This document shows positions 1 to 47,480 of a stretch of 47,480 nt of DNA, piece after piece. The stretch's first letter is position 1; every line of letters begins with the position of its first letter. This DNA is from an uncultured Candidatus Saccharibacteria bacterium. GTDB taxonomy: Bacteria; Patescibacteriota; Minisyncoccia; Portnoybacterales; UBA2143. Below the pieces are notes generated by a model. It was not told where the DNA came from. It made no database searches and saw only the letters and a list, made by a program, of their open reading frames with translations. Where the stretch lies: contig CAYQQO010000003.1 of the NCBI GenBank assembly GCA_964420115.1, forward strand, positions 1 to 47,480, read 5' to 3'. The position numbers and the translations under genes were made by a program.

Positions 1-56
1 AAAACTGCTACTCTCTTCTGTTATTTTATCTCTGTATTTAAATTTGTCAAGGCCTC

Positions 57-1007
57 TTATTTTCCTATTGTCCTTCCGCAATAAGTGCATTTGCCGTTAA
101 ATATTTTAAGACGCTTGTAACAAAAAGGGCAAAGACCTAATCTTAGCAGTAACCCCTTATTAAACTTGCCAAAAATATTAATTAAAGCATTCATCTCATT
201 GTGCTCGGCAAACAATGGCGGATATACATCTCTTAATGGACGCTGACCGACAAACATCTGGAAATTCTGACGGTCGGTGTACCACTTCATAACAATAAGA
301 AGAGTAACAATTAAGAGAATATAAATAAATACATGGAAGGGAGTAAGGGTTAAAAAGTTAAAAAAGGTATGAAGAGCAATAACTGAAAACATGCCCTGCC
401 AAATAAAAGTTCTTCTGAATATAGCGTAAAAGCGCGCTAAGCCGAAATAATAACCTAAAATAGCCCCGTATAAAGAATGAGCCAGCGTGGAGACAAACAA
501 GCGGAATAAAAAAAGAACTAAAATCCCATGGATATCCGTAGGAGCGGCAATAACCTGCTTGGAGAAAAAATAAGTGTTTTCAACCAAGGCAAAACCAAGA
601 GCTAAAACAATGCCAAATTTTACTCCGTCTATAACCTGATTAAAATGCTTGTTAAACAAAAGAACCGCTCTAAAAAAGAGAAACTTAAGAACTTCTTCGG
701 GAATAGCGATAAGAAAGAAAACAATGCCAAAAATTAAAATAATTTCTTGAGTATCGGCCAATGTCCTTTCATGTTCTAAGATGGACAACAAATCTCTTGG
801 CAAAACGCCGGATAAAATCGCTTTTTCAAAAACAGCCGCGAAGACAGCGGCTATAATGCCAAAAATAAAAGCCCTCCACAAAAGACGCCACGATGTTGTG
901 TATTTTTTTGAGTAATGATACCAAAAAAAGAGCCAGAAAAAATTAGCCAACATGGCTAATCCCAAAGCGGCCAATATACTTGAATAATTTTCCGCTATAA
1001 AGCCCAT
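57..1007 (-). CDS. PrsW-family intramembrane metalloprotease with C-terminal zinc ribbon
   Basis: Multi-TM protein with PrsW motifs PEEVLK, GFALVEN, HSLY and HTFFN; ends in CPFC-x10-CTYC. Confidence 0.85.
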   Translation of the reverse strand: MGFIAENYSSILAALGLAMLANFFWLFFWYHYSKKYTTSWRLLWRAFIFGIIAAVFAAVFEKAILSGVLPRDLLSILEHERTLADTQEIILIFGIVFFLIAIPEEVLKFLFFRAVLLFNKHFNQVIDGVKFGIVLALGFALVENTYFFSKQVIAAPTDIHGILVLFLFRLFVSTLAHSLYGAILGYYFGLARFYAIFRRTFIWQGMFSVIALHTFFNFLTLTPFHVFIYILLIVTLLIVMKWYTDRQNFQMFVGQRPLRDVYPPLFAEHNEMNALINIFGKFNKGLLLRLGLCPFCYKRLKIFNGKCTYCGRTIGK

Positions 1008-1013
1008 GACAAT

Positions 1014-1042
1014 ATCTTAACAGATAAAAATTAACTATTCAA
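1014..1042 (-). promoter_or_regulatory. sigma70-type promoter, likely leaderless transcript of the PrsW gene
   Basis: Minus strand TTGAAT-17 nt-TAAGAT with extended TG; -10 lies 6 nt upstream of the ATG at 1007. Confidence 0.55.
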
Positions 1043-1107
1043 ACAAAATACGGCCTGTCAATAGGTCGCACCTTTAGTAATTTTCAAAAAATAATAATAC
1101 TTTAACA

Positions 1108-2895
1108 TCACTCTATATCAGCCCCTGTTTGATATGCTTCAAGCTCTGCTTGGTTAACAGGAGCAACTCTCGCCCAATTATAACCCAAACGATTAAAGGC
1201 CTCGGCTGTTCTAATCCAACGTTTTTGACCCCCCTCTATTTTGTAAATCTTCTCGCCGCCATCCAAACGGATTAAATCAGAAACTTGGTAGGCATTAATT
1301 TCGGTTTGGTTAACATCAGCGATATCATCCCAGTTATTGCCATAAGAAAGAAAAACATCAGGATTTAAAACATGTCTTTTCATGCCGCTTTCTGTAATAT
1401 AGTATACCTTTTCACCGCCAGAAAGACGAATATGCTTAATTCTGGGGTAATTATCCAAAACGCTTTGAGAAACCACTTCAATATTATCCCAGTTGTAATT
1501 ATAAGAATTAAAAACATCAGGACTAGGGACCCAATGTTTTTTGCCGCCAACAATAGCATAAACTTTTTCTCCATTAGATGCCCTCATAAGAGTTATTTTC
1601 GGCGCCGGCAAGGAGGTAATTGACTCACCTTCAGGAATGTCGGCTAAAATGTTATCGCTAACTACAGTAATATTATTCCAATTGTGGCCTAACCCTTCAA
1701 AAATTTCACCTGTAGTTATCCACCTTCTTGCCGCTTCAACAATCAGATAAACCTTGTAATCAGACCCCTTAATCAGAGTGTTGTCAGGAAAAATAAGGCA
1801 TCTATCAGTCATTTCCGGCCCGTCGCCAATGCTGTTTATAATATCATCTGAAACCGTAATAATATCCTCCCACCTAAAACCGCATCCCTTAAAAATAGCC
1901 GCAGAAGTAATCCATGTTTTTTTATCATTAAATAAAATATAAACCTTTTCAGACATCCCCTTTAAAAGCGTTCCGTTAACATATTGGGTTCCTCCTCCGC
2001 TAGTTTGAGGAATAGCTGAAATAGAAGATGCCAATGAATAATTAGACGCTTCATCATAAGAAAAAAGAGCATAATAATACTTTACGCCGTTGGTCAATCC
2101 TGTATCAGTAAAACTGGCCGCATTGCCTTTCATAACTTGACCGCCATCATCAATATTAGTCGGCTCTGAGGCAGTTTTTCTAATAATTAAAACCCCCCCA
2201 AAATCACTATCAATTGGGTTAGTCCAAGAAAGAGAAATTTGCCTGTCGCCAGCTGTCACGCTCAAGTTTTTAACCATACCGGGAGGAACTAAATCAGGCG
2301 AAGATCCGGAGCCTCCGCCATTGCCGCCTCCATCACCGCCACCGCCACTGCCGTCATCTCCAGAGACAGGATTTAATGCATAACTTCCGTTTGCCACACC
2401 GCTTAAAAGATCCGAACCATCAAAAGCAACATTACTGTCTTCAGTTGAACCGGGGGTATAATCAATAGTTAAATTAGCCGTCCCGGTGGTTAACACTCTG
2501 AAGCTAATTGTCGCCAATACTCCGCTGCCGTTATAAACTTCGTCACCTTGAGTTAGTTGAACGAATTCAACCTCTCCCTGCGATGTATCAACTAAATTCG
2601 TCTGTGTCCGGCTATAAAGAGAGCCAGTGCTAATTTGCACTCCGGCTGCCCCCGCATCGTCATCTTGGGCTTCTAATAAAGAAGGATTATAATTCAAATA
2701 ACGGACGCCCACCCCATGCGTATCTGACCCCTCTGTATCTAATATTATATCAACATTAAAAAAATCCCCTACCTGATAACTGCCGGTAGAGGGCGAAAGA
2801 GAAAGGGTGGCTGCCAACACGCTTTTAACTCCACCCCCTAAAATAAAAAATAATGAAATGATTATCCCGGAGGTAATCAAAAAATATTTTTTCAT
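1108..2895 (-). CDS. Secreted surface protein: cohesin-like domain, Gly-rich linker, FN3 domain, five C-terminal repeats
   Basis: Signal peptide; ATLSLSPSTGSYQVGDFFNVDIILDT...GSGVLATISF; FN3 QISLSWTNP...YYYALFSYD; five KVY...K(R/T/H)WI-type repeats. Confidence 0.8.
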   Translation of the reverse strand: MKKYFLITSGIIISLFFILGGGVKSVLAATLSLSPSTGSYQVGDFFNVDIILDTEGSDTHGVGVRYLNYNPSLLEAQDDDAGAAGVQISTGSLYSRTQTNLVDTSQGEVEFVQLTQGDEVYNGSGVLATISFRVLTTGTANLTIDYTPGSTEDSNVAFDGSDLLSGVANGSYALNPVSGDDGSGGGGDGGGNGGGSGSSPDLVPPGMVKNLSVTAGDRQISLSWTNPIDSDFGGVLIIRKTASEPTNIDDGGQVMKGNAASFTDTGLTNGVKYYYALFSYDEASNYSLASSISAIPQTSGGGTQYVNGTLLKGMSEKVYILFNDKKTWITSAAIFKGCGFRWEDIITVSDDIINSIGDGPEMTDRCLIFPDNTLIKGSDYKVYLIVEAARRWITTGEIFEGLGHNWNNITVVSDNILADIPEGESITSLPAPKITLMRASNGEKVYAIVGGKKHWVPSPDVFNSYNYNWDNIEVVSQSVLDNYPRIKHIRLSGGEKVYYITESGMKRHVLNPDVFLSYGNNWDDIADVNQTEINAYQVSDLIRLDGGEKIYKIEGGQKRWIRTAEAFNRLGYNWARVAPVNQAELEAYQTGADIE

Positions 2896-2898
2896 TAA

Positions 2899-3507
2899 TT
2901 AAAGAATAGTTAAACTAACATTTTGCACCCTATCTAAAGTATCACCGGACTGGCTATATGAAGAAACGTTAGTATCTGTTGTATCCCCCTTTTTGAAAAC
3001 AAAACTAATTTTTGTATTTCCTGCACTTTGAGAAGAAAAAACAAGAGAACCTATTTTACCCCTTCCCTGAAAACTATTGCCCGGTGAAGTAAGAGCCGAA
3101 ATCTCTATCCGTCCTTCTTCTTTATCTGCCTTAGCGCCGATAAAATTAGAAAAAACACTCCCTTCTGTATTAAAAAATTTAGCCGTGCCGTTGAGCTGAA
3201 CAAAAGATGGATTATATTCTAAAATAAGATCAACACCATCAACTGCTTCTCCGTTTGTATCCAAATAAACATCCACAATCACATCATCTCCCACTTTATA
3301 CTCACTATCGTTAGCCGCAAGAGTTAAAACTGCTCTTTCATTAACATTATTACTGCTTGTTTTAGAATTATTATTGACTTCCTCCTTTAAAAAAAGGTCA
3401 TCTACTGACTCACCCTCAAAAACAGAAAAAGAATAATAAATAACAACCCCGGCTAATACGCCGACGAAAATAAAAGAAATTAAATAAATTAAATCGTTCT
3501 TTTTCAT
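2899..3507 (-). CDS. Membrane-anchored single cohesin-like domain protein
   Basis: N-terminal TM; YKVGDDVIVDVYLDT...VDGVDLILEYNP...GKIGSLVF. Confidence 0.75.
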   Translation of the reverse strand: MKKNDLIYLISFIFVGVLAGVVIYYSFSVFEGESVDDLFLKEEVNNNSKTSSNNVNERAVLTLAANDSEYKVGDDVIVDVYLDTNGEAVDGVDLILEYNPSFVQLNGTAKFFNTEGSVFSNFIGAKADKEEGRIEISALTSPGNSFQGRGKIGSLVFSSQSAGNTKISFVFKKGDTTDTNVSSYSQSGDTLDRVQNVSLTIL

Positions 3508-3520
3508 TTTATTTATATAT

Positions 3521-5200
3521 TTATTCGCTTGTCAAAAGCCAGTTTTTATTCAAATAGTGCCAATCTAAAGTATTGACATCGCCATCGTCATTAATATCGG
3601 CAATTGGGTCGCTTGTATGCCAGCGGTTGGCCATGATACTCCAGTCTAATTCATTGATAATCGCATCGCTCTCCTGAAGATTGCCGGCTAAAAGCTCCCC
3701 CATATCAACCTCGTCACTAGTAGGCCAGCTAGCAGTAACCCTTTTGGTTAAATAAGTTGGAGCAGCTATTCTAACATCATAGGTGTTGCTTGGCAGTATA
3801 GACATAAAGATATTATGCCTTATCGCACCCGACGAATCTGAATCAACATTTACCTCATAAATAACTGCATCAGTCCCTTGTTGCAAAAAATAAACAGTCA
3901 TTGACCTAGCATAATCTACCTTGCCTTCTAACGCTACTCTAAGCTGGAGCGCGCTTGCTGTCGCTTGAGGAGTAGCGCTACCTTGAGCGCTTCTAACAGC
4001 CGATGAATAATTAGGCGCCCCATCGTAAGCAAAGGCAGTATAATAATAAGTTGTCCCGTTAGCTAACCCGGTGTCAGTGTGACTATTTCCTGCGCCGCTA
4101 TAAACTTGGGTCCCGTCACTAGCGTTTGCTGGATAAGCGCCTATTTTTCTAATAACCATTGTCCCGACAAAATCAATATCGCCCGGATTATTCCAGGAAA
4201 GAGAAATTTGCCCGTCGCCTGCTACCGCCTGGAAAGCCGTCACATTGCTAGGAGCAGTAGTGTCAACGGTAATAGTATATCTACCGTCAGTAACTGAAGA
4301 TAAAATATCTTCATGCGCTCCGCCTGCTTTTGAAACATTGCAATCAGTGGTCGCGCCTGCTGAATAATCAAACCGGATATCAGCCCCCGCCGTTGTAGAT
4401 AAAGCTTCAAAAGTAACCGTAGCTAAAGTGCCACTGCCAGTATAAGTTGTCCCTCCGCTGGTTGTTTGAGAAAAATCTATTCTGCCGTTGGTATTATCAA
4501 TAGTATTTACATCGGTAGTAGAATACAAAGAGCCGGGGACAACACTAACGGCTGATAAAACAGCAGGGTCATAATTTAAATAATGGATATCAGCTCCGTC
4601 AGTCGCCTGACCACCAGTATTAAGATTAATAGCCACATCAAAAGTACTGCCCACCTCATAACCGCCACTAGACGGACTCAAAGCCAAAGTCGCTGTTGAC
4701 AAATCGCTTATGGTGTAACTCCCGCCGCTGGTACCATCAAGTATATCTACATTTGAATTATTTCTCACTTGACTGCTAGCGTCAAAGGCAACACTTGCTG
4801 TCCCCGCGGTATTCGCCTGAAAAGCAATCACCCCCACCAAAAGATTAGAGCCAACAACATTATTATTGGTAGCAAACGCTTCTAACCGAATTTGGTTCCC
4901 GCTAATACTATTAGTGGCTATCATACCATTCGGAGAAAAAACAGAGCTAGAAACATCCACACTTCCGCCGGGCACAGAAAGCTGGCTACCAAAATTAATA
5001 TAAAAAGCGCTGGACCAAACTATTTCTCCCCCTGTATCTAACCTAATCTCAACATTAAAACTATCTCCTGTGTTATAAGAACCAGTAGAGGGAGAGAGAG
5101 AAAGGGTAGCTGTCTGGGCTTGAGCTTTTTCTGGTGTTATCATGCCGCCTATACTAATAAAGGAAATTACTGCCAGGCTAATTAACAACTTTGTTTTCAT
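3521..5200 (-). CDS. Secreted scaffoldin-like protein: two cohesin-like domains, FN3, C-terminal dockerin-like domain
   Basis: Signal peptide; two ATL(S/A)LSPS..G.Y domains; FN3 QISLSWNNP; C-terminal GNLQESDAIINELDW...ADINDDGDVNTLDW. Confidence 0.8.
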   Translation of the reverse strand: MKTKLLISLAVISFISIGGMITPEKAQAQTATLSLSPSTGSYNTGDSFNVEIRLDTGGEIVWSSAFYINFGSQLSVPGGSVDVSSSVFSPNGMIATNSISGNQIRLEAFATNNNVVGSNLLVGVIAFQANTAGTASVAFDASSQVRNNSNVDILDGTSGGSYTISDLSTATLALSPSSGGYEVGSTFDVAINLNTGGQATDGADIHYLNYDPAVLSAVSVVPGSLYSTTDVNTIDNTNGRIDFSQTTSGGTTYTGSGTLATVTFEALSTTAGADIRFDYSAGATTDCNVSKAGGAHEDILSSVTDGRYTITVDTTAPSNVTAFQAVAGDGQISLSWNNPGDIDFVGTMVIRKIGAYPANASDGTQVYSGAGNSHTDTGLANGTTYYYTAFAYDGAPNYSSAVRSAQGSATPQATASALQLRVALEGKVDYARSMTVYFLQQGTDAVIYEVNVDSDSSGAIRHNIFMSILPSNTYDVRIAAPTYLTKRVTASWPTSDEVDMGELLAGNLQESDAIINELDWSIMANRWHTSDPIADINDDGDVNTLDWHYLNKNWLLTSE

Positions 5201-5273
5201 GTTTTTTTTTATAATTTTATAATAATATTTTTTTTATAATACTATTTTTTTGATTTTCGTATATATTTGTAGA

Positions 5274-5558
5274 TTATTTATTACGATACAGAAACACATA
5301 TTCAGCGAGATCATTAAATTCTATTTCGCCATTTTTATCAAAATCAGCTTTCAAATTTTTTTGTCCATACAGGGCGTTAAAATCATCTAAATCTCTCTGA
5401 TCAATGCGGCCATCTTGGTTAATATCTAAAGGATCATTCTCAGCGCCCAAAAATCCAGTTATAAGTTGGCTCTTGTCAGTAAAAAAGATAAAAATAGCTA
5501 AACTAATTATAATTACTACAATCAATACCACTAATATTAAACCCTTTTTCACTGACAT
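5274..5558 (-). CDS. Membrane-anchored dockerin/EF-hand-only protein
   Basis: TM helix then DINQDGRIDQRD and DFDKNGEIEFND Ca-binding loops. Confidence 0.75.
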   Translation of the reverse strand: MSVKKGLILVVLIVVIIISLAIFIFFTDKSQLITGFLGAENDPLDINQDGRIDQRDLDDFNALYGQKNLKADFDKNGEIEFNDLAEYVFLYRNK

Positions 5559-5581
5559 ATAACCACCAAACTAAAATGTTC

Positions 5582-6460
5582 TTAAGGATTAACACCCCTA
5601 TAAATGAATACATAATCAGCTAAATCATTAAAATCAACAGTTCCAGTCCCGTCAACATCAGCTCTTATATCAGTGTTACGGTAATAAAACACATAATCAG
5701 CTAAATCATTAAAATCAACAGTTCCGTCGCTATTTACATCAGGATTGTAACTAGCTGCTTCAATAGTAACAAGGACATTGCTAACTCCGCTTAAAATATC
5801 GTTTTCAACGGTTGGGTCTGTCTCAAGTTTTATTACATCGGAATCTCCAGAAGCAAATGGAATCGTTGCATCAAAAAGGAAGGTTATATTATCATTGCTT
5901 GGCGATGTCTGGGTAACGGCCTCAAAAGTAATTGCGGCAATAGTTACCGGAGTTAAATCAACATGAAGACCGGGAGTAGGTTTGGCCTGCACAATTTCTA
6001 TTTGACCGTCAGGAATTGGCGCCGAACGGTTATTTTGGGAACCATTGTAATTAACAATTTCACAAGGACCGCTGTTATAAACACAAGAATTGTCAGTCCA
6101 AAAAGGCGAATTGGTTGTATTAACGCTAACCACCTTAAAAGCCGCTGAATCGTATTCTATATAAGCGCCGACAGCCACTACATCATCTCCGCCATTTGTC
6201 CCGGAGCTCAATAAAACATTGACATTAAATTGATTGCCGACTTGGTAAGTAGCGCTGTCCGCCGAAGCTCCTTCTATTTGCAGCTCAAGTACAGCATTGT
6301 CGCCAGTACCTAAAAAGCCAGTGATAAGATCGCGCGCCTTTTCACTAGCAACGAATACAATCAAGCCCAGCAATATAAGTATGCCGACAATAATTAATAT
6401 TGCTCTTTTGTTCTTTATTTCGTTAAACACAGAATGGTTTTGCCCCTGATAATCATACAT
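5582..6460 (-). CDS. Membrane-anchored cohesin-like plus dockerin protein
   Basis: TM helix; YQVGNQFNVNVLL...IAAITFEA; duplicated DVNSDGTVDFNDLADYVF / DVDGTGTVDFNDLADYVF. Confidence 0.75.
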   Translation of the reverse strand: MYDYQGQNHSVFNEIKNKRAILIIVGILILLGLIVFVASEKARDLITGFLGTGDNAVLELQIEGASADSATYQVGNQFNVNVLLSSGTNGGDDVVAVGAYIEYDSAAFKVVSVNTTNSPFWTDNSCVYNSGPCEIVNYNGSQNNRSAPIPDGQIEIVQAKPTPGLHVDLTPVTIAAITFEAVTQTSPSNDNITFLFDATIPFASGDSDVIKLETDPTVENDILSGVSNVLVTIEAASYNPDVNSDGTVDFNDLADYVFYYRNTDIRADVDGTGTVDFNDLADYVFIYRGVNP

Positions 6461-6466
6461 AACTTA

Positions 6467-6492
6467 TAACTGCCACTCTTAACTGCCACTCT
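6467..6492. repeat. Perfect 13-bp tandem repeat just upstream of the cohesin cluster
   Basis: TAACTGCCACTCT x2. Confidence 0.9.
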
Positions 6493-6565
6493 TCCAAAAA
6501 AAGTAGTAAAATACTCTTCATTTATTTAATTTTAACAAAATATAACACTTTCTACAAAATCTTTT

Positions 6566-6574
6566 TGTGGATAA
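6566..6574 (-). promoter_or_regulatory. DnaA-box consensus
   Basis: TGTGGATAA (reverse complement TTATCCACA); isolated copy. Confidence 0.4.
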
Positions 6575-6577
6575 CCT

Positions 6578-7048
6578 TTAATCCTCTTTTTTTTCTTTTG
6601 TTTTAAATTCTTCTTTTTTTGCGCGGGTTTTTTGCTTGTCTTCTTTTTGGACTGCTTCTTCTTTTACCTCTTCTTTTTTCTCTGTCTCTTTTTTTAGCTC
6701 TTCTTTTTCTCCTGTTGCTGTCTCTTCTATTTTCTCCTTTTCTTCGGTCGGCCCTTCAATTTCTTTCTTTTCTTTCTTCTTTACTTTTATTTTCTTTTTT
6801 ATTTTACCTCCTTTAATTACACCCTGACTGACCAATAAATTATGAACTGTCACAGACGGCTTTGCTCCTTTTGAAAGCCAATAATTTATTCTTTCCTTAT
6901 CCAGCCCGATTTGCTTCAAACGGGCATCATAGTGGCCGAGCAGTTCCAAAAACTTACCGCTCTTTGGCGGAGCCGTCTTTTGAGTTAAGGCAATTCTAAA
7001 ACTAGGCGCATTTTTCTTTCCTCCTCTAACTAAACGAATTACAAGCAT
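6578..7048 (-). CDS. rpsP: 30S ribosomal protein S16 with Lys/Glu-rich tail
   Basis: MLVIRLVRGGKKNAPSFRI...ELLGHYD...YWLSKGAKPS. Confidence 0.95.
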   Translation of the reverse strand: MLVIRLVRGGKKNAPSFRIALTQKTAPPKSGKFLELLGHYDARLKQIGLDKERINYWLSKGAKPSVTVHNLLVSQGVIKGGKIKKKIKVKKKEKKEIEGPTEEKEKIEETATGEKEELKKETEKKEEVKEEAVQKEDKQKTRAKKEEFKTKEKKED

Positions 7049-7736
7049 ATTTTTTCACAATTTCTTTTTTTAATGCAGCTTCCGCTGCTTTTTCTTGCGC
7101 TTCCTGTTTGGAAGCTCCTTGACCTTTAGCAATTATTTTTTTACCTAAATAAACACCTACGATAAATTCTTTAGCATGGTCCGGCCCCCACTCTTTAATA
7201 ACCTCATAAATAGGCGTGATGCCAAACTTATCTTGAGCTTTTTCCTGGAACCTGCTTTTTGGATCTTGATATAGCTTTTCTTTTAAAATTGTCGGCAGCT
7301 CTTTTAGGATTTCTTTTTCAATAAACTGCTTGGACTTCTCATACCCCTGATCTAAGTAGATAGAACCAATCAAAGCCTCAAGAGCGTTGGCTAATATATA
7401 TTGTCTTGCCCGTCCAGTATCTTTCGCCTCTCCTCTACTTAAAAGAAGATGGCTGTTTATCTTTAATTTATCAGCTACATTAGCCAGCATTCTGGCATTA
7501 ACTAAAGAAGCCCGCCAATTAGTAAGCTCCCCTTCTGGATTGGGATAATTCTGATAAAGATATTCTGTTACCACCATCTCTAAAACAGCATCTCCCAAAA
7601 ATTCAAGCCGCTCATTGTCAGATAAAGGAAAATCAGGATTTTCGTTTAAATAAGAACGATGGACCATTGACTGCTGGAGTAAATCCTTGTTGTTAAACTT
7701 AATCCCAATGTTTTTTTCAAGAGAAGATAATCTCAT
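7026..7736 (-). CDS. rnc: Ribonuclease III
   Basis: NERLEFLGDAVLE signature; dsRBD DPKSRFQE...GPDHAKEF. Confidence 0.97.
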   Translation of the reverse strand: MRLSSLEKNIGIKFNNKDLLQQSMVHRSYLNENPDFPLSDNERLEFLGDAVLEMVVTEYLYQNYPNPEGELTNWRASLVNARMLANVADKLKINSHLLLSRGEAKDTGRARQYILANALEALIGSIYLDQGYEKSKQFIEKEILKELPTILKEKLYQDPKSRFQEKAQDKFGITPIYEVIKEWGPDHAKEFIVGVYLGKKIIAKGQGASKQEAQEKAAEAALKKEIVKKYACNSFS

Positions 7737-7802
7737 TTAAAACAAACAATGAACAACGAATAACGAACAAAAAATATTGTTCACTATTCATTATCCATTG
7801 CC

Positions 7803-8240
7803 TTAATCGTTTTTCTGCGGTTCCCCGATTTCTCTATAAACGGTGCCCAAAACACCATTAATAAACTTGCCTGAAGATTCACCGCCAAATGTTTTAGCCA
7901 GCTCAATTGCTTCGTTAATAGCCACCTTAGGAGGAACTTCTTCTCTTTTGCCGAAAAGAAGCTCGTAGAGGCCAAGACGAAGAATACTTCTGTCAATAAT
8001 AGTGATTTGCTCAATGGGCCATTCCGGCGCCGCTTTTTCAATAATTTTATCAATTTTTGACAAATTATTGACCACTCCGTTAATCATCTGCCAAATAAAA
8101 TCACTTTCTTTAAGGCCGGGACCGAATTCTTTAATATTACGATTAACAACCCCTTCCAGCGCAGCTGGATTTCTCCCTTTAAAATCCCATTCATAAAGGG
8201 CCTGCATAGCAATAGAACGAGCTAAATGACGATTTGCCAT
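7803..8240 (-). CDS. nusB: Transcription antitermination factor NusB
   Basis: [16 protein letters not shown]; [14 protein letters not shown]; FINGVLG. Confidence 0.97.
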
Positions 8241-8264
8241 AAAATATATTTCACTTAACTTAAA

Positions 8265-8552
8265 CTATTTTTTTGAAAGTTCTTCCATGCTCAACCCTCC
8301 GCCTGCCGCGGCTTGTTCCTTTTCCTGCCCAGCCATTTCTTTTTCTTTTTGTTTTCTCTCCTTTTTACTCAACTTGGCCATAACATCAATCATTTCTTTG
8401 CCGGCATAAGTCCCGCAATTTGCGCAAAGATGATGAGGCAAAACTGCTTCTTTGCATTTGGGGCAAACTGAAAGACCCTGCCCGGATAAAGCATGATGCG
8501 ACCGCCTTTTATTTCTTCTTGATTTTGTGTGTTTCTGTTTTGGAACAGCCAT
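8265..8552 (-). CDS. rpmF: 50S ribosomal protein L32, Zn-binding form with C-terminal extension
   Basis: MAVPKQKHTKSRRNKRRSH...CPKC...HHLCANCG. Confidence 0.95.
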   Translation of the reverse strand: MAVPKQKHTKSRRNKRRSHHALSGQGLSVCPKCKEAVLPHHLCANCGTYAGKEMIDVMAKLSKKERKQKEKEMAGQEKEQAAAGGGLSMEELSKK

Positions 8553-8558
8553 AATTTA

Positions 8559-9875
8559 TTAATTTCTTTCTTCTAATTTCGCCTCAACTGTTTTTTCATC
8601 TCCCCTATGAAGTATTTTTAAACTAATTCTCTCGCCAATTTCATATTTATTAATTATTAAAGCCAAATGATTTTCCGAAGTAATTTTTTCGCCGTTAATT
8701 TCTAAAATAATGTCATTTTCCACCAATCCTGCCTTGTCTGCAGGACTGCCCGGAACAACAGCCAACTCCTCTGGCTGATCACCTCTAATAATTAAAGCGC
8801 CGTAATCAACAGACAAATCATTTATTTCTTGTATTCGGGGATTGATCAAGATATAGCGGACGCCTAAGAAAGGATAACTTATTTTCCCTTTTTTTTCAAC
8901 CTGCTCAATATCTCTTTTTGCTTTTTCAATCGGCAAAGAAAAACCAATATTTTCCGCTCCTACTGCCATAGCCACATTAATACCTATCGCCTGCCCGGCT
9001 AAATTAAGTAAAGGCCCTCCGGAGTTCCCCTGATTAATAGCGGCATCTGTCTGAATAACTTCGGAAAGCTGCTCTAATTGGCCAAAAGTTCCTTGGGTAA
9101 CAATTGATCTTTGCAGGCCGGAAACAACGCCAACGCTGACTGTGTTTCTAAACTCACCCAAAGCATTGCCAATAGCAACAACAGTCTGGCCAATTTTTAT
9201 TGAACCGGAATGGCTCAACTCCACCACGGGCAAACCCCCTCTTTCTATCTTTAAAATAGCTATATCCTGCACAGGATCAAGCGCTAAAACTTCGGCAGGA
9301 ATTCTTTCATTATTATTAGTTAAAACCGTATATTCAGCCTCCTCGTCTAAGACCAAATGTTTATTAGTTAAAATCATCCCGTCAGAAGAAACAATAAAGC
9401 CAGTCCCTCCAGCCACCTCCACATTCTCGGTTTCTCCCTGTGAATCAGGAGATTGAAAACCAAAAGGAAGCATAAAATCATCGCCGAAAAACCTCCTGAA
9501 AAACTCATCATCGCCAAAAGGATTATTTGTTTGAGATGCTGATATATTTTTAGTGACAATTACGCTCACCACTGCCGGAGAGACTTTTTCAACCACACTA
9601 ACGACAGCCTCCTCCTGCCCAACAACCCTTATTATCCCATCTTCTCCTTGTAACTCTGATTTCTCGCGCCCTTCTGGAAAACCCTTAATCCCTGAAACCA
9701 ATTCACCGCTCAACCCCCCGGCAATCGCCCCGACAATCAAAGAAGTAATAAAGCTGACTACTATTGCTAAAACAACCACCTCTTTGACTCTCACCTCTTT
9801 TTGCGCCCTCTTCTTCCTTTTTTTTACGCCAGAAGCCATTAACTTGTTATTTGTTTTTTTGTTCATAATTATCAA
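8559..9875 (-). CDS. htrA: HtrA/DegP-family serine protease with PDZ domain
   Basis: TM; GTGFIV, TNKH, DIA, IQTDAAINQGNSGGPL; C-terminal PDZ. Start may be 9866. Confidence 0.92.
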   Translation of the reverse strand: MIIMNKKTNNKLMASGVKKRKKRAQKEVRVKEVVVLAIVVSFITSLIVGAIAGGLSGELVSGIKGFPEGREKSELQGEDGIIRVVGQEEAVVSVVEKVSPAVVSVIVTKNISASQTNNPFGDDEFFRRFFGDDFMLPFGFQSPDSQGETENVEVAGGTGFIVSSDGMILTNKHLVLDEEAEYTVLTNNNERIPAEVLALDPVQDIAILKIERGGLPVVELSHSGSIKIGQTVVAIGNALGEFRNTVSVGVVSGLQRSIVTQGTFGQLEQLSEVIQTDAAINQGNSGGPLLNLAGQAIGINVAMAVGAENIGFSLPIEKAKRDIEQVEKKGKISYPFLGVRYILINPRIQEINDLSVDYGALIIRGDQPEELAVVPGSPADKAGLVENDIILEINGEKITSENHLALIINKYEIGERISLKILHRGDEKTVEAKLEERN

Positions 9876-10215
9876 TCGCTTTTTTTAAGGCGTCAGCCGC
9901 CAAATGAGCGCAATGATTTTTAATCGGCGGCAAAGAACCCAATTCATCTGCTATATCATTAAAAGTAATTTCTTTCGCTTCTTTAATGGTCCTGCCCTTG
10001 GCAAGCTCGGTGACCATAGAAGAAGTGGCAATAGCAGCCACGCATCCCATTGTTTCAACAGAGATATTTTTGATTTTACTATTTTCTACTTTAATATAGA
10101 CCTTTAAAATATCTCCGCATTGAGGATTACCAACTTCACCGACAGCATCGGCTTTCTCCATTTTGCCCATATTCTTCGGGTTTTTAAAATGCTCCATTAC
10201 TTTTTGGCTATACAT
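9847..10215 (-). CDS. iscU: Fe-S cluster scaffold IscU/NifU-N
   Basis: MYSQKVMEHFKNPKNMG, GNPQCGD, GCVAAIA, LPPIKNHC. Confidence 0.93.
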   Translation of the reverse strand: MYSQKVMEHFKNPKNMGKMEKADAVGEVGNPQCGDILKVYIKVENSKIKNISVETMGCVAAIATSSMVTELAKGRTIKEAKEITFNDIADELGSLPPIKNHCAHLAADALKKAIDNYEQKNK

Positions 10216-10224
10216 AATGCGATA

Positions 10225-11412
10225 TTATCTGCCTGAAATACTTCTTAATCTCCCAATTATATCAGGCAGAATTTTTAAAAGATAATTAACCTCCGAAGCC
10301 TTCGTCCCTCTTCCCAAAGTAAACCTGATACTAGAGTGCGCTTCTTCGTGAGAAAGACCAAGAGCCAACAAAACATGCGAAGCCTTTAAAGAATGGCTGG
10401 CGCAGGCAGAACCAGTAGAAACACATATACCTCTTTCAGCCAACTCCATTAAAATACTTTCCCCCTCGACCCCGGAAAAACTAATATTAGCGTTGTTAGG
10501 CAAACGATTCTTCAAAGAACCATTAACCCTTGTTCTTGGAATTGTTTTTAAAATACCTTCAATTAATTTATTTCTCAATTTGGCAATCTCTTTATTTTTT
10601 TTCTTAAAAATCTCTATTCTTTTAACTGCCTCAGCCAGACCAATTATTCCCGGAACGTTTTCTGTCCCAGCCCGCAAGCCAAACTCCTGACTGCCCGGAC
10701 CAATCAACGGCTCTAAGCCGATCCCGGAACGAAGATAAAGAACGCCTGCTCCTTTTGGCCCATAAATTTTGTGGGCGTCAAAAGTAAGCATATCAACCCC
10801 CAGATGATTAACCTGACAATCTAAATAATTAACTGCCTGGACCGCATCGCTGTGAAAAAGTATTTTATTCTTTCTGGAGGAATTAACTTTTTTAATCAGC
10901 TGGCCAATTTCCTTTATCGGCTGGACCGACCCCATTTCGTTATTGGCATACATCACTGAAACTAAAATTGTATTTTTTTTAATCGCTTTTGAAACATCCT
11001 TTGCATCAACAATTCCATCTTTTGAAACAGGAAGAAATGTTATTTCTACCTCCCCCTTTTTCTTTAAGTTATGGCAAAGCTCCCAAATAGAATGATGTTC
11101 AATGGAAGTAGTAACAAGATGGGGCCTGCCCGGTCCTTTAAAAAGCAAATTGGAATTTTTAATTACCCAAGCATTGCCCTCTGTCGCGCCGCTGATAAAA
11201 ATTACTTCCTTATCAAAACATCCTAAAAATACAGAAATATCGTTTCTGGCAACTTCAACCGCCTGGCGGACATCCTGGCCAAAATCATAAAGAGCCGAAG
11301 GATTAGCCCACTTCTTATCAAAAAAAGGGAGCATTTTCTTCAAAACAACGCTGTCTATCGGCGCAGTGGCTGAATGGTCTAAATAAATTAATTTTTTCTT
11401 TTTTTGCGACAT
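10225..11412 (-). CDS. iscS: Cysteine desulfurase IscS/NifS
   Basis: IYLDHSAT, AHKIYGPKG (PLP Lys), STGSACAS; start moved to the ATG at 11412, downstream of the promoter. Confidence 0.93.
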   Translation of the reverse strand: MSQKKKKLIYLDHSATAPIDSVVLKKMLPFFDKKWANPSALYDFGQDVRQAVEVARNDISVFLGCFDKEVIFISGATEGNAWVIKNSNLLFKGPGRPHLVTTSIEHHSIWELCHNLKKKGEVEITFLPVSKDGIVDAKDVSKAIKKNTILVSVMYANNEMGSVQPIKEIGQLIKKVNSSRKNKILFHSDAVQAVNYLDCQVNHLGVDMLTFDAHKIYGPKGAGVLYLRSGIGLEPLIGPGSQEFGLRAGTENVPGIIGLAEAVKRIEIFKKKNKEIAKLRNKLIEGILKTIPRTRVNGSLKNRLPNNANISFSGVEGESILMELAERGICVSTGSACASHSLKASHVLLALGLSHEEAHSSIRFTLGRGTKASEVNYLLKILPDIIGRLRSISGR

Positions 11413-11449
11413 AAATAAAGATAAAAAAAATCCCTCCAACTTAAATAAG

Positions 11450-11478
11450 ATTCTACCAAAAAAGATTATAGCTGTCAA
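11450..11478 (-). promoter_or_regulatory. sigma70 promoter of iscS and downstream genes
   Basis: TTGACA-17 nt-TAGAAT with extended TG. Confidence 0.75.
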
Positions 11479-11487
11479 AAAAAAGCA

Positions 11488-11517
11488 AAGGGCCTTTGCT
11501 GTCAAAGGCCTCTTTTT
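11488..11517. terminator. Intrinsic terminator-like hairpin
   Basis: GGCCTTTG-ctgt-CAAAGGCC flanked by A/T runs. Confidence 0.55.
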
Positions 11518-11598
11518 AAAATCCTCTATTCTGAATCCAGTTCCAAAACTTTCTTCACCTTCTTAAAGTCCAACTCAAAAAATCGAGGCGCTCTCTTC

Positions 11599-11771
11599 TC
11601 ATTTTCTTTTTTTTCTGCGGCATTCGGAACAAAAGGTCATCATCCCGCCAATCATAGGAACAATCAGCCACCCCCCCCGTAGTTAAGGTTGTAAAGATCG
11701 GTCCCGGAAGTGAATTCTTCGCGTCTGTCACATCCCTTGCCATCACATATCAATGTTTTTTTGACGCCCAT
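11599..11771 (-). pseudogene. Small Zn-finger-like protein frameshifted in a G8 tract
   Basis: GGAGG SD; MGVKKTLICDGKGCD...NYGGGG*; one extra G gives ...GWLIVPMIGGMMTFCSECRRKKRK*. Confidence 0.6.
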
Positions 11772-11873
11772 TTATGCCTCCTATCTCATATAGTTAACTG
11801 TTAACGATCTATCGATATAATATATAGTATTAGTAAAAGAGTCAACACATGACATGGTTTAATTATAATTAAA

Positions 11874-11905
11874 AACCCCGAGAGAGGAAAACCTCTCTCG
11901 GGGTT
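11874..11905 (-). terminator. Strong intrinsic terminator
   Basis: AACCCCGAGAGAGG-aaaa-CCTCTCTCGGGGTT perfect stem followed by T run on minus strand. Confidence 0.8.
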
Positions 11906-11914
11906 AAGGGCCTA

Positions 11915-12355
11915 TTATAATTCATAGACCCAGACTACGACAGTCTGAGGAATCATGCCAGGACAAATGTACAACCTGGCCTCCCCCCGGACTGACAAAC
12001 TGATGGTGCGTTGAAGCGTTTCCACCCCCATATTCCCTACCAGGGAAATTTCTTGGGGGCGCACGAAGAGCAATCCACTCTCTGTTTGCACGATACACAA
12101 CGCAGAAACATCGGGTAACTCTCCATAAAGCTTCACCACCCCCCCCTCTTTCTTGACCATAATCTTTGGCGGGGCCAAAGAAGGGACCCAATCATCCGGA
12201 CAGTTCCCCGCCGGACAGAAAATCTCTTCTATGTCCCCTGAATCGCCATAAAGAACACCATCCAGGGTGACCCACTCTTCTCCGGCAAAAGCCGGGACAG
12301 CCACCAGCAGAAACACTGCCGCCATCGCCGCTACTGAAATACATCTCCCTCTCAT
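11915..12355 (-). CDS. Hypothetical secreted protein
   Basis: AGGAGG SD, signal peptide ending AFA, own promoter-like sequence and terminator. Confidence 0.7.
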   Translation of the reverse strand: MRGRCISVAAMAAVFLLVAVPAFAGEEWVTLDGVLYGDSGDIEEIFCPAGNCPDDWVPSLAPPKIMVKKEGGVVKLYGELPDVSALCIVQTESGLLFVRPQEISLVGNMGVETLQRTISLSVRGEARLYICPGMIPQTVVVWVYEL

Positions 12356-12436
12356 TTTACTCCTCCTTTCTGTGTTTTCTGTTTCCGGCTCCCATCCTAT
12401 AATGTATATTATAATATTTTTGGATTTATGTCAATA

Positions 12437-13513
12437 CTATGTACCTGACGGGTACATTGGTGACACTTTAGTAGAATTATTGATATTTATCGGCGTCTCA
12501 TTATTCAATGAATCATGGGGCCTGTAAAAGTTGTATTCAATTAACCATTCTGTTAGATTTGTATTGAATTGTATAACATTAGGCGTAAAATTACCACAAT
12601 TGACAAATTCTTCTTGGATGGTTCTATTGAATCTTTCATTGACTGGATTATCCTTGGGTGTTCTGGGCCGACTATGGTATCTGCTGAGATTAAGCTTTTG
12701 ACAGGATTGTCTGAAATACTTCTCAAACTCGCTGCCATTGTCTGTTTGAATGTTTTCTATCTTGTCTTGTGTTAAATACATCAACCTATTAAGAAAGTCT
12801 GAAGCATTGTAGGAATTAGCGTGTCTGTATATTCTGGCAAAAGCCACCTTAGAAAATGAATCTATGCCAGTAAAGATATATCTCTTGAGATTGTTGTATC
12901 TTAATTCAATCGCATCTAAACAGATAAGAAATCCATTCTTGGGTTTCTTCCTTAATTCGGTGATTCTTTTCTTCTTGATGGCAGTTAAGCGTTTACGCGT
13001 GATTCTGGCTGTTTTCCTTGGATTGGGATAAAGCTTGTATTTTTCAATCACTTTCTGGACTTTCCAAGATGAGATAACCTCATTGTATTCTCGCTGATAG
13101 ATTTTAGCCAGCTTAATCTTGCTGTAACAGATATACTTCTTTCTTAATTGAACAACTCTCATTTCCTGTTCTGATGTGATTTCTCTTTGTCTTTTGTTAA
13201 TGGGAGCGCAAGATTGATTTTCTAAGGTGTAAAGATTGTTTGGATCATACTTTCGATACCACTCATAGAAACATTGGCGGGAAATGCCGAAATGACGGCA
13301 GGTTTTAGAAGCATTATTACATTTCTTGTAATAGTCCATCCATCTTAATCGTTGTTTGGCCTCCTTGGATAGATTAGCGTATTTTTTAAGGTATGAGAGC
13401 ATATGATAGAGCGGAAGCAGGTCGTTCGTAAAATGAAAGCCCTGTCCGTAGATTTGATTAATTTTTGCTCTATCATAGTAGACAACACCCTCAGAATCAA
13501 TCATTTTTACCAT
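12437..13513 (-). CDS. DDE transposase (HTH plus integrase core), IS481-like
   Basis: HTH TCRHFGISRQCFYEW; CLDAI, QTDNGSEF, PKDNPVNERFNRTIQEE, YNFYRPH. Confidence 0.92.
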   Translation of the reverse strand: MVKMIDSEGVVYYDRAKINQIYGQGFHFTNDLLPLYHMLSYLKKYANLSKEAKQRLRWMDYYKKCNNASKTCRHFGISRQCFYEWYRKYDPNNLYTLENQSCAPINKRQREITSEQEMRVVQLRKKYICYSKIKLAKIYQREYNEVISSWKVQKVIEKYKLYPNPRKTARITRKRLTAIKKKRITELRKKPKNGFLICLDAIELRYNNLKRYIFTGIDSFSKVAFARIYRHANSYNASDFLNRLMYLTQDKIENIQTDNGSEFEKYFRQSCQKLNLSRYHSRPRTPKDNPVNERFNRTIQEEFVNCGNFTPNVIQFNTNLTEWLIEYNFYRPHDSLNNETPININNSTKVSPMYPSGT

Positions 13514-13558
13514 ATCTCTTGATTTTTAGGGTGTCACCTATGTATCTCATCATGTGCA
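12440..13558 (-). mobile_element. IS481-like insertion sequence
   Basis: Imperfect terminal IRs TGTACCTGACG-GGTACATTGGTGACAC / TGCACATGATGAGATACATAGGTGACAC; 5-bp TSD TACTA at 12435-12439 and 13559-13563. Confidence 0.85.
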
Positions 13559-13597
13559 TACTAATAAAAAACGCCTTATGGCGGATTTTATACTATG

Positions 13598-13668
13598 CTG
13601 GGGAGGTAGGATTCGAACCTACGATCATGGATCCAGAGTCCATTGCCTTACCGCTTGGCTACTCCCCA
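13598..13668 (-). tRNA. tRNA-Gln(CTG), no encoded CCA
   Basis: TGGGGAGTAGCCAAGCGGTAAGGC-ATGGACT CTG GATCCAT-GTAGGTTCGAATCCTAC-CTCCCCAG. Confidence 0.95.
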
Positions 13669-14577
13669 TCAAGTCTCCAAATATCTCCTAACAGCAATGG
13701 CGCTACTAATAGTACCCAGTATAACGCCAGCAGCTATTTGTAAAAGTAAAAACAGAATAAAATTCTGTTGGAAATAATAAAAGATATCAGTGCCAGGCAG
13801 GTAGGCAGTGATTCTTGGCGAAAGCCACCACAAAAGCGGATAAAGCAAAATCATAGAAATTACAGCGGCAGCAATCCCGTAAATTGCTCCCTCTACAACA
13901 AAGGGACCCCTAACAAACCAGTTGCTTCCGCCAACCAGCTTCATTACTTTTATTTCTTTTCTTGAAGAATAAATAGTCAAACGAATAGTATTAAAGGCGA
14001 CTATTACCGCCAAAACTGCTAAGGTTAATAAACCAATAAAACCAATTTTTCTAATGTTGTTTGTAATGGAAGACAACCTGGCGATAACAGCCTTATTCTC
14101 CATATAGTTGACTTTGTCAATTATCTCCTGATACTTATCTTTGTTAAAAAACTGAGCAATCGCTTCAAATTGAGAAGCTGTCTGAGCTTTAATATTCAAG
14201 CTGGCCTCAAGAGGATTGCTGCCTAACTCATGTAAGCTTTGCATTAAAACATCGTTGTCCCTGTGTCTTTCTTTAAAGTTTTTGAGCGCCTGGTCGGCAG
14301 AAACATATTCAGCGCTTTTAACCTCAGAAAGTTTTACCAAGTCAGCTCTCATATTAATAATTTCTTCCTCTGGTGTATCTAAATGGAAATAAACACTAAT
14401 ATCAATTTTATCTTCCAAATTATCAATTAAAGAGCTGATTAAAACATTTATTAAAAGCAAATTGGTAATAGTAAAAATTGTTAAACTCATCATGGCAATA
14501 GCGGCTGAAGAAAGCCACTTGTTACGCCAAAAACTCAACCAACCTGATTTAATAATACGAGTAATACTTGATAACAT
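13669..14577 (-). CDS. ftsX: Cell division permease FtsX
   Basis: FNTIRLTIYSSRKEIKVMKLVGGSNWFVRGPFVVEG; follows ftsE. Confidence 0.93.
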   Translation of the reverse strand: MLSSITRIIKSGWLSFWRNKWLSSAAIAMMSLTIFTITNLLLINVLISSLIDNLEDKIDISVYFHLDTPEEEIINMRADLVKLSEVKSAEYVSADQALKNFKERHRDNDVLMQSLHELGSNPLEASLNIKAQTASQFEAIAQFFNKDKYQEIIDKVNYMENKAVIARLSSITNNIRKIGFIGLLTLAVLAVIVAFNTIRLTIYSSRKEIKVMKLVGGSNWFVRGPFVVEGAIYGIAAAVISMILLYPLLWWLSPRITAYLPGTDIFYYFQQNFILFLLLQIAAGVILGTISSAIAVRRYLET

Positions 14578-14578
14578 A

Positions 14579-15259
14579 TTACAAAATATATTTACCTTTA
14601 GGATCGTCTTTAATGACTTTCCCCTTGTCTAAGGTGACTACTCTTTTGGCCAGTCCGTTAATAACTTCTCTGTTATGACTGGCTAAAACTACTATAGTGC
14701 CCAGCTCATTAATTTTAATAAGAAGGCGGATAATTTCCCATGTGTTAATAATATCAAGATTACCAGTCGGTTCGTCGGCAATTAATACTTCTGGCCGGTG
14801 AGCCAGAGCGCGGGCGATGGCTACCCTTTGTTTCTCTCCGCCGGAAAGCTGATTGGGGAAATGCTCGGCTCTTTCAACCAAATTGACCAATTTTAATAAT
14901 TGGGGAACATCCCGCTCAATTTCTGAATCAGACCAGCCGCCTACTTCCATAGCAAAGGCAATATTTTCATAAGCGGTTTTATCAGGCAAAAGGCGGAAGT
15001 CCTGAAAAATCATACCAATTTTTCTCCGCCATAAAGGCAAATCTTTGTCTTTTATATTAATAATGCTCTGTTTGCCCCATAAAATATCTCCCTGGCTGGG
15101 CAATTCTTCTCTGATAAGCAAACGGATCAGGGTACTCTTACCTGCTCCGGAGCGTCCGGCGATAGAAACAAACTCATTCTGGCCGATAGTTAAATTAATA
15201 TCTCCCAGGGCCTGACAGTCCGGTGGATAAATTTTGGAAATTTTTTTAAATTCTATCAT
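14579..15259 (-). CDS. ftsE: Cell division ATP-binding protein FtsE
   Basis: GRSGAGKST, IFQDFRLL, LSGGEKQR, ADEPTGNLD. Confidence 0.93.
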   Translation of the reverse strand: MIEFKKISKIYPPDCQALGDINLTIGQNEFVSIAGRSGAGKSTLIRLLIREELPSQGDILWGKQSIINIKDKDLPLWRRKIGMIFQDFRLLPDKTAYENIAFAMEVGGWSDSEIERDVPQLLKLVNLVERAEHFPNQLSGGEKQRVAIARALAHRPEVLIADEPTGNLDIINTWEIIRLLIKINELGTIVVLASHNREVINGLAKRVVTLDKGKVIKDDPKGKYIL

Positions 15260-16014
15260 TTAATTTCTGCTTCAATGAATTTATTTAATTTACCCTCTAA
15301 AACTTTTTCCGGATCGCCTGATTTAGCGCCGGTCCTATGGTCTTTTACCATTTTGTATGGATGCAAGACATAAGACCTAATTTGGCTGCCCCACTCTATC
15401 ATTGGCACATCCCCTCTTATCTGCTGTTTTTCATCTTCTTTTCTTTTTTTTAAATACTGATAAAGCTTGCTGTATAAAAGTTTCGTTGCTCTTTTTTTGT
15501 TTTCTCCCTGCAAACGTTCGCTCTGACAAGAAGCAACCAAACCAGTCGGGATATGAGTAATTCTGACAGCGGACTCTGTTTTGTTAACATACTGTCCGCC
15601 TGGCCCGCTGGCCCGATAGGTTTCTATTTTCAAGTCCTCTGGCCTAACATTTATTTCCTTTACTTCTTCAATCTCCGGCAGAACCTCAACTAAAGCAAAA
15701 GAGGTATGACGCAAATGATCAGCGTCAAAAGGAGAAATACGAACCAAACGATGAACCCCTGATTCTGCTTTCAAATAACCGTAGGCGTAAGGAGCTTCAA
15801 CATTTAAAGTAACGTTTTTAAGGCCGGCTTCCTTGCCCTCTTTTATCTGGATAACTTTGGCTGGCCAGTCTTTTTTTTGGCAGAATTTAAGATACATCCG
15901 CAAAAGCATCTCTGTCCAATCCCGGGCGTCAATTCCTCCAGCGCCGGCATAAATTGAAACTATTGCTTTTCTTTTATCATAAGGGCCAGTTAGCTTTTCT
16001 ATTAAATCTTTCAT
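15256..16014 (-). CDS. prfB: Peptide chain release factor 2 lacking N-terminal domain 1
   Basis: AGAGG, HRLVRISPFD (SPF), GPGGQYVNKT, WGSQIRSYVLHPY; only 252 aa. Confidence 0.9.
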   Translation of the reverse strand: MKDLIEKLTGPYDKRKAIVSIYAGAGGIDARDWTEMLLRMYLKFCQKKDWPAKVIQIKEGKEAGLKNVTLNVEAPYAYGYLKAESGVHRLVRISPFDADHLRHTSFALVEVLPEIEEVKEINVRPEDLKIETYRASGPGGQYVNKTESAVRITHIPTGLVASCQSERLQGENKKRATKLLYSKLYQYLKKRKEDEKQQIRGDVPMIEWGSQIRSYVLHPYKMVKDHRTGAKSGDPEKVLEGKLNKFIEAEIK

Positions 16015-16020
16015 TGAGTC

Positions 16021-16029
16021 ATTCTACCA
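16021..16029 (-). promoter_or_regulatory. Extended -10 element for leaderless prfB
   Basis: TGGTAGAAT ends 6 nt before the ATG at 16014. Confidence 0.55.
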
Positions 16030-16056
16030 TAATATTTTTTCAAAGTAAAATATCAG

Positions 16057-16128
16057 AGCCGGAGGTGGGGATTGAACCCACAACCTACGCGTTACGAATG
16101 CGTTGCTCTGCCATTGAGCTACTCCGGC
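16057..16128 (-). tRNA. tRNA-Thr(CGT)
   Basis: GCCGGAGTAGCTCAATGGCAGAGC-ACGCATT CGT AACGCGT-GTGGGTTCAATCCCCAC-CTCCGGCT. Confidence 0.93.
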
Positions 16129-16201
16129 TGGAGCGAACGAGGAGAATCGCCCAGTCATACGACTGGGCGACTGGCCGGATGACCGGCCAAACCCTCATCG
16201 C
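16129..16201 (-). ncRNA. Putative tRNA-like three-way-junction RNA ending in UCCA
   Basis: GCGAUGAGG pairs with CCUCGUUCGC; two perfect internal hairpins; expression not shown. Confidence 0.45.
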
Positions 16202-16205
16202 TGTT

Positions 16206-16279
16206 TGGAGCGAGTGAAGGGAATCGAACCCTCGTTATCTGCTTGGGAAGCAGACGCTCTGCCATTGAGCTACACTCGC
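16206..16279 (-). tRNA. tRNA-Gly(CCC) with encoded CCA
   Basis: GCGAGTGTAGCTCAATGGCAGAGCG-TCTGCTT CCC AAGCAGA-GAGGGTTCGATTCCCTT-CACTCGCTCCA. Confidence 0.95.
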
Positions 16280-16702
16280 TTAATTCTGCTGACCAAAGAA
16301 ATATTCCCACCACTGCCACCAATTATTTTTCTTTTCCTTCGACGAATCATCTTCTTGATTATTATCCAAGTCATTTGAGCTTGTTCCGTTGATTTGTGAG
16401 TCGCGCAGAATAACAACCCTTTCTCCCGGCTTTTTTAAATTAAGCTTCAAACGGGCTTCTTTTTCCAGATGCGACTCCTCCTTAAAATATTCCATTAAAT
16501 CAGCGAGCTGTTTGTTTCTTTTCTCTGACTTGTCTATTTCTGCCTGCAGTTTGTTGATCTCGTTGTTGAGCTGATGTTTGCGGTAGCTTTCTCTGCCTAA
16601 ATTAATTGTTAAAGCAATTAGAGCTAAAACCACAAAAAAAAGAGCAACTTTTGAACCCAGAATCTTTTTAATAAATTTTTTATGAGAGGAGTCTTTAGCC
16701 AT
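16280..16702 (-). CDS. Septum formation initiator FtsB/DivIC family
   Basis: TM, coiled coil, EKEARLKLNLKKPGERVVI. Confidence 0.85.
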   Translation of the reverse strand: MAKDSSHKKFIKKILGSKVALFFVVLALIALTINLGRESYRKHQLNNEINKLQAEIDKSEKRNKQLADLMEYFKEESHLEKEARLKLNLKKPGERVVILRDSQINGTSSNDLDNNQEDDSSKEKKNNWWQWWEYFFGQQN

Positions 16703-16812
16703 TTGCCAATTCCCATTAATATGATATTATCAACACAGTGGGGAGTAAAAAACAAATTTGCTTGTTCCCCGAACGAATAAATTAATATGCAAAGCTATAT
16801 TAAAGCGATTAT

Positions 16813-16917
16813 ATGAAGAAGTTAACCCGCCAAAAATTATTCCGCGCCGCCTGGGTTGTCTTAGCCAGTTTGGTTATTTTAAGCATGTTCGTCTTCCTGC
16901 TAATCCCTTTAATATAA
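16813..16917 (+). CDS. 34-aa single-TM small protein (below ORF-track cutoff)
   Basis: MKKLTRQKLFRAAWVVLASLVILSMFVFLLIPLI*; fills the ftsB-lepA gap. Confidence 0.6.
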   Translation: MKKLTRQKLFRAAWVVLASLVILSMFVFLLIPLI

Positions 16918-16957
16918 TATCAAAAAGAAAGCAAAAAGCAATTATGGCTCTTTTGGG

Positions 16958-18748
16958 TCATTTTTTTAATGCCTTTAAAAAGGCCTCTTGCGGGATACTG
17001 ACTCTGCCAAACTGCTTTAATCTCTTTTTCCCTTTTTTTTGCTTTTCCAGCAGTTTTCTTTTTCTTGTTACATCACCGCCGTAAAGGCCGGAAGTAACAT
17101 CCTTTCTCAACGCCTTAATTGTTTCCCTGGCAATAATCCGCCCGCCAACAATCGCTTGCAAAGGAATAGCAAACTGATGCTGAGGGATAATTCCTTTTAA
17201 TCTTCCAACCAGAGCTTTTCCTTCGTAATAGGCTTTATCTCTGTGGACTAAACGGGAAAAAGCGCCTACTTTTTCGTCGGCGACTAAAACATCGAGCCTG
17301 ACTAAATCCGCTTCTTTGTAGCCAGTTATTTGATAACTCATTGAAGCATATCCAGAGCTGACATTTTTCAAATGATCGTAGAAGTTAACAATAATTTCCG
17401 CCAAAGGAGCCTGGTATTTAATTAAAACTCTTTCCGCGGTTAAATATTGGGTATCGCTGTAATTACCTCTAAGCCCCTCTAATAATTTCATTATTTGGCC
17501 TAAGTAATTTTTTGGCATAATTATCTCCAAATCTACCATTGGTTCTTCTATTTTTTCAATCTGGTCTAAAGCAGGCAAATCAGCTGGTGAAGAAATAGCC
17601 ATTTTTTCTTTTTCTCCTTTCAAAAACAATTGATAACTTACTGAAGGAGAGCTAGCCACCAAACTCAAATCATATTCGCGGCTCAATCTTTCAGAAACAA
17701 TTTCTAAATGAAGCATTCCTAAAAACCCGCAGCGAAATCCTCTGCCTAAACCTTCTGATGATTCCGGCTCGTACTGCAAAGAGGAATCATTTAATTTCAA
17801 TTTAGCTAAACTATCTTTCAAAAGATCGTATTGAGAAGAATCGGTCGGATAAAAACTGGCGAAAACAAGCGGCCTTGGCTCTTTATATCCGGGAAGGGCT
17901 GTAAGATTTTCTTGTTTAGACAAAAGAGAAATTGTATCACCAACCCGGCATTGACTGACTTCTTTTAAGCCAGTGGCGATATAGCCAATTTCGCCAGAAG
18001 AAAGAAAATCCTCTTTAACCAGTTGCGGCTTGAAAACACCCACTTCCAGAGCTTCAGCCGTCGCCCCAGAGGCCATTAAAAATATTTTATCCCCTTTTTT
18101 TATCTGCCCGTCAACAACCCTTACATAAGCAACCACTCCTTTGTATGTATCATAAACTGAATCAAAAACTAAAGCCCTCAAAGAAGCGCTACTCTCGCCT
18201 CCCGGGCAAGGCACATCTTTAATAACTTTCTCTAAAACCTTATCAACCCCCTTATTTTTTTTAGCGGAAATTTGAATAATTTGCAAAGGATTTATTCCAA
18301 GAAGATCACACATTTCTTTGGTTGTTTCTTCGGTCCTGGCATGAGGCAAATCAATTTTGTTTATCACCGGGATAACAACCAAATTTTGCTCCTGGGCTAA
18401 ATTCAAATTAGCCAAAGTTTGAGCCTGAATTCCCTGGGAAGCGTCAACTAAAAGAACTGCCCCCTCAACAGCCACCAAGCTTCTTGAAACTTCATATGTA
18501 AAATCAACATGGCCGGGCGTATCAATTAAATTAATAATATATTTGTTATAATCCATCCTGACCGGCTGAAGCTTTATAGTAATGCCTTTTTCTCTTTCCA
18601 AGTCCATCATATCTAAAAACTGCTCTTTCATTTTTCTTTCTTCAATTGTTTTGGTCAATTCTAAAAGACGGTCAGCCAAAGTGGACTTGCCGTGGTCAAT
18701 GTGGGAAATTATAACGAAATTGCGGATATTTTCTTTTTGTATTGACAT
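16958..18748 (-). CDS. lepA: Elongation factor 4 (LepA)
   Basis: HIDHGKSTLADR, GITIK, DTPGHVDF, GFRCGFLGMLH, LYGGDVTRKRKLLEKQK. Confidence 0.98.
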   Translation of the reverse strand: MSIQKENIRNFVIISHIDHGKSTLADRLLELTKTIEERKMKEQFLDMMDLEREKGITIKLQPVRMDYNKYIINLIDTPGHVDFTYEVSRSLVAVEGAVLLVDASQGIQAQTLANLNLAQEQNLVVIPVINKIDLPHARTEETTKEMCDLLGINPLQIIQISAKKNKGVDKVLEKVIKDVPCPGGESSASLRALVFDSVYDTYKGVVAYVRVVDGQIKKGDKIFLMASGATAEALEVGVFKPQLVKEDFLSSGEIGYIATGLKEVSQCRVGDTISLLSKQENLTALPGYKEPRPLVFASFYPTDSSQYDLLKDSLAKLKLNDSSLQYEPESSEGLGRGFRCGFLGMLHLEIVSERLSREYDLSLVASSPSVSYQLFLKGEKEKMAISSPADLPALDQIEKIEEPMVDLEIIMPKNYLGQIMKLLEGLRGNYSDTQYLTAERVLIKYQAPLAEIIVNFYDHLKNVSSGYASMSYQITGYKEADLVRLDVLVADEKVGAFSRLVHRDKAYYEGKALVGRLKGIIPQHQFAIPLQAIVGGRIIARETIKALRKDVTSGLYGGDVTRKRKLLEKQKKGKKRLKQFGRVSIPQEAFLKALKK

Positions 18749-18832
18749 TAGTTCTATTGCTGCTTATGACAATGATAATCAATTAATTGTAAGTTCTTTT
18801 TACTTTTAAATCAATAAAAAGGAGGAAACGAA

Positions 18833-19413
18833 ATAAGCATTAGCTTAAGCCGTGTAACAGACGAGTTGGGGAGCGTTCTCCAAATAGAAGAAGACAAATT
18901 GCTCGCCTATGAAGAGTTTTTGTCTGTTTTCAAATGGCTCAACAACAAAAACAGAAAGGTGCCCGAGAGCGTCAGAGCAAATACAGAAAAAGACCTGGGA
19001 CAACTTTTTTTGAAAATTATTGGGCGCTACCTCCATCTAATTGGTTTGACGCCCTACGAACAAGGGGCAAAGTCATATCTGAGAGGGAACAACGCCGTTG
19101 ATATCCTTTGTCCAAAAGTAAAAATTATCCCCTTGTTCTCGCCACCTACCCGCCGGCCAATAATGGCTTTTCAGCTCCGGTTATTACCCCGACAGAAGCA
19201 GACCCCAAGCGCCAATTCAAGATAGCCAGCATTGAACAAATAGCAGGCTTTTTGGGAAAAATGAGCGCCTTCGGCCATTCTTTAAGCATGGAAAAAATAC
19301 AGAAATTGGTCAAAGCCAGAAAGACCATCACTCAAGTTCCTGAACCTCTCAAAGAAACAGCCAAAGGACATTACACTCTCACTCTTTTTCAACTACTCGG
19401 CAACAATATCTGA
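18833..19413 (+). pseudogene. Probable frameshifted hypothetical gene
   Basis: AAGGAGG SD followed by in-frame ATA at 18833; overlapping ORFs 18866-19225 and 19108-19413; terminator downstream. Confidence 0.45.
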
Positions 19414-19437
19414 CTGCTGCCCAGGCAGGTGGAGCTA

Positions 19438-19476
19438 AAAAGCAGCTGACTAAAAGTTAGCTGCTTTCTTTTTTTT
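19438..19476. terminator. Probable bidirectional intrinsic terminator
   Basis: AAAAGCAGCTGACT-aaa-AGTTAGCTGCTTT then T run, between convergent genes. Confidence 0.7.
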
Positions 19477-21088
19477 ACCTGCCGTTTGGACCACCAAATG
19501 TTATTCTCGGCAATCTTTTCAAAGGCAGACGCCTTAAAAAAGAAGAAACAAAAACCCCTAATTCTTCTAAGCCAAAGATCCAAGAAAAAAGAAAATAACC
19601 AGCTATGCCAATAATGCCGGCTACCCCGCCTTGAATAAAAAGACCTATCCCGCTGCTTGTATCAACCAACAAAGATAACAGCCCAAGAGAAATATAAGCA
19701 AAGACGCCGGCCGCCAAAGAAGAAAGAAGTATTTTTGAGCCGGAAGAAAACAACCTTCTGTCATCAAAGGATCCCACCTTCCGCCTTAAGGCGATAAAAA
19801 GGAAGAATAAATAGACAATATTGCCAACAGAAAAGCCCAGGGCCAGCCCGGGCACACCCATTGTCTTTGATAGAAACCAAGCAGATGACAAGCGAACTAC
19901 GGTGGCAAAAAGGCCAATTATAAAAGGTGTTTTTGTATCCTCCCAAGCAAAAAACCCGCGCAAAAAAAGAAGAATAAGCGCTTCAGCAAAAAGAGAAAGA
20001 GAAAAATAGGCCAGAGTCTGCAAAGTCAAAACAGTGTCGTGCCAATCAAACCGGCCAGCCCCTAAAATCACACGGACAATTTGAGCTCGCAGAACAATAA
20101 AGAGAACAGCCGCTGGCAGAGTAAAGAAAAGGATTTGACGAGCTGTAAAAGAAAAAGTTTTTATAAAATTAAATTTATCTTTTTTTTGGGCAAATTCTGA
20201 AAGCTTAGGGAAGGAAGCAATAACAAAAGAAACACCAAAAACCCCTAAAGGAAAATACCAAATATTTAAAGCCAAATTAAAAACAGTAATACTGCCAACA
20301 GCTAAAAAAGAAGCAAAAATAGTCATTGCCCAAAAATTAATTTGCGTTAAAGCCAAGCTCATTACTCTCGGCGGCATTACTTTGGTTATCCGGCGAAGGC
20401 CGGAGAACCTTAAATCAAAGATCGGCTGCCACCTGTAGCCGGCCTGCCAAGCAGAAAACAACTGTAAAGACATGTGTAAAAAAGCGCCCAAAACAACGCC
20501 CCAAGCCAAACCAACAAGCCCCCAGTATTTTACTAAAACCAAAGCGCCAAAAATTATAGCTATGTTATATACAATCGGCGCCATAGAATAAATCAAAAAA
20601 CGGCGGAAACTCTGCAGTATACCGCCAAAAACAGCGCTAAGCCCTAAAAAAACAGGGCTCAACAACATTAGTCTGGTTAAAAGAACTGTTTGCTCCAACT
20701 TCTCGCTGGAAAATCCAGGAGCAACCAAACCAACTACCAAAGGAGCAAAAATTACCAAAAAGAAACAAACAACCAACGAAATCAAAGCTATTAAATTAAC
20801 GACATCATTGGCCAAATACCAGTGTTTTTTATTATTTTTTTCCAAATAACTAATAAAAACAGGGATAAAGCCGGCTGAAATCGCGCCAAAGATTAAAAGA
20901 GAGTAAACTAAATCAGGGATGCGGAAAGCGGCGTAATAAACATCCAGCTGGTCGCCTGCCCCGAACATGCTAGCTAAAATTCTGTCACGCAAAAGGCCCA
21001 AAAGACGACTAACCAAAGAAGCCGCGCCTAAAATGACTGCGGCTGAAATAATTGTTTTTGAGCTACTGTTAAATATTTTCTGGATCAT
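19475..21088 (-). CDS. murJ: Lipid II flippase MurJ (MviN)
   Basis: SRLLGLLRDRILASMFG, YAAFRIPD, SAGFIPVF, FFAWEDTKTP. Confidence 0.93.
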   Translation of the reverse strand: MIQKIFNSSSKTIISAAVILGAASLVSRLLGLLRDRILASMFGAGDQLDVYYAAFRIPDLVYSLLIFGAISAGFIPVFISYLEKNNKKHWYLANDVVNLIALISLVVCFFLVIFAPLVVGLVAPGFSSEKLEQTVLLTRLMLLSPVFLGLSAVFGGILQSFRRFLIYSMAPIVYNIAIIFGALVLVKYWGLVGLAWGVVLGAFLHMSLQLFSAWQAGYRWQPIFDLRFSGLRRITKVMPPRVMSLALTQINFWAMTIFASFLAVGSITVFNLALNIWYFPLGVFGVSFVIASFPKLSEFAQKKDKFNFIKTFSFTARQILFFTLPAAVLFIVLRAQIVRVILGAGRFDWHDTVLTLQTLAYFSLSLFAEALILLFLRGFFAWEDTKTPFIIGLFATVVRLSSAWFLSKTMGVPGLALGFSVGNIVYLFFLFIALRRKVGSFDDRRLFSSGSKILLSSLAAGVFAYISLGLLSLLVDTSSGIGLFIQGGVAGIIGIAGYFLFSWIFGLEELGVFVSSFLRRLPLKRLPRITFGGPNGR

Positions 21089-21093
21089 CTATT

Positions 21094-21273
21094 TTACTGC
21101 CCCCAATTACTCATCAGCAAACCCAAATCTCTGACATCAACAATGCTGTCGTTGTTTAGATTTTCGTTTTGCGCGCTGGGAGGTTCCAGCCAGCGGCTGA
21201 CCAAAAGACTGAAATCAGATGAATTAACACTGCCGTCATTGTTTAAATCTCCTAAAATGGGGCTTGATTCAAT
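21094..21273 (-). pseudogene. Orphan dockerin-coding fragment
   Basis: Reads IESSPILGDLNNDGSVNSSDFSLLVSRWLEPPSAQNENLNNDSIVDVRDLGLLMSNWGQ*; in-frame stop just upstream, no ATG start. Confidence 0.75.
21163..21237. repeat. 75-bp direct repeat, copy 1 (copy 2 at 29235-29309)
   Basis: Two mismatches in 75 bp by manual alignment. Confidence 0.9.
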
Positions 21274-21328
21274 ATTGCCTTATATTATTTATTTTATTCC
21301 TCTATATAACTATAATATGCAATATTAT

Positions 21329-24211
21329 TCAAAACTTAAAAGTAAGGCCGAGAAACCTATCAACCCTCAAATCATTGGTCCCCTCCCACAGAGTATCAGT
21401 TACATTCCCATTTTCAGGATAACGCAGAGAAATACCCCAGCTGTCAGGGAACTTTATTTGCCAGTTGAAAGCGCTGTCTAAGGTTCCTGATTGTTTTTGG
21501 ACCAACAAACTATAACTATCAGCCGGTTTATTTGAATCAATTTTAAAAGGCAGTTTGTATTTGTAAGTTAAAGTTGAGATTTGCCCCGGTTTTGTATAAA
21601 GCCAGTTGGCAAAAACCGTCTTGCCATTTTCCTGATAAATTTCTGTCCCGCTTTCTTTGTCAATTGTCATATTGCTTTCTATTGAATTTATCAAAGAATC
21701 CTCTGAGAAGCCATGATTCTGGTAGTCAATCGGGGCTTTGTAACCAACCTTTGTCTGGCCGCTCGCTGATATTAATTGGCTGCCCAAAGGCAGATAAACC
21801 CGTAAATAATTTTTATTTAACGAATTTATCCAGCTATATTTTCCCCCTTGATGTTTTCTGACAACAACAAGCGTGTTGATTATTGTCCCATCTTCCTGAA
21901 TTTCTGTCCGGTGGTCAATTGATTCTTTAATCGCCTGATCGCTTTTCCCTCCGCCAATATTAGAACTCACCACGCTTAAATAATTATTATCAGCATCCAA
22001 AAGCTGGCCTGCCCAGCCCTCTTTTTTAACCAACTCCTCCAAAGAAGAGTCATCAAAATAAACAAGAGTATGCTTTTCTAAAAAAGAATTTAAAACAATT
22101 TCTACTGCTTTTTGCCTTTTTTCTTGAGAAAGATTATTTAAAGCATCAATAAACAAAGGAGCAAAATCTATTAAAATTTTCTTTGGCTGGTTAAGTGTTT
22201 TATCATAATCTTCTTCTACTTCGCGCTGGACCAGCTCAATAAAATTATTAGCTCCCAAAACAACATTGTACTCCGGCATATTGATAGGGCCGGTCAAGCC
22301 CAAAAGCCTTTCAAAAACATAGGGAGTAAAACTAATCACCCCATCAACATCCTGACCTCCGCTTTTTTGGTAAAACCAGGAGATCTTTCGGGCTGATGTT
22401 GGAAAGTCAGCAAACCAATTGGCGTTATGCATTGACCAAGAAGTGGAAATCTCCTGAATCGGCTTTGGAGGAATAATTTTTTCATGCAACTGGCCGTCGG
22501 TAAAAAAAACATCTTCAACAAAAAGTTTTCCAATTGAGCCGTTTTCTAAAGTTAAAAGACCATATGTGCCAAGAAAGCCGCCAGTTGCTCTCATTTCATT
22601 GTTATTCTGAAAAATTAACAAATAATCGCGAGAACCGTTATGCCCTAAAACATTCAAAAAAGCGCTTGAGTAATCACTTGCTTTTTCAAGTAAATCTTGA
22701 GCCAAGGGAAGTTTTTCTTTCAACGAAACAACAGCCGGCTTAATACTATCAGGCAGATCATCCGCCTTTACATAAGATAATTCCTGATTAGCTATCCTAA
22801 TACTGTCCAAAGCCCCACTTAGCTCTTCTTGACTAAGAGACATTAAACTAGCTAAAGAGCCACTGTGAGAAGTCAAAATATTTTTATTTTCTGTCGGACC
22901 TAAATTAATTAAATTAAAAAAACTATTAACTGAAAAAAGCCCGGCTGTAGAAGTTAACCCTTGGCCGGCCCGGGCTAAATTTTCACCAACTTTAATTAAG
23001 TGCTTGCCAGAAGAAATCGCTGAACCGCCGGGCATCTCTTCTAAAATCCCCAAAGCTAACCTGCCCATATTCTCAAATTCCCTGCTTGCTTCTATAAAAT
23101 TTAATTCAGCCAAACCAAAGCTTTCTTGAGCTTTTGCTAAATCCATATCCATCAATGATTCTTTAGCAATAACCAAATTTTGGTAAGCCGACGCTCCGCT
23201 GCTTAAGGCATTATCTTTAATTCTTATCCCCTCAACCACCCATGATGTTATTGGGACAATCAAAGAAACTAAAAAGCCAATTATTAAAAAACCGAAAAGG
23301 CGCTTAAAAGACCTTTTCTCAAGAGGCGCTGACACAAACGATGACTCAATAGGACTAGGCTGATAATACTTTTGATACAATTCATCAGGAAAATAGCTTT
23401 GATTATACGAAATGTTTTTATCCAGCTGGTTATTTTTCTCCTCTTTACCTCTTTCTCTTTCCTGCTCTTCTTGAACTGATTGGGGATCATCCTGAACTGG
23501 CCGGGACCCCCCTTGAGACAACCCCCCTTCACTTTCTTCAGTTTCTCCAACATCTTTTTCTTTTTCTAAAGAAGAAATCACCTCGCTGGAAATTTCTATA
23601 TGAGAAGATATTGATTCCTCATGAGAAGATATTGATTCCTCTCCCTCTGATATAATTTCTGGTTCTTTTTCCGGCAAAGGATCAGTAAAATCAGAAGCGG
23701 CCTCTTCTTCGACAACCGGCTCGACCCGTCTTTGCTCCAAAAAGCTGTCTTCTCTGTAAATTTTTTCCAATTCAGCCATTATCTCCTCTTCGCTTGGCGG
23801 CTCATCAAAAGACAATTCAATCAAGGGCTCTTTTTTTATCTTTTCTTTTGATAAAACATCTTCAGCATCCAATTCCACTGGTGAAAAATCCTTTCCCGGC
23901 TCTTTTTTCAACAGTTCCTTTTCCGGTTCTTTTTTCTTAATTTTTTCTTCTTTTATATTTTTCCCTCTCTTTGCAACAGGCATTTGCTCTGCCTGATATT
24001 TTTGCTCAAACAAATCCTCTGGCTTGGCTGCTTCTATTTTTATCGCTTTAGCTCTAATTGCCTCCTCTTGATTAAAACAACCTTCTTTTAAATTTAGAAC
24101 TGGTTTAACCTGCTTAATTTTTTCAATATCCAAAAGACCCTCCTTGGTAACAGGGCGCACATCAAAAACAGGCGCTATAATAAATTTTCTTTTAATTTGT
24201 CTTCTCTCCAT
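21329..24211 (-). CDS. DUF4012-domain membrane protein with long acidic N-terminus
   Basis: YLLIFQNNNEMRATGGFLGTYG, ANWFADFPTSA, DGVISFTP, YLRVYLPLGSQL, LLVQKQSG. Confidence 0.85.
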   Translation of the reverse strand: MERRQIKRKFIIAPVFDVRPVTKEGLLDIEKIKQVKPVLNLKEGCFNQEEAIRAKAIKIEAAKPEDLFEQKYQAEQMPVAKRGKNIKEEKIKKKEPEKELLKKEPGKDFSPVELDAEDVLSKEKIKKEPLIELSFDEPPSEEEIMAELEKIYREDSFLEQRRVEPVVEEEAASDFTDPLPEKEPEIISEGEESISSHEESISSHIEISSEVISSLEKEKDVGETEESEGGLSQGGSRPVQDDPQSVQEEQERERGKEEKNNQLDKNISYNQSYFPDELYQKYYQPSPIESSFVSAPLEKRSFKRLFGFLIIGFLVSLIVPITSWVVEGIRIKDNALSSGASAYQNLVIAKESLMDMDLAKAQESFGLAELNFIEASREFENMGRLALGILEEMPGGSAISSGKHLIKVGENLARAGQGLTSTAGLFSVNSFFNLINLGPTENKNILTSHSGSLASLMSLSQEELSGALDSIRIANQELSYVKADDLPDSIKPAVVSLKEKLPLAQDLLEKASDYSSAFLNVLGHNGSRDYLLIFQNNNEMRATGGFLGTYGLLTLENGSIGKLFVEDVFFTDGQLHEKIIPPKPIQEISTSWSMHNANWFADFPTSARKISWFYQKSGGQDVDGVISFTPYVFERLLGLTGPINMPEYNVVLGANNFIELVQREVEEDYDKTLNQPKKILIDFAPLFIDALNNLSQEKRQKAVEIVLNSFLEKHTLVYFDDSSLEELVKKEGWAGQLLDADNNYLSVVSSNIGGGKSDQAIKESIDHRTEIQEDGTIINTLVVVRKHQGGKYSWINSLNKNYLRVYLPLGSQLISASGQTKVGYKAPIDYQNHGFSEDSLINSIESNMTIDKESGTEIYQENGKTVFANWLYTKPGQISTLTYKYKLPFKIDSNKPADSYSLLVQKQSGTLDSAFNWQIKFPDSWGISLRYPENGNVTDTLWEGTNDLRVDRFLGLTFKF
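23600..23641. repeat. In-frame 21-bp tandem duplication (EESISSH x2)
   Basis: ATGAGAAGATATTGATTCCTC x2. Confidence 0.9.
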
Positions 24212-24274
24212 AACAAACAAAGCGCCTAAAAGACGCTTTTTATTATATCACAAACAGGCGCTTGTGGGCAAAAA

Positions 24275-25375
24275 CTATTTTTTTCTATACACCCCCACTG
24301 TTTCCTCTCCCATTTTCTGCCAGCTATATTTTTTAACCCTCTTATAGCCCCGACTTGCTAACTCACGGCGCAGATTATTATCGTTTAAGGCCCGTTTAAT
24401 TTCCCGAACCATTGAATCAACATTTTCCGGATCAAAATACAGGGCCGCTTGGCCGCAAACCTCCGGGAGACAAGACGCTTTTGACAAAACAACCGGCAGA
24501 CCGTATGTCATTGCCTCGAGTGGAGGAAGACCAAAACCTTCGCAAAGAGAGGGGAAAATATAAAGAGAGGCGTTTTTATACAAATAAGCAATCTCCTCGT
24601 CTTTTAAAAAATCAGTGAAAATAATTCTTTCATCCGGCAAGGCGTCAGCAATTTTTTTAACCCCTTTGTAAAAATAATCTAATTCCCCCGCTAAAACTAA
24701 TCTTAAATCTATTCCCTCATCAACTATTTTTTTAAAAGCCCTAATTAATTTTTCTAAATTCTTATGAGGATAAGCATTGCCGACATACAAAAGATAGGGT
24801 TTTTTAATCTTGATTCCTTCTTTATTATTGTTTATCGGTTTTTCTGGAACGCCTTCATAAATCACTTCTATTTTTTGGGAGTCAACATTAAAATATTTTA
24901 AAATATCTTTTTTAGTATAATGAGAAACTGCGATAATTTTTTTAGCTCTTTTAACAGCAGAATAAATAATTAAACGATAAGCTAAGTTTTTTAAAAAATA
25001 ACCGGCTGGGCCCAAACGAGAAGCAGATCTGGTTGGAAATTTCTTCAAAACCAAATCGTGGATTGTTACAACAAAAGGAGAAAAATAAAAAAAGGGAACA
25101 TTAAAATGAGGAAAATGCATTAAATCAACTTTTTTTTTGTAAATTTCAAAAGGGAAGAAAAGTTGTTCCCTAAAGCCATACCATTTGTAATTAGCTAAAA
25201 CTTTTTTAAAATTAGAGTTTTTTGGCTGATACTCTCGCCAGTTATCCCTTCTAAGAAAAATAACGTATTGGTTATCTGAATCAACTATTTCTAAATTTTC
25301 CACCAGTTTCTGGACATAGCGGCCAAGCCCTTTTTGTCTTGCTCCAAAAAATCTTGCATCAATGCCAATTTTCAT
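24275..25375 (-). CDS. GT4 glycosyltransferase
   Basis: MKIGIDAR start overlaps upstream stop (ATGA); VVTIHDL; EGFGLPPLEAM. Confidence 0.92.
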   Translation of the reverse strand: MKIGIDARFFGARQKGLGRYVQKLVENLEIVDSDNQYVIFLRRDNWREYQPKNSNFKKVLANYKWYGFREQLFFPFEIYKKKVDLMHFPHFNVPFFYFSPFVVTIHDLVLKKFPTRSASRLGPAGYFLKNLAYRLIIYSAVKRAKKIIAVSHYTKKDILKYFNVDSQKIEVIYEGVPEKPINNNKEGIKIKKPYLLYVGNAYPHKNLEKLIRAFKKIVDEGIDLRLVLAGELDYFYKGVKKIADALPDERIIFTDFLKDEEIAYLYKNASLYIFPSLCEGFGLPPLEAMTYGLPVVLSKASCLPEVCGQAALYFDPENVDSMVREIKRALNDNNLRRELASRGYKRVKKYSWQKMGEETVGVYRKK

Positions 25376-26517
25376 AATGACTTTAATATGTTTAACGTCT
25401 TTCGGGCGCATTTGGGCCAAGAAAAGTTTTTAGCCCGCAGAATGCCTCTTTTAATATATTTATCTTTTAAGCTGTTGTTAGAAAAAATTTCTTTCATAAC
25501 CCAAGATAATTGGTCAATATCATTAGGGTCAACCATCAAAGAAGAGCTGCCAACTACCTCTGGCAAAGAAGAACGATTAGAAACAATTGTCGGAACTCCG
25601 CAAGCCATTGCCTCTAAGGGAGGAAAGCCAAAACCCTCAAAAAAACTAGGGAAAACAAAAAGGTCGGCCAGATTATACAAAGAGGGCTTATCTGATTCAT
25701 CAACAAAACCGGTAAAAAATATATCTCTGCTGTATTTTGAATTTTTAGCTTCTTTAAAAATATAGCCACAAAGCCATCCTTTTGCTCCAGCAATAACCAG
25801 CTTGTGTTCTGTTTTTTTATTTCTTTCCCTAAATAACTCAAAGGCCCTAATTAAACCAACAATGTTTTTCCTGGGCTCAATTGTCCCAAAATACAATATA
25901 AATTTATCCGGCAGATTATACTTTCCCCTGATACTTTTGAGTGTTTCTTTTTTGTTTTTTATCGGCCTGAACTGCTCTCCTACTCCTAAATAAACCACTT
26001 CAATTTTTTTAGGGTCAATATTATAGAGATTGATTAAATCATCTTTAGTTGATAAAGAATCAGAAATTATTTTATCTGCTCTTTCTGCTTCTTTTTTTGC
26101 ATTCATAAAAAACCACTGCCATAATCTTTTTCTTTTTGAAAAAAATTCTGGATAACGCGTAAAGGCCAAATCATGGAATGTTACCACTCGCCGACAGCTG
26201 TTAGAAAGCGGGGTGGTAAAAAAATGAGGATTGAAATAAACATCAATGTCCCCAAGAAGCTTATCAACCTTTGGCCAATTCCCATAACGGGCTAAAGTAA
26301 AAAAAAGACGATTTGGTATTTTAAAATCGCCTAATTCAACATTACCCAAAGAAAGCCAGTTATAATTTAAAGAAGCTTTTTTAAAGGCGTTGTAAAAAAG
26401 CCGGTAGTTAATCTCTGGGTCGCAAGACAAAAGATGGGACAAAAGGTTGATTGTATATTCTTCAACACCGGTCCTTGCCCCTTTTGCCAAGACCCTTATG
26501 TCAACGCCGATAGTCAC
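25372..26517 (-). CDS. GT4 glycosyltransferase
   Basis: GTIEPRKN; EGFGFPPLEAMACGVP. Confidence 0.92.
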   Translation of the reverse strand: MTIGVDIRVLAKGARTGVEEYTINLLSHLLSCDPEINYRLFYNAFKKASLNYNWLSLGNVELGDFKIPNRLFFTLARYGNWPKVDKLLGDIDVYFNPHFFTTPLSNSCRRVVTFHDLAFTRYPEFFSKRKRLWQWFFMNAKKEAERADKIISDSLSTKDDLINLYNIDPKKIEVVYLGVGEQFRPIKNKKETLKSIRGKYNLPDKFILYFGTIEPRKNIVGLIRAFELFRERNKKTEHKLVIAGAKGWLCGYIFKEAKNSKYSRDIFFTGFVDESDKPSLYNLADLFVFPSFFEGFGFPPLEAMACGVPTIVSNRSSLPEVVGSSSLMVDPNDIDQLSWVMKEIFSNNSLKDKYIKRGILRAKNFSWPKCARKTLNILKSL

Positions 26518-26532
26518 AAATTATAATCACAA

Positions 26533-27627
26533 TTAAAGTTTATACCCCGTATTATTTTCAATAAACTCCTTTATTTTATTCTTAAAGCCTTCCTGGTCGT
26601 ATTCCATCGCCTTAGCCCTTATTATTTTAGGGTCAAAATCATTAATTTTAAATTTGCGCAAAGTTTCAAGCAAATGGTCTTTTGTCTGCTCTCTAAAAAA
26701 TAATCCATTTATCTCCGGCTCAATAATTTCCAAAGCGCCTCCTGACTGATAAGCAATAACCGGCCGGCCGGCAGCCATCGCCTCAACAGCCACTATGCCA
26801 AAATCCTCTTCCTGCGGAAAAATAAAGGCCTTGGCGTGAGCATAGTATTTTCTTAATTTTCCATCGTCAACCAATCCGACAAACTCAATATTTTCTTTAG
26901 CTTTTTTCATCAACCGTCTTTTTTCCGGCCCGTCGCCAATAATTTTCAAAGGCCAGCCAAGCTCATTAAAGGCGTCTATCGCCAAATCAAACCTCTTGTA
27001 TGGCAGAAGACGGCCAACCATTAAAAAATAATCAGAAGGATTGCTAACTAAATAAAAAGGAGTTGTTTTAATAGGAGGATAAATAATTGTTGAATCTCTG
27101 TGGTAGTATTTCTTTATCCTTTGAGCGACAAAACGAGAATTAGCAATAAATTTATCAACCCGGCTTGCTGCCTGCTCATCCCAAATGCGGATATAATTCA
27201 TAAAAAAGGGAATAAGTCTTTTTATCGCCTTGGGATAATTAAATTCTTCGATATAGCGGTGCGAATCATCCCAAGCATAACGAATGGGCGTGTGGCAATA
27301 ACAGAGATGAAAACAATCAGCCGGAGTAACCACCCCCTTGGCATAACTGGCAGAATCAGAAAGGACCAAATCATAATTAGAAAAATCAAATTCTTCTACG
27401 GCCAAAGGCATCAGCATCAAAAAAGGCCGATGATAAGATTTAAGCAAAGGGATTTTTTGCAAAAAGGAAGTTTTAACATCCCGATTATCAAAGGCAAAGC
27501 CCGTTCTTTCTCTATCATAAAGAAGAGTATAAATTGGCGCCTTGGGAAAAATTTGGCAGAAGGCTTCCAAAACTCTTTCTGCCCCTCCATACTGATTTAA
27601 ATAGTCATGGACTAAAGCAACACGCAT
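26533..27627 (-). CDS. GT4 glycosyltransferase (WbaZ-like)
   Basis: MRVALVHDYLNQYGGAERVL; YCHTPIRY; EEDFGIVAVEAMAAGRPVIAY. Confidence 0.92.
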   Translation of the reverse strand: MRVALVHDYLNQYGGAERVLEAFCQIFPKAPIYTLLYDRERTGFAFDNRDVKTSFLQKIPLLKSYHRPFLMLMPLAVEEFDFSNYDLVLSDSASYAKGVVTPADCFHLCYCHTPIRYAWDDSHRYIEEFNYPKAIKRLIPFFMNYIRIWDEQAASRVDKFIANSRFVAQRIKKYYHRDSTIIYPPIKTTPFYLVSNPSDYFLMVGRLLPYKRFDLAIDAFNELGWPLKIIGDGPEKRRLMKKAKENIEFVGLVDDGKLRKYYAHAKAFIFPQEEDFGIVAVEAMAAGRPVIAYQSGGALEIIEPEINGLFFREQTKDHLLETLRKFKINDFDPKIIRAKAMEYDQEGFKNKIKEFIENNTGYKL

Positions 27628-27684
27628 AAACAAATAATTCAAGCCCCCCGTTGATACAAACTAAAAAAACAATCCCCAAAAAAG

Positions 27685-29073
27685 TCAACAAGCCGATCTG
27701 TCTCTAACAATAAAAGCCAGTGTCTTTAAAAGTATTTTTAAATCCATCAAAAGAGACCAATTTTCAATATAGTATGTGTCCAGTTTAACTTCCTCTTCAA
27801 AGGGAAGATCAGAACTGCCGCTTACTTGAGAAAGACCCGTTATCCCCGCTTTAATGGCCAAAAGTTTCTTATGATGCTTTTGGTATTTTCCAATTTCATC
27901 AGGCTGGTGCGGCCTGGGGCCGGTCAAGCTTATTTCCCCCCTAATAACATTAATCAATTGAGGCAGTTCATCTATTCTGTATTTGCGTAAAAATCGGCCA
28001 ATCTTCGTCACTCTCGGGTCATCTTTCATTTTGAAAAGAGGCCCATCTCTCCTTTCATTATAAGCCCATAACAACGGCTTTAAATCTTCTGCCCCTTCAA
28101 TCATTGAACGAAATTTATATAAATAAAATTCTTTTTTCTGACTGACTCTTTTTAATTTTACAAAAACAGGCCCCCTTGAATCCCACTTAATAATAAAGGC
28201 AACTATAAAAAAAAGAGGGCTTAAAACAACCAAGCCGACAGAAGAGCCGACCAGATCAATTAATCTTTTAATAATCTTGCCCCAGCCGTCTAAAGCAGTC
28301 CCTCTTAGTTCAATGATCGGCGAACCGCCCAATGTCTCCACCGAAGCATTGCTTGTTAATGTTTGGAAAAGATTGGGAACGAATTTAAAGGATAAATGTT
28401 TTTCTTCGCAAAAATTAACCAGTTCCAAAATTTTCTCTCTTGGCCAGTCAGGATCAGCCAAAATTATTTCATCCACTCCCGGATTGTCAATTTTGCTTTT
28501 AACCTCTAAAATATCAGGCTCAATAAGATTGCCGACCAACAAATAACCCAAACCCGGCTCTTTTTTAATATTATCAGTAATTTTACTGCTAATTCCATCT
28601 TTACCGATAACAAGCACCCGATGGGCGCCAAAATGACGCTTACGAATCAAATACTTCTGTAAACGACTAATTAAGAAACGGCCAAAAAAGACAAATAAAA
28701 CCGCCAATAACCAGCCAACAAAAACTAAAAAACGAGAATCAAACCATTCTCGGCGGACAAAAATATAAAAGACCAAGACAATAATACCTGCTGAAAGAGC
28801 AATGATAATTTTAAAAAAATCATCCCAAAGCGAACGAACCGGCTTGATTTTATACAATCCGACAAGAGCAAAGACAAGCAAAAGAAAAAAAGAAAAACCC
28901 AAAACCAAAAGAAAATACTTCTCAAAAGGCAAACTCAAACTAAAAAGAACTGGTCTGTATTGGCTTACCCAAGGACTGACACGCAAGCCGTAAGCGGAAA
29001 AACCAGCTAAAATAATCATTAAAAAGTCCAGAGGAAGTAAAATTGAAGTAAAAAGTAAATCTGCCCTTTTCAT
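27685..29073 (-). CDS. Polyprenyl-phosphate sugar phosphotransferase (WcaJ/WbaP-like)
   Basis: N-terminal TMs; KRLID, YKFRSM, DDPRVT, IDELPQLINV, GPRP, GITGLSQV. Confidence 0.92.
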   Translation of the reverse strand: MKRADLLFTSILLPLDFLMIILAGFSAYGLRVSPWVSQYRPVLFSLSLPFEKYFLLVLGFSFFLLLVFALVGLYKIKPVRSLWDDFFKIIIALSAGIIVLVFYIFVRREWFDSRFLVFVGWLLAVLFVFFGRFLISRLQKYLIRKRHFGAHRVLVIGKDGISSKITDNIKKEPGLGYLLVGNLIEPDILEVKSKIDNPGVDEIILADPDWPREKILELVNFCEEKHLSFKFVPNLFQTLTSNASVETLGGSPIIELRGTALDGWGKIIKRLIDLVGSSVGLVVLSPLFFIVAFIIKWDSRGPVFVKLKRVSQKKEFYLYKFRSMIEGAEDLKPLLWAYNERRDGPLFKMKDDPRVTKIGRFLRKYRIDELPQLINVIRGEISLTGPRPHQPDEIGKYQKHHKKLLAIKAGITGLSQVSGSSDLPFEEEVKLDTYYIENWSLLMDLKILLKTLAFIVRDRSAC

Positions 29074-29168
29074 CACCTTTATCCTAAGGGATTTAAGAAA
29101 AAAAGGCAATAAAAAAGCCGTTTTTTGCAAAACGACTTCTTCCCCCTTAGTTTATTTAAATCAAACCA

Positions 29169-30343
29169 TCAATCCCAACTGCTCATCATTAAACCCAAGT
29201 CCCTAATATCAACTATACCGTCGTTGTTCATATCTTCGTTTTGCGCGCTGGGAGGTTCCAGCCAACGGCTGACTAAAAGACTGAAATCAGATGAATTAAC
29301 ACTGCCGTCGCTGTCTAAATCGCCAAAGAGTTGTTGGTCTATAACAATAGAGAGAGTTTGGCTGTCTGTTTGATTGTTTGAATCTGTTACTTGAACGGTA
29401 AAGTTAAACACGCCTTCTGTCGTTGGCGTGCCGGAAATAACCCCCGTTGAATTATTTAATATTAAGCCATTAGGTAATTTGCCAGAAATAACTGACCATG
29501 TGTAAGGCGTTGCTCCCCCCGAAACAGAAAGTGCTTGAAAATAAGCAGTGTTGATTTGGCCGCCGGGGAGAGACAGTGGTTATATCGGGAATTTGTGTCC
29601 TCCCCTATCAATATCAGACCACCAATTAGTCGGCAGTTCGGTTCTAAAAATTTCCAGTGGTTGGGTCCCCAGCCAATTAGAATCAAAATAAACATATTGA
29701 CCATCTCGGCTTAACTGAGCCCTCATTTGGTTTTTATAATTAATAGGATCCCCTCTAACATGAGCGATTCTCCATGTTTTTACCATAGAAGAGTCCTTTG
29801 AGAATCGAACTGCCCATAACTCTCTTTCCAGCCAAAAGTTTGTATCAGAACCAGAACCAGCATAATTTGTATAAAAAAACCAACCATCAGTATTACGATT
29901 ATAACTAGAGCTTACATGCGTCCCCCCTTCCCAATCGCAATAAGAGTATTGTCGCTATTTGAAATAGAAAATGTCGTATATTGAATATTCATAGATCCGC
30001 TGTTTGCTTCATTCACATTGTCTGTAAACCTCCTTATTTGTATATTAAAAACAGGGTCATTATAAGCTTCCCACTTTAATGGATAATCCATCGCCGGCAT
30101 AGAGTGCATAAAACAATCGCCCGTAGCAGTCTCTGGCGGGTTTATTCCAGGCTCCCAAGTAACATAATTAAAATTTTGAGCCAAACTATTTTCTGTTTTT
30201 ATAATTGAAAAAATAAGTTCATTAAATTGAATAACTTTACCAGAGGCAACTAAGCCAGTAAAAATAATTAGCCCGAATAAAAACAAACCAAGCCAAATAC
30301 GCTTGGTTTTGTATTTCAGCCGAAAAAATAATTCAATAGACAT
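29169..30343 (-). pseudogene. Decayed surface protein: TM, partial propeller-like region, Ig-like domain, dockerin
   Basis: Collinear fragments: 29912-30343; HVSSSYNRNTDGW...WWSD; SLPGGQINTAYFQALSVSGGATPYTWSVISGKLPNGL...ISGTPT; GDLDSDGSVNSSD. Confidence 0.75.
29235..29309. repeat. 75-bp direct repeat, copy 2
   Basis: Matches 21163-21237. Confidence 0.9.
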
Positions 30344-30402
30344 TCTTCTTATATTATACTCCTTAAAAAATAAAAAAAGGAAAATATACGAAAATTAAAA
30401 AA

Positions 30403-30780
30403 CCCAAGCAAGTAATAAGCCGGGTTCTGTTCTTAGCCCCTGCCAAAAACAAAGGCCAAGCGATAGCCATCTATCTGGGCTCTGCATTACTACAAAGCTC
30501 AAGCGAGCCACTTTTCATCTCCAATAATACAACATGGAGGTTTGCTCTTGCACCAGGCAGGGTTTACCACGCGCTTGCGTTCCCGCAAGGCGAGAGGAGT
30601 TAATCCTCACTTTTCACCTTTCCTCCCTTTAGGAGAACTCCCCTAAAGCGAAGTAGTATTGTCTCTGTGGCACTTTCCCTATTCTCACGAACGGTGGGCG
30701 TTACCCACTGCCCCTTAAAGGCGCCCGGATTTTCCTCTCCAGCCGACAAACAGCTGAAGCGACCATCTAACTTACTTGGG
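30403..30780 (-). ncRNA. rnpB: RNase P RNA
   Basis: P1 CCCAAGTAAGT / ACTTGCTTGGG; GAGGAAAATCCGGGC; AGTGCCACAG; GGTAAACCC; GAACAGAACCCGGCTTA. Confidence 0.93.
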
Positions 30781-30788
30781 TTGCTATA

Positions 30789-30818
30789 ATACTACCACGA
30801 CCTCTTTCTGCTTGTCAA
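30789..30818 (-). promoter_or_regulatory. rnpB promoter
   Basis: TTGACA-18 nt-TAGTAT with extended TG, just upstream of P1. Confidence 0.6.
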
Positions 30819-30843
30819 TACACATAAACCAGTAAAAAACGCC

Positions 30844-31632
30844 TTAAACAGAAATGGATTTTTTACTCAAAATTCTATGGACCAACATAAGAATTGCCGC
30901 TATCAAAGACCACCAAGAAATAACATTTAAGGCGGTTTGGTTAACATTAGAAGTCAAGGATCTTATCGGGTCAAAAGTAAGAAATATAGCGCTAAAAACA
31001 AACAGAGCAACAGTCAAAAAGGAGAGAATGTCCATAAAATTACTTTTTCTAAAAGAAAGATTTTCTTTCAAGGCATCTTCCTTCGGCCATATCTTCCATA
31101 TTAACAATAAATTAAAAAATAAAATAAGAATAAAGGCGGCATACCCTATCGGCGTCCCATTGGGAATTTGCCCACCGAACTTAAATATTAAAATAACCAA
31201 AAAATTCAAGAATAACATAACAGCCCAGCCAGTTTTTGACATTCTTCCATGCTGCCAATTCCTTTTTGCCAACCTGTTAGCTAAATAAAAAGTCATTACT
31301 GCCTGAACAGCTCCCCACCAAACCAAATTCACAAACAACATACTCCCCCATCTTATTCCTAAAAACAAAGGCGGGATAAAAAGTATGCCGGAGACAAAAG
31401 CCAAATATATCGTCCCATAAAAAAAAGAAATAGCCATTAAATGGAAGTCTTTTAACTTAAAGCGAATAATTAAATCTTCCAGCATAGTAAAATAAGTAAA
31501 ATAAGAAATAAAAAGGACAAAAGGAAGAAAGGGCTGAGCCGGGATATTATTAATGCCCCTTAAAGAGTATTCTAAAAGCAAATTAAAAGCGGCAGCGATA
31601 AGTATAATTTTCCATCTGCTTGATATTGTCAT
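30844..31632 (-). CDS. Hypothetical polytopic membrane protein
   Basis: About 8 hydrophobic segments; decayed paralog at 39610-40071. Confidence 0.75.
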   Translation of the reverse strand: MTISSRWKIILIAAAFNLLLEYSLRGINNIPAQPFLPFVLFISYFTYFTMLEDLIIRFKLKDFHLMAISFFYGTIYLAFVSGILFIPPLFLGIRWGSMLFVNLVWWGAVQAVMTFYLANRLAKRNWQHGRMSKTGWAVMLFLNFLVILIFKFGGQIPNGTPIGYAAFILILFFNLLLIWKIWPKEDALKENLSFRKSNFMDILSFLTVALFVFSAIFLTFDPIRSLTSNVNQTALNVISWWSLIAAILMLVHRILSKKSISV

Positions 31633-31695
31633 ATTGTGATTAATATTAATATTTTATACACCACTCTTTTTAGTATAGCAAAAGCAAGCACAAAG

Positions 31696-31727
31696 AAAAA
31701 TGCCTGCTTAGCTAAACCAAGCAGGCA
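31696..31727 (-). terminator. Intrinsic terminator
   Basis: TGCCTGCTT-loop-AAGCAGGCA with T run on minus strand. Confidence 0.6.
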
Positions 31728-31764
31728 CTACACCGCGATAAAGCCGCGCATCTATCTCCCAATC

Positions 31765-32256
31765 TTACCCGACTGCCTTTTTAGCTTGATATATATATCT
31801 GTCAACAACCGGCGCCATCACTTCAGCTGACTGAGACATCGGGTAAACTGGCATCAGGTAAACTTGGCCTGGCGCATCCCAATAACCAACCGCGTCAAAA
31901 CGTCCCAAAGTAGTACAACTCATCTTGGCGCAACCAACCATTTGTAATGACCGCTTAGAGTAGACAACCGCTCCTTCTGGTATCTCAAAGTCATCTGGAG
32001 ACTTCGGCGAATAAAGGGTAATCGGCTCGCCGATAAAGATGGGCTGCTGGCACCACGCGCAGACAACAGCCATTTGCTCAATACAGCGCCAGCAGTAAGG
32101 TATTCTATCTCACCTGAAAACAATCCTCATTAGTCTAAGCTTTGCCCTCCTTTCCTGCCCAAAAGCCCTAACAACAGCTCTCCGTGTTATCCGATGGCCG
32201 CACTCGGCCTCAAACCAACCAGCCATCAGTCCTTTTATTACTTTCAGAAAGAACAT
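31765..32256 (-). pseudogene. Cys-rich hypothetical gene with one in-frame TGA
   Basis: GGGGG SD and ATG at 32256; ...ECGHR...RIVFR*DRIPYCWRCIEQMAVVCAWC...; TGA at 32110-32112. Confidence 0.65.
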
Positions 32257-32340
32257 CTTCTACCCCCTTTTTTTCTAAATGGACAAAGAACTAAAAGCCG
32301 CTTAATCCACCTTATAAAAAATAAATTTAGATGTCAACAA

Positions 32341-32775
32341 TTATAAAAGCGCCTGTTTTTTGTTTTGATTATCAAGCGCCTCGTTAACTAAGCGGTCAGC
32401 TTCTTTGTTTTTTCCTCGCGGAATATGTTTAAAATTAACTTGGCTAAAATCAATTATTAAATTCCATATTTTAATAAAAAGCGGCTGTAAATCTTTTTCC
32501 TTGATTTTGTATTGATGATTTAATTGCTTTACCACCAATTCACTATCCAAGAAAAAATCTATTCCCATTTCTTTCACTTTCTTCTTGCCAAAGAGCAGTT
32601 TTGCTTTTTTTAAAGCAAAAATAACCGCTTCGTACTCGGCTTGGTTATTGGTTGCCCTGCCAATAAAATGGCTGTATTTTTTGAATACCTGACCTTCTTT
32701 GGCAATGACCGTTCCTATTGCGGCCGGACCGGGATTGCCCCTTGCCCCTCCGTCTGTATATATAGCGATTTTCAT
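32341..32775 (-). CDS. rnhA: Ribonuclease HI family protein
   Basis: YTDGGARGNPGPAA, TNNQAEYEA, DSELVVKQ, NKEADRLVN. Confidence 0.9.
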   Translation of the reverse strand: MKIAIYTDGGARGNPGPAAIGTVIAKEGQVFKKYSHFIGRATNNQAEYEAVIFALKKAKLLFGKKKVKEMGIDFFLDSELVVKQLNHQYKIKEKDLQPLFIKIWNLIIDFSQVNFKHIPRGKNKEADRLVNEALDNQNKKQALL

Positions 32776-34547
32776 ACTACTGGCTTCAAATCAATAATTT
32801 TCATTTGTAAATCTTTATACCCGTTCCACTCATCAAGAATCAAGTTAAAAACCGCGTCAATTAAATCACCTTCTTTTATTTTATCCTGCCAATTTGCCAA
32901 CCCAAAGCCAATCGCCTTAAATGTCTTCCCGTTAGTTGATTCGTCATTAAACATCATCAGCTCCATTTTTAAATGCTTGGCTCCATTGCCAACTGTCCGC
33001 AGATTTACGACTTCCAAGTTTTTCGCTAAAAATTTTGGCTCTTTATTGCCGGGACCGAAAGGAGCAAACATTTGTATGTTATTAAAGTCAGCCATATTAA
33101 TATCTTTTAAAGAAAGCTCTGCGTCAATTTCTAATATCGGCGTCAATTCTTCATCCTTTATTTCTTTATCGGCTATTTTCTCTAAAGACAAGCGCAGTTT
33201 GAGTAAATTGCTCTTTTTTAATTGAAAGCCAGCCGCTTCTTTGTGTCCGCCAAAATCATCAAATAAATCAGCGCATTTTTTAAGAGCGCTCATTAAATCA
33301 AAGTGAGGAATACTGCGGCAGGAGCCAAAAATCATATTATTTTTTTCCTGGCAAATAAAAGAAGGGCGGTGATACTTGTCTGTTATTTTTCCGGAAACCA
33401 ATCCAATTATCCCAACCGGCCAATCCTGACTTTTCTCAAAAATAATTTTTGTTTTTTTGCTTCTACTGCTTTTCTCCAAAAACCTATTATCTACTTCAGC
33501 TACTATTCTGCCAACTAAATTCTGGCGGGTTGTATTCAGCCGATTAAGTTGGTTTGCCAATTTATCAACCGCCTCTTCATTTTCCTCCACTAAAAGTTCA
33601 AAAGCAGTATTGGCGTGGTCCATACGGCTGGCGGCGTTTAAGCGCGGTCCCAATACAAAACCAATGGTATGACAATTCAAATTGGTTAAAGGCGCTCTGC
33701 CAATTGCGGCCGGACCTATTACTTGAGGACTAACTTGACTCACCTCCATTAATTTTTTTAAACCGGGACGACTAGTCTGCGCCAAAGCCGCCAAGCCATA
33801 TTTCACCAAGGTTCTATTTTCACCAATAATGGGCATAACATCAGAAACAGTGGCCAAAGCGACCAATTCCAGTAAATTTTTTCTTACGTAATTTCCCTTT
33901 CGCTCACCAACATTTATCTCTTTTGACAAAACAAGAGCGCAGGCTAGTTTGTAAGCTACACCGGCGCCGGACAAATATTTAAACGGGTATTTGTCATCCT
34001 TTTTATGAGGATTAACCAAGGCAACCGCCCTTGGAACTTTATTTAAAACCTGATGATGATCAGTGATAATTACATCCACGCCCAATTTATTGGCTAAAGC
34101 AACCTCATCAAAATCTGTACTGCCGCAATCAACTGTTATTATTAATTTTGTCCCTTTTTTAGTAATTTCTTCAACCGCCTCGTTGTTAAGGCCATGCCCC
34201 TCTGTGTCCCTATCAGGAATATACCTGTCTAAATTATCGGCCCCGCATATTTTCAAAACAGACATTAAAATAGCCGTAGAGCAGACTCCATCAGCATCAA
34301 AGTCTCCATAAACAGTTATTTTTTCTCTTTTTTTAATTGCTCCCACAATCCGCTTGACTGCCTTTTTCATATCTTTTAAAAGATAGGGATTATAAATATC
34401 TTTTCTGTAATCAGGATTAAAAAACTCTTCAATCTGCTTTTTTGTCTTCAGCCCGCGATTGTAAAGCAATTGAGCAATTAAAGAAGGGAACTGTGAAAAT
34501 TCCCCCAAATACTTTTTAGGCGCTCTTGATTTTATTTGCCATTCCAT
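32772..34547 (-). CDS. recJ: ssDNA exonuclease RecJ
   Basis: YGDFDADG, ITVDCG, ITDHH, PRLNAASR, FGGHKEAAG, APFGPGNKEP. Confidence 0.96.
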   Translation of the reverse strand: MEWQIKSRAPKKYLGEFSQFPSLIAQLLYNRGLKTKKQIEEFFNPDYRKDIYNPYLLKDMKKAVKRIVGAIKKREKITVYGDFDADGVCSTAILMSVLKICGADNLDRYIPDRDTEGHGLNNEAVEEITKKGTKLIITVDCGSTDFDEVALANKLGVDVIITDHHQVLNKVPRAVALVNPHKKDDKYPFKYLSGAGVAYKLACALVLSKEINVGERKGNYVRKNLLELVALATVSDVMPIIGENRTLVKYGLAALAQTSRPGLKKLMEVSQVSPQVIGPAAIGRAPLTNLNCHTIGFVLGPRLNAASRMDHANTAFELLVEENEEAVDKLANQLNRLNTTRQNLVGRIVAEVDNRFLEKSSRSKKTKIIFEKSQDWPVGIIGLVSGKITDKYHRPSFICQEKNNMIFGSCRSIPHFDLMSALKKCADLFDDFGGHKEAAGFQLKKSNLLKLRLSLEKIADKEIKDEELTPILEIDAELSLKDINMADFNNIQMFAPFGPGNKEPKFLAKNLEVVNLRTVGNGAKHLKMELMMFNDESTNGKTFKAIGFGLANWQDKIKEGDLIDAVFNLILDEWNGYKDLQMKIIDLKPVV

Positions 34548-35695
34548 AATACTTCCAATCCCGGCAGTTTTTCGCCAGATAAATATTTAAGCATTGCGCC
34601 CCCGCCTGTAGAAAGGTGATCTATTCTATCTATTAATTTCATTTCTTCTATAAGGCGGATTGTTTCTCCGCCGCCAACAACTGAAAATCCACCGCTTTGA
34701 CAAACCGCTTCAGCCATAGCTCTACTGCCAGAAGCAAATCTATCTATTTCAAAAAGCCCCATTGGGCCGTTCCAAACAATTGTTTTAGCGTCAGAAACCA
34801 CATCAGCGAAAAGATTGTTTGTGTCTGGACCAATATCTAAAATCATTTCCTCCTTATTTGTCTTGCCTATAGGAGCAATCCGGCTTTCTTTCTCGCCGCT
34901 TTTGTCTACAGAAACAACCGCGTCAACTGGAATATGGAGAGAGGTGTCGGTCAGCTCTAATTTTTTTATTTCATCAATCATTGATTCTTCAATAACCGAT
35001 TTGCCAATAGCAAACCCCTTGGCGGCAATAACTGTATTGGCTAAAGCCCCGCCTAAAATTATATGGTCGGCGTTTTTTAAAAAATTCTTTATCATTCTTA
35101 TTTTTGTAGAAATTTTAGCCCCGCCGATTATTACCACCAAAGGATGATCCGGCTCTTTTAAAACCTTAGAAAGATTTCTAATTTCCTTTTCCATCAAAAG
35201 ACCCATATATCCGGATAAATACCGGGGGATGCCGACAACCGAAGCATGAGTCCTATGCGACACTCCAAAAGCATCGTTTATATATATATCGGCCAAACCA
35301 GCCAGTTCTTTAGCAAAATCAGAATCGTTATCTTTCTCTCCATCATAAAAGCGTAAATTCTCCAATAAAACGACTCCGCCGGATTTGAGTCCTTCCACTT
35401 CTCTTTTAACATCTTCTCCTAAACAATTATTTATAAAAAGAACCTGCTTATTAATCAATTTTGAAAGACGATGACCGACCTGCTCCAAACTAAATTGTTT
35501 TTCTGAATCAGTCGGTCTGCCTAAATGAGAAATCAAAATTATTCTTGCTCCTTGTTTTATTAAATATTCTATGGTTGGCAAAGATGCTCTAATTTTAAAA
35601 TCATTAAAAATACTGCCGTTTCCCAAAGAAACATTAAAATCAACCCTAACTAAAACTCTCTTGTCTCTAAAATCAAAATCATTAATTGATTTCAT
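34532..35695 (-). CDS. pgk: Phosphoglycerate kinase
   Basis: VLVRVDFNV, SHLGRP, LLENLRF, GGAKISTK, WNGPMG, STGGGA. Confidence 0.97.
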   Translation of the reverse strand: MKSINDFDFRDKRVLVRVDFNVSLGNGSIFNDFKIRASLPTIEYLIKQGARIILISHLGRPTDSEKQFSLEQVGHRLSKLINKQVLFINNCLGEDVKREVEGLKSGGVVLLENLRFYDGEKDNDSDFAKELAGLADIYINDAFGVSHRTHASVVGIPRYLSGYMGLLMEKEIRNLSKVLKEPDHPLVVIIGGAKISTKIRMIKNFLKNADHIILGGALANTVIAAKGFAIGKSVIEESMIDEIKKLELTDTSLHIPVDAVVSVDKSGEKESRIAPIGKTNKEEMILDIGPDTNNLFADVVSDAKTIVWNGPMGLFEIDRFASGSRAMAEAVCQSGGFSVVGGGETIRLIEEMKLIDRIDHLSTGGGAMLKYLSGEKLPGLEVLWNGK

Positions 35696-35707
35696 GGCCC
35701 AATCTTT

Positions 35708-36496
35708 TTAACCAACAACGCTTTTAATAATGCCGACAAATTCACTGGCGTTTAAAGAAGCTCCCCCCACTAAAAGTCCGTCCATATTGGCTTCTTTTAT
35801 ATAATCAGCCGCGTTTTTACCGGTAACGCTCCCCCCATAAAGAATCCTCGCTTTTTCTGCTGCCTGTCTGTTGTAAAGTTTGGTTAATATTTTTCTTATA
35901 AAGAGAGCGGCTTTCATTGCTTCGTTGGGCGAACAAGGATTATCTGTGCCAATCGCCCAAACAGGCTCATAAGCAATGCTTATTTCTCTGACTCTGGCAG
36001 AAGAAATGCCGCTTAAATTTTTTTCTAATTGTTCGCCGACAAACAAGCTCATTTCGTTTGTCGGCTTGCCCCTTGAGTCAAATGTGTCCCTTGTTTCTTC
36101 CCCGACACAAAGGATAGGATCCAAGCCAGCTTTTAAAGCGGCCTTTATTTTTTTATTAACCATTTCATCTGACTCTCCAAAATACTTTCTTCTTTCTGAA
36201 TGACCAATAATAACATATTGGCAATTAACGTTTTTTAGCATTAAAGGAGAAATTTCTCCGGTATAAGCGCCTTTGTCCTGATAAAAACAATTTTGCGCTC
36301 CTAACCCAATTTTATCCAAATGGCTCTTTAAAAAAGATTTAAATTTATTCAAATAAACAAAAGGCGGACAAATAACAACCTCTGCGCCGTTAATCTCCGC
36401 CACCCCATGGAATACCGCCCCAAAAAGATGGTCAACCTCTTTCTCTTGAGCAGGGTTCATTTTCCAATTGGCTATTATTAATGGTTTTTTATCCAT
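35708..36496 (-). CDS. tpiA: Triosephosphate isomerase
   Basis: ANWKMN, IGHSERR, AYEPVWAIGT, LYGGSV, LVGGASL; start at MDKKP. Confidence 0.97.
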   Translation of the reverse strand: MDKKPLIIANWKMNPAQEKEVDHLFGAVFHGVAEINGAEVVICPPFVYLNKFKSFLKSHLDKIGLGAQNCFYQDKGAYTGEISPLMLKNVNCQYVIIGHSERRKYFGESDEMVNKKIKAALKAGLDPILCVGEETRDTFDSRGKPTNEMSLFVGEQLEKNLSGISSARVREISIAYEPVWAIGTDNPCSPNEAMKAALFIRKILTKLYNRQAAEKARILYGGSVTGKNAADYIKEANMDGLLVGGASLNASEFVGIIKSVVG

Positions 36497-36530
36497 ATTG
36501 TTTAATTGGGTTGTTGGGCTTAAATATTTA

Positions 36531-37136
36531 TTACCCCTCCCCTTTAGTGACAAATAAAATGCAATAATCTGCTAAATGTTGCTTAGCATCATGGCATATG
36601 CTACCGCATGTTTCGTTATGTTCACTGCATTTGTAAGCGCCGCTCTCTGAAGTATGAAAACAAAGAGTGGCAAAATACTGACCCCAAACTCCAGGATACT
36701 CAGTGCACTCGCCAGCCCAGTCCCATGTCCCATGCTTAGGGTCATAAGAATAATAATAAATACCACCATCATTATATCCTTTTGTATAAAGAGGATCGCC
36801 GGGAACTTTTGGCATAAATTCTCTTATTGCATCTTCAAAAGAAGACAACTGTACACCAGGCAAATCGTCGCCGACAATTTCCCCCACAAGAGGTATACCA
36901 TTCTCCGAATTATTTGGATAATGACCATATTTAGCGTAAAAAAGCTCTATGGCTGTTTGGATTTGTTTCAAATCATGAATTCTTTTGGCATCTCTCGCTT
37001 TGCCCCGGGCAGAATCAACTTGAGTATAAATAATACTGGACAAGAGACCAATAATAGCGACAACTACCGTCAATTCAATGAGGGTAAACCCATAACCTAT
37101 TTTCTCTTTTTTAAAAACAGAATGACCCTTCATCAT
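36531..37136 (-). CDS. Type IV pilin/GspG-like protein with prepilin cleavage site
   Basis: G|FTLIELTVVVAIIGLL...ARGKARDAKR; Cys-rich C-terminus. Confidence 0.88.
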   Translation of the reverse strand: MMKGHSVFKKEKIGYGFTLIELTVVVAIIGLLSSIIYTQVDSARGKARDAKRIHDLKQIQTAIELFYAKYGHYPNNSENGIPLVGEIVGDDLPGVQLSSFEDAIREFMPKVPGDPLYTKGYNDGGIYYYSYDPKHGTWDWAGECTEYPGVWGQYFATLCFHTSESGAYKCSEHNETCGSICHDAKQHLADYCILFVTKGEG

Positions 37137-37759
37137 TTAACGCTTAATTTATTAAAACGAAAATGGCGCCAAATCCACCAAATGACTCCAATAAGAATCA
37201 ACCCGCCAATAACTAAATCAAACTTTTCAAAATATATTTTAATATCCTGCCAATTCTCCCCCATGACAAAACCTATATATGTCAAAAGAACCGCCCACGG
37301 GATTGAACCAATTAAAGTATAAAAAGAAAACTTTTTAAATTCCATTTTGGAAATACCAGCCGGAAGAGAAATAAAAGTTCTGACAATGGGCAGAAGGCGG
37401 CTGAAAAAAACAGCTCCTTGGCCGTATTTTTTAAACCAAAACTCCGCTTTATCCAAATCAGCCAAAGAAATTAAAAAATATTTGCCGTATTTCCCAATAA
37501 AAGGTCGGCCTCCAAAATAACCAACCCAATAAGCGGCTATAGAGCCAATCAGATTGCCAATTGACCCCCAAAAAACAACCCACCAAAAATTAAAGCTCCC
37601 CTGAGCGACCAAATAACCGGAAAAAGGCATAATAACTTCTGAAGGAACAGGCAGACAGGCGCTCTCTAAAGCCATCAAAAAAGTAACCCCGAAATAGCCG
37701 CTTTTAGAAATAACCTCTATAATAATTGTCGCCAGCCAAGCTAAAATTTCTGCGATCAT
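37133..37759 (-). CDS. DedA family membrane protein
   Basis: ALESACLPVPSEVIMPFSG, YWVGYFGGR, SRLLPIVRTFISLPAG. Confidence 0.92.
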   Translation of the reverse strand: MIAEILAWLATIIIEVISKSGYFGVTFLMALESACLPVPSEVIMPFSGYLVAQGSFNFWWVVFWGSIGNLIGSIAAYWVGYFGGRPFIGKYGKYFLISLADLDKAEFWFKKYGQGAVFFSRLLPIVRTFISLPAGISKMEFKKFSFYTLIGSIPWAVLLTYIGFVMGENWQDIKIYFEKFDLVIGGLILIGVIWWIWRHFRFNKLSVK

Positions 37760-38751
37760 TTTACTTTCCTTAAAAACTGAGCGGCTTTTTCCGGCTCAAT
37801 AGTTGATATTTCAACGCCTGCTCCCAGTTCAAAACCAGCCCAAATAGCTGTTTTGGGCATAATATTAATATGCCAGTGATAATGCTCATAACTATCCCCA
37901 TCTCTGGGGGCTGTGTGCAAATAAAAGTTATAGGCCGGATCATTGAGTCCTTTATAAACCCGGTATAACGCTTCCCTTAAAGCGTCAGAAAAAAACTCTT
38001 TTTCTTTTTCGCTCATTTTTTCAAAATAAGGCATATGCTTTTTAGGGTAAACTCTCACTTCAAAAGAAACCTGCGGAGCAAAAGGACACAAAACAACAAA
38101 CTGATCGTTTTCATAAATTATTCTTTGGCCGTCCTTGATACCCCACTCCAGCATAGCGCAATAAACGCACTCGCCCTGACTGCGATAAAAAGATTCCGCT
38201 CCATCCATACTGCTTCTTAAATCAGGATCGATTACCGGAATGGCGATCAACTGCGAATGAGGATGAGCTACTGACGCTCCCGCCTCCTGCCCATGATTAT
38301 GGAAAATGGAAATATATCTAATAAATTTTTTGCCAATAAGCTCAAGATATCTTTCTTGATAAAGATCTATAACCGTTTTTATCTCCTCGTTTGAAAACTG
38401 AGCCATTTGCTTGTCGTGGTCAGCCGTAATAATTACTTCATGATAACCAACCCCGTCCATTACTCTGTTCGGCCCTTCTTTTCTTTCGCCAAGAGAATCT
38501 GCCGGTGAAAAAGCTGGATATTTATTAGGGATAGAAATAACAAACCAGGAGCCGTCTTCTTTATCTCGGCGAGAAAGTTTCTCTTTTATATTTTCTTCCT
38601 GGCAAAAGGGGCATTTGTTTTTAGGAACAACCTGCTTATTCCTTTCGTTTTTAGCAAAGCTTTCCGGACGCCTAGCTCTACCAGTGGCAATAACCACCCA
38701 GTCATTGGAAACCAGATCCATCCTTAACTCTGAAGGAATTTTTGTCTTCAT
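37756..38751 (-). CDS. galT: Galactose-1-phosphate uridylyltransferase (HIT-like)
   Basis: WVVIATGRARRP, CPFC, PNKYP, AGASVAHPHSQ, GFELGAG. Confidence 0.92.
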   Translation of the reverse strand: MKTKIPSELRMDLVSNDWVVIATGRARRPESFAKNERNKQVVPKNKCPFCQEENIKEKLSRRDKEDGSWFVISIPNKYPAFSPADSLGERKEGPNRVMDGVGYHEVIITADHDKQMAQFSNEEIKTVIDLYQERYLELIGKKFIRYISIFHNHGQEAGASVAHPHSQLIAIPVIDPDLRSSMDGAESFYRSQGECVYCAMLEWGIKDGQRIIYENDQFVVLCPFAPQVSFEVRVYPKKHMPYFEKMSEKEKEFFSDALREALYRVYKGLNDPAYNFYLHTAPRDGDSYEHYHWHINIMPKTAIWAGFELGAGVEISTIEPEKAAQFLRKVK

Positions 38752-38756
38752 ATTTT

Positions 38757-39527
38757 TTATGCTGCCTTAGCTTCTTTTTTAGAGCCAGACGATAAATTAT
38801 ACTTGCCTCTTATCAAATTCCACCTAACTTTAAATAATTCTCTAAAAGTATTAAGATACCCCCTTAAATTAACTTTGCTCCCCGGCTGGTTAACCCAGTA
38901 AACAGGGATAATCCCTATTTTATAACCCAGTTTTCTTGCCAAAGCCAAGGCTTCTATATCAAAGCCCCAACGATTAATTTTAGAGCGGCTGAAAATATCA
39001 TGCGTCGCTTTGGCGGAAAAAGCCTTAAAGCCGCATTGAGTGTCCCAAACGCCCGGGACAGCCAATAATTGGATTAAAATATTGCCCGTATTGCCCAACT
39101 GCCTTTTCAAAAATGCTTGGGGCACCGCTTGTTTGGCGCCGGGCGCGTCTTTCCTATCCCGCGAACCAATAACAATCTCATAGCCTCTATCAAAAAACGG
39201 CTTCATTCTTTCAAAATGATCAACCGTTGTTGCGTTATCAGCATCCATAAAGAGGCGGATTTGACCAGCCGCTCCTAACATCCCCTGCCTGACAACCCAG
39301 CCCTTGCCGTGATTTTCCTTATTATCAATTAATTTTAAATTCTTAACCAATTGACTAAATTTATTGACTACTTGAGCAGTTTTATCTTTTGAACCGTCGC
39401 TAACAACAATAATCTCATAAGAATAATCCTGCTCGCTTAAATAGCGATCAACAGCCAATAATGTACTGCCAATTCTTTTTTCCTCATTATAGGCCGGAAT
39501 GACTACTGATAAATAAATTTTGTCCAT
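38757..39527 (-). CDS. GT2 polyprenyl-phosphate glycosyltransferase (Alg5/DPG-synthase-like)
   Basis: VIPAYNEEKRI, NHGKG, FMDAD, DTQCGFKAF, WGFDIEAL. Confidence 0.9.
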   Translation of the reverse strand: MDKIYLSVVIPAYNEEKRIGSTLLAVDRYLSEQDYSYEIIVVSDGSKDKTAQVVNKFSQLVKNLKLIDNKENHGKGWVVRQGMLGAAGQIRLFMDADNATTVDHFERMKPFFDRGYEIVIGSRDRKDAPGAKQAVPQAFLKRQLGNTGNILIQLLAVPGVWDTQCGFKAFSAKATHDIFSRSKINRWGFDIEALALARKLGYKIGIIPVYWVNQPGSKVNLRGYLNTFRELFKVRWNLIRGKYNLSSGSKKEAKAA

Positions 39528-39609
39528 ATATTTTTAAACCGCCACCCCCCATAAAAGAATGTGATTTTTTCTTGAATTATAACATATTTTTATAATACAA
39601 TACAAAAGT

Positions 39610-40071
39610 ATGAAAACCCAGTGGAAAATTATTTTATTAGTTATTGTCTTTAGTATGTTTTTTTGAATATGCTCTGCGCGGTTTTAAAATGCTGATTAGC
39701 AACCCGGCAATGGCTATTTTTATTCTATTTGTCTATATTTCTGAATTCGCAATGATAAACTATTTCATACAAAAATACAAAATGAGAGATTACCACCTTG
39801 CCCTTTTAGCTTTTTTATTCTCTATAAACTCCTATCAAAGAAAAAACCAGAGCCCCTCTATTTTCAAAAAAGAAAGTTTATCAACGCCTTGGCAATAATA
39901 ACCATTATTGTATTTACTATCGGGTTGTTTGCTCCGTACAACCCAACACTTGTCAGCGGATACCACCCCGTCAACCAAATCTCCTTTATAATTATCTATA
40001 TTTGGACAATTGTTTTATCAATTCTAATACCCGGCTACTGAATAGCTTTTAAAAAACCAATACCAATATAA
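39610..40071 (+). pseudogene. Decayed paralog of membrane protein 30844-31632
   Basis: MKTQWKIIL, frameshift in T7, FEYALRG...RDYHL, internal deletion, then FQKRKFIN...GY*IAFKKPIPI. Confidence 0.75.
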
Positions 40072-41049
40072 ATGAAATTCCATATTAAAACATATGGCTG
40101 CCAAATGAACGAATCAGACAGCCAAAAAATAGCCAATCAATTAATAAAAGAAAAAAATCAGCCGGCCAAAAAATTAGAGCGGGCTGATTTAGTAATAATT
40201 AATGTTTGCTCTGTAAGACAGTCAGCAGTAAACAGAGTTTTTAGCCGAATTAAAAAAATAAGGAAGGGAAACAAAAAAGCAAAAATTATTTTAACCGGCT
40301 GTATTTTAGAAAAAGACAAAAAACAATTTAATAATCTTGTTGATGAAATATGGCCAATCACTGACTTAAAAAGAAAAACATGCCCTCCAAAAAATAAAGC
40401 CTATCTCCCTATTATGGCTGGTTGCAACAATTTCTGTTCCTACTGCGTTGTTCCCTACACAAGAGGCCGTGAAAAATCAGAAAAAGCGGAAGAAATCATA
40501 AAAGAAGCAAAAGAATTAATCAAAAAAGGGCACGAAGAAATAACTCTTCTCGGCCAAAATGTAAATTCATATAAAAGCGGCAAATACAACTTCCCCAAGC
40601 TTCTTGAATCAATTAATAATCTACCCGGCAATTTTAAAATCAAATTTCTCACCTCCCACCCGAAGGATATATCAGACCGACTAATAAAGGTTATTGCCAA
40701 AAGCAAAAAAATATCAAAAGAAATTCATTTACCGCTTCAGTCAGGCGACAATAAAATTTTAAAAAAAATGAACCGCGGATATACCAAAGAAGATTATTTG
40801 AAATTAATCAAAAAAATAAGAAAAGCTATGCCCAAGGCAAAAATCTCCACTGATATTATTGTCGGCTTTCCTCAGGAAACAGAAAAACAATTCCAAAATA
40901 CCGTTGATTTAATAAAAAAAATTAGTTTTACCCACGCCTATATCGCCGCTTATTCGCCCAGAGCCGGCACCGCCGCTTCCAAGCTAAAAGACGATGTCTC
41001 CCCCAACGAGAAAAAAAGAAGAAAAAAAATACTATTGGGAATGTTTTAA
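40072..41049 (+). CDS. miaB: MiaB-like radical SAM methylthiotransferase without TRAM domain
   Basis: TYGCQMNESDS, NVCSVR, GCNNFCSYCVVPYTRG, LGQNVNSY, STDIIVGFP. Confidence 0.85.
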   Translation: MKFHIKTYGCQMNESDSQKIANQLIKEKNQPAKKLERADLVIINVCSVRQSAVNRVFSRIKKIRKGNKKAKIILTGCILEKDKKQFNNLVDEIWPITDLKRKTCPPKNKAYLPIMAGCNNFCSYCVVPYTRGREKSEKAEEIIKEAKELIKKGHEEITLLGQNVNSYKSGKYNFPKLLESINNLPGNFKIKFLTSHPKDISDRLIKVIAKSKKISKEIHLPLQSGDNKILKKMNRGYTKEDYLKLIKKIRKAMPKAKISTDIIVGFPQETEKQFQNTVDLIKKISFTHAYIAAYSPRAGTAASKLKDDVSPNEKKRRKKILLGMF

Positions 41050-41124
41050 AAAAAGAAAGCGCACGTGTTGCCGCGCGCCTTCGTTTATGTGTCTTTCTTT
41101 CCGCATTCCCATCTCATTAGAAAA

Positions 41125-41574
41125 CTAAGCTGGCATTGCCTCCATAGCCGCTTCTACCCCCTTAAAGAAATTAAAGATATTACCATAAAAACATCCCAAA
41201 AGAGCAATCCTTAGAGAATTACCCAAAAGCATAACAGGAAAAACATAACGATATCCGAAAACTCGCCCCGAAACAAGAGCAATCTCCTTTATCCAGGGGA
41301 CAAACGGAACTATAACACAAATAAAAAGTCCCCAATACCCCCATCTTTTCACTATTTTAGATACCCTTGTCTCCATTTTCTTCCATTTTTCAAGTCTCTC
41401 CACTATCTTGTCAACAACAAAAAAGCTGAAAGAAAAAGCTATACTGCTAATTATTACAGAAAAAAGAATCGCCTCTTTTTGAGAAAAACCACTCAACATC
41501 CAGCCGCCAACACCTGTATCAGTATAAAGAATCGTATGCCCTGCATTCAACAGAAAAAGCATTCCTCTCTGCAT
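41125..41574 (-). CDS. Hypothetical membrane protein
   Basis: GGGGG SD; hydrophobic segments; KRWGYWGLFICVIVPFVP. Confidence 0.6.
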   Translation of the reverse strand: MQRGMLFLLNAGHTILYTDTGVGGWMLSGFSQKEAILFSVIISSIAFSFSFFVVDKIVERLEKWKKMETRVSKIVKRWGYWGLFICVIVPFVPWIKEIALVSGRVFGYRYVFPVMLLGNSLRIALLGCFYGNIFNFFKGVEAAMEAMPA

Positions 41575-41923
41575 CGCGCCCCCCTTTTTTTTACCTGCTA
41601 TTTAGGATTAAAAGAACTATTGCTAATATAAAAGGCCGCTCCTTGAATAGCCTTTTAAAAAAATACCAGGCGCATTTGGCGCGCCACTCGACGCTTCTCT
41701 ATATCTATACAGACAAACCACCGACAAAACCCGCCGCAGTCGACCGCATATCTTCATTAAAGCCCTTATTATTCCCACATTTAGAGAACCCCTCGGCATC
41801 AGTAAAGAATTGAGCGCCTGCATAAAAGCACCTTTATTTCTTTTAAGACCTCCTCCAAGAGTCCCGGAAAGCGGTTAAAAAGAAACTATGCCCTATGTTT
41901 TTATTCTATAAAAAAAGAAAAAA

Positions 41924-42844
41924 ATGTCAAAAATTTATCCACAAAGAAGAAAAACATTCCCAGACAACAAACTCATTGTTGTTTTAGGCCCGACTGCTTC
42001 AGGAAAAACTGAATTATCTATTAAGTTGGCTCAAAAATTTAACGGGGAGATTATCTCTGCTGACTCAAGGCAAATTTACAAAGAGATGAACATTGGCACA
42101 GCTAAACCAACAGAAAAAGAATTAAAAAAAATTCCTCACCACCTTATTAGTATTGTAAAACCCGATGAAGAATTCACTCTGGCTCAATTTAAAAAAACAG
42201 CTGTTGAAATTATTAAAGACATACAAAAAAGAAAAAAACTGCCTTTCTTAGTCGGCGGCACTGGACTCTATATCCAATCAATAGTTGATAATTTGGGAAT
42301 CCCAGGAGTAAAACCTGATAAAAAGTTAAGAAATAAACTGGAAAAGAAAACAATTGAAAGTTTATCAAACCAGCTTAAAAAAATAGACCCTTTGGCTTCA
42401 AAAATAACAGGGCCCAATAAAAGAAGAATCATTAGAGCGCTTGAAATCTGCCTTAAAACAAAAAAGCCCTTCTCACCACAAAGAAAAAAAAAGAAGCCGC
42501 TTTTTAATATTTCACAAATTGGATTAAACCCAAACAAAGAAACGCTTATAAAAAAAATAGACAAACGGACTGAAAAAATGATTAAAAAGGGGATGGTTAA
42601 AGAAGTAAAAAAGTTGTTAAAAAAATATTCTCCTTTGCTTCCGGCAATGTCAGGCATTGGCTATCAGGAAATAATTCAATATTTAAATAATGAAATTTCT
42701 TTAGGAAAAGCGGAAGAACTAATCAAATTACATACTCTCCAATATACAAGAAGGCAGATGACATGGTTTAAACGCGACAAAAGAATTAAATGGATTAAAA
42801 ATTATTCCCAAGCTGAAAAATTAATTAGAGATTTTCTTTTCTAA
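41924..42844 (+). CDS. miaA: tRNA dimethylallyltransferase
   Basis: GPTASGKT, ISADSRQIY, IGTAKP, VGGTGLY, RRQMTWF. Confidence 0.96.
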   Translation: MSKIYPQRRKTFPDNKLIVVLGPTASGKTELSIKLAQKFNGEIISADSRQIYKEMNIGTAKPTEKELKKIPHHLISIVKPDEEFTLAQFKKTAVEIIKDIQKRKKLPFLVGGTGLYIQSIVDNLGIPGVKPDKKLRNKLEKKTIESLSNQLKKIDPLASKITGPNKRRIIRALEICLKTKKPFSPQRKKKKPLFNISQIGLNPNKETLIKKIDKRTEKMIKKGMVKEVKKLLKKYSPLLPAMSGIGYQEIIQYLNNEISLGKAEELIKLHTLQYTRRQMTWFKRDKRIKWIKNYSQAEKLIRDFLF

Positions 42845-44275
42845 AATTTTTCTGACTACTCCGGGATTGGCCTGTCCCTTTGAAGCTGCCATCACTTTAC
42901 CCACCAAAAATTGAAGGGCGTTTTCTTTTCCCGCCTGGTAATCCTTGACCGGTTGAGAATTTTCATTAATCACCTTATCAACAATCCCCTCTAAGGCTGA
43001 TTGGTCGCTGACCTGATGAAGTTCTTTAGTTTCAACAATATGAGACGGGTCAGCCCCTGTTTCAAACATTTCTTTCAAAACTATTTGAGCGGCAGAACTT
43101 GATATTTCTTTTTTGCCGACCATGGAAATAAATTCGGCAAAGTTTTCCGGGCTAATCTGACAATCAGCCATTTTAATTTTGTTCTGCCAAAGAAGTTTTT
43201 GCAGTTCTGTAATAAGATAGTTAGCGGTTAACTTAACAAGCGGCTGCCTGTTGCTGATTGACTTTATCCCCATCCATGTTTGCAGCTCTGAAACTACCTG
43301 TTCAAAATAATCAGCTAAATCTTTATTAGCCGCTAAAATATCAACATCTGCTTTTGGCAATTGGTACTGGTCCACAAAACGATCTTTCTTAATATCCGGC
43401 ATTTCCGGCAATGTTTTTTTAATTTTATCAATTTGTTCTGTTTTAAAAAGTAAAGGAGGCAAATCCGGCTCCGGAAAATAACGGTAATCATGGGCTTCTT
43501 CTTTTGTTCTTTGAGAAAAAGTTTTTTGCCTGCCATCATCCCACCCTCTTGTTTCTTGAACTATCTCATTTTTTTCTCCCAGCATTTCTGTTTGTCTTTT
43601 AATTTCGTAGTCAACAGCCCGTTCAACAGCCCGAAAGGAATTAAGGTTCTTTATTTCTACCTTAGTTCCTATTCTCCTACCTGATTTAAGAGATATATTA
43701 ACCTCGCATCGCATCTGCCCTTTTTCCATATTCGCTTCTGAAACATCCAAATACCTTAAAATTAACTGCAGTTTTTCGCAAAACTGTTTGGCTTCTTTTC
43801 CCGATTTAATGTCCGGCTCAGTAACAATCTCCATTAAAGGCAAACCAGCCCTGTTAAAATCAACCAAAGAATAACCAGCTCCTTTTGGATGTATCAACTT
43901 GCCAGTATCTTCTTCCAGATGAATTCTGGTTATTCTAATTCTTTCTCCGCTAACTTCTAAAAAACCGCCTAAAGACAAAGGCATATCATATTGGGAAATT
44001 TGATAACCTTTGGGCAGATCGGGATAAAAATAGTTTTTACGGTCAAACTTGGAAAATTGAGGAACTTGGCAATTCAAAGCCAAAGCGGTTTTAATTACTC
44101 CCTCCACCGCTTTCTGGTTTATTACCGGCAGACTGCCGGGCTGGCCGGTGCAAACGGGACAAATATGGATGTTTGGCTCTTTACTATCTGAATCATTAAG
44201 ACAGCCGCAGAACATTTTACTTTCTGTTTTCAGTTCAACGTGTATTTCCAAACCGATTATTGGTTGATAGTCCAT
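42821..44275 (-). CDS. gatB: Asp/Glu-tRNA amidotransferase subunit B
   Basis: IGLEIHVEL, RKNYFYPDLPKGYQISQ, HLEEDTGK, YRYFPEPDL; SD-supported start at 44275. Confidence 0.97.
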   Translation of the reverse strand: MDYQPIIGLEIHVELKTESKMFCGCLNDSDSKEPNIHICPVCTGQPGSLPVINQKAVEGVIKTALALNCQVPQFSKFDRKNYFYPDLPKGYQISQYDMPLSLGGFLEVSGERIRITRIHLEEDTGKLIHPKGAGYSLVDFNRAGLPLMEIVTEPDIKSGKEAKQFCEKLQLILRYLDVSEANMEKGQMRCEVNISLKSGRRIGTKVEIKNLNSFRAVERAVDYEIKRQTEMLGEKNEIVQETRGWDDGRQKTFSQRTKEEAHDYRYFPEPDLPPLLFKTEQIDKIKKTLPEMPDIKKDRFVDQYQLPKADVDILAANKDLADYFEQVVSELQTWMGIKSISNRQPLVKLTANYLITELQKLLWQNKIKMADCQISPENFAEFISMVGKKEISSSAAQIVLKEMFETGADPSHIVETKELHQVSDQSALEGIVDKVINENSQPVKDYQAGKENALQFLVGKVMAASKGQANPGVVRKILEKKISN

Positions 44276-44385
44276 AATATATCTTCTCCTTATTATATCC
44301 CTCTTTTTACAAAAAAGAAAAGCCCTGACTGAGTTTAACCCAATCAGGGCGAACTGCTTCGGCTTTGACACCTAAGCTATTTAAC

Positions 44386-45174
44386 TTAAGCGGTGATAGT
44401 CGTCTCCTTTTGTTTGCCCAGCCGCATCAGAGCGACAGCGTCGGTATGCTCGTAGACATGGAGATCCTTGCAGGAAGCGACAATAGCTCCATCAGCCACC
44501 TCAAGAGATTCAGCCATATACTCTTTCAACAGCTGAATACCGCCAAGATTGACAGGAAAGCCGCCCCATAAATCCCAAGAACGGAAATAGACCCAGAAAT
44601 GAAGCTTCCCCTCGTCAATCCACGTATCAATCCCGCGCAAACACTGCGAACTGGGACGATTTTGAGAATCTTTGTTCCAGAGGTTATCGCGAAAATACTC
44701 TTGCGTCACAACCCCTCTGCTTCTTTCGGAAATGAAAATCTGCTCACTGTAATCAACACTCCTATCATAAAAATAGAGCGTTTCAGGCCGGCCGACGGTC
44801 ATATAGCCGTGGTTGTTGCCAAATCCACCTTCTTTATAGTGCTTAATAACCCACTCCACCTGCCAATAAAGATCTTCGCCATAGGTGTAGTGTTCGCCCG
44901 GCTGTCTTACCGGAGTCATTAAATAACCCAGATACTCCTCAATATCTTCTTCAGTTGTTGGCGGCGGAATATTTGATCCTTCCGGCATCTGCGGAGCCAG
45001 GGGCCTTGTCCCGGGATATTTAATATTGATAACCAGAGGCAGAGCTGAACGGTGAATGCCTTCATAGCTCCCACTGGTGATCAAGTATCTTCTTCCCCCT
45101 GTCATCACTTTGTCGAGCGCTTGAAACCAGGCGTCTCCCAAATCAGTGGCCTCTATAAAGGTCAGTTTATTCAT
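44386..45174 (-). CDS. Thymidylate synthase-family protein (archaeal-like)
   Basis: HYTYGE, SQCLRGID, YFRSWDLWGGFPVN, LHVYE. Confidence 0.82.
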   Translation of the reverse strand: MNKLTFIEATDLGDAWFQALDKVMTGGRRYLITSGSYEGIHRSALPLVINIKYPGTRPLAPQMPEGSNIPPPTTEEDIEEYLGYLMTPVRQPGEHYTYGEDLYWQVEWVIKHYKEGGFGNNHGYMTVGRPETLYFYDRSVDYSEQIFISERSRGVVTQEYFRDNLWNKDSQNRPSSQCLRGIDTWIDEGKLHFWVYFRSWDLWGGFPVNLGGIQLLKEYMAESLEVADGAIVASCKDLHVYEHTDAVALMRLGKQKETTITA

Positions 45175-45189
45175 TCTTCTCTCCTCTTT

Positions 45190-45386
45190 TTATGGGTTGT
45201 GATAACTTCCTTTGGTCGCTATTACAGCTCCGTGAAAATCCGGTTCCTTCTCGCACCTTGAGCAATAAGGCGCTTGTTCGTAGAAACAACGCCCGCTTCC
45301 TGACATAGCACACCCGCCTGTTTTCCGAGCTCGTCTGGAGTTAAAATACTTTTTAACCCCATCGGTGTCTCAATTTGCTTAGGCAT
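45190..45386 (-). pseudogene. Probable frameshifted small CxxC protein
   Basis: SD-led MPKQIETP... frame; alternative frame reads CAMSGSGRCFYEQAPYCSRCEKEPDFHG...NP* ending before the next SD. Confidence 0.4.
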
Positions 45387-45389
45387 TTC

Positions 45390-45866
45390 TCATTCCCCCC
45401 TCTTTTTACAATTGAACTGACGGAAACCAATCCCCCTTTCGGCGAACAAGCGACGCACCTGGTGATTTTCTTCAGGGCTGTCGTATTCTTTCTGATAAAC
45501 AAACTCGCCGATGCCCAAATTAACCAGCATCTTCGCACAATCATAACAGGGAGTAAAAATACAATAGACTCTACAGCCAGACAGATTGATACCCTCGGTC
45601 GCTGCGTTAGCTATGGCGTTTGTCTCGGCATGCGCGCCTCGGCATTTGCCAGAACCAGCCGGCAGTTTTACGCCGTCTTTTTCCTTGGCGCAACCCACTT
45701 CCTGGCAATGGACCTCGCCTTTAGGCGGCCCATTGTAGCCAAAAACAATTGAACGATTGTTGTTTTTGACAAATGCGGCACCAACCTTGTAGTGTCTGCA
45801 AACTGATCTGCGAGATATTTCAGAAACAAAATTCATAAAAGTCTCATCCCAAAGCGGTCTTTCCAT
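45390..45866 (-). CDS. dCMP deaminase (ComEB/Dcd-like)
   Basis: RRSVC...VGA, GYNGPP, HAETNAI, PCYDC. Confidence 0.93.
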   Translation of the reverse strand: MERPLWDETFMNFVSEISRRSVCRHYKVGAAFVKNNNRSIVFGYNGPPKGEVHCQEVGCAKEKDGVKLPAGSGKCRGAHAETNAIANAATEGINLSGCRVYCIFTPCYDCAKMLVNLGIGEFVYQKEYDSPEENHQVRRLFAERGIGFRQFNCKKRGE

Positions 45867-45916
45867 TATTAGTCCTCCCTACTGTTTTATTGCTGTTAAG
45901 GAATTCAAAGGGGCAG

Positions 45917-46063
45917 CTATATTCTGCCCCTCTTCCAGTTGACTTTTTTGCGCGCTTCCCAGTCAATCCCGATCTGACAGTCCCGTCCGGAGCACTTTCT
46001 GATAAACTTTTCCCAAGCCCTTTGCAGTTTGCTCTTCTTGTTTCTCGCTCTTTTCTTCGCCAT
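45917..46063 (-). CDS. 48-aa basic small protein (below ORF-track cutoff)
   Basis: AAGGAG SD; MAKKRARNKKSKLQRAWEKFIRKCSGRDCQIGIDWEARKKVNWKRGRI*. Confidence 0.5.
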   Translation of the reverse strand: MAKKRARNKKSKLQRAWEKFIRKCSGRDCQIGIDWEARKKVNWKRGRI

Positions 46064-46117
46064 CTTATACTCCTTCTCTTTTTTTTATTAAGGAACCACA
46101 AAAACTGGATTCTTCAG

Positions 46118-46153
46118 CCAGCTTATTTTTCAAATTTTCAAAAAACAAGCTGG
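46118..46153 (-). terminator. Hairpin downstream of rplK
   Basis: CCAGCTTATTTTT...AAAAACAAGCTGG; no clear U-tract. Confidence 0.4.
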
Positions 46154-46164
46154 ATAAAGAAAAA

Positions 46165-46587
46165 TCACTTTACCTCAATGCCCATACTCCGGGCTGTGCC
46201 TTCAACAATTTTTTCTGCCTGCTCTGTTGAATAGGCGTTTAAATCAACCATTTTTTTCTCGGCGATCTGGCGAACTTGCTCTTTCGTCACTTTACCGACT
46301 TTGTTTTTATGCGGCTCGCCAGAGCCCTTGTCAATACCAGCCGCTTTTCTAAGCAAATCAGAAGCAGGCGAAGTTTTTAGTTTAAAATCAAAAGTCCTGT
46401 CTTCGTAAACAGTAATTTCTACCGGAATAACATCGCCGGCCATTTCTTTTGTTGCTTCATTAAATTTAGCGCAGAAATCTTGAATATTTAACCCGTGTTG
46501 ACCTAAGGCCGGCCCAATAGGCGGCGCTGGGTTTGCTTGTCCTGCTTGAACCTGCACTTTAACTATAGTTTTAATTGGTTTTGCCAT
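46165..46587 (-). CDS. rplK: 50S ribosomal protein L11
   Basis: [31 protein letters not shown]. Confidence 0.98.
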
Positions 46588-46591
46588 ATTT

Positions 46592-47134
46592 TTACATTTT
46601 TTTAACCTGCAAGAAATCTAATTCCACCGGCGTCTCTCTGCCAAACATTGAGACAAGAACTTTAATTTTACCTTTTTTCTCATCAATCTCTGAAATCTTC
46701 CCGTCAAAATCCTTAAATGGGCCGTCAACAATTTTAACCATGTCGCCAACAACCACATCAATTCTGTATTTGGGTTCTTCAACGCCCATTCTTTTCTCTA
46801 ACGATTTAATCTCTTCTTGGGCAATGGGTGTTGGCACAGTTCCTGCGCCAATAAAACCGGTAACTCGCGGAGTATTTCTGACCACATACCAAGAATCGTC
46901 TGTCACAATCATTTCAACTAAAACATAGCCGGGATAAATTTTTTCTTCAACCACCTGGCGCTTCCCTGACTTTATCTTTATTTTCTTCTCTGTTGGAACT
47001 AAAACATTAAAAATTCTATCTTCCATTCCCATAGATTCAATCCTTTGCCTTAAATTTCTGGCAACCGCTTCTTCGTATCCAGAATAAGTATGAAGGACAT
47101 ACCATTTTTTACCTTGTTCTACTTGTTTAGGCAT
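46592..47134 (-). CDS. nusG: Transcription termination/antitermination factor NusG
   Basis: [33 protein letters not shown] domain, [11 protein letters not shown]. Confidence 0.98.
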
Positions 47135-47135
47135 A

Positions 47136-47336
47136 TTAAATTACAAAATTATTTAGTATCCAAATAAATAAAAAGTCCAGCCCGCCCAAAAAAATTGCCA
47201 CAACCAATGTCAGGCCGAATACTATCAATGTATATTTGATAGTATCTTTGCGAGTCGGCCAAGTAACCCGCTTTAATTCAATGCGGACTTCTTTCAAAAA
47301 TGTTACTAATCTGTTTGGTATATTTTTCAAATTCAT
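47136..47336 (-). CDS. secE: Preprotein translocase SecE
   Basis: FLKEVRIELKRVTWPTR plus TM; upstream of nusG. Confidence 0.95.
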   Translation of the reverse strand: MNLKNIPNRLVTFLKEVRIELKRVTWPTRKDTIKYTLIVFGLTLVVAIFLGGLDFLFIWILNNFVI

Positions 47337-47480
47337 TATTCTTTAGCTAAAAATTTAAATATTTTAAAAAGCCCCGGCGGGCTGTTTTTTTCAATATTAG
47401 CCAACCTGCTGTTTTATGTCAAGACATTGTATCCGTCCATAACATATTGGACTTTTTAGGTGATATAAAATTATCAATAA

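Follow-up and report, generated by a model that had tools for sequence, protein, structure and literature searches.

A cohesin–dockerin gene cluster predicted to build a surface scaffold in a Candidatus Saccharibacteria bacterium

Introduction

Among the closest described systems is the type II anchoring of Clostridium thermocellum, in which the X-module–dockerin dyad (XDoc) of CipA pairs with SdbA/ScaC-type cohesins (PDB 2b59, 5g5d, 5k39). Adaptor proteins that link tiers, with cohesins and a dockerin in one chain, are described for Acetivibrio cellulolyticus and Ruminococcus flavefaciens in passages of PMC12484212. The cohesin fold also occurs beyond cellulolytic bacteria, in non-cellulosomal systems such as Clostridium perfringens (GH84C/NagJ) and Archaeoglobus fulgidus, and a scaffold was inferred from the genome of Ca. 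Stygibacter, from an uncultured phylum (passages of PMC8542988). For small wall-associated repeats, passages of PMC4769845 report repeat 1 of EccB as PlyCB-like, with wall binding by EccB being putative itself. We found no paper on cohesin–dockerin scaffolds in CPR bacteria in a search of open main texts; the term CPR is absent from PMC11557425, and cohesin and dockerin are absent from the main text of PMC6744442. The locus described here offers a small, fully expressible parts list for a CPR surface scaffold.

Results

Layout of the locus

Within the window (the whole 47,480-nt stretch of DNA that was analysed), five ORFs, A to E, lie on the minus strand at 1108–6460, separated by intergenic gaps of 23, 73, 13 and 3 nt. 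The features discussed below are:

57..1007, minus strand: PrsW-family intramembrane protease gene, adjoining the cluster
1108..2895, minus strand: gene E, 595 aa; signal peptide, D/E-class cohesin (2368–2811), Gly-rich linker, FN3 (1999–2295)
1111..1980, minus strand: five C-terminal repeats of gene E, ~55 aa each, matching no Pfam family
2899..3507, minus strand: gene D, 202 aa; membrane anchor (3424–3492), one D/E-class cohesin (2902–3333)
3521..5200, minus strand: gene C, 559 aa; signal peptide, divergent cohesin 1 (4703–5110), D/E-class cohesin 2 (4265–4693), FN3 (3968–4264), X module (3692–3955), LDW dockerin (3539–3688)
3524..3955, minus strand: predicted XDoc of gene C, from PDB profile matches
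5274..5558, minus strand: gene B, 94 aa; membrane anchor (5481–5540), dockerin-like FNDL module (5286–5432)
5582..6460, minus strand: gene A, 292 aa; N-terminal membrane anchor (6347–6403), class-A cohesin (5756–6295), dockerin-like FNDL module (5600–5746)
21094..21279, minus strand: orphan SSDF-class dockerin remnant, lacking a start codon
29169..30343, minus strand: former cargo gene, broken into three pieces, ending in an Ig domain and an SSDF-class dockerin

The initial annotation had counted about five cohesin-like and three dockerin-like domains in five co-oriented genes, and the ORFs, a profile built from 60 cohesin-like domains and the Ca-loop repeats all agree with this tally. It had also recognised no catalytic domain, and Pfam and NCBIfam searches likewise matched no catalytic family in the five proteins (nor did Pfam match a CBM). 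The SSDF class that it had seen elsewhere in the window is present, but both copies are remnants. The X module of C and the nature of the E repeats are additions to that reading.

Signal anchors were told apart from cleaved signal peptides by hydropathy and motifs only. A and B have a post-TM LITGFLG motif and the dockerin-like module in common, and B is likely a duplicate of A minus the cohesin. As in the scaffoldin part of a cellulosome, C combines two cohesins with a dockerin, and D and E are single-cohesin anchors; from its architecture, D is likely a membrane anchoring scaffoldin. No pilus locus accompanies the cluster on this contig, which ends 56 nt beyond prsW. PrsW was rejected as a fixed component, since it adjoins the cluster in the window and in 4 out of 21 distinct contig loci, but in none of 20 regions from the class survey.

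Cohesin modules

The 60-domain profile detects all five cohesins, and its PDB matches to E 1e-4 are nearly all cohesins. Pfam PF00963, the check suggested at the outset, gave a mixed outcome: E and C score above its cut-off, A falls under it and D has no match. When a structure model of D, the weakest cohesin (pLDDT 94.8), was compared with 48,161 chains, cohesins filled ranks 1–19 (Z 16.0–12.2), the best match superposing with rmsd 2.2 over 133 residues (Z 16.0). D is thus predicted by the model to adopt the nine-stranded jelly-roll cohesin fold, and type I and type II cohesins match it about equally; the non-cellulosomal cohesins 2vo8, 2w1n and 2xdh are among the matches. The cohesin status of A and of C cohesin 1 comes from the profile only.

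In a cohesin tree of 60 rows, one starred clade of 29 rows unites D, E and C cohesin 2, the cohesin of A falls in a separate clade, and C cohesin 1 forms a long branch; the cluster thus appears to hold at least two cohesin classes. Six residues (G33, D35, S79, D120, N122 and D131, D numbering) are 91–98% conserved in 66 D/E-class cohesins and show no such conservation in 14 class-A cohesins. The strands that bear them are those we take to be the dockerin-binding face. A word-indexed protein search with D returned 2 matches.

Dockerin modules and the XDoc of C

All three modules (A, B and C) contain two repeats of Ca-loop plus helix. The dockerin of C is well supported, with a one-residue insertion in its first loop, but the modules of A and B fall under the Pfam and NCBIfam dockerin cut-offs, and the best 60 PDB profile matches of the A module are EF-hand proteins; because of these results we grade the A and B modules as dockerin-like only. 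When the XDoc profile was searched against PDB, the top five matches were XDoc chains of CipA and ScaA (E 4e-7 to 2e-6), with alignments spanning both the X module and the dockerin. The C-terminal part of C is therefore best described as a predicted type II XDoc dyad homologous to those of CipA and ScaA, and, since C ends in it, C is built like a two-cohesin adaptor scaffoldin.

A dockerin tree recovers the three classes proposed at first, although from 71 rows and just 50 columns. A close FNDL dockerin is absent from 400 genomes of the phylum (best other match E 1e-6), and a word-indexed protein search with B returned only B itself.

The E repeats as a putative wall anchor

EccB fills the 11 best PDB rows of a Foldseek search with the E repeats (E 3e-9 to 1e-3), and rows 2, 3 and 6 of VIA are the cell-wall-binding domains of LysIME-EF1, PlyCB and Lys170 (Z 3.5–4.6). 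The structural matches are weak (Z 3.5–7.6, all under 8), and the whole-model rmsd to EccB exceeds 30 A because the orientation of the repeats differs. At the sequence level, a PDB search with the repeat profile gave nothing below E 0.2, Pfam on 39 repeat pairs gave noise only, and Pfam found no SLH match in E. ESM Atlas matches are unnamed clusters with low recognition, and those in a viral fold library are uncharacterised actinophage proteins.

PG_binding_1 occupies the position of the repeats in E orthologues. An FG-GAP propeller fills the repeat slot of one E orthologue. Of 30 members of a family of ~1200-aa surface proteins, 25 have PG_binding_1 in the N-terminal slot and 4 have a repeat pair there (the last is truncated); none has both. 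The large surface protein of this genome has an E-type repeat directly after its signal peptide, two further secreted proteins of this genome bear one, and many secreted CPR proteins carry the repeat as a portable module at one terminus. The anchor type of the cohesin protein matches that of the large surface protein in all 11 readable genomes (8 repeat-type, one of which has both types on its cohesin protein, and 3 PG_binding_1).

Because they resemble EccB/PlyCB-type domains and trade places with PG_binding_1, the repeats probably make E a scaffoldin anchored to the wall. From the exchange with PG_binding_1 we infer that the repeats bind a cell-wall polymer; by position they are SLH-like, though without SLH domains.

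Co-occurrence in relatives

We surveyed 400 other genomes of the same class. A full XDoc (E<1e-30) was found in 10 genomes, each of which encodes D/E-class cohesins in neighbouring genes or in the same chain (in G371, next to the second of its two XDocs). Conversely, 13 of the 14 genomes with a D/E cohesin (E<1e-40) have an LDW-type dockerin (E<1e-16), and in the 14th the XDoc is frameshifted. Contig collections provided 21 distinct XDoc loci. In 17 of them a D/E cohesin lies at most two genes away or is part of the XDoc chain itself, 2 are cut short too soon to tell, and 2 lack one. The counts do not come from independent genomes: 7 of those 14 belong to one family, and several contig loci are near-identical. 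LDW-type dockerins are also present in G182 and G103, where the broad profile found no cohesin. The order XDoc, membrane cohesin, wall-anchored cohesin forms a conserved core. With protein A as query, relatives were found in none of 24 genomes of the same family, so the cluster is patchy rather than a family trait.

Cargo

Outside the cluster, the genome (807 kb; assembly of 64 contigs, 94% complete) has 8 dockerin-bearing ORFs with one recognisable enzyme among them, a GH51-like protein whose dockerin scores E 4e-11. The label enzyme-free thus holds for the locus but not for the system. The many cellulases or hemicellulases of a cellulosome were not found in this 94% complete assembly, nor was a CBM matched in the five genes. 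The genome has 11 cohesins, six of them beyond those of the cluster. Cargo in relatives includes beta-helix and lectin-like proteins, and most cargo there lacks a catalytic family.

Discussion

We think it somewhat probable that the products of the five genes assemble, in the presence of calcium, into a tiered rack at the surface of the cell itself, which would display dockerin-tagged proteins encoded elsewhere; fold, architecture and conserved gene order support the hierarchical surface assembly first suggested. Every cohesin–dockerin pairing in it is drawn from co-occurrence. The XDoc of C would plug into D/E-class cohesins, so that D could tie the secreted adaptor C to the membrane, or the E repeats could tie it to the cell wall. 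More weakly, the cohesin of A may take SSDF-class cargo (the GH51-like protein, a large secreted protein and small cohesin–dockerin proteins). Going by elimination alone, the FNDL modules of A and B, which are lineage-specific, might bind the equally divergent C cohesin 1, a pairing that would add a second membrane tether for C.

One LDW dockerin, that of C, was found in this genome against three D/E cohesins, which a plain hierarchy would explain only if the 64-contig assembly lacks some cargo. The same count would suit self-assembly, in which the XDoc of one C molecule docks onto the D/E-class cohesin of the next and chains grow outward from D or E as a coat or tether; relatives with two D/E-class cohesins would grow branched trees. 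The architecture permits the polymerisation or branching raised in the initial annotation, as C carries, besides its XDoc, a cohesin from the class found alongside XDocs, and 8 of the 400 other genomes encode a C-like chain (in 6 of them the chain has an XDoc and two D/E-class cohesins). In 5 of these 6 loci a small non-catalytic FN3-XDoc gene, possibly a cap, precedes the C-like gene, and in the sixth it sits on a separate contig. We nevertheless regard self-assembly as rather unlikely: C cohesin 2 and the E cohesin are only 47% identical, other LDW cargo may be missing from the assembly, and in the six relatives the C-like XDocs cluster in a starred group that excludes the FN3-XDoc dockerins, which fits orthogonal tiers such as passages of PMC12484212 describe for cellulosome adaptors. 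We give a similarly low probability to the broader proposal that C and its two-cohesin relatives are self-polymerising scaffoldins forming calcium-dependent linear or branched polymers from their anchors, with a new SLH-equivalent root marking a distinct envelope type. If true, CPR cells would have a coat or tether that can be extended, and the domain would be a marker of envelope type among Patescibacteria.

Attachment to a host, as first suggested, would have the E repeats grip the host cell wall while A, B and D hold the CPR membrane, with the scaffold as a bridge. The nearest small-domain folds do belong to phage endolysins that bind foreign walls, CPR bacteria are described as episymbiotic, and the FG-GAP orthologue might be read in this way. 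We consider the bridge improbable, since the E-type repeat follows the signal peptide of the large surface protein and recurs on two other secreted proteins, and anchor type tracks genome as a self-anchor would; the repeats are more suggestive of attachment to the CPR cell's own envelope than of a host adhesin. A minimal cellulosome-like machine for degrading polysaccharide or host wall glycans seems quite improbable as well, with a single recognisable enzyme among the outside dockerin ORFs, no CBM on the scaffold and relatives' cargo mostly devoid of catalytic families, although a comparable reading is given for Cloacimonadota in passages of PMC8542988. Beta-helix and lectin-like cargo would suit degradation. 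So would the dockerin-bearing GH51-like protein, which shows NE and TEY motifs that we take to be of clan GH-A type. The EF-hand-like scores of the A and B modules could also mean that the domains serve as spacers with a cohesin fold and as Ca-binding tags, without binding one another; we find this very hard to credit, given class-matched co-occurrence and adjacency, class-specific conserved polar residues, and B and D, which consist of nothing beyond an anchor and one module.

With the tiered rack as the preferred reading, the locus provides a surface-scaffold parts list of five cohesins, three dockerin classes and two anchors. In some lineages an unnamed repeat takes the place of PG_binding_1 throughout the genome, which offers a testable way into the envelope chemistry of CPR bacteria, and short orthogonal dockerin–cohesin pairs would be useful for designed enzyme scaffolds.

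Comparison with known systems

As in C. thermocellum, the X module immediately precedes the dockerin, the single-cohesin partner has a cell-surface anchor, and the D model matches these SdbA/ScaC-type cohesins. Unlike there, anchoring would be by a transmembrane helix in D, and by an EccB/PlyCB-like repeat or PG_binding_1 in E, instead of SLH, the dockerin is ~50 aa with a short linker, there is no CBM3, and the cohesins number two, not many. The ScaA XDoc chains 4u3s and 4wi0 are among the top matches to the XDoc of C; in contrast to the A. cellulolyticus and R. flavefaciens adaptors, one of the adaptor's cohesins here belongs to the very class with which the adaptor's dockerin co-occurs, and enzymes are few among the cargo. 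The non-cellulosomal systems differ from this locus, a dedicated non-catalytic operon that combines modules of three classes with anchors of two kinds in a genome of 807 kb; the Ca. Stygibacter scaffold is likewise genome-inferred. Like EccB repeats, PlyCB and enterococcal endolysin domains, the E repeats are modelled as tandem units of a small beta-sheet plus two short helices, but they have no sequence family match, score weakly in structure comparison and are portable on secreted CPR proteins.

Genomic setting of the five-gene cluster

The source genome comprises 806,703 bases in 64 contigs (completeness 94%), the window being its contig C3. The five genes, A to E in transcription order, are flanked by rpsP on one side and, on the side where the contig ends, by a PrsW-family gene.

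6460-5582, minus strand: gene A, first in transcription order (membrane anchor, class-A cohesin, FNDL module)
2895-1108, minus strand: gene E, last in transcription order (secreted cohesin, FN3, repeats)

Between them lie B (membrane anchor and FNDL module), C (a two-cohesin chain with FN3 and XDoc, i.e. X module plus LDW dockerin) and D (a membrane-anchored cohesin). The PrsW-family protease (57-1007), which has a C-terminal Cys4 motif, adjoins the cluster in the window and in a few relatives, and contig C37 carries a second PrsW-like gene. In both A (6347-6403) and B (5481-5540) the membrane helix is followed by a LITGFLG motif, and A orthologues have similar ones; it is a candidate processing site, and cleavage could release A and B. 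Elsewhere in the window, an integrase-core (rve) transposase-like gene (12437-13513) adjoins tRNA-Gln (13597-13668), and a GC-richer stretch (44386-45866; 46% vs about 39%) holds two ORFs, a putative thymidylate synthase and a putative dCMP deaminase.

Cohesins and dockerins

Using a profile built from 60 cohesin-like domains, we recovered all five cohesin-like domains described in the initial annotation (one each in A, D and E, two in C). The Pfam check proposed there succeeded in part: Pfam cohesin by itself places only E and C above cut-off and misses D. The D cohesin, the sole one of the five modelled (pLDDT 94.8), has a cohesin fold, as every listed Foldseek row is a cohesin and so are ranks 1-19 among 48,161 chains in an independent aligner; the five-domain count is borne out. 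Six residues, which presumably sit on the dockerin-binding face, are 91-98% conserved across 66 cohesins of the D/E class (D, E and C cohesin 2), a conservation absent from 14 class-A cohesins. C cohesin 1 is isolated in the cohesin tree.

Duplicated Ca-loop-helix repeats are present in all three modules that had been called dockerin-like (A, B and C); the C module is a clear dockerin, while those of A and B fall under the dockerin family cut-offs, with EF-hands as first matches. The distinct classes that had been proposed do separate in a weakly resolved tree (71 rows, 50 columns): FNDL (A and B, on a long branch), LDW (C) and SSDF. Two SSDF-class remnants in the window (29169-30343 and 21094-21279), mutually 82% identical, lie on either side of a DUF4012/glycosyltransferase/sugar-transferase block. 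The larger one belongs to a gene for a secreted protein that is disrupted by a frame break and an in-frame stop.

The 90 residues preceding the C dockerin, conserved along with it in relatives, are a predicted X module overlooked by the initial annotation. A search of 1.84 billion proteins gave 675 X-module-dockerin relatives at E up to 0.001, and the five best PDB matches of the joint profile are X-module-dockerin dyads of CipA and ScaA. Because of these matches, C (signal peptide, cohesin, cohesin, FN3, XDoc) has an adaptor-scaffoldin layout, in agreement with the layout described in PMC12484212.

Cargo

Family profile searches matched no catalytic family in A-E, as the enzyme-free reading had held. 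The source genome contains 11 cohesins, some of them in a second cluster on contig C30 and two as a pair on C53. Beyond the five-gene cluster it has 8 dockerin-bearing ORFs: two are the remnants in the window, and another encodes a secreted protein of 793 aa that resembles GH51 arabinofuranosidases (E 4e-11). In relatives, LDW dockerins terminate large secreted proteins, some of which contain LamG, beta-helix or kelch domains and others no known domain. The system is predicted to display mixed cargo and is not a cellulosome by content.

The C30 cluster (1624-6683) encodes FN3-like plus dockerin, cohesin, cohesin-dockerin, cohesin plus two identical domains, and cohesin-FN3-repeats; it adjoins an integrase-like gene, and one other genome (G010) has similar genes. 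The C53 cluster (1-3223) is of a different type and recurs in four genomes (G008, G018, G022, G032); its dockerin protein precedes two cohesin proteins, each with a membrane anchor at the C-terminus. Another genome (G381, contig C6) has two tandem triplets of 755-882-aa secreted proteins (loci L107 and L108) with near-identical C-terminal LDW dockerins, the sole Pfam family matched in them.

Co-occurrence and proposed assembly

Among 40 relatives surveyed with Pfam, cohesin was found in 11 other genomes and dockerin in 11, both on one contig in 6; two of these 6 have XDoc, membrane cohesin and secreted cohesin-FN3-repeat genes ordered as C, D, E. Two contig scans gave 25 XDoc loci (21 once 4 repeats were dropped, several of them near-identical). 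A D-type membrane cohesin gene lies directly 3' of the XDoc gene in 14 of the 21, and in another 3 a D/E-class cohesin is at most two genes away or in the same chain; 2 stop too early to read and 2 lack such a cohesin. To avoid XDoc-based selection, 400 genomes of the class were searched independently with both profiles. D/E-class cohesins (E<1e-40) occur in 14 genomes, 7 of them from one family, and full XDoc (E<1e-30) in 10, all within the 14 and adjacent to the cohesin. LDW-type dockerins (E<1e-16) are present in 13 of the 14, the last having a frameshifted one; a broad cohesin profile found no cohesin in two further genomes with LDW dockerins.

Given this co-occurrence and the class-specific residues, XDoc would bind D/E-class cohesins. 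C itself carries XDoc and a D/E-class cohesin on one chain, as do chains in 8 other genomes of the 400 (two such cohesins in 6 of the 8), and no LDW dockerin besides that of C was found in the source genome; the sequence therefore permits head-to-tail or branched growth of C. Finer specificity within the D/E class could instead give a strictly tiered assembly. The A cohesin may tentatively be paired with SSDF-class cargo, as an SSDF-class dockerin gene lies just upstream of a class-A cohesin at two loci. The FNDL modules of A and B, for which a search of 400 phylum genomes gave no close relative, might by elimination pair with C cohesin 1.

The E repeats as a proposed envelope anchor

E ends in five ~55-residue repeats, whose nature the initial annotation overlooked and which matched no Pfam family. 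Their model (pLDDT 87, pTM 0.54, alignment of 13 sequences) resembles EccB repeats and the cell-wall-binding domains of three endolysins, with weak scores; PMC4769845 relates EccB repeat 1 to PlyCB, and describes EccB wall binding as untested. Stronger evidence comes from exchange with PG_binding_1, which occupies the slot of the repeats in E orthologues. In a ~1200-aa surface protein family (108 of 201 class genomes), the best 30 loci have PG_binding_1 in 25 (21 over cut-off), a repeat pair in 4 and a truncation in 1, never both. Among 15 genomes of known cohesin-anchor type, the surface protein was found in 9 and readable in 8; with three from the 201-genome survey, all 11 genomes have matching anchor types on the two proteins. 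From the exchange and this agreement, the E repeats are predicted to tie E to the envelope of its own cell in the manner of SLH domains. Many other secreted proteins also end in an E-type repeat.

The family member in the source genome (contig C1, 7989-11666; L056:990-4667) is a secreted, beta-rich 1226-aa protein. There is no Pfam or NCBIfam match, and the N-terminal slot holds either the repeat pair or PG_binding_1 across the family. The protein is a candidate major surface-layer protein.

Comparison with known systems

Non-cellulosomal cohesins are among the structures matched by the D model, and cohesin-dockerin modules outside cellulosomes are described in PMC8542988 and, for Omnitrophota, in bioRxiv 2023.11.21.568195. 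Among the papers listed in our literature searches, none was on cohesin-dockerin scaffolds in CPR. The cluster is real, and its new elements are an adaptor tier based on XDoc and the predicted anchor formed by the repeats.
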